Shown: positions 1-64,000 of the stretch, piece by piece
Layout: each line of letters opens with the position of its first letter
How positions within the stretch are numbered: position 1 is the stretch's first letter
NCBI GenBank assembly: GCA_964106645.2
Contig: OZ067040.1
DNA: 64,000 nucleotides
Strand: one strand, 5' to 3'
Origin: Podarcis pityusensis
Taxonomy: Eukaryota
The notes under the pieces: generated by a model
The model's database searches: none
What the model was told of the DNA's origin: nothing
Seen by the model: the letters and a program-made list of their open reading frames with translations, nothing else
Position numbers and translations under genes: made by a program

Positions 1-5
1 CTTTA

Positions 6-263
<258 letters not shown>

Positions 264-589
264 CTAACTTGAAATCAACGCTCCTGTAAGTAGTTAAGTG
301 GTTTGCTGTAGATAAAAGAGTCGGTGCGCTGTGTTGGTTAGAGCGTCAGGTGCGATCTTGGGAGACCAGGGTTCGAGTCACCACTTGTCCATCAAGTCCG
401 AAGGATGACCTCGGGACGGTCACTATCTCTCAGCCTAGTCTTCCTCGTAGGGTTGTCAAGAGAAAGAACGGGAACCGTGATAATTGTGTATGCCGCCTTG
501 AGCGATTTGGGAGAATAGGTGGGGTAAGAAATGTAAAAATAAAAACAAAAAAAACAAAAAAACTATGCACCCAAGTTTATATTACTTCC

Positions 590-930
590 GTGCTATAAGA
601 AAGCTGCAAAGATAGTGCAGGATAGTGCACACCCCGGAAATGATCTCTTTCAGCTTCTGCCTTCTGGAAGAAGGTACAGGGTTATAAAGACTAGGACTAG
701 CCGCCTGAGAAACAGTTTCTATCCAAATTTTGGTTTTAAACGCAGTGTAAGGAGTCTATGTGGGAGTATATTGTATTTTAAAAATGGGATATCAGAGATT
801 TTAGGGGGCTAACCAGGTTGGGATAGCAGGCTTGTTGGTTTTGAATGTTTTATGTATATATTCTTTTTAAATTTCGTTGTTCTGTATGGGACAATGACAA
901 TAAAGATTATTGTATCGTATCTTGTATCTT
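590..930 (+). mobile_element. Rex1/Babar-type LINE 3' fragment
   Basis: Translates to HPGNDLFQLLPSGRRYRVIKTRTSRLRNSFYP, typical of the Rex1 ORF2 end; AATAAA and a short simple-repeat tail at ~900-930. Confidence 0.75.
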
Positions 931-2000
931 GTGGTTTTTTTTAAAAAAGTGTATCCAATTAAGTTTTAGTTAATAGTAGGCCCATAGAAATTAACAAACC
1001 CAAATCACTTGTGTTCATTTGTTTCACTAGGTCTGCTTGGACTAAAAATTTTTGGATACAACTCTTGGTGCAATTTGTAAAGCAACAATTATATCCTACT
1101 GGAAGGACCTACTGTAAACACAGTATCTAAGAATCACTGTCAAATATTGTCACATTTGATTATCTCTCGTCAAATGATGTGGGTTATCCCTGTTACAGTT
1201 CATTCCGTTGTACGGTACGGTACCTGTAAGCTGCTACTTACGACTTATGATAAGCATTTAACACATTCGTATACCACCCTAGGTAACATTTTATCCCAGC
1301 ATAGTTTTCAATGTAATTTTAAACAAAGCAATAAAACAAACCAGTTAAGAGCAATAAAACAAACAACATAATCAGCGCAACCCAAAAAATAAAACAGCTA
1401 GGGAAACAGCAATCAGAAGCTTCCAGCTTCTATTCAATGAAAACCATTAAAATGCTTGGGGGGGGATGTCTTAACTTGATGCCTAAACAGTAATAAAGTG
1501 GAATCCAGGCAACTCCCATCGGCCTCAGCCTGCATGGGCAATGGACAAAGATGCTGAGAGCTGGGGGGGGGGGGGACGGGACAGGTTCCCCATACCTGCC
1601 CTACAGAAACCTATGGGCAGTTCAAATGTAATGCCAAATCATGATCTCAATGAGCTGTGAGAAGCCATGTTACTCGTGTGCTTCCTCCCCACCCCCTTCA
1701 CATGTGTCAATTCGCTCCCTCCAATCCTGCCTTGAGGAATCACAGTATCAGGGAATTGTAAAGTTGAAAGAGACCGCCCCAGGGGCATCTAGTCCAACCC
1801 CCTGCAATGCAGGAATCTCAACTAAAGCATCCATGACAGATGGCCCACCCAATCATATCCTTCAAACTCTATATCAAATTCCACGATTCTATCTCCTCTC
1901 AGTGGTTTTATAATACAGTCATACCTCATGTTACGTCTGCTTCATGTTACGTTCTTTCAGGTTACGTCACGCGGCGACCCGGAAGTACTGGAAAGGGTTA

Positions 2001-3977
2001 CCGTATTTTTCGCACCATAGGACGCACCGGACAATAGGACGCACTTTGTTTTAGAGGGGGGAGAACAAGAAAAAAAATTTCTCCCCCTCTCTGCCCAGCG
2101 CCCCTTCAGCGAAGTGGCAGGAGGCGCTGCGCAGAGAGGGGGAGAACTTTCCCCCTCTTGTTTTCCCGCTCTAAAACAAGGTGCCGTTTAAGGTGCGTTC
2201 AGGCGGCTACCTTGGAAGCCTGGAGAGCGAGAGGGGGCGGTGTGCACTGACCCCTCTCGCTCTCCAGGCTTCAGGTTCATTTCGACCTGCTCTTTGGGGC
2301 TGGCGGGGGGAAGCCCACCACCAGCCCCAAAGAGCAGGTCAGGGAGCAGCGGAAAGGCGCAGCAGAGAGGCTCCTGCCATAGCCGCCCGTCACCTCTCCA
2401 GCCGGGAGAGCGCCCGCGGGGCTAAAGCAGCCCCCTGCGGCCCTCTCCTGGCTGGAGAGGTGACGGGCGGCTATTGAGGCTCTTGCCATAGCCGCCCGTC
2501 ACCTCTCCAGCCGGGAGAGCGCGCGCGCGGGGCTAAAGCAGCCCCCCGCGACCCTCTCCCGGCTGGAGAGGTGACGGGCGGCTATGGCAGGAGCTTCTAT
2601 AGCCGCCCGTCACCTCTCCAGCAGCCCCACACGCGCTCTCCCGGCTGGAGAGGTGACGGGCGGCTATGGCAGGAGCTTCTATAGCCGCCGGTCACCTCTC
2701 CAGCAGCCCCGCGCGCGCTCTCCCGGCTGGAGAGGTGACGGGCGGCTATGGCAAGAGCCTCAATAGCCGCCCGTCACCTCTCCAGCCGGGAGAGGGTCGC
2801 GGGGTGCCCGCGCGCGCTCTCCCGGCTGGAGAGGTGACGGGCGGCTATAGAAGCTCCTGCCATAGCCGCCCGTCACCTCTCCAGCCGGGAGAGCGCGCGC
2901 AGGGCTAAAGCAGCCCCCCGCGACCCTCTCCTGGCTGGAGAGGTGACGGGCGGCTATTGAGGCTCTTGCCATAGCCGCCCGTCACCTCTCCAGCCGGGAG
3001 AGCGCGCGCGGGGCTAAAGCAGCCCCCCGCGACCCTCTCCCGGCTGGAGAGGTGACGGGCGGCTATGGCAGGAGCTTCTATAGCCGCCCGTCACCTCTCC
3101 AGCAGCCCCACGCGCGCTCTCCCGGCTGGAGAGGTGACGGGCGGCTATGGCAGGAGCTTCTATAGCCGCCGGTCACCTCTCCAGCAGCCCCGCGCGCGCT
3201 CTCCCAGCTGGAGAGGTGACGGGCGGCTATGGCAAGAGCCTCAATAGCCGCCCGTCGCCTCTCCAGCCGGGAGAGGGTCGCGGGGTGCCCGCGCGCTCTC
3301 CCGGCTGGAGAGGTGACGGGCGGCTATTGAGGCTCTTGCCATCGCCGCCCGTCACCTCTCCAGCCGGGAGAGCGTGCGCGGGGCTAAAGCAGCCCCCCAC
3401 GACCCTCTCCCGGCTGGAGAGGTGACGGGCGGCTATGGCAGGAGCTTCTATAGCCGCCCATCACCTCTCCAGCAGCCCTGCGACCCTCTCCCGGCTGGAG
3501 AGGTGACGGGCGGCTATGGCAAGAGCCTCAATAGCCGCCCGTCACCTCTCCAGCCGGGAGAGGGTCGCGGGGTGCCCGCGCGCGCTCTCCCGGCTGGAGA
3601 GGTGACGGGCGGCTATAGAAGCTCCTGCCATAGCCGCCCGTCACCTCTCCAGCCGGGAGAGCGCGCGCAGGGCTAAAGCAGCCCCCCGCGACCCTCTCCC
3701 GGCTGGAGAGGTGACGGGCGGCTATTGAGGCTCTTGCCATAGCCACCCGTCACCTCTCCAGCCGGGAGAGGGTCGCGGGGCTAAAGCAGCCCCCCACGAC
3801 CATCTCCCGGCTGGAGAGGTGACGGGCGGCTATTGAGGCTCTTGCCATAGCCGCCCGTCACCTCTCCAGCCGGGAGAGGGTCGCGGGGCTATGGCGTCTT
3901 CGCTCCATAGGACGCACACACATTTTCCCTTCATTTTTGAAGGGAAAAAAGTGCGTCCTATAGAGCGAAAAATACGG
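2001..3977. mobile_element. TcMar (Tc2/pogo-like) non-autonomous element with expanded interior
   Basis: TIRs CCGTATTTTTCGCACCATAGGACGCAC / GTGCGTCCTATAGAGCGAAAAATACGG with a TA duplication. Confidence 0.85.
2370..3895. repeat. GC-rich array of alternating inverted ~30-35 bp units with a ~481 bp higher-order repeat
   Basis: Core ATAGCCGCCCGTCACCTCTCCAGC(CGGGAGAG) appears ~16 times forward, alternating with ~15 reverse-complement copies. ORF-track peptides recur at a +481 offset (2584/3065, 2666/3147). Confidence 0.95.
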
Positions 3978-4896
3978 TACTTCCGGGTTTCACCGCTCGC
4001 GCATGCGCAGAAGCACAAAATGACATCACGTGCATGCGCAGACGCAGCGAATCGCAACCCACATGTGCGCAGACGCGCTACTGCGGGTTGCGTTCTTTTC
4101 ATGTTGCGAACGGGCCTCCGGAACGGATCCCGTTCGCAACCAGAGGTACCACTGTACTGCTCGAACAGAAAACGAAACCTGTGGCTCGCACTCATCCTGC
4201 AAATCAGGATACAGGCAGCGTTAAACCTAAAACACCTCTTGGAGGTGAACCTAAGGCTTGGGGTGTACCCTTCAGCCCCACAATGCTTACCCCAAAAAAC
4301 TACCTCCTAGGAGAAAAGAAACCTGGAACGCATCATGCTAGCTTGACTTTCCTTTATTTCTTTTGAAGACTCCTAGGGCACACATACAAACAAAATGTAG
4401 GCTTTTTTCTTCTTCCTTCAAGACCTTTTAGAAACTGTTCCAGCCATTGATTACCTTGCCATTATTTCACGGTGAGGTCCGTAAGGCGTAGCTGTTAAAA
4501 TGGAAAAGAAACCCTATACATTTTTAACACAGGGCCCTATTTTTCCATTTGCCTGGGCTCTCTCCTTTAAGAGGTTTCGTTGCCATTTACATTGATTTCT
4601 TTTTCTTTTACCATAACACATTCATTCATTAAATCAAGGGTGTACAACTCTCAGGTCTGGAGGGCCAACTATAGAGCTCCAGAACTCTCTCTGTGGCTTT
4701 CAGGACTCTGCCTAGGCTACATGCCTCTCCTCAGACCACACATCTTACCAGCCCTATGTCACCAGCCTCCATGAGTGCTTTTGCCTGCCTGTAAGCTGCT
4801 CTTGAACTGTGATAATGACTCTTGCTCACCTGAATGGAGAGACAGGTGTGCAGGTACCGAAAACTCTTGACTTTTGCATGGTTGAAATGTAGTCTA

Positions 4897-5111
4897 CAGT
4901 GGTACCTCAGGTTAAGAACTTAATTCGTTCTGGAGGTCCGTTCTTAACCTGAAACTCATCTTAACCTGAGCTACCACTTTAGCTAATGGGGCCTCCCATT
5001 GCCACCGCATGATTTCTGTTCTCATCCTGAAGCAAAATTCTTAACCCGAGGTACTATTTCTGGGTTAGCAGAGTCTGTAACCTGAAGTGTCTGTAACCCG
5101 AGGTACCACTG
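4897..5111. mobile_element. Tigger-like MITE
   Basis: TA|CAGTGGTACCTC...GAGGTACCACTG|TA. Confidence 0.85.
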
Positions 5112-5231
5112 TACTGTACAAAAGGTTAAGATTCACAGCTCTGGTCAATGTTAGAAACTCAAGTTATATAAGCCAATCACTGAATGGCACCTTAAAGCTA
5201 GGTTGAAGTCACCACAGCGAAATGTCTAGGC

Positions 5232-5670
5232 CAGGGTTAGAAACTGAGATAGAAAAGCTAGGAGCCAAATGGCTTCTGGTACCTGGGTTATGAGCGCCAT
5301 TGTGGGGGACACAATACTTTATTTATTATTTTGATAAGCATGAACTAATATGCAAATCACATAAGTGACACATTGTTAATTTCACAATTTTAGAAGAAAT
5401 TGTAAATACATGTTTAATTTGATGTTTACAATAGCAATATTGGTACCATACTTCAGTTTTCAAAACACTCTACTCTTTAATCCAAACTCTTCTTAATTGT
5501 TAAATTCTTTAACATATTGTCTCTCCTTAACATATACTTTGAGGCTTCAAAGCACATACATTGAGCGTCAGCCAGGCACAAAAAATTGCACCCACACTTT
5601 TTGAGCTGCTCACAAACAGAGAATCTTTAGGCACAAAATGCATCCGGCGCCCTGCTAATTTCGAACCCTG
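5232..5670. mobile_element. hAT-like non-autonomous transposon
   Basis: TIRs CAGGGTTAGAAA / TTTCGAACCCTG; perfect 8-bp TSD GTCTAGGC (5224-5231, 5671-5678). Confidence 0.8.
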
Positions 5671-5942
5671 GTCTAGGCACCTTTTTTTGCAATTTAATTT
5701 ATTATTGCTATTCATTTCTATACAACTTTATTTTTTAAAAAAAATAAATATCAAAGCTGTTTACAGCACATTAAAACACCAAATAAAATCCAGAATAAAA
5801 CAAGTTCAAGCTTCAAGGAAAATATTTCAGATACTTCTCTAAGTGACATTTTGCTTTCCCCATATTTATTTACCTACTTAATTCATATAGCTGCCCCATA
5901 GCAGAGGGACTTTAGGAAACCAGAGTGGTATAGCGCTTAGAG

Positions 5943-6077
5943 CAGGCATCCCCAAACTCGGCCCTCCAGATGTTTTGGGACTACAATTCCCATCATCCCT
6001 GACCACTGGTCCTGTAAGTAGGGATGATGGGAGTTGTAATCCCAAAACATCTGGAGGGCTGCGTTTGGGGGTGCCTT
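5943..6077. mobile_element. hAT-like palindromic MITE inserted in a tRNA-derived SINE
   Basis: ~135 bp hairpin (GGACTACAATTCCCATC...GATGGGAGTTGTAATCC) with 8-bp TSD GCTTAGAG. Same family at ~9449-9583, ~15190-15330, 38674-38809 and 48852-48987. Confidence 0.75.
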
Positions 6078-9000
6078 GCTTAGAGTGTCAGACTAGGAGC
6101 TGGGAGATCGGGGCTCAAATCCCCAGGGAAGCTCACTGGGTGACCTTGGGCCAATCACAGCCTCTTGTCGTACCTCACAGGGTCGTTGTAACGTTTATCT
6201 GAGGAGGGGGAGGAGCCATGTACTCCTGAGGAAAAGGTGGGATATAAATGCAATAAATAAGCTCTTCTGCTTACTTTCTTAAGAAAACAGGAGGGGCCAG
6301 TCACATGGAGGTGTCAGTTGCGAACCTGGCATCCAGAGACCTCCATGTGGTCACAACTGGACCTGTGCCAGTCGCAAAACGCACCAGGGGAATTTCTAAC
6401 ACTGCCTCTGACCATGCCCATCACGGGCATATGACCCATGGGGATGCAAACTGAATTCCAAGACTGAAAAAGGTTCCCCAGCTCCACATTAAATGAAAAA
6501 TGATTTAAAAAAAAAAAAATTAAAATGCAGGCAAGGCAGACACCCTCACAGAATCCCAAAAGAACAAGAGTCTTGCCTTCACTAAGGACTAGCTCACACA
6601 TGCATGTTCACTGCTCCTTATCTACAGCAGCAAGCCGCCACTTAGTGCACATGTGAATGAGCCATCACAGATCAAATGCCTGCCTCCCCCCCCCCCCCCC
6701 GGCAGAACTGCCGTATCATCCAATGTCAATTCAGAACCACGGCACTTCCAAATGGAGACAGCTTGCTCATTCTGCTGAGAGCCACCAAGCTTCGGAGGCG
6801 GGGGACTAGTGCCATGCGTGACTCAGCCCTGGGTGTGTTTGAATTCATGCTTGCTGCTCGTTAATAAGTGCCCTGTTATCTTAAGAGGATAATTTCACAT
6901 TTGCAGAGGGTGGGTCACCTCAACAGTATAATGAAGTGGATGAAGCAGCAGACCGGTCGCAGAAGAGTTTTGCGCAGAAAATGTCAAACCTTTCTCCGTT
7001 TGCACAGCCACCTGGCAGAACTCTGGACGCAAATCCGAAAGAAGACAAAATCTAGGCAAGGCTTTCCCCATCATACAAAACAGGCTGAAGTGGTGGGCTG
7101 GTGGACTGCGAATACTGCGTTGTGAATGCAGTAGCCAGACACCTGGGCTTGAGCTGATCATCTGGCCAAACTGCATGACACCAAACTGCAAAGTCTGGAC
7201 TCTACGGTTCTTTGCATCTTACCGCAACCTCACACACAAAAACCCTGAAATGCAAAGTCCTTTGCTGCCTTTGCACCCGGTCTCCTTCCCACCCCCACCT
7301 TTTGGGCCTTCATCTGCTGTTCTTTTCGAAACCTGCTTTTATCTCCTTGAGCCGAACTCTCCTTGGGTTTACTCTCCCAAAGAGCTAATTAGGAGTCACT
7401 CCATGCTGATCCGCCCCAAAGCCAGTGAGAGGAAAGCAACAAAAGGATTGGTAAGCTAGTCACAGTGCAGGATTTCAACAGAGAGCTTCCCCTCAGCTTT
7501 GAAATCGCCTTCCTCCTGAGGTTCCAATGCCCAAGGCAGAGTAACATTGGGAAGAGGATTTAAGAAGTGAGCAAAGTATAGATTTGCAGCATAATAATGA
7601 ATGGAGACGTTAACAATGAGGCTGGGAAGGAGGAGCTGGAGGGGAGGGAGAGTCCATCGTCCAGACATCAACGCAGTGGTGATAAAATCCAATGGATCAG
7701 AGCTGTTTGCTGAGGACAAGGCCCGGGCTGATCAAGTGCTGCAAGAAACAGATAGGCTCAAAGATACTGGTCAATCTTGACCATGATCAAGTTAACACGC
7801 TTTAGGAGAGCTTGCACCGCACGACCAAATGCGTTTCTGGAACAATGGTGATTCACTGTGCTCTGGAATGTAAAGTATTGTGGCAATATGCACCCTTTGG
7901 GAAGAAGGGAGCACTACGAATTGAATGAATGAATTTTATACGGCTATAGCTGCACACTTTATTATTTCGTGCAAGCAATGATGCAACTGCCTTTGTACTC
8001 AGCGAGATTTTAATTTTTAAAAGGCTACACGAAACTAGATGAGGAATGGCTGTGTGTGTGTGTGTGTGTGTACGCGCACACACACACACACACACACACA
8101 GCCCTCTCTCTCCAGAGCCCTGGCAAATGTGAAAGCAGGAGGAGATTAAACTGGAGCTGGTATAAACAAATATATCAAAGGGGAGGGGAGGATTCTGCAG
8201 GACACCTAGAAACAGGAGAGACAGGGAGAGAGAGAGAGGAAAAAATAACTCAAAGTGAAGCAGAACCCCATTCCTAAATGCTGCCCTCGTTTCGCCAACA
8301 CAAGGCTGGCAGAACTTCCCCCTGGATTCACTCCAAGTTCGTTTCTCGCCTCCCAAATCCAACCCTTAGCAGGTTAATTCAAAACGTTTCAAAAATGGCA
8401 TTTTAAAAAAAGGCTCAAAGAACAGGAAGCTCTCCTTACAGGTTTGTGTAGCCCCTCTTTCCCCTCAATGGGGGAGGAGGAAAAGCATTTTTAAGGTCTA
8501 CGCGATGTGGGGAGGGGAGAGAGAAAGGCTGTGGATGGCAGCTATAGGAAATGGGGGAGGCATTCCCTGGACCAGGGGGGAAAAAAGAGTACTGTGGGAA
8601 GCAAACTGGACCAAACAATGCTCTCCAAAAGACATTTGGAAATGGATGGCCCTTTTTCTGCTGCCCAGCCCTCGCTCCCCACTTCTCTTACAAGGGCCAT
8701 GGGGCGCCTTGCCAGCCCCCACCCCACCCCCGCTGCCTGCTGAATATTAACAGGATCTCACCACAGCCAGTTCATTATAAGTCTGAAGAGGCCCTGTGCC
8801 ACTTCTCAGCGCATCCTTCCCCAGAATCTTGAATAGAGTATATTAAAAAGAGGGAGAGAGAGAGAAAGGTTCTATCAGCCTGTCAGTTGGGAGTGTTTTT
8901 TAAAGAAAAGACGAATACACGCGCAAACGAACCTCAACAAAACCTCCACAAATTATAATGACTAATATGAGCCCCCCTGGAAGATTTCTGGTTTAGAAGC

Positions 9001-11699
9001 ACCTGGCGACAGCAGAATAAGCAGAAACAGCCTCTTATTGTTTTGCCCAGAGGAGATCAAAAGATTTAAAAGGCAACAAGCAGCCTTATTGGAAGTTCCT
9101 GCAACTGAATTGCTGTGCTTTCATCAGAAACGTGCTTGCACAGAGTTTGCTGGCTTAAAAAACAAGCACACTGTCCCACCCAATTTTTGAGGACAAGAAG
9201 AAATATAAGAGAGTCTCTCTCTCTCTCTGGACTTAAACTATATGTGATGCTTGCTGCTGCATATTTTTAAGCCACTAATAGCAGGCAACAAGGAGGGATG
9301 ATTTTCATCAGGACCTTTCTTTCCCTGCTAAAATTTCCCATAAAAATCGCCTCCCACGGCTGCTACCATCAGCATGGAAGGAAACGTGGTTTTTTGGCAC
9401 CAGTGGAACGTAAGAAGACTCCCCACTGGAAAAGACCAATGGACCAGCTCAGGCATCCCCAACCTTCAGCCCTCCAGATGTTCTGGACTACAATTCCCAT
9501 CATCCCTGACCACTGGTCCTGTTAGCTAGGGATCATGGGAGCTGGAGGTCAAAACATCTGGAGGGCCACAGGTTGGGCTGCCTGGCCCAATGACCTGTTC
9601 TCTCAGAGGCCAACCAGATGGCTATGGGAAGTCCGAAAGCGGGACCTTAGCACAACAACACTCTCTCCCCACTTGCAATTCCCACAACTAGCATTCAAAG
9701 AAGCATTGCCTTCCAAAAGTGGGGACAGAACCTGGTCATGGGGGCTAGTAGCCATTGAGAAGCCCTGTCCTCCATGAATGGGAGCTTCCCTCTTGTGGTT
9801 AATAGCAGCCGGAGGGGGAGAAGGCGGCCAAGAAGAAAGGTTTAACCTCTTCCCACGCACTGTTGTTCTGATGAAAATGCCTGTCTCTGCCAAGCGGCTG
9901 CTTTTTTAAAATAAAGAGGGAGCAGCGAGTGCCGAATTTAGCATCACATCCAGTTTCGGCCTTCTGTTCCAACTCTGAAAATGACAAAGCAATAAACACT
10001 TGAAACTCAAAAAGAGCTCGAAATATCTCTTTTTAGGATTTCTTTCTCACGTTACAATTTAGCATCCCAAGGTAAGTAGTCGGAAGAAGATGGTTGGGGT
10101 TGGCGAAGGTATCCCTGCATCGCAGGGGGTTGGGCTAGATGGCCTTTGGGGTCCCTTCCAACTCTATGATTCTATGAAAAGTAGCTATAGTAGAATTGCA
10201 GGATGTGGGCTATTAGCAGCAGAAACTTAGGATCTCCTGCCCTTTTTGTCAGGGTCTTATAAGTGAACAGGTTTGCAGAATCCTTCATTCCTCTTTATGT
10301 GGTAAGGAGCTACTGTAACCGTTCCTCCTCCTGGCTAGTGGGATGGAAGAACCACAGCTTTTTAGAGCCAAGGTACAAAACCAGATGTCCCATGCAATGC
10401 ATCTTTTGCTTGACATCTTAGATTGCAGAAGCGATCAAATACCTGAATGATTCCTGCTTCCATATAAAAACTAGCACACTTGTAAAAACTGCACTGTGGA
10501 CAACTGCAAGGCTTGACCATTCAGTAAAGTTGGGTATCTCTTTGTTCTTCTGGCAAAGAGTACTCTCTCTCTTTTAATTTGCCTACATATTTATAATCCA
10601 CACTTTTTTATATATGTAAAAAATAAAGACATTTGTTCAACACAGGAGAATAAAATCAGCATAAAAACATCAATAAATACTCATTGGCTTAAAAAAAAGA
10701 AAATTCATGTTAAGAACAGAAGAAATCTGGATAGAAGGGTGGTTCCTGCCAAACCTCTACTGGCAGTGAGTTCCACAGGACAGGGCCTGCCACACTTAAG
10801 GCTCAGTCCCTTTTCACACTTTACATTTAAACAAAGTCTCTCATTTCTGAGGTCCCAGCATTGCAAGACTTGGGTATCAGCACTGGCTCTTGAAACTGCC
10901 TTTGCCATGTTGATGTTTCCTCATTCAATGTTCTCTCTCACACCCCTCTCCCTTGGGTCTTCATCCACTGTTCATTTTTAGACCTGCTTTTAAAATGTGT
11001 GTGCGTTTGTGTGTTCTTGTTTCCACTATGCAAGATTCTCTTCAGTTGTGCTTGCCCTGAAAATGAATAGAGAGCTTTCCTAGTGCTGATCCACTCAAAA
11101 GCCACTAAAAGGAAACCAACAAAGGATCTGGGCAACATAGCATGTCTAGGCTAGAATCCATCTCCCTGACCTGCTAGCATCTTGAAAGCACAGGAGCTGC
11201 TCTGTTTCGTTTTACTGAAAGGCAGGGAGCATCCAAGCATTTAGAGCAATGCGGTCCAGCAACGGGCACCTCTGGGCTGTAGCTCAGCTAATGAGCATCT
11301 GCTCTGGATGAGCAAGGCTCCAGGTTTAATCCCTGGCATCTCCAGGTAAGGGCTGTGAGAGATTCCCAGAAAGATGCTGCCAGTCAGCTAGATGGACCAA
11401 TGGTCTGACTTGGCATTGAGGCAGCGTCCTAAGCAGCCTTGGTTCCCTCTTCTTTGTCATTTCCAGGAATGACTCTTAAGTCTGCTCACTGTTCCTTCAA
11501 CCTGCTCGTGCTCTTTCTGAAGCCGGAAGAACAAGCAGCTGCAATGCAATTACCCCTCCGTGTGCTCTGAGCAACAACTGTGCTTCAGACTAAGGGGCAG
11601 GTTTCATTTCCTCAAGCATCAGGGCCACACTGCAAGGCACCCACTGCTGCATGGGCGACTTTAAGAGGACTAGGCAAATTGACGGAGGGTAAGGCTATT

Positions 11700-12196
11700 A
11701 GAGATAGATGCCTGTGGAAATCACCTTGCCAACAAAGGTCCGTATAGTTAAACCCATGGTTTTCCCTGTAGTGATGTATGGAAGTGAGAGCTGGACCTTA
11801 AAGAAGGCTGATCACCAAAGAATTGATGCTTTTGAATTATGGTGCTGGAGGAGACTCTTGAGAGTCCCATGGACTGCAAGAAGATCAAACCTCTCCATTG
11901 TTAAGGAAATCAGCCCTGAGTACTCACTGGAAGGACAGATCGTGAAGCTGAGGCTCCAATACTTTGGCCTCCTCATGAGAAGAGAAGACTCCCTGGAAAA
12001 GACCCTGATGTTGGGAAAGATGGAGGGCACAAGGAGAAGGGGACGACAGAGGACGAGATGGTTGGACAGTGTTCTGGAAGCTACCAGCATGAGTTTGACC
12101 AAACTGCGGGAGGCAGTGGAAGACAGGAGTGCCTGGCGTGCTCCGGTCCATGGGGCCACGAAGAGTAGGATACAACTAAACAACTAAACAACGAGA
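11700..12196 (+). mobile_element. RTE-BovB LINE, 5'-truncated
   Basis: Translates to TKVRIVKPMVFPVVMYGSESWTLKKADHQRIDAFELWCWRRLLRVPWTARRSN...; CAA-rich tail; 28-bp TSD. Confidence 0.92.
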
Positions 12197-15100
12197 AGGC
12201 AAATTGACGGAGGGTAAGGCTATTGGTGGCTAGAGACAGCATGTCCCTGTATACCAGCTGCTGGAAGGGAGAGCACTGTTGCACTTATATCCTGTATGTG
12301 GGATTTCCACAGGCATCTGACTGGGCACTCTGAGGATTGCATGCCCAGATAGGCCACTGACCTGGCCAGCAGGGCTCTTCTAATGTAGACTTCTGAGCAG
12401 CCCTTGACACTGGGGCCCGCCCCCCAAGTGTTTGAAATTCATTGCCATACGGAGAGGTAATTTTATTAGTGTTGCTGGAAAAAGAACTTTGCGGGTTTCT
12501 CTATCACCACCTCTGCTTCTCTCTTTGCAAACTGGAGCAGCTCATTTCTAATTGTTCCTTCCGGCATCTTTATTAGGGCTGCCAGTGCTCTGCCCTGAAG
12601 AGCTGGAGGGTAGGAAACTTCCCAAAATCACATTGGTGTCTAGCTGCGAGGAGCTCTCCAAGATGTCAGGCAAATATCCTTCGCACATCACCTGCTACAT
12701 GAGCCTTTTTTTTTTTTTAAGCTGGGGATCCTAGGGATTGAACCCGAGGCCGTCTGGACTCAAAGCATGAGCTCTACCCGTAGAGCTATGGTCCATCCAC
12801 AGTACATGTCAGAACAAACAGAGCTTGATATGATGTTGAGCTTGCAAGTGGGGAGAACTTCCTCTGCTAAAGTAAAGCTCCAAGAAGGGCAGTGGGTGTG
12901 ATGCAATGCATCAGAAACACAGAACATGGTACTGGATTCAGGATTAACATGGTACTGCTTATTCTGCTCCCACAAAAACTCAGTATTCATAAAAAGGAGC
13001 GGGCAAGCTTCCTGTTCTTGTGGCTGGAAAGGCATGCTTGAAAGTGTGTGGTTAATGCCTCCTGAAATCTCAGCAGCCGGAGAATTGATAAACAAAGACT
13101 TCCTAAGCTTGGTTGGCTAGGTGGGGGGAGAAAAACAGGAGTCCAGTGCCTTCTGTTGGTTTTTGTCCATCCCCACTTCCTAACTAGAAAAACCAGGATA
13201 AATTAAGTAACACGGAAATGGGGAATAAATTAAACAAGGGAAATTATGCAAGTGTGCTCATTTTTGCCCTAGCATATGGACATTGCAGAACTGAACTTTT
13301 GTTGATGCAGAATTTCAATTTTATTTGTTTGAGCAAAGAGTAAACATGGTCCTGCCCTGCACACTGGAAGCAACTACAAGCTAAAGGCCGCTGCTGCAAT
13401 AATTAGTTTCAATGAGAGAACGTATCAGCTTGCACACATGATGATTTTCACACCTCAAATACCTAAATTTATCCTTTGCATGGGGAGTAACTGAGAGACA
13501 AATTATTTTGGAGGAGAGAGCTGGAAACCTGCAATCAGTTTTGCCTAAGGAAGACATGCCCCGTCAGCCTATGTAAGCAATAAGTCTGTACTTGCAGGAG
13601 ATAATGGGTGTGGCTTCCATTTGTACGACTAGTGTTGTACCTTTGGCAGCGGCAGATCTGACATAGGAGAGGAATTGCAAGGAACATCTTAATGCACATC
13701 AGGAATGGAGCAGGGCAGGATTGTTCAGTAGCAACACCAGTCCAGACCTCAGAGAGATTCTGGCAAACGAACCATACTAGGATGCTGGTTCAAAATCAGA
13801 AGGCATCAGATAAAGAACCAACTCATGACTAAATGTGCATTGAATGAGTTTGGTTACGCACTGGTGCCACAGCTGCCATTGAAAGGAGTTGCAGATTTAC
13901 GTCTACAAGGCTGGCTTTGAATTGCATGTAGGGCACAGGCCCTTTTCTCTACTTTAAGCGGGCTTTGCTTAGGTCAATAGTTTCAGAGGGCTGCTGTTTC
14001 CGCTCTGCTCTGCGACCAGAATTCCATCAAGAAGGCATCAAAAAACAATGCAGACTTAAAATGTGCCCTGCTCTCTATGGGAGCGAGACAACGGGAGTTC
14101 TTGGTTTGTGTCCAGATCTCTGCACATTAAAAGCCTGCACACAGACATTATATTTCAGCATCTGATTGCTCTGGTAACTGCCGGGTTCACCTCTATGTAG
14201 ATGCACACCCATTAGAAGCAACTAAAGATCATTCTTTGCTAGGGTGTGACTGTTGCCCAGCTCCAACATAGCAGGCAGGAATAGAGGACAGCTTCTGAGC
14301 TTCTCCGGCCCATTTGCTATTCTAATTATTTTCAGCCCAAAGAACATCTTGCTAATGGATGCAAGCTGCTGAACAGTTTGCAGGTTTTCTTCCATGCCTT
14401 CCCCAATGTGGAGGAAGAACGGGATAAATCCCAAGTACGGAAAAATAGGGATTCCTGACCCACATGACTTTGCCATGAGCTTTAGTGCTAGGCCCCTAAA
14501 CAGTTAAGTTAGGGAAATCTAGGAAATCTGGAATATTTTTTCCCAGCCCTACTCAAGAGGGTAAAAGCTGACACTCCCAATTCTTTCATGCCAACTGCTG
14601 GGGCATAGCAACAGCTTCTCAGCCGAAATTAACGGAAAGCCTCGAGTTAGTTTTACACTTGCTTCCAGGATGCTCACAATTGCTTAGCACATTCTTAGGT
14701 GTCACACACTCACAACTATGCTTTCAGAAACTGCATCGGCATTGTTTTTTTAGCAGGCTGTGTGAAAACTAGAGCTGTTGTTTCATTGAATAGTAATAGC
14801 CATGCTAGCGCAATAGAACATTATTTACTGATAGTTTGAAAGAACTCCAGCCATCGTCATTAGCAACTTTTAATCAATGCCACAAGGGTAGCTGTATTCT
14901 GGTGCAACAAAAAATATGACAAGAGTGCCTAGTGGCATCTAAAAAGACTATGGCTGCAATCCTAACCATGTCTACTCAGAAGTAAATCTCAATGAATTCA
15001 ATGGGGCTTACTCCCAGATTAAGTGGGGTCCGTACGATAGCCTAAAATATTTTCAGCAGCCTGACCTCACTTTGTCATTTTATTCCCCCTCTCTTCGGCC

Positions 15101-15928
15101 ACATTCACACCATACATTTAAAGAACTTTGATACCACTTTAGACTGTCATGGCTTCCACCCAAAAACTGTGGGAGCTGTAGTTTGTTTAGGGCTGGCTTC
15201 CTCAACCTCGGCCCTTCAGATGTTTTTGGCCTACAACTTCCATGATCCCTAGCTAGCAGGACCAGTGGTCAGGGATGATGGGAATTGTAGTCTCAAAACA
15301 TCTGGAGGGCGGAGGGTGAGGAAGCCTGGATTAGGGTGTTGAGAGTTATTAGGAGGCCCCTATTCCCTCACAGGGCTACAATTCTCAAGAGTTCCCAGTG
15401 GAGAGGTATTAACTGCTAGCCACTCTGTGAATTGTAGCTCCTAAATGGAATAGGGCTCTCGCAACAACTCTCAGCACCCTTAACAAACTGCAGTTCCCAT
15501 AATTCTTGGGAGACAGCCGTGACTGTTCAAAGTGGTGTCACAGAACTTCGAATGTATGCTGTGAATATGGCCTTGATGCCCACGAATATACATATCTGTG
15601 AATAAGCGTTCCTACATTATATGAATGGGGCTCTTGTCCCTGAATGTTAGGACTTACAGTAAATCTTCAAGACAACAATATAAGAAGAGAGGCATTTCCC
15701 GGTGCCTACTTAGTCCCTTTCTTCACCCTACTCTACCTCAAGCCAATAAAAGAAGTCTGTTTCTGCAACCAGAGATGGTGATGAATATTAAATTTGTATA
15801 CCACCCTTCATCTGTAGATCTCAACATAAAAACACAAGATAAAAAACACAAAATGCATAATAACAACAAGAACAGGAACAAACCAATAACCCTCTCTGCC
15901 CACCCCAAGCTGAATCTTACTTCAACAC

Positions 15929-15947
<19 letters not shown>

Positions 15948-15971
<24 letters not shown>

Positions 15972-16113
15972 TTATTATTATTATTTATACCCCACCCATC
16001 TGGCTGGGTTTGCCCAGCCACTCTGGGCGGCTTCCAACAAAATATTAAAAATACAATAAAACATCAGACATTAAAAACTTCCCTAAACAGGGCTGCCTTC
16101 AGATGTCTTCTAA
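15948..16113 (-). mobile_element. L2-type LINE 3' end with (ATT)n tail
   Basis: Reverse complement of the 3' end of the element at 26880-27778. Confidence 0.8.
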
Positions 16114-17942
16114 AATTATGGGACAGCATCTTCTACTACATCTGAGAGCAACCAGCTACCTTTGGGGAAAGCAATAACCCTGTCCTCACTGCCATTAGGA
16201 GATGGAAAGCTTTCTACAATACATTGTTTGGTTTAATCCAAAGAAAGGGCACTTGTAGACTCCCAACTCCTAACCAGAATGGCCAAGGTCACAGATGACG
16301 GGAGCTATAAGTCCAGCTATTTCTGGAGAGCCACAGTTTCTCCCACCACCAACAACCTGGGTGTGATCAATAATATTATCAAAGGGATCTAACCTTGAAA
16401 AGCTAATGTTTAGGACTCCTGTGATTCAAAATGGGAAGGAGAGGTCTACCACCAACACATTCAAGTAGGAAAACGGGAATCTTCCATTGACTCAGGAAAT
16501 GCTAGCCTGACTCCTCCCTGGGTCATGTTGTGGGAAACCCCCCAAGATATCTGCTGACCAACACAGTGGATGGTGTTCCTCTTCCTACTTGGGACACAAT
16601 GAGCAAATATACACGAGGTGGAATTCCCAATTGTGTTTACATATTTTAGTACGGTACTAGAATTTTATTATTCCAGAGTTGCCCCGAATTATTAAAAGCT
16701 ATTGATTGAAGGATATATCTTTGGAGCACTCTCGACTTCAGACACAAAAAACTTCTTCCAAACTCACAGCTGATGAAAAATAATTTCAAGACCTAGGCCT
16801 CCATTTTTAAAAGCTATTATCAGATCCTGCAGACCTTTCCAATTCCTAGATGACAGCATCAAGAGTTTAAGAACCCAAGCAACAAAGCAGCTGGAATTTT
16901 CCCAGCCCTATCTTCAAGTGACCGTTAAATGGACCTTTGTTTCTTATTCCAAAATAAGACCACCTCATGTTTTCCAAGGCTGAGGTGTCGGTGCTAAATG
17001 GAAGCAGACCCCAAGGAGGGGGAACCTTATCTACCAGAACCTCATCAAGAAGCCTCAACGAAGGATTAACTCTAAAAGAACTTCACTACCACACAGGCAT
17101 CCTCATCTTTGACAATACACACATTGTATCATGGGAAGAAGAACCCCTGTACTTCAAATCCTGCAGCACTGCTGTTCCTTTAACACAAACTTCACCAACC
17201 TGGTGTCCTCCAGATGTTTTGGACTACAACTCCCATCAGCCCCAACCAGCATGGCCAATATCAGGCATGATGGGAGGTGTAGTTCAAAAACACCTGCAGC
17301 CCCAAAAGATGTTTCAGTCTAAATAAAGAAACAGATATTTTTGTTCTAACCTTTCTCCTTTTTTTCTATTTACAATACAGCCATTTATTTGAATTTCAAG
17401 GAGGGGAAAAAATGCAAAATCTTCTTTTAGATTTTGAAAACAAGTCCGCAACCTGTACGCTTTTCTACCACAGTCAGTTCCATGAATGCCACCCTTCACT
17501 TGAATTTCTCTGCCATTAATTCTGTGAACCAAAACGGTATTTTGGTAATCTCCATCTACCCTAGATACACACACTTGATTAGTCTTCTGTTCGGTTCCTT
17601 TCCTACAAGGTTTAGTTCTCACCCTTTATCCCTCTTAATTAAAAAAACAAACAAACCCCATAAAATAGTTTCTGCCTATTTTTCATCTAAAACAACCATA
17701 TTTTATAATTAAATAAGAGGGTAGGTAAAAGAGCTCAGGAAATAATCACAAATTACCAAAACCTAATAGATGGATTATATTCAACACTTATACAAAATTT
17801 ATAATTGTCCGAACTGTTTTATGTATGATTTTGTTGCAATCCGTAAAACAACCACATAAGATACGGTATATCATTATTATAATCACCATGTTTCAGATGA
17901 GGAAATGGAATCTGCTGAGGCCATGTGGCTTGAATGGAAATA

Positions 17943-18193
17943 CCGTATTTTTTGCTCTATAAGACTCACTTTTTCCCTCCTGAAAAGTATGTGTGTGCGT
18001 CTTATGGAGCGAATGCAGGCTGCGCAGCTATCACAGAAGCCAGAACAGCAAGAGGGATTGCTGCTTTCACTGCGCAGCGATCCCTCTTGCTCCTCTGGCT
18101 TCTGAGATTCAGAATATTTTTTTTCTTGTTTTCCTCCTCCAAAAACTAGGTGCGTCTTGTGGTCTGGTGCGTCTTATAGAGCGAACAATGCGG
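17943..18193. mobile_element. TcMar (Tc2/pogo-like) MITE, related to 2001-3977, unexpanded and in opposite orientation
   Basis: TA|CCGTATTTTTTGCTCTATAAGAC...GCGTCTTATAGAGCGAACAATGCGG|TA with an internal hairpin. Confidence 0.8.
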
Positions 18194-18527
18194 TAATTTC
18201 AGGAGTTCCAACACCAACAGTAGATTTGAATTTTATAGTTCAGACACTTAATTATTATGCTACATGCTAAACCACCACATATTGCAGCCCCTCACATGCT
18301 TTTTCGGCTTGCGTAGAGCTTTTATTTCTACTGGTGGTTTCCATTCTTCCTTTACTAAACCCCGTCTCCCTCTCTGATCTCACAATAACCTATCAGCACA
18401 GGGGCTGATAGGAACACTGATGGAAGTTGCAGTCCCAAATATCTGGTGGTCCCCATGTCAGGGAAGGCTCCTCTAAGCCAACCAGACTGCAACATACATC
18501 ATGCAAAAGATGACTTCAGCATCCTAC

Positions 18528-18653
18528 CTCTTCTGAATTCTCCGTGCCTCCATCTTTGCCACTGCCACTGCTGCCACCACCACCACCGCCGCTGCTGCTG
18601 CTGCCGCTGCTGCTACTGGCTTTCGTAGTGCTTTTAGTAGACTTTGGAGGCTC
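18528..18653 (-). CDS. PPP2R5D: PPP2R5D coding exon 2
   Basis: cctccttag|GAG CCT CCA AAG...GAA GAG|gtagga gives EPPKSTKSTTKASSSSGSSSSGGGGGGSSGSGKDGGTENSEE (126 nt, phase 0-0), matching mammalian EPPK...GKDGGGENTEE. Confidence 0.93.
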
Positions 18654-19973
18654 CTAAGGAGGAAAAGGAACAGGAAAAAAGCACATTCAGATGCACTGTT
18701 TTACCAACAGCTTAACAAAGTTCATGGATCCTGCAAGGCAAGCATCATGAAACCCCGACAGAAAAAGAGGACACCATCCCATAAATAGGCTCCTATACCA
18801 TGCTCTCCATGTCGGTGCCCAAGAGACACAAACTTCCTGGCGCAAGAGAAAAGTCTGTGTACGGAAACACACTGATCATCATCCAAGTGCTTCTGCTAGA
18901 ACGATCAATTCTCTTCCCTTTAAAAAAGGCACCTGACTCTCTTGAAGTCCCACCCACTGGTGGGGGGCAGCTGCCTGTTTTGCAGCCTGTTGCTCTCTCT
19001 GCCTTAGCCAGAGCAGCCGAGTCTCTGCTCCTGCCATCCTCCATGGGAAAGGGCTTATCTGCCAACAGCAAGCAAATGCTAGTAAACTGCTATTTAGAAA
19101 GCAGTTTGCAATGCAGGCAGAGAACAAAGACTGGAGGACAAACTGAAAAGGGGTTCTCAAGCTGAGGGGAGGGAGCTCCATTCAACTGGTGTGTGGATAG
19201 TCAACAAAATCTGTATTCAGCCTATTTTTTCCTCCCCAACACAGACAGAAGCTGTACTGACCAAGGTAGAATTCAATGGGGCTCTCTCTCAGGGAAGTGT
19301 GTACAGGCTACAATCTAAACGAACTTCATCACAGGTAAGGAAAATACATTTACTAGTTGTATTAAAACATATTTCGCAAGGGAATTTGACCTGCTCCAAG
19401 GCATATGTGATGGGCTGCTGTGGAAAATGACGCTTTAGTGAGCCTGTGCAGCACAGTGGTTAAGAGTACTGGACAAGGACTAGGCCAGGGTTCAAATCTT
19501 CACTCAGCTATGAAGCTTGCTGGGTGACTTTGAGCCAGCCATTCACTCTCAGACTAGTCTATGGTGCAGGGTTGCTTTGAGGATAAAATGGGGAGCAGAA
19601 CGGGCTTGTCTGAGGAAAGGTGGGATAGAAATAATAACAAACAGTATCCATGCTGCAGGACCACTTTTGTTTTTTGCTGTGAAATGCATGTGTTTGATAA
19701 CCATATTGTGAAGATAGATAGATAGATAGATAGATAAAACTTTATTTGCATTAGCCAATGGCCATAGCAACAGTAAAACATTACAGTATACTCAGAAAAG
19801 TAAACGTGATATAAGAGCACAATTTAAAGTCCTGAATCAGCCGTCAGTTAGTGGCCCTTATTCTGATTGCCCCTGCTATGAACCTAGCAACCTTTGCTGT
19901 TATCTGTTATAACCATATTGTGAAGAGATTCTGTGTTGTGCCTTTAGGTCCATATCTGCTGCTCAAATAAAAG

Positions 19974-20963
19974 GTGGGAGAAATCATCAGGGGATTTGGG
20001 CTGAGTGTTCATCAGTATGTGGATGATACCTCTCATTTAAATCGGAACCAGGGACTACCTCTGATGGTGACTTGGAAACTACAATTAATCCCCAATGCAG
20101 TTGCTAGACTGATGACTGGGAGCAGCCACCAAGACCATATAACACTGGTCCTTAAAGATCTGCATTGGCTCCCAGTATGTTTGCAAGCACAATTCAAACT
20201 GCTGGTATTGACCTTTAAAGCCCTAACAGCTTCAGCCCTGTATACCTAAAAGAGTGTCTCTACCCCCATCATTCAGGTTGGACACTGAAGTCCAGCTCCA
20301 AGGGCATTCTGGCCCTTCCCTCATTGCAAGAAGTGATGTTACAAGGAACCAGGCAGAGGGCCTTCTTGGTTCCGCCTTGTGGAACGCCCTCCAGTCAGAT
20401 GTCAAACAGATAAACAACTACATGACTTTTCATAGACATCTGAAGGCAGCCCTGTTTCAAGAAGCTTTTAATGTTTGATGTGAGGTCCCCCCCCCCCGTA
20501 TTTTCCTGAAAGCCGCCCAGAGGGGCCGGGGTAACCCAGTTAGATGGGTGGGGTACAGTGTTAGAAACTAGGCTATGAAGCCAGGAGCTAAATGGCAGCT
20601 TAAATCTAGGTTATGGGCACAACAACATAATGTCTAGGCACACGCTTTAAATAACAAGAATACAAAGCTGAAAATGAATGAACTGCAGCTAAAATGTTAT
20701 GTTCACTTTTTGCAAGGTCCAGTCCTTCCCCTGCCCACCCCCCTAATATTCTTAAGAGGGTCTCTTCTCCAGTCTTCGGAGAGTAACTGGAAGTGGGGAG
20801 GCAGAAAAAAGGTCCTCCTTTCCTTCCACTCTGCAGTTTTAATATGAAATTTTAGGCACAGTGCTGCGCCCAGAGCTCAGAAATTGCTTGTGCTAATGAA
20901 ATTCCCTGTCGCAAAATGCGCCTAGAACAATGGGAGTTTCAAACACTGGTGGGGTATAAGAAA

Positions 20964-21000
<37 letters not shown>
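19974..21000 (+). mobile_element. Degenerate L2 3' fragment interrupted by a hAT-like element
   Basis: KLQLIPNAVARLMTG...LKDLHWLPV...LKAALFQEAFNV; the (ATT)n tail resumes after the insert. Confidence 0.8.
20556..20948. mobile_element. hAT-like non-autonomous transposon
   Basis: TIRs CAGTGTTAGAAAC / GTTTCAAACACTG; 8-bp TSD GTGGGGTA (20548-20555, 20949-20956). Confidence 0.78.
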
Positions 21001-21002
<2 letters not shown>

Positions 21003-22509
21003 TACATGTTCCTGCTTCATGAAGGTGAACATTGGTACACAGGAACAGGTCTTGTTCTAAGTTCAAAGCCATCTAAAGCCTGGCAGCTGTTTTCCAGGGT
21101 TTAGATAGAAGTCTTTCTTGGCCCTACTGAGAGCTTCTGGAAATTGAACATGCAATCCCTATGCAATGCATGTCCACTTCCACTAGCAGGAATGTTGCAC
21201 TCATGAACCTTTAGCTCAGCATGCCAACATACCCCACTTTGCATACTTCCTCTCTGCAACTGATCCACACATTTGTGCCACATGCCTTATGTTGCACAGA
21301 GGCGCCACGCCTACACTGCACATTACATGGATACACACATTACTTCTGGGGTGCTAAGTCTTTCGGACTCTGCTCCGAATCCTAGACTCTGCACGTTTGT
21401 TTGTGTTCTGCATACTTCTGCAGTGTACAGCAGTTCACAGGAGTTCTGTCTTCTATCCCCTTAAAGTTATGAACAAATGCCTGGCCAATGTCTGCACAGG
21501 GTTCTCTGTGCACTCTCACTTAGCACCCAGAGCCTCCTGTGTCCCAATATCGGGCCCCACCAGGTGCTTACACTACCTATACAGCCTTCTCTGCATTTGC
21601 ACATAGCGCACACATGAACTCTGTGCCCCGCACAAAATAACACAAACCTTTTTTTCAATATTCTTCCTCTTTACATGCACATGGACACACATCCTTCCTA
21701 AATATCACATCGTCAGTGCCTTTCTTCATGGGCCTTGAATTTGCCCCACTTCCACAGTGTGACACTCCTGCCGCTTGCCTAAATCCGCATTTGTCCCAGT
21801 GCCACTTAGGTGTGGTTGCGATGTACTGCAAAAGGCAACAATGACTGTGTACTCTTTCCCATAACTTTGTGCTTAAAACGCAAGGGTCCGATTTAAAGGG
21901 AGCAATCTGCCCTTAGGCCTCCCCCTGCTGCACGGCAAGACAAGTGTGAGGCCTATTGCGCTTGTCTGACCTCCGAATGCAACACCAACACACGCACACG
22001 GGCATCGCGCACACGCCTGCACAGGGAGCCCCCGAACCGGAAGCGATGGACGCGAAGGAAGCATACAAAGAAGCGCAGCGCATCCTCCGCTATCGGTGCG
22101 CGCACACTGCATTCTAGGACGCCCAGGCCCAGATCCGTGTTGGGTTCCCCCCCCCCCCGCCTCCGGAACTGCCACGGAGACCGTCACTACGAGATTCCCT
22201 CTTTCTCCGCAAGCAAGCAAGCACTCAACCCAACCCAACCCCCTCCCCCCCCGTGCCATGCAACGGCGCTTGCCTATGCACCATGCTGCGATCGCCTCTT
22301 CTCCTCCCTCCCTCGCCTTACTCTCGGCCCCTGCATTTCTCCTTCCACCCCGTCTAGGATGCAACGGCCTCTTGCCCGTCAGCACCCTTGTGTTACGCCG
22401 CCGACACCCTCCTCAGCCCGCCTCTCCCCAGGTGCAAGGCTCCTGCACGAGTGCGGACATTTTCTCCCCCGTGTGGGTGCTTGCCTGCCTGCGCGTGTGC
22501 GCGCCTAAC

Positions 22510-22985
22510 TCAGGGGGCCCGTGCTCAGAGGCAGTTAACAACAAACGGGCTGTGCATTGTCTGACCAGGGCGTCTTTTCCGGCAATTAGATTTAAAAGAC
22601 ATATGTTTTTGTGTGTTTTGTGTGTATGCTTAACCCACGGATAACAACAAATATGCTGTGCATTGTCTGGCCCGTGCGTCCTCCCTCCACCCTAAATATA
22701 TATGCATTAGATGTAGATACAGAAATAAAGATACATATGTGCTTGAGTATGCTTTACGCAGGGGGCCCGTGCTTAAGAGTGTAGTAACAAATATGCTGTG
22801 CGTTGCCCGGTCGGTGCCTTTCCTATATATATGTGAATCAGATATTGATATAAAGATGTGTGTGCGCGCGCGGGCGCTTGCTTAACCCAAGAGGCCCGTG
22901 CTAAGGGGTAATAACAAATATGTGCTGCATTGTCTGGCCAGTGCGCCCTTTCCTACATAGGATATAGATACGTGTATGTGTGTGT
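22510..22985. repeat. Four degenerate ~125 bp tandem units in PPP2R5D intron 1
   Basis: Recurrent GGCCCGTGCT...TAACAAATATG...GCATTGTCTGGCC...TTTCCTA blocks at ~22513, ~22640, ~22762 and ~22893. Confidence 0.7.
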
Positions 22986-23039
22986 GTTGCAAACCTAGAC
23001 CTGCAGGTGTGTGTGCACTGATTTGCTCGTGAGTGTGTG

Positions 23040-23800
23040 TGTGTTGCACAGGTACACGGATCCTGCGTCGAAGCCCCGGGCTGCTGCAAGTGCAGCTGCT
23101 TCCTGCCCGCGTCCTCGGCCCCCTCGGCGCGCGGGGCGGCTCCACTCCCGGCGGAGGCCCCGAGCTCGGATGCCGCCAGGCCCCGGGAAAGGCTTTGGCG
23201 CCCGGGCGCTCCCGCCCACCCCACCGCCCCGGCCCTGGGGCGGGGTGGCGCCAGAGAGAGATGGGGGTGGGCCGGCCCCGGGGCGCCGCCGCCCCCCGCT
23301 CGCTCACCTTCTCTTTCTTCAGCTTGTAGGGCATCCCGGACCTCGAAAGCGCTCGCTCGGCCTCTCCCGCCGCCGCCGGCCCGGCCTCCTCTCGTCGCCC
23401 TCCCTCGGTTTCTCCTCGCCGCCGCCGCCTCCTCCTCCCTCCTCTGCGCTGGGTTGGGTGAGCCCCCGATTGGACCTGCTCGGCCCAACCTGCCTGGCAA
23501 CCGCCTCGCTGCCTGCGCTTCATTGGCCGCCGGCGGCCGCGCCGATTTTTGCAATTGGCCGGCCGGTTTGAAGGGCAGCTGGGGAGGGCGGGAGGAGGCC
23601 GCTGCCGGTTTTGCAAAAAGGCGCCGCCGCGGTTGTAGGGGAAGCGGGTGGGATTGGAGGAGGAGGGCGAGGGGGCTTCTCTGCCGCCGGCTGCTCGGGG
23701 TGAGGGCGGGGGGCTGCCGGATTATGGATATAGGTCACCATGGCTGCTTCGAATAAGTTGGAAGGGGTTTGGGTGCCGCGACTGGGCGCCCTTTTGTGAA
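23040..23800 (-). promoter_or_regulatory. PPP2R5D CpG-island promoter with four CCAAT boxes
   Basis: Very GC/CpG-rich stretch around exon 1. ATTGG (minus-strand CCAAT) at 23469, 23522, 23554 and 23653, with one pair 32 bp apart. GC-box-like GGGCGG motifs are also present. Confidence 0.8.
23308..23334 (-). CDS. PPP2R5D: PPP2R5D coding exon 1 (MPYKLKKEK)
   Basis: ATG CCC TAC AAG CTG AAG AAA GAG AAG|gtgagc inside a CpG island; identical to the recalled B56-delta N-terminus. Confidence 0.95.
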
Positions 23801-26800
23801 ATAAGGGACCAACTGGGGTAGTGCAGCGTGCAGGCCGCTTTCTTTCTCTCTGTGTGTGTCTCTTTTCTGTGTCATTGTCAAGGAGAAACGCCGATGGAGA
23901 AGGCAACCCCGCGAAGTGAAAGGTTGCCGTGAATGAAGCTGCTCCCAAAGAATGGCAACTGCATTGCAGTTATAATTCTTTGCACATTGCACACACACAC
24001 TTAAAAAGTGCCAGCCATTAATAATGTTTTGGTCGCTGCTCCTTCAAGTACGAGGTTCTGCTATTATATGAAGCGGCAGTTTTTTTAAAAAAAAATAAAC
24101 AATAGGAGGAACCATAAAACAGATTTAATAATAATAATAATTACAACAACAACAATTGAAGACTCTTCTAGGAAAATGGGGTTTATACAGCCCAGCTCCT
24201 AATCAAGATCCACAATCGGTCAGAGAAAATAAAATTGAGAGAGGACTGGAACAATAATTCAGGACCTATTTAAAATTTCAGTAGAACCACATGAGAGAAT
24301 TTAAGCGCTGCTTAACATTCCTGTTGAAACTGATGGGGCTTAAGTTAGCTTAGGTTTGGCTGGTTTGTGCCCAGCTTTTTCAGGAAAGAATGAAAGTGAA
24401 AACAAAAAGGCTGAAATCCTAAACACAACGGACTAGAAGTGAGTTGGGTACAGTATTTAGCTCTGAGTTCCTTGGAGAAAAGAGAATATAAACTGTAACA
24501 ATCAAGAATACTTAAGATCCAGAATCCACTATCCTAATGCAGTTAAAGACATTTCCAGTGGATCCAGATATGAATGCAAACGTGGGTGCCCCAACAAAGC
24601 AAGGCTGAAATCAAATTGGTGCTTAACCCGGGAGTAAGTCCCACTGAAAACAATGTGACTTACTTCTGAGGGGAGACAGAAAGACTTGCACTGTATTGTC
24701 TGATCAATATCTAGGACAGGGCAATAAAAAATATTCATCAAAAAAAATTGAACCATTTTTCAGGAAAATATTCTGAAATATGCAGCAACAACATAACAAA
24801 CTTTAAAATAGTATGTACAAACTGCAGCAAGTTGCCCAGTACAATAATAAAACATAATATAGTCAGAAGAAAACAGCACCACTATTTTAGCAGCTCAGTT
24901 AAAAGCATTCCATAAAAGCAGCAATGAACAAGTGTGTCTTCAAGTGAGGACTGCTTAAAAACTTGTAGAGAGTTGGCACAGCCTTGCTACAAAAAAGGCT
25001 TATGGGGCTGGAGCTTTTATTTTGGAAAAAAAATATTATCCAAGGAGGAACATGGTAGAGTTTTATAAAATGATGGAGAAAGTGAATAAACTTATTCCTC
25101 CTTCCCTGTGAAAATAGAGTAAAATGTGCGGCCTGAGTCTGCAAGCTGTACTGAATTCAGTGGGGTATGGTAACATCTTAAAATGTGCATAGGATTACAG
25201 CTTTGGTTGCTAATTTCAGGAATTTTAAAAATGACTTGTTTGCACAATGCATAATTAATTGATGGAATTAATTGCTGACAGATGTGGTGATATACACTAG
25301 CATAGATGGCTTTCTTTAGAATTAGATGAATCAATGTTCATAAGCTTATCAATGGCTACTAGTCACAAGAGGTGCATAGAAGTTTCCTAGAAGCAACCTA
25401 AGTAGCAATTACCGGTAGCTTCATCATACCCAACTTAAGAGCTTCACAGGGACGCTTGAATGGGTCCTGTCAAAATGCCTTTAGATGGGCCTCAAACCAG
25501 GACTCTTCAGCATACTTACCAGGAAGAAAATACGGCATTTACATTTCTATAAATATGCTTAAAACTGGATGTAGGTCTGACCCTGCAAAGCAACTATCCC
25601 ATGGAGCACAAGATCCATTCAGGTGGTCCACAGAAATATTTTGGAAGAGTTTAGGGTACCTGCACTTGATTTATTTGTTCCTGATAGTGGAAATTTAGGC
25701 CATTTTGACACAGGCTAGATTTATCAAAGAGGGGACCAAAGCCCTGGTTTAGGATCTGTGATTTTTATAACAGTACTAATTTCCCCCATGAAATCTGCCA
25801 GTTAAAGGTACCATTCTCAGTGCCCCAGCCTGGGGCTGTGATTTTCACAATATAGTGATAATTTTGACAAAAATGTTAGTGCTGAAGAGGGGGGAAAGTT
25901 TGGTAAGTGGTCAGCTGAGACCCCCCAGCAATTTTTAATTATCTGTGTAGGAAAGTGGTTTAAGAACTGCTGGTTTAGTTCCTCAGCTCTCAAACTGAAT
26001 GGAGGGAGGACATAAAGCTTTTATTGTACTTCATACCAATCTGCTAGCCAGATTTCAACCAAACAAAATGACAGTTCTCGATAAGGTGTTTTCAAACAAA
26101 AAAACCCCACAAAAAAACCCTAAATGTTTTAATTATTTTTGCAAGAGATACATAAACAAGCAGAACAATATAAAACAAACATCAACAATCATACTGCAGT
26201 AAGGATACAAAATAAACACTGGGTGATCATCAGCAAATTCTTATATCAGAACTAAAATGAAGAGATCAGGAGATCATTATCAGGACTTTCAATAAAGAAA
26301 ATGTGTTTCTCATTTTTTGCTTTAGTTTTTTTGTTCTCTAACCCAAAGACCAACGGTGCCTTGGAACTGTATCAAGCCAGATAGATTTCTGGGAATCAGT
26401 TGGAAGGTTTAGACCACTTCGTTAGACCACATAGGTTATAAATGGGTACCATGTACCATCAAACAGGCCCTTTTTATTTCATTCCCCTTAGCTGTCTGTC
26501 TGTTGCATTCAGCCAGTTTTTCTCCTACTGCCAGATTCCAGGCCTTTGCCACCAATTGATAATAAGGTATGACAAATATATCACAATCTCTAAGCACGCA
26601 GCCCTTAATAATAATAAAAAGGATTGAAGGTCTTGTAAACTGCATTCTGCGTTGTTTCAGGGAATATGGACATGCATGTGAGACTAGGGTCCATCAGAAT
26701 AAGTTGCTTATCTATTCAAGGAAACAGAATACAAACAAAAACCTATGGACAAGACTGGCCATGGTAAAGCAGTTGCCAGAACTGACAATCTGTACCTCCT

Positions 26801-26879
26801 GTCCGGTTCTTTTCCCAGCAGTCATGAACTCCATTGGGGAGGTGCTCTCTGTGCTCTGAACTCTTCGTGCCCTTGAAGA

Positions 26880-27778
26880 CGGTGAAGGTCCTGTGTGAGT
26901 GTCTGGAGGCGGTTGGAGGATGGATGGCGGCAAACAGATTGAGGTTGAATCCTGACAAGACAGAAGTACTGTTTCTGGGGGACAGGAGGCGGGCAGGTGT
27001 GGGGGATTCCCTGGTCCTGAATGGGGTAACCGTGCCCCTGAAGGACCAGGTGCGCAGCCTGGGAGTCATTTTGGACTCACAGCTGTCCATGGAGGCACAG
27101 GTTAAATCCGTGTCCAGGGCAGCTGTGTACCAGCTCCATCTGGTACGTAGGTTGAGACCCTATCTGCCCGCGGACTGCCTCGCCAGAGTGGTGCATGCTC
27201 TGGTTATCTCCCGCTTGGACTACTGCAATGCGCTCTACGTGGGGCTACCTTTGAAGGTGACCCGGAAACTACAACTAATCCAGAATGCAGCAGCCAGACT
27301 GGTGACTGGGAACAGCCGCCGAGACCATATAACACCGGTCTTGAAAGACCTACATTGGCTCCCAGTACGTTTCCGAGCACAATTCAAAGTGTTGGTGCTG
27401 ACCTTTAAAGCCCTAAACGGCCTCGGTCCAGTATACCTGAAGGAGCGTCTCCACCTCCATCGTTCTACCCGGACACTGAGGTCCAGCACCGAGGGCCTTC
27501 TGGCGGTTCCCTCACTGCGAGAAGCCAAGTTACAGGGAACCAGGCAGAGGGCCTTCTCGGTAGTGGCGCCCTCCCTGTGGAACGCCCTCCCACCAGATGT
27601 CAAAGAGAACAACAACTACCAGACTTTTAGAAGACATCTGAAGGCAGCCCTGTTTAGGGAAGCTTTTAATGTTTGATGTATCATAGTATTTTAATATTCT
27701 TTTGGAAGCCGCCCAGAGTGGCTGGGGAAACCCAGCCAGATGGGCGGGGTATAAATAATAAATTATTATTATTATTAT
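26880..27778 (+). mobile_element. L2-clade LINE, 5'-truncated, with an intact ORF2 C-terminal frame
   Basis: 280-codon stop-free frame WMAANRLRLNPDKTEV...SRLDYCNALYVGLP...LQLIQNAAARL...LHWLPV...; (ATT)n tail. Confidence 0.92.
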
Positions 27779-28091
27779 AAGACAAAGGAGGAGGGAAGCT
27801 GAGTACAGTAGGACCAGCAGGCTCCTGTGCGTGGCTGGGGAAACCCAGCCAGAAGGGTGGGGTATAAATAACATCATAATTATTTGTTATTATTAATCTG
27901 TTGCAGCCTCAGTCCCCACCTCTTCTGCAGCTGCCTGTCCTACACCTGCAGTGCTTTCTGCCTCTTCTTCCTCTCTCTCACTCAAGCCTGTTGCTTGTTC
28001 AGCATCTAACCATTCTGCCCTACCCGTCATCCTCTGACCTGTCTTATTGCCCCACAACCACTCCCTTGGTTCTGAGCCTTCCTCTGCTGCT

Positions 28092-28339
28092 GAAGAAGAA
28101 GAAGAGGAGTTTGGATTTAATATCCCGCTTTATCACTACCCGAAGGAGTCTCAAAGCAGCTAACATTCTCCTTTTCCTTCCTCCCCCACAACAACACTCT
28201 GTGAAGTGAGTGAGGCTGAGAGACTTCAGAGAAGTGTGACTAGCCCAAGGTCACTCAGCAGCTGCATGTGGAGGAGCAGAGACGTGAACCCGGTTCACCA
28301 GATTACAAGACTCTTAACCACTGCACCACACTGGCTCCC
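28092..28339 (-). mobile_element. Squamate tRNA-derived SINE with (CTT)n tail
   Basis: Minus strand begins GAGCCAGTGTGGTGCAGTGGTTAAGAG (A box) followed by GGTTCACGTC (B-box-like); a partial copy lies at ~34680-34850. Confidence 0.75.
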
Positions 28340-28754
28340 AGTGCTGAGGCTTCTCTGGTTCTCCCAACACCCCTAGAGCCCATTTTGGGGGATGCAGGAG
28401 GAAGAGAGGAGGAAAAGCCCTGTTGTGCAAGTGGAAGTCCTGCATGGCTTCCATTGACGAGGCTCTTTAAGGGAATCCCACCCTTTGGTTTTAGTAGATA
28501 TTTAAAGGAGGTTTTAGATAGGGGGATTCAACCTGATGTGTCATCCCAGGATGGTGTCTGTGTCATAAATTAGTCACGTTTATTTGCTAAAAACCCACGG
28601 TCAACACAAAAATATGGGCATAATCAACCTGAGAGAGACATAAGTACAGGTGATCCCAAGCACATTTTACCCCATTTTGTAAGCTACATTTTAGTCTGAT
28701 CTGATTGGTTAAGAAACTTTACATATATTACTGTATGTATATCAATCAACTAGT

Positions 28755-29075
28755 GTACCTGAAGGAGCTACCCCACCCCCATTGTTTAGCCTGGACACTG
28801 AGATCCAGCTCAGTGGCCTCCTGGCGGTTCCCTCACTGTGAGAACTGAAGTTACAGAGAACTAGGCAGAGGGCCTTCTCAGCAGTTGCACCTACCCTGTG
28901 GAATGCCCTCCCATCAGATGTCAAAGAGATAAAGCAATTATATGACTTTTTGCAGACATCTGAAGGCAGCCCTGTTTTGAGAAGCTTTTAATTTTGTTGT
29001 GCCCTTTCATATTTTGTTGGAAGTCACCCAGAGTGGCTGGGGCAACCTGGTCAGATGGGTGGGTTACAATAAATA
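28755..29075 (+). mobile_element. L2 3' fragment
   Basis: Homologous to 27430-27760. Confidence 0.75.
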
Positions 29076-29379
29076 CCTACTGTATCATTATTTCCTACTG
29101 TCCGATAAAGAAACAAGAATCTCTTTCAAAAACCTATCCCAAGAGGATTATATAGGATTACATACATACAACACACAGTGAACAGTATCTTCTACCTCTC
29201 CCCAGACACCAATGTCCAAACCATTATTTTCAGATATTGCATTATATTTCCCCCTCTAAATATCCTGTGGTATAGGGTTAGGATCTCAAAGCAGAAAATA
29301 CTTTCCTCGTTACACCAACATAAAACTTTTAAAAACTGTCATTAGATCATATCAGATTGAACAAAATAATAACACATTT

Positions 29380-29782
29380 CAGAAAAGGGCAACCAAAATG
29401 ACCAGGAAGTGGAGCAATTTGTCTATGAGGAAAGGTTGCAGCATTTGGAACTTCTTCTTTTTTTAAAGTAAAAGGTAACATAACAGAAGTTTATACAATT
29501 TTGCACGGCATGGAAAAAGTGGACAAAGAAAAGCTTTTCTCCCTCTCTCACAACACTAGGACTTATGGACATCCAATGAAGCTAAATGTGGGAAAATTCA
29601 GGACAAATAAATTCTTCTTCATGGATCACAGAGTTAAAACTTTAACTTTAAAAGACATCTGAAGGCAGCCCTGTTTAAGGAAGTTTTTAATATTTAATGC
29701 TGTATTCTTTTTAACACTGGATTGGAAGCCACCCAAGAGTGGCTGGGGAAACTTAGCCAGATGGGCGGGGTATAAATAATAA

Positions 29783-29825
<43 letters not shown>

Positions 29826-29990
29826 GTGAAGCAGTGACAGCTGCCAACTTGGGTGATTTAAAAAAATAAAGATTGGACAAATTCATGGCGGAGAAGACTA
29901 TCAATGTCTACTGTTAATGATGGTTGTGCTTCATCTCCACAGTTAAGATGCAGCAATGCTTCTGAATACCAGTTGCTGGAAACTGCAGGA
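29380..29990 (+). mobile_element. Old CR1 fragment with a nested L2 3' end (~29650-29825)
   Basis: CAGAAAAGGGCAACCAAAATGACC...TATGAGGAAAGGTTGCAGCATTTGG is CR1-like; the L2 tail sits inside it. Confidence 0.65.
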
Positions 29991-30597
29991 GCGGAGAGTG
30001 CTTTTGTGCTTGGGTCCTGCTTGTGTGAGAACAGGATGCTGGACCTAGCAGGGCTCTTATAAAAAGAAAGGCCCTACTCTTTACTCATAATACACCATGG
30101 GTTTATTTTGAGCTACAGGAGTAACAGCCTTATAAGCATAGAGAATCAGCCTGTGCTTCACTTTGTCAGCCCAGTTCTATTTGAAATTTGCTCCAAGTTG
30201 GGGCTGTTGTTTTCTTTCTCTCCTCCCCCCTTTTAAGTATTTAAACCAGTACAAATGGAAAACAACACGAACTCTGGACAATACCGAAGAAAAGCCAACC
30301 TAAAATCTTACCATGGAAATAAGGACTGCCGCGTGGTAGGTTCCATAATGACCTCAATTAGACATTTTGGATAGTTTCCAGTTTCACAATATTTGACCAA
30401 CCCCCACTGGCAGACCGTTAGACATCTGCTCTTTTATTTTTGTCCTGCTTTGTTTCGTGAAGATTTCCCCCTCCTTTATTTCCTTCAATTTGGCATCACT
30501 ATGTATTCTAGTTTTCCTTCCCCTTCCAATTTAAAATAATTATGTTTGGGAAGCAAAATGGCAAATGTCGCTTCTTGCCAAGACTTGACACGACTAA

Positions 30598-31030
30598 CTG
30601 GAACGTGTCCAGAGGAGGGCAACCAAAATGGTCAAAGGCCTGGAAACGATGCCTTATGAGGAACGGCTAAGGGAGCTGGGCATGTTTAGCCTGGAGAAGA
30701 GGAGGTTAAGGGGTGATATGATAGCCATGTTCAAATATATAAAAGGATGTCACATAGAGGAGGGATAAAGGTTGTTTTCTGCTGCTCCAGAGAAGCGGAC
30801 ACAGAGCAATGGATTCCACCTAAACATTAGGAAGAACTTCCTGGCAGTAAGAGCTGTTTGACAGTTCTTGCTGCCAAGGAGTGTGGTGGAGTCTCCTTCT
30901 TTGGAGGTCTTTAAGCAGACAGTCTTTAACCATATGTCAGGAGTGCTCTGATGGTGTTTCCTGCTTGGCAGGGGGTTGGACTCGATGGCCCTTGTGGTCT
31001 CTTCCAACTCTATGATTCTATGATTCTATG
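30598..31030 (+). mobile_element. CR1 LINE 3' end
   Basis: [41 protein letters not shown]; tail TTCCAACTCT(ATGATTCT)n. Confidence 0.9.
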
Positions 31031-32529
31031 ACTACTGAGCAATAATAGATGGAGCACTGAAAGGAATGGATACACAGAGCAATGTAGACAGCTCAGCAGG
31101 CCACAGAATATCTTAACTGAGCGTAAATGGCTTTGGCTGCTGTCCACAGCCCTTCCAAAAATACTTTCACCTGAATGACCTTATTTCCTTGGATAGATCC
31201 TCAGGTTTAGCCTCGGGCATTCTAATAAGAAATGGTATCAACCTTTTGTTCAGTTTGCCTGGGGCTGGGATGGGGAACCTCTGGCCCTCCAGATGCTGTT
31301 GGACTACAACTCCCATCATCCCTGTCCATTGGCCATGTTAACTTGCAATGATGAAATATGGAGTTCAACAGTATCTGGAAGGTTGCTGATTCTGTCCCCC
31401 TCCCAGCACAGAGAAGGAATGCAATGGGGAAAGCAAAACAATGTACATGTTATGGTAGGAAGAAAGAAGGAAGTGCTTGAACATGGGAAAATCTGAAGCA
31501 AGGGAAGTGGCAATTGATTTGTTCTCTGCACACTCTTCGAGGAGCTTAAGGCAGCATACACTTCTCTCATTTTATCCTTAACGCAACCCTCTGAGACAGG
31601 TTAAGCAGAGAGATGGTGATTCAACCCAGATTTTTGCAGTTTGAGGCGAGGCTTAGTTACACAACACAATGGTTTTGTCATAATTATTAAAACTTCCCAC
31701 TGTCTCAAGGACTAAGAAGTTCCAGAACAACCTTACAGAATAATGTCTATTGTTGGGAAAGGGAGTACAGGAAACCTGTGGTATTTAAAAAAAACCAAAA
31801 AAAACCCCCAACCCTATATATTTATTTACAATTGCCTAGGTTGATCAGGTGGGCAGCAAGTAGGAACACAGGGGGACTCTAGTAATTCTAAAGCAGCATC
31901 AGTCCACAGAAGAAACAGCAGCTCCCCTGGAGCTCTCTTTGGCCAGATTCAAACTGCACATATATTTTCCTTTTTAGTCCTGGATATACAAGTACATGAG
32001 GCTTCAGTTACATTCAGCACCTGGTTTTAGATATTCATGATGGGCAATAATGAGCACAGAGGGCAATTATTGGCTTTTATGGTTGCAGTCCTATGGTAAC
32101 TTACATGCTTGTATGTCTCATTGAAATATGGGGCTTACCGCTGAGAAATTATGTACAGGATCAGGCCGCATTGCAAAACACAATAAAAGCATTCAGTTCT
32201 GATTCCATAAACAATTCACCGGTATTCTCTGCCATGAACAGCAGCATTTCACAGGGATTCAGGTTTGATTCAACTATTGCTAGGAGTTTGTTTTAGTTTG
32301 CCTATACCCAGCCCAGCTCTTTAAATAACTGCAGAAAACTCTTACAGTGTTATTGGGGGAAAAAACATTTGGAGAAGGAGGTGTTGTGGAGAGTGTGGCA
32401 TACCGGACTAAGGTAAGTTTAGTCCATTATCATTTAAAACAGGATCACGTTAAGTATATATAACAATATTTATAAATTAAAAATAAAACTCTGGAAAGAA
32501 GATGCCAAGTGCTGCTCCCCACTGTAAAT

Positions 32530-32940
32530 TTGTTGTTGTTGTTTAGTCGTGTTCGACTCTTCGTCACCCCATGGACCAGAGCACGCCAGTCTTCCACTGC
32601 CTCCCGCAGTTTGGTCAAACTCATGCTGGTAGCTTTGAGAACGCTGTCCAACCATCTCGTCCTCTGTCATCCCCTTCTCCTTGTGCCCTCCATCTTTCCC
32701 AACATCAGGGTCTTTTCCAGGGAGTTTTCTCTTCTCATGAGGTGGCCAAAGTATTGGAGCCTCAGCTTCAGGATCTGGCCTTCCAGTGAGCACTCAGGGC
32801 TGATTTCCTTAAGAATGGAGAGGTTTGATCTTCTTGCAGTCCATGGGACTCTCAAGAGTCTCCTCCAGCACTATAATTCAAAAGCATCAATTATTTGGCG
32901 ATCAGCCTTCTTTATGGTCCAGCTCTCACTTCCATACACC
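32530..32940 (-). mobile_element. RTE-BovB LINE 3' fragment
   Basis: RVPWTARRSNLSILKEISPECSLEGQILKLRLQYFGHLMRR...; (CAA)n tail. Confidence 0.9.
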
Positions 32941-33359
32941 AATCTATAAATACCAGTCTAGCGCTACTGAAAAGCCATCAACTTCTTAACAAAAAACCTT
33001 AAACAAGAATTTCCTCTTGTTGCATAGAATGCACTTTTCTCTTCTACACTGAGTGAAGGGGTGACCCTTTTAATTCCAAGGGCTACATTCTTGGATGAGC
33101 AACTTCCTGGAGGCTGCACACCAGTGGTGAGCAAGACCAGAGGCAAAAGTGGGCAGATCAATGGATGGGGTTTTTCCCTTTCTACAAGGGGCCACGTCCC
33201 AAGCACACAAGTGTCAGGTTTCTACATGCCCTCTCTGCCCATCCAAGCAAGCAAACAGTAATTAGCATGATTCTAGGGTGCCTTCCAAACAGCCAAAGCC
33301 ATCTAGAGCAGGACCTGTGGCTTAGGAAGAGGACATGACCTAGGAAGAACCCCTAAAGC

Positions 33360-33651
33360 CCCTCTTCTTTGCGTGGTGGCTGTGCCACGGTCGGGAGGCA
33401 GAAATGCTTCCGAGCGACAGCTGCTGGAAACCGCGGAAAGGGAAGAGCGCTCTTGTGCGTCCGCCGTGAGCCCACCCCTGCCAGCGGCGCCACTCTAGAC
33501 GCTCGTATCTCTAGTTATCCGCACGTCTACTTTCTCATTGGGCGTTTTCCAAACTCGGGCCGGAAGTGCCCGTGAAGGGGCGTTCCTTCCTGCGCCTTCT
33601 CTCTGTGGTCCTCCCGGGAAGCTTCCTCCCCGCCGCTCTGAGGGCCTCTCT
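33360..33651 (+). promoter_or_regulatory. PEX6 CpG-island promoter / 5' UTR
   Basis: CpG island continuing through exon 1 to ~34620. ETS/GABPA-type CCGGAAGTG at 33560-33568 and inverted CCAAT (ATTGG) at 33537-33541. Confidence 0.7.
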
Positions 33652-34557
33652 ATGGCGGTGGCGGTGCTGCGCAGCCTGGGCGACGCCGCCCCGCAGGACC
33701 TGCCCGCGGCCGCGGGGCTGCTGGTGGCCCCGGCCGACGGGCAATGGGCCTCGGTGGCGGCGGCGGCCTCGGCGGGCGGTCCTCTGGTGCTGGCCGTCCG
33801 CCCGGCGGGGTCTGAGGCGCAGCCGGTGCTGCTGTGCGCGGCGCTGCTGGAGGCCGAGGCGGCCTCGGAGCCGGAGCTGTGGCTGGGCCGGGCCTTCCTG
33901 AGGCAGCTGGGCCTGGCGGCGGGGAGCCGCGTGCGGGTCTGGCCCGTGAGGAGACCGCCGTTGCTAGGCTGGGTGTTGCTGGGGGCGGCAGGGGCGGGGC
34001 GGGCTCCGCGCCCCGCGGCCGCCTCGGGCTCCAGCGTCCTGGTGCGGCGCGGGGAGACGCTGCCGGGCTCGGGGCTGCTGGTGCTGGAGGCCCGGCCGGC
34101 CCTGCAAGGGCTGCTGGGCGCCGGCACCCGCTTGGCCGTGACTGAACTGAAGGGCGGCGGCGGCGGCGGGGAGAGTCGGGAGCGGAGCGGGGAGCCGCCG
34201 CCGCCGCTGGTATCTGCGTGGGCGCACGGCGGGGAGCGGCTGGTGAAGGCGGAGCGGGGCCACGCAGCCCTGTGGGGAGGCGAGGCCGGCGAGACCTTGT
34301 GGGTGACCCGCGGCGGCCTGCGCAGCCTGGGCCTTTTCCACGGGGAGTGGGTGTCCGTGTCGAGGCCGGAAGGCGGCTCCCGCCACTTGGCCACCGTGCG
34401 AGCTCTCGACCCCCGGTGGTACTTCTCCCTCGCCGAGGACAGGCGACGCCGGGCCGCCGAGGAGGACGCCTTTCCGCACGAGAGGGCGCTGCTCCCCGCC
34501 ACCTTGGCTTTCAACCTGTCCTGCGACCCTCTGGAAGGCGCGCTCCTTAAAATCCAG
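33652..34557 (+). CDS. PEX6: PEX6 exon 1
   Basis: MAVAVLRSLGD...GWVLLG...LLVLEARPALQGLLGAGTRLAVTEL...LAFNLSCDPLEGALLKIQ|gtgggt; 906 nt. Confidence 0.93.
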
Positions 34558-36356
34558 GTGGGTGGCACCTGTGCAGAATGAGGCGCCCAGCTGGGAAAAC
34601 AGGTGCTGAGCGTGGGAAGCTGCCTCGCACCATGTAGGGCAGCTTTCAAACTACCACGGTTCTGCCTGCTGGGACTGAGAAGAGGAGGAGTTTGGATTTG
34701 ATATCCCGCTTTATCACTACCCTAAGGAGTCTCAAAGCGGCTAACAATCTCCTTTCCCTTCCTCCCCCACAACAAACACTCTGTGAGGTGAGTGAGGCTG
34801 AGAGACTTCAGAGAAGTGTGACTAGCCCAAGGTCACCCAGCAGCTGGGTGCGACCCCCAGATGTTTCAGCAGGCAAAACTACTGACTATAGTCTTTTTAT
34901 CAAATGTATGCCCACCTCACACATCTGGGAACTGAATGCAAAACCTCCTGTCTGGAGGGAGAATAATGCCCGTAAATCTGACCAATGGCACCCCCACCCC
35001 CCGCAAGGGTAAAGTTGCATTATCTCCTTTGGTGTGGCTTGTTTGGTATGTGGAAATTGGACTATTAGCACGATGGGGCTTGTCTGCAATAGAGTTGTGG
35101 TTATATAAGGGGAAAGTGTGGTTGCATACCTTTGTGTCAAATGCCATAGAGCAAGAAGAGGTAGTTGCCACATCAGGATTACAGTGGTAGTGTAGTTCTA
35201 TAGCATCTGTAAAGAGTCTTTAGTTATCTGTGGAGCCTAGCCTATATTGTAAAGGATGTGCTTAGCAGAATGACTCCTTAAAGCATAGCATGCTAACTTA
35301 TAAGCTAGTTAGGGCTCAGTAGGGTCTTAGCTTCAATATTGGGGTGGGTTGAGGGAAGCTGCAGGTCTTTGCACTGTTGTTAACAGCCATGAGGATTAAA
35401 AGTGAAAGACAAGATCATGAGTTTGTCATGACAGCATGCACAGGTTGTTGTGAAGATGTGGTGGACTTTGATTCTGCAGTTAGAGATGAACTGAGAGTCT
35501 CTAAAGTGGAAGTTTGGGAACTTCTGAAGTGCAGCATGGGGAGGATCTCTATCTGTATACAATTTTAAAAAATCTTGTGTGATTATGCCGGTGTATAGAC
35601 CCAAAGGTAACAGGCGTGTGACTGCTTGGGTAAAGTTAGTTCTGTATTCAGGATTGCATAACAAACCCTCATCTTTATCTTCTTTCCACTTTTATGAACA
35701 TCATAGAGCTTTATCTTGCATTTAGAGATGGTGTTTCCCCTTCAGATACATCATTCCTTTCTTACTTGATTTATGCATTGAAAATTTCACCCTTAACTCC
35801 AGGCTGGAATGCTTCTGGAAAAACTACCACCCCCTAGTTGTATATTCAGAATTACCAACAGAGATTGGAGCTCCTGTTCCATACGCAGATATGTACTGAA
35901 TGAATGAAAACATCTGCCACTGAGTTAGTCTAGTGTCAAAGAAGCAATCTTGCTGTGTGGCACCTTAAAAAATTAACCAACCTATTGTGGTACAAGCTTT
36001 CCTGGACTGGAGTAAACTAATCACATGTATTAAACATTATCAGGAAACTGGCAGATATAGATACTCATATTTGTAAGGCAGAGGGTGAAAATGTAGGCAG
36101 TGAAGTTAGCGGGGAATGAAATGGAACAATTACAGACTGTAACAATGATGTTAAAGCGGGGATAATGAAATTAAAAGGTTTAAAACACCTTTGTGACTGG
36201 AAAATTGGGTTTTCGCTAACCTATTATGGGATGGGAAAAATTAGGCCTGGTACTCAAAGGTTACTGCAGTTAAAAAAGATTGTTCTGTCCTAATCTCCTA
36301 GTTTTTAATTTTGTGTAGTGGAATTAAAATGGAATAGGGTTGTTTGTCCTCCGTAG

Positions 36357-36520
36357 AGATATGGGGAAGCTGCTGGTGCGCAGGAGTTAAAAGGAAGTCG
36401 GTCCTTGCTATCTGTGCCGCCCTTTGCCAAGGAGCTACACATAGAGATTGTGTCCTCACCAGCCTACAGCATCACAGGAGTATATGACCAAATTCTCTAC
36501 CAACACTTTCAAACTCCCAG
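36357..36520 (+). CDS. PEX6: PEX6 exon 2
   Basis: ccgtag|AGA...; RYGEAAG...[18 protein letters not shown]...HFQTP(R)|gttagc; 164 nt. Confidence 0.93.
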
Positions 36521-37730
36521 GTTAGCGTTTCAGTAAAGACAATAACTTAACCTCTGCATCCCTCTTTATGAGATCAAGGGATAATCTTGTTACTGTGCTT
36601 CTTACTTACTGCACGAGCACACAGTTAGCAGGACATGGGCTTGTTGCCCATGTGCCACATTTGAGAAGCTTGCTTAGGCATTTTAAACATTATAAGTGGA
36701 CAAGTAAAGTATTGATTCTGGAAATATTTAGAATATCTGTCTTAAATCAGTGAAATATATTGGTTGTGCCAGCTGAGAGAACTCTTAAAAACGTTTGCAG
36801 TAGCATTGTGATCTTAAGCCTGTCTTTGTGGGGTCTGTATGCCAAGTACATTTCACAGTCATTTCACAGAATCATAGAATTGTAGAGTTGGAAGGGATCC
36901 TGAGGGTCATCTAGTCCAACCCCCTCAACTTTCCTCTCTTATTCAGTGGCCAGTGGTGCTAATCACAGCTGAGAGTTGTGGTCCAAGATCTGGACTGAAA
37001 GCTGGTTAATGCAAAATAACTCATAGAACATATTTCCAGTGAAAATTAAGCAAGCTCAGAACCTGATCTCTTTTAAACATGCTTTATAGACACACTCTTT
37101 AAAGGAATGGCCTTGGGAGAATGAAATGTGATGTTGGACCAAATTATCAGCTATTTTTTCAGTGTTAATTGTAGTTTTATTTATTCATTGAATCTAATGA
37201 GATTTTATAGTTTTACCGTAATATTTTACTGATTGGTTTTTTTAATGTGAATTGGTTTGTAAGACAATTGTCCTAAAAAGCAGTATAGATGTCTTTATAA
37301 ACAAAAATAATGTAAGTAACAAATACCATGTTAAGGTTACAGTCCCCCACTATGTTTCATCCCCCCTCACTTTTTCTGTATGCTTTGTAACAAATTGATT
37401 TAAATACGATTTTAACAGGCAAGTTATATATTACTGCATTTGTGCAGAAAGGTTTCTCCATCTGGTGATTCCTTTTTCACACCAAATGCTGGCAGTACAG
37501 TGAAGAGGCCTCTGTTTTTGAGGCATACAAGTTCATTCAGCACTTTCTGTTCATGACAAAAATTAAAATTGCTAGTTAGACCACATATCTGTCTGCCGCA
37601 GGGTATTAAACACTTGAAATATTTCTGATGGCCTCCCTTGCTTCTTTTCAGACTATTGCATTGTCACACAGATTTTTCTCCCTTCCTTTAGTTTGATAAC
37701 ACATGTATCACCATGACTGTTTTGTTGCAG

Positions 37731-37814
37731 GCTAGTCCAGGAGGAAGATATTCTGTGTATTCCAACAGTCGGGCATCCTGAGTTCTTAGAAGGAAATTCA
37801 GATAAGTTCTCTAG
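37731..37814 (+). CDS. PEX6: PEX6 exon 3
   Basis: ttgcag|G CTA GTC CAG GAG; LVQEEDILCIPTVGHPEFLEGNSDKFS(R)|gtatgt; 84 nt. Confidence 0.92.
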
Positions 37815-38236
37815 GTATGTTTTCCATTTTGTTAAAGCTAATTGATCTGTCATTTTGCAGTTATCAGTCTGCTTACTAAAAAATCTGATTGAAGTAGCCT
37901 CTATTGGTTTGGGTTAAATGCCTAGGGAGAGCTGTCCTGGAAAATCAGAAGCTTGTTTACCCTGGATTGATGGTACCATTATTATAGTCTTGCAGATTGT
38001 GGCTTTATACCTAAGGAAGTCCTGTGATGTTAGGGGCTGTTCTTTAATTTCAGAAAATGGTAAATGCTGGTGTTTTTGGAGAAAAATAGCAATTGAGGAA
38101 AAAATCCATAGAACTACCTAAAGCTTGTGCTTTTGCAAAGTATATTTTTTCATATAAATACTCCAGTTATTTTCTATTGATTCCTCATTTAACCAATGCA
38201 TTTGGTACTGGAATTTTAGCCTGTTTGCTCTTCAGA

Positions 38237-38256
38237 CAGGGCGGGGTATAAATAAA

Positions 38257-38289
<33 letters not shown>
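38237..38289 (+). mobile_element. 53-bp L2 3' tail inserted at the PEX6 exon 4 acceptor
   Basis: GGGCGGGGTATAAATAA + (ATT)n, matching the tail at 27741-27778; flanked by TTCAGA repeats. Confidence 0.75.
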
Positions 38290-38294
38290 TTCAG

Positions 38295-38397
38295 ATGGCC
38301 AGACCTCTACTTCAAGGTAAAAAAGATAGTAGCAGCAGACGAAAAAGAGCAGAGCCTGGGGTACCTGGCCGACACTCAGAACACGTCTTTATTTCTG
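38295..38397 (+). CDS. PEX6: PEX6 exon 4
   Basis: attcag|A TGG; WPDLYFKVKKIVAADEKEQSLGYLADTQNTSLFL|gtaagg; 103 nt. Confidence 0.9.
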
Positions 38398-38881
38398 GTA
38401 AGGTTTAAAAAGTGTTTTAGGTAAATAGCATATTCTAGTGCTGACATCAGAGCTCTTGAGTATAATACATATAAAAATATAAATAATGGTTAGGGCATTG
38501 CATACAAAATTCAGAGAGAGATGTAATGTTGAAGTGGAACACATTTATCCCAACTTTTTAACACCTGTTTTCCTTTGCTGCAAAACAGGAAAAAAATATT
38601 TCTCTTCTATTAAAATGTGGTAGGACTTCCAGGGACCTGATCAGTCATTTAAACAGCTACCTTTGCTCTAAAGCAGTGAGGGCCAAACTTGGCCTTCCAG
38701 CTGTTTTTGGGACTACAATTCCCACAATCCCTGACCATTGGTCCTGTTAACTAGGGATGATGGGAGTTGTAGTCCCAAACAGCTGGAGGTCCAAGTTTGG
38801 CCATCACTGCTCTAAAGAGTATTTGAGTGATTTGAGAAGACATATTCATATCAGGTAATTATCATTTCCCGTTTTTTGTAG

Positions 38882-39018
38882 GTTGGTTCAACAAACAGTG
38901 CTGTCCCATCTTTCCCGTCTCAAAATGCTCATGGGTTTTGGAATAGTTTATCTCCTGCTGGACTCTGCAACATAGTGAAACAGCTTTGTGATATTCTTGG
39001 GCCACACTTACACAGTAG
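38882..39018 (+). CDS. PEX6: PEX6 exon 5
   Basis: ttgtag|GTT; VGSTNSAVP...FWNSLSPAGL...LGPHLHS(R)|gtaagt; 137 nt. Confidence 0.92.
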
Positions 39019-39349
39019 GTAAGTCAGCTGACTCGACCTAATTCTACCACATAATACATAGCTGCAGATAGCTTTGGGGGCTGGGTCTGTGCTGCATGTA
39101 GCTGTTGCCATTTACTGATAGATTTTGGGAATTCAGTATTATTACTTTGGTTATGGGGTGGTAGGATTTTTCTGGTTCTGGACCGTGCCACATTTAAGTG
39201 TTGTTCATTCAAGGTGCTCCTGTGACAGTGGGGCCTGAAATCAATTTCTCATTGAACCTTTGGGACCTCACATTGTGAGTTTATAACAACAACAACAATT
39301 CTTTTTACAACAACAACAAAACAACAACAACAACAACAACAACAACAGA

Positions 39350-39585
39350 TAATTAATTATTTTTATTATTTATACCCCACCCAACTAGCTGGGTTTCCCC
39401 AGCCACTCTGGGCAGCTTACAGCATATATTAAAACATAATAAAGCATCAGACATTAAAAACTTCCTGATACAAGGCTGCCTTCAGATGTCTTCTAAAAGT
39501 TGTATAGTTCTTTATCTTCTTGACATCTGGAGGGTGTTCCACAGGGAGGGTGCCACTACTGAGAAGGCCCTCTGCCCGGTTCCCC
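39350..39585 (-). mobile_element. L2 3' fragment next to a (CAA)n microsatellite
   Basis: Reverse complement of the L2 3' end. Confidence 0.75.
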
Positions 39586-39675
39586 GTTTGTTTATGTGGT
39601 TGTGCTGCAGACTCCCTCTTTTGCTTTCTTCTTTTGTAATACTAATTAATGAAGTTGCTGGTTTTTGTGTTCTAG

Positions 39676-39787
39676 GGGGACTCTACTAAATGGAGCTGGA
39701 AGCATTCTTCTTTCAGGACCCAGTGGTGTGGGGAAACTGACAGCTGTCAGAGCTGCCTGTAGCCGCCTCAATCTCCATTTGTTCAAG
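39676..39787 (+). CDS. PEX6: PEX6 exon 6 (D1 Walker A)
   Basis: ttctag|G GGG; [37 protein letters not shown]|gtagtt; 112 nt. Confidence 0.93.
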
Positions 39788-40803
39788 GTAGTTTGTCTGA
39801 GCCTTCCATTTGATTTTTTTATGTCATTTAACATCTGGAAAATGGCCTTGAAAGAATGCAGTGCTACTTACAAATAGCAATGTTCTCTTTTTGCTTTTGT
39901 GACCCCAAATTGCCACTCAGGGACAGTGGAGAAAAGTGGTTTCTCCATAGAGAACTTCTGGCATTGCATATTCCTTCTTCACCCTACATCTGTCCTCTTT
40001 CCCTCTTAGCTGAGGGTGAATTGTATTTGTCTCTTGCCCCTTCCAATTTGGGCATCTTACCTGAATGCAGAGTGCTTCTGCTGGTGGGAGTGCTTACAAG
40101 GAATAATAGGGGTTTTATAATTTCCTTATAAAGGATACTTCTTTCTAAATGCATGCATCTCTGAAATAAGAGGCAGTTTTGGACTTCTGGGTCTTCTCTC
40201 AAAACTCCCACCTTCAGAGGATCAGGATATGTTTATCCACCAATTGATGACACCGCACTGTAGCTCTGTGCTGCTTCCACTGCTTTTTCTTCCCTATGAA
40301 GGCATTTTTTAATCAAGTATTCCATTTGTTTGAAATCTTGCTTTAGCACAGGGAAAACAACAGGACACTGTTTCTATAGCCTTAAAAAATTAAAATTACC
40401 CCTATCTGTAATATTGTTCTTCAACTGCTGGGTTGTATCAGTTGAGAGGCCACCAAATTGTATTTGTCTTTAATTTTTGTGAAAGTTATATACCAATCAT
40501 AAGAAAGCAACAATCTGAAAGTGGTAAGATGGGAGGAAGCCTGATACAGCTTTTCTTACCCATATAGGATAGTCTGCACTTGCTAAAATTCTCCCATCCT
40601 CACACCTGTTAAAGATGTCTACAGGAAAATGGTGGGCATGTACAGTTGTAAAAGAGGTTATTGTATGGTTGTAGGTTAAAAATGTGTCCAAGGAATAAAC
40701 TAGTCTAGATCAGCAGAATCTGAAGCCATTTCCCCTGCATGTATTCTTCAAATATTTTTGCAATGCAGTCCTCAACATATCTTTGTCCCCTGGCTTCCTG
40801 TAG

Positions 40804-41012
40804 GTGGATTGTGTTAGTTTGTGTGGTGACACCAGTGGATCCACAGAAGCAAAACTGCATGCTGCGTTCTCACAGGCTGAGGTCTATAGCCCTTGTGTCC
40901 TGCTAATGAAAGATATAGAGCTGCTGGGAAGAGATCGTGATGGACTTGGGGAGGACTCCCGAGTAATTCTTGCATTACGGCACCTTCTCCTGGACAGAGA
41001 GGCAAGTACTAG
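40804..41012 (+). CDS. PEX6: PEX6 exon 7
   Basis: ctgtag|GTG; VDCVSLCGDTSG...LLGRDRDGLGEDSRV...EAST|gtatgg; 209 nt. Confidence 0.94.
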
Positions 41013-41356
41013 GTATGGATCGTCACACTAGGATTTTCTGGTGTTTTGTTTCTGAAGGATGGCTATCACTATGGTGTGCCTGATTCTACAACCTAGCAGT
41101 CAATTGAGTAGTTCTTCTCTGGCTGTGTGATATTGAAATTTTGGATCACTGCTCACATGGTGAGCATACACACGGTGTATTACACGGTGTATTACGGTGT
41201 AATACACACGGTGTATTATCAATATAGAGTGGGGCCTTCTTTATATTCTAACTGCGATTTTCTCGTAAGCACTTAAGAAGAGCCCTGCTGGATCCAGCAT
41301 TGTGTTCTCAACCCTGGCTGAAATATTCATGGCTCATCTGTGTGTTTTCTCACTAG

Positions 41357-41549
41357 TTATCCTGTCCTGGTAGTAGGAACAACGACCAGGCTTGGGAATG
41401 TCCCTACGGACTTGCAGACGGCTTTCCTTCATGACCTGAAAATCGAAGCACCGTCTGAGGAGCAGAGGAAGGCCATTCTAAGCATGCTGACAGAGGGCTT
41501 GCCTTTGGGAAAAGAAGTGAGCCTGACTAAGCTAGCCCGGCAAAGCGCG
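41357..41549 (+). CDS. PEX6: PEX6 exon 8
   Basis: cactag|T TAT; YPVLVVGTT...DLQTAFLHDL...LPLGKEVSLTKLARQSA|gtgagt; 193 nt. Confidence 0.94.
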
Positions 41550-42288
41550 GTGAGTTGCATCCCAAACGGCAGGACAGCCTAGTCAATGTTACAAGGGGAG
41601 CTTAGTTGCCACAGTGTGTGATTTCTTCTAGTGCTGAAGGATCACCTTGCAGTAGGAAAGAACAACCAGGCCATTGGTCCCTTTTAACCCAGTGTTGTCT
41701 GGCAGCAGCTCTCCATGGTTCCAGACCAGGGCCTCTCCCTGCCCTAGCTAGAGACATTGGGGATTGAACCTGGGACCTTCTTATGCAAAGCCATGCTATG
41801 CCACTGAGCTGCAGCCCTTCCCAGGAATTGCTTCTTTTTTATGCAAGCAGCATGACCCAAATAGGAATACAGAGTGCTGGATCTCACTACTTTAGGCCCC
41901 AAGTCAGATTCCCTGGAAAAGACTTATCAAAAAGAATTATCTACAGTATGTAAACTGGGAATGTGGTCAAGCTCATGTAGCTATTTGACTTGAGTTCTGG
42001 CCTATGGATAGCCGGTATTACACAAATATAGGTATCTTGGTTGCCTTTGCTAGGAGGGCTTGGAGGCCCTTGCAAACCAATATAAACCTGCCTGCAGTAG
42101 CATTCTCCATTACTTCAGTGGTGTGCTCACATAGCTTGAGGGAATGGGTACAGAAGGATTTCCCCAGATTTTTCTGTGTAGAGAATTAAACCTCTTCATC
42201 CTTATCCTTAAGGGGTCTTATTTCAGAATGCTTTCTCTGCTTGCCTTGGGAATTGCTCCACTACTAGCATCTTGTTCCATGTTTGCAG

Positions 42289-42365
42289 GGCTTCGTTCTG
42301 GGAGACTTCTGCACTTTGCTTTCCCACAGCAGCCGTGCAGCCTGTGCAAGGATCCAGAATTCAAG
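42289..42365 (+). CDS. PEX6: PEX6 exon 9
   Basis: ttgcag|GGC; GFVLGDFCTLLSHSSRAACARIQNS|gtactg; 77 nt. Confidence 0.92.
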
Positions 42366-43254
42366 GTACTGGAGGAGACTTTTTGGTGATTTGTAAGCCT
42401 TCAGGTGATCGCTGCAAATGTTTTATACACTTTGGAAGATGAGATTTAGGTTTCCTAACTGTGAATGGGATAAGGGAGGCATGCCGGTTTGTGATCTTCA
42501 AGACCTGAGGTGCCAGGAGTCAGGAGGGAATAGCACAAGGAGCAAGTACAAAGAGTCCACCCTCTCCAGTTTGCATGTGTCCATGGGGTCGTGGCTTAGT
42601 AAAATGACCGAAAAGATTTGTCTTTGGAAACTTACTGTGGCAGCATTTGATAGAGCCCCAGTGACTCTTAAGACTTTTTGGTGAAAAAGGATAGAGAATC
42701 CCCACCCCCACAGGAACCTTCTGTTTTTGCACTGTTTCTCTTCCCTGCTTCCAACCATAGTTCCTTCGCCTACTGCCACTTTGGAGCAATTTATCAGCTT
42801 AAATAGGGCAACTGAATTCCTTTTCACTATACTATCCCTGATGGTATCAGAGCCAGTCAGATTGGGCTGCAAGGCAATGTCAGTGAAGGGGAAATGAAGC
42901 TACTTTGCTCTCGCTCTTAAGGCCTGATTGAGCCTTAGTCATCAAAGCTCATCTGAGAGCAATATAGTGTAGAGCGATAACATCCTGCTCAGATGCGCAT
43001 TTGACTTTGTGCCTGACTTCTCAGTGATTGTTTCATTTCTGCAGTACAGCAGAACCTGATTGTCAGGGCTCTCAAACACCTTTGTGGTGCAGCTGGTTGG
43101 TGTGCCCTGCAAATGATCAAAATTGAGGGCACCTATCTTTGGCACATCAGCACCCAGCTCAGCCCTGTAATTTGGAGACCTGTGGTCCAATTAACTTTTT
43201 ATTATTATCAAGATTGCAGAAAACAGTTTGCTGTTTCTGTTTCCACTTTGCCAG

Positions 43255-43387
43255 CTTCCTGGGGGGACTGAGTGAGGAGGAAGAACATGATTTTTGTGCT
43301 GCAGGCTTCCCTCTTCTAGCAGAAGATTTTGGTGTTGCACTGGATAAGCTGCATGATGCTCATTCGCAAGCAATAGGAGCTCCAAAG
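43255..43387 (+). CDS. PEX6: PEX6 exon 10
   Basis: tgccag|C TTC; FLGGLSEEEEHDFCAAGFPLLAEDF...HSQAIGAPK|gtatga; 133 nt. Confidence 0.95.
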
Positions 43388-44728
43388 GTATGACTAATAA
43401 GAAGCTTGATTTAAAAACCCCCCACAAACCACCCTCTGAGATCTCATGCAACTCTCTGCTACCATTAAGTGGAGAATGTTATCATCGCCTCTTGCTCCAA
43501 TGACTAAATCATACTAACTAGATAGCTCAGTGCTTATGCGATCTTTCACAAATTTTATTCATAAAATTTCAGTCATAATCGCAACTGAGGGTATACATTA
43601 GTTTAAAATCAATAGAATATCCAGTCATAAATGTTAAAAACGTAATAAAGAAGTAGGGAAGGAGCAGTGCTTATCAAAGCTTAGACAAAATAATTTAGTA
43701 GTAATCTGTAAATTTTCAAGTGTAAAAAACCCAAAACTTCTCTCCTTTCACTAACAATTGCAGGGCCAAATAGAGTCGCCCCCCCAGTAGGAAATTCCAG
43801 AGAGATGGTGTCTAAAATGTTGGTGTCCTTGGGAAGGAACATTACCACTAGTAGTAGTACTATTAACTGGGGAAAGCTGTGTAATCATGCAGATCTTACT
43901 ATATTAAAATACAGGAATCTTCTGCTTCCTTTTCGGACAGGGGTTGTGGAACACATTAATTGGTACTCAACCTTGAACCACTTTAAGGCTCAAGGAAATC
44001 CACATAATCCCGTTTTTCATTCTGATATTGTTGGAGCTAATGAATGGGCAACATAAATGAGTCTTGCAAGCCCTCATAACTGAGAAAATCTAATTCTACA
44101 ACACTGGAAAGGCAGCTCTCTGCCAACAATTACACTGTGGACTTGGAACCTTACTGTGTTTTTGATCTTTGAACATGCAACAGTTTGAACATAAACAGTT
44201 TCCAGATATAGACAAGCACAATTGGTCCATGTACACTGAAATCTATTTTTTGTGATTGAGTCCGTTGTAAAGTAGCAACTTTATGAGCCAGAAAGTGTTT
44301 GAAAAATTCCAATCAGAACTGTAAGCCACCCTCTTCCTCTTCATCCTTTACCTATGATTTGGTGTTATATAAATGAATTAATAATGCATTGTCAATACAT
44401 GAAATAAGCAGCAGGGCTTCACCTTTTGATATTAAGGTGTAAGTGAGTACGTAAGGGAGAAGAGCTACTAAAGGTAGCTAAAGTGCAGTTAAGGGTGCAA
44501 CATGGATGATTCCAGATGAGACCAGTCTTCACTTGCCCCTTGGAGCAGGAGGAGGATGCTGTGAGAGCGGTGGCAGTCGCTGGATGGCGCAGAGGGGAGT
44601 GTTGTGGTCTCAAAGGGTTTATGGGACTGTGTCTTGAGAGCACCGTAAAAAGAAAAAAGTGCAAGTCTTGGTTTATGAAATAGGGTTGTAGACTTGGCAA
44701 GAGTTGCAAGGTTGTCCTGTCGCCGCAG

Positions 44729-44934
44729 ATACCTTCTGTCTTCTGGCAAGATGTTGGTGGGCTCCAGGAAGTGAAGAAGGAGATCTTGGACACCATTCAG
44801 CTTCCTTTAGAACACCCAGAGCTACTATCTTTAGGTCTTCGCCGCTCTGGTCTTCTGCTCTATGGCCCTCCCGGAACAGGGAAAACGTTGCTAGCAAAAG
44901 CTGTGGCAACTGAATGCACCATGACTTTCCTCAG
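44729..44934 (+). CDS. PEX6: PEX6 exon 11 (D2 Walker A)
   Basis: ccgcag|ATA; [68 protein letters not shown]|gtgggc; 206 nt. Confidence 0.97.
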
Positions 44935-44991
44935 GTGGGCACTGTGGCAGAAAGGGATAAGGGGAGCCTTGGGGCGCAGAGCTCGGGATAA

Positions 44992-45081
<90 letters not shown>

Positions 45082-45163
45082 TAGTGTGGAGCTCCAACGT
45101 GGAGCAGAGGAATGCATTATGTATGCTGCTGGCTTTAGCGCGACTCTGCAAGATGCACATTAA

Positions 45164-45304
<141 letters not shown>

Positions 45305-46819
45305 TGAGTGCCACTTGTCAGCTGCTGTTAAGGAATGCTGAAGCGTAAGCATCCTGCTGTGGCAAACTCCGTGCAAACTCTTGATTTTTTTCCCCTTTAT
45401 CCATGCTTGGTATAATGATCCAGGCAGGCCGGAGGTATCTGGATGTGTTCCATAAAACCTGGACTCCCACTGTCAAATGTATAAACACTATAAAGGCTGG
45501 GGTGCCCCACTCCCTGATGGCACACAGGTTGTCTTTGGTCCCTGAACCTTAGCTTTGATGATCCTATTTTTTTCTGCATTGGGGCTTAGTTCTAGAAGAT
45601 AGAAAGGGTGAAAATAAATTTTATCGAAAATCTTAATATCCCACCTTTCTATGTGGGATATTCAAGGCATTCAAGGCAGCCGCTAATGTTAATGCAGCAA
45701 TCTTTTTGTATTTTGATGTATAGAACAAAAAGCAGATCCTGCTACCAAGGTTAACTTCAACAAAATGTCTCTCTCTCTATATATATATAAAGCACTAGCA
45801 AAATATGACTTCATCTCTGGATCCCAGCTAAAAACTGCCTTCACAGGCATATCAACTTCCCTGGGTATTTGATGCCTAATACCTGCCTAGGCATTTGGTG
45901 CTTCAAAGCTTGCACTAGCTGCCCTTATGCCATTGGGCCAAGTTTTTATATTCATATGGAAGGCCCGCAACAACTGGTGTCTAGGATACCATGAGCACCA
46001 CCTGATTCCTTCTATCCCTGCCCAGTCTGTCCCCATGACTTAGATGCATGGCTCATACCTGCCAGGTGTTCAGTATTGTGGGTCCATTTCTGTCAAAACT
46101 CACTCCCGGCTGAGATCAGATAGATTTCCTTCCAGTTGAACTTCTGGCAATTGGTGCAGACCTTTTTTATATCTGCTTGCATTTAAGTTTTCTTATTTTT
46201 AATGGTTAATTTAAACTGATTTTATCTTTTTATATCTTTTGCAACCTTACTGTACACCACTTAGAGACTACGGTGTTAAGCAGTATATAACACAAAATAA
46301 TAAAAATCTCCAGTTTGGCTCTAGCACTAACCAAATGTTGGTTTGTTCTGTCACCTGAAGCAGAATATAACTCGGTCATTGAACAAGAAGAATACGGCAA
46401 TGGTCAGATGAGAAATTTGTAAAGCAGGGTGAATCTTTAAGATTCTTAGAATCAATGTCTGCCTCTTGTGAGAAGCGGGACCTTACAGTTCTAGAGAGAT
46501 ATAGGAAGATACTGGATTTTGCCAATCTTCCAAGACGTGATGCTCTTGCTGTGAGAAGAAAAGTTGTATTTTTGATTCTTACTTCACTCTGCAAAGTTAG
46601 TGACTTGCTTGCACATCCCCATTGCCCTACCTTGTCTGTTAAGAACTGTTTCGTTCAAAGCAAGTAGTTTTCCTCTCAGTGGTGCATAGCAACTAGTACA
46701 GTAATACTTTTGAGCTTAAGAGCTTGGTCATACCTATCTGAACCAGTGCTTTGTGTATGTACTGTTTGGAGTAATGAGTTGACTTTCTCAATGGCTGCAC
46801 TAGGATTTGTGGCATTTAA

Positions 46820-47059
<240 letters not shown>

Positions 47060-47903
47060 TAACAGATCTCTGGCTCTTAAAATCTAAAATATAGACAGGG
47101 AAACAAAAGATGTGATTACTTCATTTGTGTGTACCATGACTTAGTTACAGTAGAGACAAGGACAAAGTTAGATTAGTGTAGTATCCTAACTCCCCACTCC
47201 CTCACTTGTTGCAAGTCTTTGAAAGCAAGTTAAGATGTGAAGCACTAAGAGGTTGCCTGTCCCTTCTGTTCTGTTTGTGTTACATTTTTGGCAGACAAAT
47301 CCTCTGCCCAAAGTGAGGTCTTGAAGTGCTTTTCCACGCAAAATAACAGACAATTTGTTGCTTCTTCCTTGCCTATTTGGTGCTGGATGCATTCATTTGC
47401 TCTAATTTAGCGCAATAGTTTTCAAAGGTTTTTCCCCCCCGTAGACCACTTGAAAATTGCTGGAGGTCTTGGCAGACAACTTAATAAAATTTACTAATGT
47501 TTTAAAGTACCAACATCATTCTAAAAACAGGTGGAAATCATGGGACACGGCAGGCTACCAAAAAGGGCCCCTTTAACTTCTATAGAAAATGAATATGACT
47601 TCCCCTGTGGGCCCTAGGCAAGTGCCCTAGTCAAAATAGCCCCCATCTTCATTGTAGAAGGTATCAGTTATGCACAGAGCCAGGCACAGGCTTTCTTGAA
47701 GGTTGCACTTTTTTCTTCTCATTTCTTTGCACACTGTGAGTGGAGCTACTTGGAAAATGTTTGCTATATTGAATTAAAAGCTCCACAGCCTAACAATAGA
47801 AGTCTGTTCTCAGATCTTCTTGGGGTTGTGTGTGTTTTCTGAATAGCATGTATGTATATTGGACAACTGCACTTTGTCTCTTTATTGTCTGTTTCCCTGG
47901 CAG

Positions 47904-47981
47904 ATTTGATAAATTGGTCTATGTGGGTATAAATGAAGACCGAGACTCTCAGCTGCAAGTACTAAATGCTATCACCAGAAA
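47904..47981 (+). CDS. PEX6: PEX6 exon 15
   Basis: tggcag|A TTT; [25 protein letters not shown]|gtgagt; 78 nt. Confidence 0.95.
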
Positions 47982-48739
47982 GTGAGTGCCTACCATAAAA
48001 TAAAAGTAGTGACAAAGCGAAAGCCCTGTGATTCCCAATATTTCATGGCCTTAGTATTCCTTGTATATAGCTGTTCACTCCGCAGGGGAAGAGAAGTCTG
48101 TGCAAAGTGGTACCTCCACTCCTACAAGCAGCTAAGTACAACTGCAACTTGCTGGTTTGCATTCAGAAGATCTTTCACATCATGGGCTGCAAAATTGTGA
48201 ATAAGTGCTGTCCTTGTGCATTCCCTTCTGCTCTTGAGCATGAGGCTTGATTGCTTCCCGTTTTAAGCAAACCAATTTACTGTAACAAATGCATGAAGGA
48301 TAAGGCTATGTTCTATCCACACTGTTGGAAGCACCATACCTCTGCATTCCAGTTGCTGGGAATTAAAAGATGCTGTGTTTAGGTCCTGATCTGCAGGCTT
48401 TTCATAGGCATCTAGGTGGCCATTGTGAGAATGGGATGGGCCTTTGGCTTGATCCGGCAGGGTTGTCTTATACTCTTTATGGAGTGGTGAAAGCAGCAGA
48501 ACTGCAGTATAGGTTAAAACTGGATTAACAGCCTCTGCTGATTTGGGCTTGATAGCTTAGCCCACTGCATCAGCACCTCCTTTTGCTGCTTTTGTTAAAA
48601 GAAAAGTAGAGCAGACAACCTTGCACTATGAAGTTTCTGATCTTAGAAAGCTGTGAATGTTAAATTGGCTGCAAATCTTCCCAAGAGAGGTGTGTGCTAT
48701 TTTGAGACCGGTAATTCTCATTTGGTGTTTGCCACATTA

Positions 48740-49033
48740 GGCCTGGATAGCTCAGTTGGCTAGAGCATGGTGCTGATAATGCTAAGGTTGCAGGTTTGAA
48801 CCCCGTTTGGGACAGCTGCATGATCCTGAATTGCAGGGAGTCAGACTAGATCAGGATTTCCCAAACTTGGCTATCTAGTTGTTTTTGGACTACAGTTCCC
48901 ATTATCCCTGACCACTGGTCCTGCTAGCTAGGGATGATGGGAGTTGCAGTCCAAAAACTGCTAAAGATCCGAGTTTGGGAAACCCTGAACTAGATGATCC
49001 TCGGAGTGCCTTCCAACTCTACATTTCTATGAT
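48740..49033 (+). mobile_element. tRNA(Ile)-like-headed SINE with CR1-type tail, interrupted by a hAT MITE (48852-48987)
   Basis: GGCCTGGATAGCTCAGTTGGCTAGAGC...GGTTTGAACCCCG head; CCTTCCAACTCTA...TTCTATGAT tail; MITE TSD (G/A)ACTAGAT. Confidence 0.75.
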
Positions 49034-49153
49034 CACACTCATTTGAACCTGGGATTTGGGGTTATTCCTTTCTGTCCACAGCTCTCAGACGGGCTGCAGT
49101 CTAACAACAATCTTTCTTTGATACTAAGCCTTGGATATATTCTTCCTTGGTAG

Positions 49154-49293
49154 GTTTAAGCTGGATCCTTCCGTCAGTCTCCTTGGTATCCTTGACAAGT
49201 GTCCCGTACAGCTAACGGGAGCAGACATATACGCACTCTGCTCAGATGCCATGATGTCTGCTATCAAAAGAAAAGTGGCGTGGATAGAGGAAG
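49154..49293 (+). CDS. PEX6: PEX6 exon 16
   Basis: tggtag|G TTT; [46 protein letters not shown]|gtaagg; 140 nt. Confidence 0.95.
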
Positions 49294-50307
49294 GTAAGGA
49301 ACTGACATAGCTCAGCTAGATTCAAATCTGCTAAGAAAAATGCACAGCAGGCAGTTAAGACAGGAATGATGGACAGGTTCTGGAAAGAGAAAAATGTTCT
49401 TCATGGGCCATTGTTTCTTTGAATCTAATTCAGTGAACAAGATAACTGAACTCTTTACTGTGTCCATCCATCTCCAGTGATGGGGTAGAAAGGCAGAATA
49501 CAAATATTTTAAATAAACATTTGATCAAGTGTTTGGCAAAACTATTACTGCTTTACGTCCTTCTGTTTGGACTTGCATATCAATAAGCAAAGATCAGTTC
49601 TAAATAGTGGAGTAGGAAGTCGGATTGGTCTCAAGCCTCTGGGACACTTGGCAGACAAAGGTGTGTGTAATTGAGAGGAATTAGCAGGCAATAACGGGAA
49701 GGGTAAAATATTCCTTTGTTCTTGGGCTCCTTTTATGGGAATGATCTATAGAAAAGCTCCTCCTTTTTACAGGCTGTGGTGTAATTTCAGACCTGAGGGT
49801 GGAATATATTATTTTCCCTGTGATGCGTCTCTCAGAATTTTCTGTATTGCTGCTACCTGTGCCACCCTTGGGTCTGTTCTTGAGACATTCTTTGGAAAAT
49901 AGGTTGAGTTACTTGTGGGGGTCTAATTGTGCTATCTGGATTGGACTGAACTGACTTTGCTTGAGGTGGGAACCTGTTAAACGCATATCTATGAGAGACT
50001 GGCATAAGTGGGTCTTGATCCAGCTGTTAGGATTCTGTCGTTTGGTAAAACATTGTGGAAATGAGATGTTGTCCAGTGCAAAGAATCAGTGCACTGTGAA
50101 AACTCTTAGGGAGAGTTTTGCACTTTGGAGCACTATTCACAGTTGTCCGAGTTTCTCTCTGCACTTGAAAGACTTGTAGAAGTTTTTGCATTTTTCCACT
50201 GCTCCCCACCCCATTTTGCATACCCAGGAACAGTTTGTGGGTGTGCAGCATCTGACATGTCTAAAATGAATAACTTTTTTGGCAACCATTTTGCTCTTTT
50301 TCTCCAG

Positions 50308-50441
50308 GGCTAGACACAGAGACTTCAGACCTAACTCTAACCATGGAGGACTTCGTACAAGCTGCGACAAGGCTGCAGCCGTCTGTTTCCGAACCAGAAC
50401 TGCTTAGATACAAACTAATCCAGCAGAGATTTGCTGCTTGA
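50308..50441 (+). CDS. PEX6: PEX6 exon 17 (last coding exon)
   Basis: ctccag|GG CTA; [46 protein letters not shown] at 50439-50441. Confidence 0.94.
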
Positions 50442-50787
50442 TTAAGGATCCAGCAGGACCAGAAAGAAAGGGATACATATGGTTGGAACTGTATAATTCC
50501 ATGGAATCTGGAAGAAATGTTTGATGTGTTGTTGTCGGTTCTGCTGGAGAAGTGAAAACAGTGGATTCCAATGGCCAGGTGAGTGAGAAAAACTGAAAAT
50601 GGGATCTAGGCATGGAACTGAGACTATTGGCTGCTTAGCTGGGTAAGAACTCTCTCAAGCTAATCCTCAGGAGTTCTCAGCACCATTGCTTATATATGAG
50701 ACGTTCAGGTTTCTTGAACACCCAGTGGAAAACCTGGGCCCATGAATATTTGGGTGGTGGTGCAGTGGCTGTGTCTAAGAATGGATA

Positions 50788-50793
50788 AATAAA
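50788..50793 (+). terminator. Likely PEX6 polyadenylation signal
   Basis: First AATAAA, ~350 nt after the stop, followed by a T-rich stretch. Confidence 0.55.
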
Positions 50794-51268
50794 AATCCTG
50801 TTTCTTTGCCAGAATGACATAAATGCTCTTTAGTGCCTTTTATGAACTAAGATTTTCGGAGGGAGAAAGAGAAAACCATCAAAGCAGAGCAGAGCTCACC
50901 TTCCTTCCTGTAGGGCACTCTGATGCTTAATGCAATCATATATTTAATTGTTTTGTAGAACTGGTCTTGTTCCCATGCTGGCTCCTTCACCATTTTGCCA
51001 AATTTATGTAATCTGCCAATATAATATAATCTCATTGGTGTTTACAATTGTAGCAATAAGGTAAAATATTCCCATTTTTTATTGTTGGGGGGGGGGGGGA
51101 GAAGAGAGACTGATAACCTTGTACTCTTTGGCTTGCTGGACTTAACCTACCACTTCTGCATTTGCCAGGGGAGGGGATTCAGCTCCCCGTTTTCCAGCTA
51201 TGGGGCAAGGCAGCTCAGGCTGGCAGCCTAAAGTCTTGTGTAAAACTGCAGCAAAGTGTCCACAAACT

Positions 51269-51274
51269 TTTATT
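51269..51274 (-). terminator. Candidate GNMT polyadenylation signal
   Basis: TTTATT on plus (AATAAA on minus), ~1.3 kb downstream of the GNMT stop; another lies near 51078. Confidence 0.4.
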
Positions 51275-52600
51275 GCATGCCACAAGAACTCAAAAAAGCA
51301 GATTCATCCTTTTGAATTTCTTTGTCTGGCTGCTCGTGTGATTAAACAAGAAATTGCATTCTGAACTAACAAAGATTTCCAGACAGTTTCCCCCCACATA
51401 AAACACACTGTAATCAGTCATCCAGCCCTGAGGTTACTACTGTTTGTACCATACTAGCAAAACAGTTATGCTGCTAAAAGGCACTTGTCTTGGCTGCTAC
51501 CTAAGTTTTCAGGAGCTGTATCAGGTCTCACAACAACACCAAAATACACAGTTGATCCTTAACAGAGCATGGCCTCATCCTGGTCCAGATCAAGTAAAAT
51601 CTCTACCAGTAACTTTTACTACCATAGTTCATTCACTGCCAACACCAACCTGTGAAACCTGTTTTTCTGGCTCTGTTGGCAAGGCGAAATAGAGTATTAC
51701 CAGTTGTTTGGGAACACTGGGGGAGGAGATGGTGGGGCTCTACTGCCAGAAATGTTTCAGAGGGAAGTGCTAAAAGTCAAATACATGAAAGCTAATCAGA
51801 GTGCCACCATTAACTCCGTCCAATTGTCCCTGATCAAGATCTCTGGGCACAATGTATTTTAAGGAGTGCCCTTAAGTAAGTGCCTGCTGAAATGAATGGG
51901 AACTTTGCAGCACTTTTCCTTCATCAGAAGGCAGAAGATACTCCCAGCCAAAAGGTCTCCTCATTGTGAGCACCAAGAGCCAAAGGTGGGCAATCCCCCC
52001 TGCAACTGACCCTATAAGGGTTGCATGCCAGTGGCTACCCTCACTCACATAAACACTCCAGCTCAGGAGACACTGCTATGTTTTCTTCTTTTTCCTTCTG
52101 CCACCTTCAAAACTAATGAGGTTCCCAAACTGGCCATTACTCCAGGTGTAGCTAAAGCACACGTATTTGCTCATCCCTCCTCCCCACCCCAAAGAAACAC
52201 ACACACAACCACATTCATTCGGAATTTCAAGCATCAGTGCGAATCATTGAGGCAATCTCAAGGCAGAGAAGCAAAAACCAAAAAGTTATCAAGAAACAAA
52301 GTTTAGTAAGCTCATGTGACCTTGCATATGATTCAGATGCAAAGCAAGCCATTGCCACCTTCTTCCCTCAAGAGCTCCCTGATTTGAGCAATGGCTCCTC
52401 CAGTCTCCCAAAGCAGATTAACTAGATTTCCCCCTTAGAAAAGGGCAAGATGGAGGGGAGGGGAAAGACTCCTTCAAGTACTTCCTCTTCTGGTTCAGGT
52501 ACCTCTTAAGCACATTCACTGCCGCTTGCACCCCCACTGGCCCCTCCAGCAGCTGAAGACAAACCGTCTGCGCCTGCTGGAGTCGTCTGCGGAATAATTC

Positions 52601-52772
52601 TCAGCCTGTTTTCTTCACCACATGGATGAAATAGCATGGGCTGTACTGCTGGCCCGGGGTGTAAGGCTTGAAGTCCCCCAAGACGCTGTGTTCACACGGG
52701 CACTGGAAGGCGTTTTTCAGCAGTTCTGTGAAAGGCTCCAGGCGATGGGGGTAGTAGGAGAGGCGGAACTGG
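52601..52772 (-). CDS. GNMT: Glycine N-methyltransferase, last exon (exon 6)
   Basis: caccag|C CAG TTC; [59 protein letters not shown]; 172 nt. Confidence 0.95.
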
Positions 52773-53371
52773 CTGGTGAGACATACACAAAAGAAACGTT
52801 AGCAGCTGTCTGCTCGGCAGCTTCCCCCAGAAATCTTACTTGTGTATACATGTAGCAGGTGCACTACCCATCCAGCATCCTCTTGCTTTCTGGTTCCTAA
52901 ATCTCCTGCTACAGATCTTGGCTGCCACACTTATTCTCTGTGCTGTTTCATCACCAACCTTGAAGCGACTGCAGTAGTGAGCAGTGAAGCCCATTTTATC
53001 CCTTTCAGTGATAAGGTATTGCAGTGGGGTGATGGTTCAACCTGGAGAATCAGCGCTCCTTTACTTTTTAAGCTGCAGATAGGGCGAAATCTCCAGCCCA
53101 GAGCCCAAACTCACCATCCAGGCCACACCAATCACTAGCCCTGCTCCACACCTTTCCAAGTTATTTTGCCTTGCTGAAATACCTGTCTCTTGCTTGCCAG
53201 GATGGAAAGAAACTTAACCTTTGCAGCCCACTGTACAGAGGTAGAAGCCACATTTCTTGCTTTGCCTCTGGCCCCACCACCACTTGGGCTGAAGAAAGTT
53301 TGGTTTATTGCTAAAAATAAAAGATGCAAAGGTCTCTGCATCCTCCCTAAGCTGGATAAGCTGTACTCTAG

Positions 53372-53726
53372 GTAAAGGTAAAGGGACCCCGACCATTAGG
53401 GTCCAGTCGCGGACGACTCTGGGCTTGCAGTGCTCATCTCGCTTTATAGGCCAAGGGAGCTGGCGTACAGCTTCCGGGTCATGTGGGCAGCATGACTAAG
53501 CCGCTTCTGGTGAACCAGAGCAGCGCACGGAAACGCCATTTACCTTCCCGCCGGAGTGGTACCTATTTATCTACTTGCACTTTGACGTGCTTTCGAACTG
53601 CTAGGTTGGCAGGAGCAGGGACCGAGCAATGGGAGCTCACCCTATCACGGGGAATCGAACCGCCAACCTTCTGATTGGCAAGCCCTGGGCTCTGTGGTTT
53701 AACCCACAGCACCACCCGCATCCCAT
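53372..53726 (-). mobile_element. Full-length Sauria SINE
   Basis: Minus strand GGGATGCGGGTGGTGCTGTGGGTTAAACC...GGTTCGATTCCC... ending in (ACCTTT)n; 15-bp TSD TAAGCTGTACTCTAG (53357-53371, 53727-53741). Confidence 0.9.
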
Positions 53727-54663
53727 TAAGCTGTACTCTAGCCATGCATATTTGTTGGAACACACAGTATTGCTTTTCCTACGCAAACATCCTTAACAGA
53801 ATGTGATTGGGTTTCACCTTTGAATAGGAATGTGAAGGGTTAAACTAGGGGCAGAGGTGCACACGCAAGCATGTTAAACCAGAGGTGAGGGACAGGCGCG
53901 TGTGTGGTTGGCACAAAGGGGTGAAGGCATTCGAAGCACATTTGACTGAATGCACTTAGAAACCCTCCTTCTTAGTCGGGAACTGTGACATCTCACAATT
54001 TCCAGTCACAGGGACAGTTGTAGATTGAACAAGTCTTAGAAGCTCTTTCATACTTTTGAGCTAATTGCGGAAATAGCTGAAGAGCTGCTGGTGTGCCTTG
54101 GGGTGTTGCTCAATTTAAGCCGCCACGTGTTCAGGTAAGTGCCTGGATGTGGCTATAATCTCCAGTAATTCCATCTTTCAGAGCCAATTTAAAGGAAGAG
54201 AATCTTGTTGGCTGGGAGCTGTTTTTTCAACATGGCTGGATACGGCATGGGTATCTTCTAGTTATAGCCCATTTAATGAATAGCTTGCCTTTTCAGGTAA
54301 CACCCTTACAAGGCAACATGTAATATATCAAACAATAAAACATTAAACAAAACCAACTGACTTATCTAAAACATGAAGCCAGCAAGTAAAAGCAGAGTTT
54401 AAAGTGTATGAAAAGCTACCAGTGAGCAGGGCATAAACACCTAAAGGAAGGAAGCTGTGGGGCCACCATTGAAAAGGCCCTGATTCTGATATCTGCCAAT
54501 CTGATGGTTCTTCATAGCAGGCCCCAAACGCAGATCAGCCTTGGCTGATCTGGACCCAGACATCTGTTAGCTCCCACCCAACCTTACCAAGTAACTGGAT
54601 GCTCCCACATTTGCTATTAGGCTGAAGACTCTGGATAGCACATGAGGTCTGAACAGAATATAC

Positions 54664-54785
54664 CTTAGTTCCGGGCTTCCATCATTCCCCTCGGGTGGCA
54701 CCTGTACTGTATAGTCCAGCGTCACCATGTTCGGTTTGTTGTTCACAAGAAGTACAGATGTAGTGATGTCCTTGGTTAAGTCACT
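54664..54785 (-). CDS. GNMT: GNMT exon 5
   Basis: tcttag|AGT; [40 protein letters not shown]|gtatat; 122 nt. Confidence 0.95.
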
Positions 54786-54927
54786 CTAAGACAGAGGTGC
54801 GGGGAAAGAGAAAAAATAAACTTCTAGTTTTCATTCCCTTTCTTGTTTGGTGCATTCTTGACTAGTTCATTGTGATTAGCCCAATGCAATCCTAGTCCAG
54901 GCTATGCAATTGACACATCTTCCCCAT

Positions 54928-54928
54928 A

Positions 54929-54977
<49 letters not shown>

Positions 54978-55402
54978 TCTTTATTGTCATTGCCCCCTTC
55001 GGGGACAACGAAATTACTTGACTGCTCCATAAAAACACTAATTAATCAATACAGTATAATACAGCAAGGGAGATTAGATGACTTTCAAAGTCCGGGCTTC
55101 CCATTCAGGGCCGAGATCGCTCTGGAGAAGAAGCTGTTCTTAAGACGGCTCGTTCTTGTCTTCATCGTCCTGTATCTCCGTCCCGATGGCAAGAGCTCGA
55201 AGAGACAGTGACCAGGATGCGATGGATCTTTTACTATGTCCAGTGCCTTCCTATGGCACCTTGTGGCATAAATCTGCTCTAAGGTAGAGAGTGGGCAGCC
55301 AACAATGCTCTCTGCTGCCTTAACAACCCTGCACATCCCCATCCTGTCCTGGGTAGTACAGCTTCCGTACCACACACATAAGCCATAAGTGAGCACGCTC
55401 TC
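54928..55402 (-). mobile_element. Rex1-type LINE 3' fragment with (ATT)n tail
   Basis: ESVLTYGLCVWYGSCT...DPSHPGHCLFELLPSGRRYRTMKTRTSRLKNSFF. Confidence 0.85.
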
Positions 55403-55861
55403 AAAACCCCTCCCTTCTCTCTGTTGTTGATACAGATAAAAAAATACACATAGGAGCTATTCCTATTCTAATTACGAACCCAGGACAGGTGCCGGTTCAA
55501 ATGCTAGCTCAAACATCCAGAGAACTTCATATTGTCTTTATGAGACTACACCATCTCAGAATGCAGGTGCAATATCTTGTGTCTCCTCCACCTGTAAAAT
55601 TCACTGTGTGTGCTAGCCTAGGCCATTTGGGAAATAACTATGCTAGATGCATTTTCCTCGATGCACTTCCTTTGCCCCTGAATTGTCTCTTTAGGGCATG
55701 GAGCTGCATTCAAGGTGGGGTGTACAATGCAGAATGGTACCATGTTCTCAGCCTGAATTGATTGCTGGAAGCATGAAAGTCAGAGAAATGGTTTCCTTTT
55801 ATTAAAAGGGCTACCATCACTACTACAAAGCTTTGGCAAAAGACCTATTTCTCGGAAGTAC

Positions 55862-56004
55862 CTTGTAGTAAATGTTCTTCCCAGGAGGGGCACAGCCTGT
55901 TTCGAGGATGTAGTCATAATTACGGTGGTCAATGACAAGGATGCCACCTGGACGCACCATACTGGCAATGTTCTTCAGAGCCTGTTTATGGGCAGCTTGG
56001 TCAC
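55862..56004 (-). CDS. GNMT: GNMT exon 4
   Basis: tcctag|GT GAC; [47 protein letters not shown]|gtactt; 143 nt. Confidence 0.96.
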
Positions 56005-58404
56005 CTAGGAAAAGAGACAACTATGAATTAAATTCCTTACTGCAGCTAGAGGGAGATTCTTCACATATGCATAAAACCTGAGAGGCCTGGTCATATATTC
56101 TCTTCACCGTCAAACTAGAACTATGTTGATTCTGGGTTTTGAGAGCCTCATATAAACCCAGCATTTGAGATCTACCAATGTTGCCCTGCAAACATTCCAT
56201 CTTTTCTGTAGTGTAGACTAGCCTCGAAAAGAAGCAGGGCCTTTTCTGTGGCAGCCCCAAAACAGTATTGGCTTTCATTATTCAACCTTCCTTTTCAGAA
56301 GGCAGGTTAATATCTTCCTTTCTTTTTGCTCTGCCATCATAGTTGGCTGTTTTGTTTCCTGCTGCTGCGTCTAGTTTTTGTTTTAGTGATCAAAAAGAAC
56401 ATTAAAATCAATATGCACACTGCTTTTTAAAAATGAAAAACAGTGCTGATATTTTAAGTGAACAAACTTGTTTACAGTAGGTTGCAAGAGACCCTATTGT
56501 CCCAAAAAACAATTACTTGCAAGTTTCTGTGGTAAAGAATGACTCTGCAAAGTAGGTGGGCTTTTGACAAATCCTAACTCCCAGCACAGCGTAGCTGGAC
56601 ATAAAGGCACAGCTGGAAGAGTCAGTTCAGAGGAACTGGAGAGGAGGTGTGGCCAGCACTCTCCCTGCCTTGCAATATGCAGCAGATGCAATTAACATCA
56701 AGAAGCATGGTGAGAGTTGGGATTATCTTACAGGTCAGCCACAGTATTTTGTACGGACAGGTACATGAGGTGAGAGATAATTGCTGTGGACTCTGGTTGC
56801 TCGAGCTAGCGTTAGAAAAAAGTTATCACCAAGGAGCAAGGTGTTAAAAGGCAATGGAGTTTCAGATAAGACCTGCAGTCTAACCTGCACATTACCCTAC
56901 TTTTCCTGGCCTTATTTCTAGTTATATTCCTGGTGACCATCTAAATACCTCCCACTTTAAGACTTTTATCCACCGCCACCCCTTTGTCACTTCTTATGCC
57001 TGCAACTCCCTACCCGTGTGGTGAAGCTTCTCTTTCTTCAAATCCTCTGAAAACCAGCTATTAAGCTTTGGGTTTACCAAAGCTTCCTCAAAACAGGAAT
57101 ATCAGCAGTTCTTTGATGACCCTCTGCTCCGGGGGAGTTTAACCTTGCCCTGGCAAATGCCAATCTGGGTGTTAACACTTAAAGAGACTCACTAGCGAAA
57201 GCAGGGATTTACGGTGGTTGCCACTGAAGCTTACTGATATCTCTGACAGATGATAAGATAATAGCTGATGCCAAATAAAAATTATTGAGCCAAACTTGCT
57301 TTCAGTTCCTCAGGTAATCAGTTGGTTCTAGTTTCTAACTTCGACAGAGGACTTGGCGTCTTCGCATAGAGAGTGTTTTAGTCTCGTTTGCTCATAAGCC
57401 TCTTTGCAATATTTATTACTGGAAGCAGGTTGTTGAGCCTTGCTCAAAATGAAGTTGTGAGCCTTGTGAGGCTATAGAAACTCATTAATAATGCCTCTCA
57501 TTCAGGGGGGTGGAAGAGAGCTCAGCTTTTCCTTTCCTGCAACTTCCTGCAGCCTCACGATGGAGGTTGTTAGTCCGATAAAATAGCAGGGTAGAACATA
57601 AATCGCAACTTTGAGAAGAGCTCTAATAAAGCATTAAAAGGTAGAACGGGGAGGCAGATTAACTGGTGCCAAGAAATAGATTAGGAGCATAAATCTTGCC
57701 TTCAATTAGGGAGTAGCCAGATTCACCTTGTCTCCTCCATCTTGACCGGAACCGGACCTCAAAACAGGAAGGAATCTAAGGATGTGTACCTGCATTCGCT
57801 CATTACCATTCCCTCCTACCCAGGCTTATTGCCCCATTGTCAAAAGCAGATTGCAACCTCAGGGCAGAAAACCTTTTCTCTCTCTCTAGCACCACAGATA
57901 GTGCTATATAAATAATAAAAGTATGTGCCTCCTTCATGGCTGGCATGCAGCAAACAACTCCCTCTGTCTGATCTCTTAGAGCTGTTGCAAGGGATCTTGG
58001 AAGTTATAAATCTTAAGTAAATGTACAATTTATTGGCACAGACACACCTCTTCTTCACTGGTCTTAGACCCAGTCTAGATCAGATGGACATGTGTGTATG
58101 AGATTCCTTAACTGAGGGTTGGGGGAATCTGCAGCCCTCCATATCTAGTTGGACTTCCACTTCCCATCAGCCTCAGTCAGCATAGCCAATGGTCAGGGAT
58201 GAATAAAAGTGTAGTCCAGCAACATTTGGGTGGTCACAGGCTTCCCACCCGTACTCGCAACCAATCTGAGGTGGATTGCATCCTTGCTCAAATATCAACT
58301 TGCTTTCACACATAAAAAGGAGTCCTGTGGCATCACAAGCACTTTATAAGGGATGCTCCTCTGGAAACTGAGACTGTGTACTGTTTTCCTTCTTGGTGCT
58401 CCAT

Positions 58405-58960
58405 TAAATTTTCTGTTTTAACAATTTAAAGTACTCATTTTTACATCCTTAAGATATCAGTGACTTCCCTTCTCTTTCCATGGTTCATTTTACATATCAT
58501 AAATTCCTGCATATTCTACAAAAACTACACCATTCAGTATTCCATTATTACACCCATCAAAACTTATTTACACTGTTGGATTTATCTTAATGCTGCCAGC
58601 GTTTTCAGCTGCAAAGAGTTATTTCCCATATATTCAATAAACTTTTTCCAATTTTCTCTAAACATATGTTCTTCTTGTTTTCTTATTCTATATGTTAAGT
58701 CTGCAAGCTGCGCATATTCTTTCAGCTTAAGTTGCCATTCTTGTTTGGTTGGGACCTCGCTCGTTTTTCCATTTTGGGGCTAACAAAACACGGGCCACAG
58801 TAGTGGCATACATAAATAACCTTTTTTGACACCTGGGAATTTTGGTCTGAATTATCCCCAACAGAAAGGACTCTGGGTGTTTTTTGGAGGGGAAGTACTT
58901 TTAAACATTTTTTTCAATTCATTATGGATCACTTCCCAATCGCCCACCATCTTCTTAACT
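58405..58960 (-). mobile_element. L1-clade LINE 3' fragment
   Basis: Minus strand, with frameshifts: WEVIHNELKKMF...PESFLLGII...LFMYATTVARVLLAPKWK...EWQLKLKEYAQLADLT...ENWKKFIEYM. Confidence 0.65.
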
Positions 58961-59275
58961 ATGGGTAGCCTGAGGAAAGGGCTCTGAAGGAAAGTATGCA
59001 ATAAAAGCCTGGTGGATTAGGCTAATGGCCCGTCCAGTCCAGCATCGTGTTCTCACAGTGGCCACCCAGAAGCCTGTGGGGAACCAAAGGACCAGAGCAC
59101 AAGAGCCTTCTCCCATCCTGCAGTTTCCAGCAACCAGTATACAGAAGCATTAGTGCTCCTGACCATCGGAGAGCATAGCCCTCATGGCTAGAAGGCTCAG
59201 TCACTCAACGCTTTCTATAGCACTGGACAATGCTTACTGACCCCAGGAGCATGTAACCAGCCTTGCAACACTCAC

Positions 59276-59389
59276 CTTTAAAATCTGGGAGGTGTGCAAA
59301 AGAGTTTCCTAAACAGATGACAGCGTCAAAGCCCTTGCCAGGCTTCTCTAGGTCCTGTGACAGGGTGAGCCAGTTCGCCTCCTCGATGA
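59276..59389 (-). CDS. GNMT: GNMT exon 3
   Basis: ccacag|TC ATC; [37 protein letters not shown]|gtgagt; 114 nt. Confidence 0.95.
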
Positions 59390-60444
59390 CTGTGGAACAA
59401 AAAAAAAAAAAAGTGCATTGAACACATGGAGGAGAGTTCTTCTTTCTCTAGCCAACCCTCTGCCTCCTCACATTTTCTGCAGCTGGAGGATTTTACGTTC
59501 CTCGTGCAGAAGGATAGTGAAAAGTGCCACCTTAAAGGAAAAAGGCACTTAGTTGGAAAGCCTCTTATCTGTTACGAAATACAATGTGCTAAGCATGAAA
59601 ATAATCCCCAGGTTTCTCTCCCCCTACAATTTGCTGCTGAGACTCTTTGAAAGTGTGATTAAGGCGGTGTTTCTCAAACTACAACCCCCATCACCCCTAG
59701 CTAGCAGACCAGTGGTCAGGGACAATGGGAGTTGTAGTCCAACAAGTTTGAGAAACACTGTATTATGGTGGGGGTTTTTTTTGGCATAGGCATTAACAGC
59801 CAAGGATGGAAACTTCCAGCTTTCTCCATCTTGCTGTGGCTATATGTGGTTTGCTGTATTCCTTTTATACCTGGATCAGGAAGGTACGAGTATGGAGTCT
59901 TTGTACTGGGAATTGTGTTGAGAGACAAACCCACAAACAGGTCTTGCATGCAACCGCGCTCTCCCCACTTGCAATTCCCAGCTGCAAGTAATCTTCCAGC
60001 TTTTCCTGTGTGGCATACAGAGCCTCCCATGGGCTCACAGCACCTACTTTGATGTTTCAGCATTTAACCAATTCGTACATGCTTTCATTTGCTGCTGTGG
60101 TCATAAACAAAATTACTGAATTAAATTAAAGCCAAAGCTTGTCTTTCCCCAGGTGCTAATATCGCTTTGCTTTCTACAAACGCAGTAGCCAGAACCCAGT
60201 GGCTGGGTTACCCATGTCTCTGTTCTGTTCTGATGACAAGGCCGCTTTGCATCAGCTGGCAATACCCCAAAACAATGCAACCTGCAGATGCCATTTGGCT
60301 CCAGGTCAATCTGAGTGCAGGAAGGAACCTGAAAGCCAGCATCACCTCTAATTAAAAAGAAGATGCATTGAAAACTGAGTTGGGCACTTGTGACCAGCAG
60401 GCAAAAGGAAAGGAGTCAGACAACGACATTTCTCTATAGGAAAT

Positions 60445-60799
60445 CTGACAAAAGTGGTTTAAAGACTGTCTCAAGGCAAATCTAAAAAAATGTAGTATAA
60501 ACACTGACAACTGGGAAACACTAGCCTGCGAGCGCTCCAGTTGGAGAACAGCCTTTACCAAAGGTGTCATTGGCTTTGAAGACATTCGAACTCAGGACGC
60601 AGGGGAGAAACGTGCTAAGAGGAAGGCACACTTGGCAAATCCACACCGTGATCAACTCCCGCCTGGAAACCAATGTTCCCACTGTGGAAGTTCGTGTGGA
60701 TCCAGAATTGGCCTCCAGTCACTTACGGACTCATTGTTAAAACCGTGTTTATGGAAGACAATCTTACTCGGCTATGAGTGATCGCCAAAGAAGAAGAAG
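60445..60799 (+). mobile_element. RTE-clade LINE 3' end (C-terminal CxxC...H zinc-finger-like motif)
   Basis: KWFKDCLKANLKKCSINTDNWETLACERSSWR...CSHCGSSCGSRIGL; (GAA)n tail; 9-bp TSD ATAGGAAAT. Confidence 0.8.
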
Positions 60800-62857
60800 A
60801 TAGGAAATTTGATTTTAACAGAATTCTGAAGATCACCGACTAGGCTGTTTCAAATCTGTTGTTTCCATGCAAATGCAGAAAAGGCACTAGCTGTAGAACT
60901 CAGCAACTCCAGATTTTAATAATCAAAAAGAAAAAAAATGAAGTTCTTAGCCCTTGCAGCTCAGATAATTGTTGTTGTTTAAAATCTCCAAAATTTGGAG
61001 AAATCTCTGAAGATGGAGTGGAGTTCAGGAAGAATTCCATTGGCACTAAAGCACAGCTTCAGTGCCCTGTATAGCGCATTGCCATGCAGATCACAGGCCC
61101 AAAACAAATTATGGGAACATGCACTATTTGTGTAACTTCCAGCTTGCCAAATTTTGCTTATTTCAGTACAGAATTTATTATTAGTGGTAGTTGTTTACAC
61201 TTACAGTCCTAATCACAGAGAGAGCATGGACAATTTGAGACGCTTGTACATGTGAGCACCAATGTTGAAGTAAATGAATTTGATACAAGAGTCAAACTCT
61301 TTTCTTAAGCATCAAGGCAATACTTCTTTGTGAATCGGGTGCTATTTATTCCCCTCTCCCTATATCGTAAATCACACAAAGACCCGACGGTGTTTACATT
61401 TCACTGATCGGGTTTCAAAAGGCAGATATTTTTCAACCCTTTTTTTCTTTCTAGTGCACATATAATTACACGATATTGTGAAGTCAGGAGGGGCATCATA
61501 CTCTTATTTCAGGCCAAAGATGGGGCTGAGATGAGCGTCTCCTTGCGCCCTTTGCAGGTAAACAAGCCAGGCAGAGACACAAACACCCAACCACACCAAG
61601 TTTAGTCCTGGAAAAGGGATGTGTCAACAAGGAGCTCATTACAGCATTGACATTCTGCCAGTTGCTTCAGCAGCACTGATCATATTTCGGCCTGTATACA
61701 TAAACTTGCTTGCTAACAAATGCAAGCAGAACTTTCAAGAGATGCTCAAACCCCAATTATTTGAAGTGTTCAAAATTTGACTCCTCAGCTACCCAGGGCA
61801 AGAGCAACTGGAGATGTTACTGCCTTGGGCCACAATTCTGATTTACATGTTTTGCATCCTTAGCAAGAAGCTTACAGATAATTAAGACTTAAGTGCAGCA
61901 GCAAGCCTTTTTTTTGCCTGTACAAAATTAGCAAACCACAAGCAATTACTAAAAAAAATACAGCAGTGTTTATAGCAAAACCGGGGCTTATTGTATGATG
62001 CAATAAGCAACTAAAGTTTCAGAAGCTCTATCCTTTTAAGCTGCCAAGGCAAATTTTAATAAATGGGATTGAGATTGAAAGGTACACATGTTCACTCTGA
62101 GGTGATATTTCTTTCCCTGGTGTGTTACTGCAGAAAATACGCCACTTGTTACAGCCTTTTATTACATTTCTATCTCACTTTTATTAAGGTTATTAATAAG
62201 GGCATTATTAATCAAATTGCTACCATGCCTTTCCTCCTAAACCTGTGCCAGTCCACATGGAACATACCCGAGAAACCATCTATCAATCGGTTTTAGTGGC
62301 AAAGCAAATATGTTTACATGTAATGAAGCAGATGGTAAATCAGCTATTTTTAAAAATTCAAATTTTTTTTTTAATATTTCATCAGTTGCTTGTCTTCGCC
62401 AGTGATGACAAGATTTTATTTTGTATGCTCCTCGTGCTCTGGGGCCCTGTGAGTTAGGGGTAGCTGTGGCCCTTTTTTGCTGGTGGTGACCACCCTGTGG
62501 AACACCCTGCCACAAGGTGTCAGGCCTCGTCACTGTTCTGTTCTACACAGCTGCTAAAAATGTGGCTGTCAAAAATTATTACACGCAGAATGCACACAAC
62601 ACAAAAAGACTTTCAGGTGGTTATTTTTCAGCTCTACTATTATAGGTATATTAGGATATTTTCATTTTGATAGCTGCTTGGGAACTCTGCAATTGGGGTA
62701 CCGTACTGCTATTTTGCGTTAACATTTTGATCTAATGACAGGTTGGAATGGGGAATGATAGATACTTCAACACTGCAGCGATGCTTGGTTTTGTCAGTCG
62801 CCTTGAGCTTCTTTTGAAAAGTAGGCGGGATTCAAGATTTTTAATAAAAATAGATAC

Positions 62858-62985
62858 CCCAATGGTCGAAAGCGTCCTCTTTTCGGCGGTTCCATCTCTC
62901 CTTCAGGGCATATTTGAGCATCTTGTCACTGGCATCCACGCTAGTGACCCTGAATCCTTCCTCAACAAGCATGATGGAGTCCACA
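62858..62985 (-). CDS. GNMT: GNMT exon 2 (exon 1 lies beyond the window)
   Basis: atgcag|T GTG; [42 protein letters not shown]|gtatct; 128 nt. Confidence 0.96.
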
Positions 62986-63463
62986 CTGCATGAGATAAAA
63001 GCGTTCGGGTATTTGGATTAAACAATCCCCCAAGTAAACTCAATGCAGTTCCCTGCATTGCTATTCAGTAGTGAGAGCAGATCATAAAACCACAGAGTTG
63101 TAGGAAGGGACCACAAGGGTCATTTAGCTCAACCCACTGCAATGCTGTAGGAATCCTTGTCCCAACCTGAGACTCGAACCCATGGCCCTGAGATTAAGTG
63201 TCTCATGCTCTACCAACTGTGCCCCTACATCCGTGCTTGGTATTCACAGTGGGGAGGAGTCCCAGTCAGATGAGAAATGATCACTCCAGAAAACTTAAAA
63301 TTACTGAAAAGAATAGCTTTCATTTTTAAGCCTGCCTGGTCAAATGATCACAGGAGGTTAAGATGTGTTTAAATTCCCCACCGGGAGAGATATGGGTGGC
63401 AAGGCATGCCTTTTAAACAACGGAAGGATTAAGCCAGAAAGAAAAGGAGGAAAGGCGATTGTA

Positions 63464-63742
63464 CAGTGGAACCTCTACTTATGGACATAATCCATTCCAG
63501 AGGTCCGTCCGCTAGTCGAAACGGGATGCTAGAAGAGGCGTCTTGTGCGTGTGCGCATTCAGCAGTAGTGCGCTTCTGCGCATGCACAGGTGGCAGCAGC
63601 CGCTTCTGTGCACACGTAGATGGCAGAAGCCGCTTCCACACATGCGTGAATCGTGGCAAACCCAGTGTTTACTTCCAGGTTTGCCGTGGACGCAACTTGG
63701 AATGTCCACGAGATGAGGGGTATGTAAGTCAAGGTTCCACTG
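63464..63742. mobile_element. Tigger-like MITE
   Basis: TA|CAGTGGAACCT...AGGTTCCACTG|TA with internal GCGCATG-type repeats. Confidence 0.78.
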
Positions 63743-64000
63743 TACTGTAAACTGCCCTGTGATCCTCAAATGGAGAGCGGTATACAAATTTACTAAGTAA
63801 ATAAATAAAGGAGAAGAGGAGAGCTGAGCAAGGAACATGGGAGCACAGAGACAGGCAGGGCCGGATTTAGATTAAGAGAGGTCCTGGGCTACTCCACTTG
63901 TGAGGCCCCTCCCAATCCCCCCCCCCCCACGACTAGAAGAAAATGGAAGAGTGTTATAAACAAAAATGAGTGAAGCCAAAGATGATGGGTATTTAAAATT

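Follow-up and report, generated by a model that had tools for sequence, protein, structure and literature searches.

An array of alternating inverted repeats in a PPP2R5D intron of Podarcis pityusensis is probably the internal cargo of a young, non-autonomous Passer-like transposon

In the rolling-hairpin termini of parvoviruses, flip and flop are one sequence present in two inverted forms between inverted arms. Spacer inversion and arm homogenization are, in the accessible text of two published accounts, the signature of template switching (PMC8604942, PMC5453318). Amplified internal arrays are known from MITEs, including Xmix and Xstir (T2-MITE, Xenopus) and miDNA4-Xt, a Tc1/mariner MITE with a satellite motif (PMC6004289, PMC9659126 and PMC6947457, as far as their accessible parts go). 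Regularly spaced alternating units in head-to-tail modules, with length polymorphism and a proposed non-autonomous mobility, are described for bacterial BIMEs in the accessible part of PMC2817692. Template switching, slippage and MITE-borne arrays are each known; their combination is unreported in the literature searched. None of the papers listed by that search deals with a MITE whose array alternates and has flipped spacers, PMC7325037 and PMC2955051 added nothing specific, and the family may already be catalogued in Repbase or Dfam.

In this study, we analysed a 64-kb stretch of P. pityusensis DNA (64,000 nucleotides of contig OZ067040.1, assembly GCA_964106645.2; hereafter the window) that contains an array of alternating inverted cores. 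Like the parvovirus termini, the array contains the same sequence in both inverted forms, set between inverted arms; unlike them, it is internal, many-fold, inherited and rarely flipped, and we saw neither a terminal hairpin nor a nicking protein, nor flip and flop in equal ratio. With Xmix/Xstir and miDNA4-Xt, as described in the accessible text, it shares an internal segment that has grown into a tandem array of variable length and been spread through the genome: near-identical copies with fixed ends are dispersed (318 left ends; young arms with 0–2 substitutions in 460 bp) and their internal unit number varies (1–63 cores). It differs in belonging to another transposon family (Xmix targets TTAA), and neither alternating inverted cores nor flipped spacers figure in the accessible accounts of those elements. 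Spacer inversion, arm homogenization and new inverted repeats are shared with local template switching of the Ripley type (four-point model, PMC5453318; PMC8604942); the events set out in the accessible parts of those papers are single and lie in unique DNA, whereas here they are repeated in a tandem array and multiplied by transposition. BIMEs, with their alternating units and head-to-tail modules, are alike by architecture only, with homology not to be expected, being tied in the accessible account to REP-associated tyrosine transposases and lacking TA-flanked Passer-type ends (PMC2817692). The features of the locus are as follows.

222..18527, minus strand: putative second intron of the host gene PPP2R5D, with its donor after 18528 and its acceptor before 221
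1916..4154, plus strand: outer MITE of ~260 bp, split by the inner element; its ends are of the CAGT type and it has a TA duplication of its own
1999–2000 and 3978–3979: TA target duplication of the inner element
2001..3977, plus strand: non-autonomous Passer/pogo-like DNA transposon of 1,977 bp, youngest subfamily (from its ends and TA duplication)
2001..2027, plus strand: left terminal inverted repeat, 27 bp, two mismatches to the right one
2366..2378, plus strand: allele x, ancestral-type 13-nt spacer ahead of the first core (from sequence comparison of spacers)
2379..3870, no strand assigned: array in which 31 cores of 24 nt alternate, with 15 loops and 15 spacers between them (8 of the spacers forward, 7 reversed)
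3005..3375, plus strand: ~370 bp extra compared with 23-core siblings, in direct orientation (from alignment to sibling L063; exact placement within the repeat is ambiguous)
3844..3895, plus strand: last core plus tail, a quasi-palindrome of ~52 nt that stands alone in single-core copies
3951..3977, minus strand: right terminal inverted repeat, 27 bp
23334, minus strand: putative PPP2R5D start codon (upstream exons placed from motifs and splice signals)

The 24-nt core matches 31 times in the window, always within 2379–3870, and the 16 forward and 15 reverse occurrences alternate strictly, as a first-pass annotation of this DNA had claimed; 25 are exact and the other six carry one mismatch. 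All 15 spacers between a reverse and the following forward core are 13 nt long. TGAGGCTCTTGCC occurs five times and its reverse complement three times, GGCAGGAGCTTCT five times and its reverse complement twice, each within one base of the position first given for it. Both orientations are thereby confirmed, but the two 13-mers, at first taken for separate sequences, are alleles a and b of one spacer, differing by 2 and 1 substitutions from allele x, the 13-mer preceding the first core. The loops of 20–50 nt between forward and reverse cores also sort into few classes, each with an orientation. A higher-order period of 481 bp, likewise noticed earlier, is present in 2.3 copies with 95% matches and is due to the extra stretch of ~370 bp relative to the 23-core siblings. 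Descriptions of the block as structure-prone and CpG-dense also hold: the first 235 nt of the array, which make up its first two units, have a folding z-score of −19.7 relative to 200 shuffles, and its 1,517 bp contain 152 CpG, an observed/expected ratio of 0.81 compared with 0.38 for the window.

The first-pass annotation described the units of this array correctly but overlooked the terminal inverted repeats and the TA duplication enclosing it. By inspection, the element consists of ends plus repeats. Its 27-bp terminal repeats start with CCGTA, as in known Passer elements, and like those of Passer (pogo) are shorter than 30 bp; the right one, read to 29 bases, is by eye identical at 27 of 29 positions to the Passer repeat of Anolis carolinensis listed in the supplement of PMC9976928 (Table S1, row 332). 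A similar subterminal second motif, compared by eye, and the TA target duplication are also shared with the Anolis element of that table. Unlike Passer elements, the present one appears to have no transposase gene, and its interior is a GC-rich hairpin array. It was likely mobilized by a Passer (pogo) transposase. An autonomous partner with these ends was not found among the 12 of 150 DDE_1 matches inspected and two BrkDBD matches, and at none of these loci do such ends enclose a cognate DD35D transposase that has Brk and HTH domains; the single end-like match, at one of the 12 DDE_1 loci, lies outside Tigger-type ends, and both BrkDBD matches are weak and without these ends. A sister variant of the terminal repeat has 3,195 exact matches genome-wide, and the branch of 318 copies examined here belongs to a much larger group of Passer-like MITEs.

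The element occupies a TA at the centre of the outer MITE, where short inverted motifs lie on either side of it. Ends like those of the outer MITE adjoin DDE_1 transposase frames at 10 of the 12 loci checked, and the outer MITE is, to judge by sequence, of the Tigger type and older than the inner element. At least 150 DDE_1 matches occur genome-wide, many in open frames of 575–576 amino acids, which suggests a large recent Tigger-type family in this genome. To the left of the outer MITE lies a very high-copy short repeat (window about 1760–1850). The host gene is identified by a match of window 21–179 (minus strand) to human B56-delta (PDB 8u1x_B residues 55–107, E = 1.3e-26); the exon ending at 221 is database-matched, and B56-domain exons follow just beyond the window. 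In the PPP2R5D frame, the same exon contains a run of 12 glutamines (window 183–218). Two upstream exons, on which the intron number rests, were placed by peptide motifs and splice signals only and are presumed to belong to PPP2R5D; one includes a serine/glycine-rich low-complexity stretch (window 18588–18618). CpG-island-like stretches occur at 23001–24000 and 33501–34500, the first spanning the putative start codon. The earlier description of the block as a new CpG-dense insertion within a PPP2R5D intron is borne out. No host function is implied, and no effect on PPP2R5D is shown.

Exact matches in the genome number 318 for the 32-nt left end and 1,335 for the core. The 101 elements parsed comprise that of the window, 39 taken from the best matches to the left end, one locus found by searching with the core and 60 further elements, which complete the left-end list on contigs C1 and C2 and begin C3. 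TA flanks both sides in all 100 copies with both ends recognized. The core is carried by 84 of the 101 elements and other arrays by 17; of the 68 copies on C1 and C2, 43 are old and 8 young, the other 17 being sister copies. A tree was built from the array-free arms of 79 of the 101 copies, with a midpoint root only, leaving out the 17 sister-array copies and five others (L110, L112, L114, L118 and L138) that are truncated, interrupted or have an unrecognized right end. In this tree, 32 young copies fall on one side of a branch with support 99/93. Their arms differ from those of the window element by 0–2 bases in 460 (0.16%; 0.19% outside the stretch used for picking) and are identical in 15 of the 32, window included; old copies lie ~2% from their own majority sequence. 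The junction specific to young copies occurs 47 times in the genome. All 15 additional young copies, fetched afterwards as a check, contain the same units, and TA lies on both sides in 14 of these and thus in 46 of the 47 young copies. By hand count, the 47 hold 5–63 cores (median 25); the family ranges from 1 to 63 cores in elements of about 500–3,600 bp.

Two sister subfamilies share the left end and carry unrelated, head-to-tail, hairpin-rich arrays. On C1 and C2 they account for 6 (L101, L111, L122, L125, L143 and L147) and 11 (L115, L119, L120, L128, L133, L137, L139, L145, L149, L151 and L156) of the 68 copies. Their loops are without clear flips (forward in 35/35, 78/78 and 99/102, with three ties), a 4-nt loop class counts 23 forward, 1 reversed and 6 ties, and the arms of these arrays are shorter or imperfect. 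Among copies with the core, AT-rich insertions of about 1–1.6 kb, apparently LINE-fragment-like, interrupt the arrays of L110 and L138.

The array is, we believe, probably the internal cargo of this young non-autonomous transposon, its flips having been made by a few ancestral template switches and its length then changed by slippage in each copy. The first-pass annotation had instead proposed that it grew at this locus by repeated fold-back, in the manner of flip/flop ends in rolling-hairpin replication. Spacers occur in both orientations in 31 of the 32 young copies fetched first. Of the 15 spacer–loop–spacer triplets in the window, 14 are present in other copies, 13 of them in at least 15 copies. 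Compared with L063, a 23-core copy, the window element aligns in forward orientation only, over 1,605 bases with nine mismatches and one 370-bp gap, and local inversion is therefore not needed; the history of this copy would require only direct-repeat change, for example a 481-bp duplication together with deletion of a 109-bp unit. A loop of this copy, at about 3763–3809, is absent from the rest of the 32 young copies fetched first and may be explained, in a comparison by eye, by a direct-orientation donor (the tail). Arrays have been carried by transposition, since loci share either the entire unit order and length (L186 and L187) or a rare 67-nt loop (L179 and L189).

Growth by fold-back at this locus accords with the presence of both orientations, with the very strong folding and with the fact that inversions are real in the family; yet the same units recur at 46 other loci, for the most part in matching order, the window element is not set apart from L063 by any inversion, and 31 cores are unremarkable within the range of 5–63. 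We regard it as highly improbable, the array being already held by the family in 47 young copies with the same units, which largely removes the case for local expansion. Part of the original reasoning survives: exact reverse-complement spacers show that slippage alone cannot place one spacer in both orientations, and these, together with whole-loop flips in the family, establish that inversions between inverted arms took place. The strict alternation needs no repeated fold-back, once the unit is taken as core–loop–reverse core–spacer and copied head-to-tail. Nothing seen supports rolling-hairpin replication, in which a flip is expected at every round; a private orientation is found in 2 of 594 young loops.

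Reads can fold back at palindromes, and the array in the window was read from the assembly: the contigs of five public runs at both flanks broke in neighbouring repeats, none bridging unique DNA to either junction. An assembly or sequencing artefact would nevertheless have to recur at 47 loci with unrelated flanks, 46 of them with TA duplications on both sides, and to reproduce shared unit-specific substitutions and a CpG-biased decay. The separate flanks of the 47 loci make it very unlikely indeed, to the point of being barely conceivable.

Flips were counted only where whole loops or spacers were reversed. Whole-loop flips private to one copy were found in L078 and L086 among the young copies (2 of 448 loops in 32 copies; none of 146 in the 15 later ones) and in L130, L138 and L159 among the old; in L130, a block of three units is inverted, and short deletion loops are never reversed. 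The figure of 2/594 counts loops only and is a lower bound, because both spacer orientations pre-exist and fresh spacer flips are invisible. A scan for reversed k-mers gave flags in 15 of the 32 young copies and in 16 of 51 old ones, mostly in short segments that resemble single substitutions, often at CpG, and that were excluded from the count. Unit order differs among all of the first 32 young arrays, and 14 of the 15 later arrays are distinct from each other; a minimum-spanning count of length events (35) is degenerate, one 5-core copy linking to all, and array distinctness only was used. Flips are recurrent but much rarer than length change, which is nearly universal.

In cut-and-paste elements, abortive gap repair can alter the interior. 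The array could be inherited cargo and still owe its flips and length changes to break repair rather than to the fork, through repair of the gap after excision or of a cruciform that has been cut, the inverted cores undergoing crossover or conversion with each other. Under this reading it is natural that all 32 first-fetched young arrays differ although their arms carry 0–2 substitutions, a rate of array change so high relative to the arms that a link to transposition is suggested, and that a block of three units was inverted in L130. Some arrays were, however, copied between loci with unit order unchanged (L186 and L187), and the flips of single 38–48-nt loops between adjacent arms fit the local switch set out in the accessible text of PMC5453318. 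A replication-fork switch and recombinational repair would look alike in the sequence; on balance, we hold break repair to be unlikely.

Under template switching within inherited cargo, the array may have arisen in six steps. A quasi-palindrome of ~52 nt near the right end, likely the seed of the array (3844..3895), would have come first; it is seen in single-core copies, which make up 9 of 52 old copies, and all four of those folded form a hairpin of −20 to −25 kcal/mol. An inverted duplication would then have produced a forward–inverted–forward triplet, the arrangement (F–loop–R–spacer–F, the palindrome plus an inverted and a direct copy) of some old 3-core copies, although the order of events is conjectural. 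Single-core copies are scattered over the tree, so that some or all may be collapse products, leaving these first two steps unproven as ancestral. Third, head-to-tail copying of a unit of ~110 bp would give alternating cores, as displayed by other old copies that repeat the F–loop–R–spacer unit with forward-only spacers.

Fourth, occasional switches between inverted arms would flip spacers, loops or multi-unit blocks and match the arms; the products are observed, and switching at the replication fork is their presumed origin. A reversed spacer is found in 22 of 52 old copies, and copies beyond two sub-clades of the midpoint-rooted tree have no reversed 13-nt spacer. Exact inversion between inverted arms is evident from the reverse-complement spacers and from the whole-loop flips of L078, L086 and L159. 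Homogenization of the arms is also visible: old reverse cores include variants 2–3 bases off the forward core, whereas 410 of 449 young ones are its exact complement. In L134, two cores enclose a perfect palindrome of 28 nt, made up of a spacer fused head-to-head to its reverse complement, which looks like a separate fold-back event.

Fifth, one rearranged master would have given rise to the 47-copy subfamily, one copy of which would have inserted into the older MITE in this intron. In the main loop class, 106 of 113 old loops are opposite in direction to 249 of 448 young loops, from which we infer a young master with a block inversion and a 38-nt loop left in the old direction. Last, the window copy would have gained 370 bp directly relative to its 23-core siblings.

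Of 23 substitutions in the arms, where CpG bases make up 52 of 460, 9 are CpG transitions; of 79 in the cores, where 4 of 24 positions are in CpG, 32 are. This over-representation suggests germline methylation and a methylated block rather than a CpG island. It also bears on the idea that the hairpin array is favoured, whether by aiding transposition, by resisting deletion or by being kept for an effect on PPP2R5D. The median of 28 cores in 32 young compared with 5 in 47 old copies could be read in that way, as could the amplification of other hairpin-rich units by two sister subfamilies with the same ends. Older arrays have, however, had more time in which to collapse, some young copies contain no more than 5 cores and CpG decay is evident; selection of this kind appears quite improbable.

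These observations do not amount to a new replication mode. Their value lies in a well-preserved natural series within one genome, from quasi-palindrome and inverted triplet through tandem growth and flipped spacers to a recent burst, when long near-perfect palindromes are otherwise hard to keep. Dozens of copies with near-identical arms permit a rough estimate of the rate of loop inversion relative to slippage and point mutation. As a conjecture that we consider distinctly doubtful, a vertebrate pogo-type MITE lineage would repeatedly breed hairpin arrays, one branch of them BIME-like, with growth and flipping driven by transposition and favouring spread. If true, the ~50 near-identical copies would be a natural reporter of template-switch inversion in the vertebrate germline, with a rate of at least 2 in 594 loops compared with about 0.002 substitutions per base over the same time. 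A transposon that spreads kilobase hairpin chains into introns could yield fragile sites and highly variable markers.
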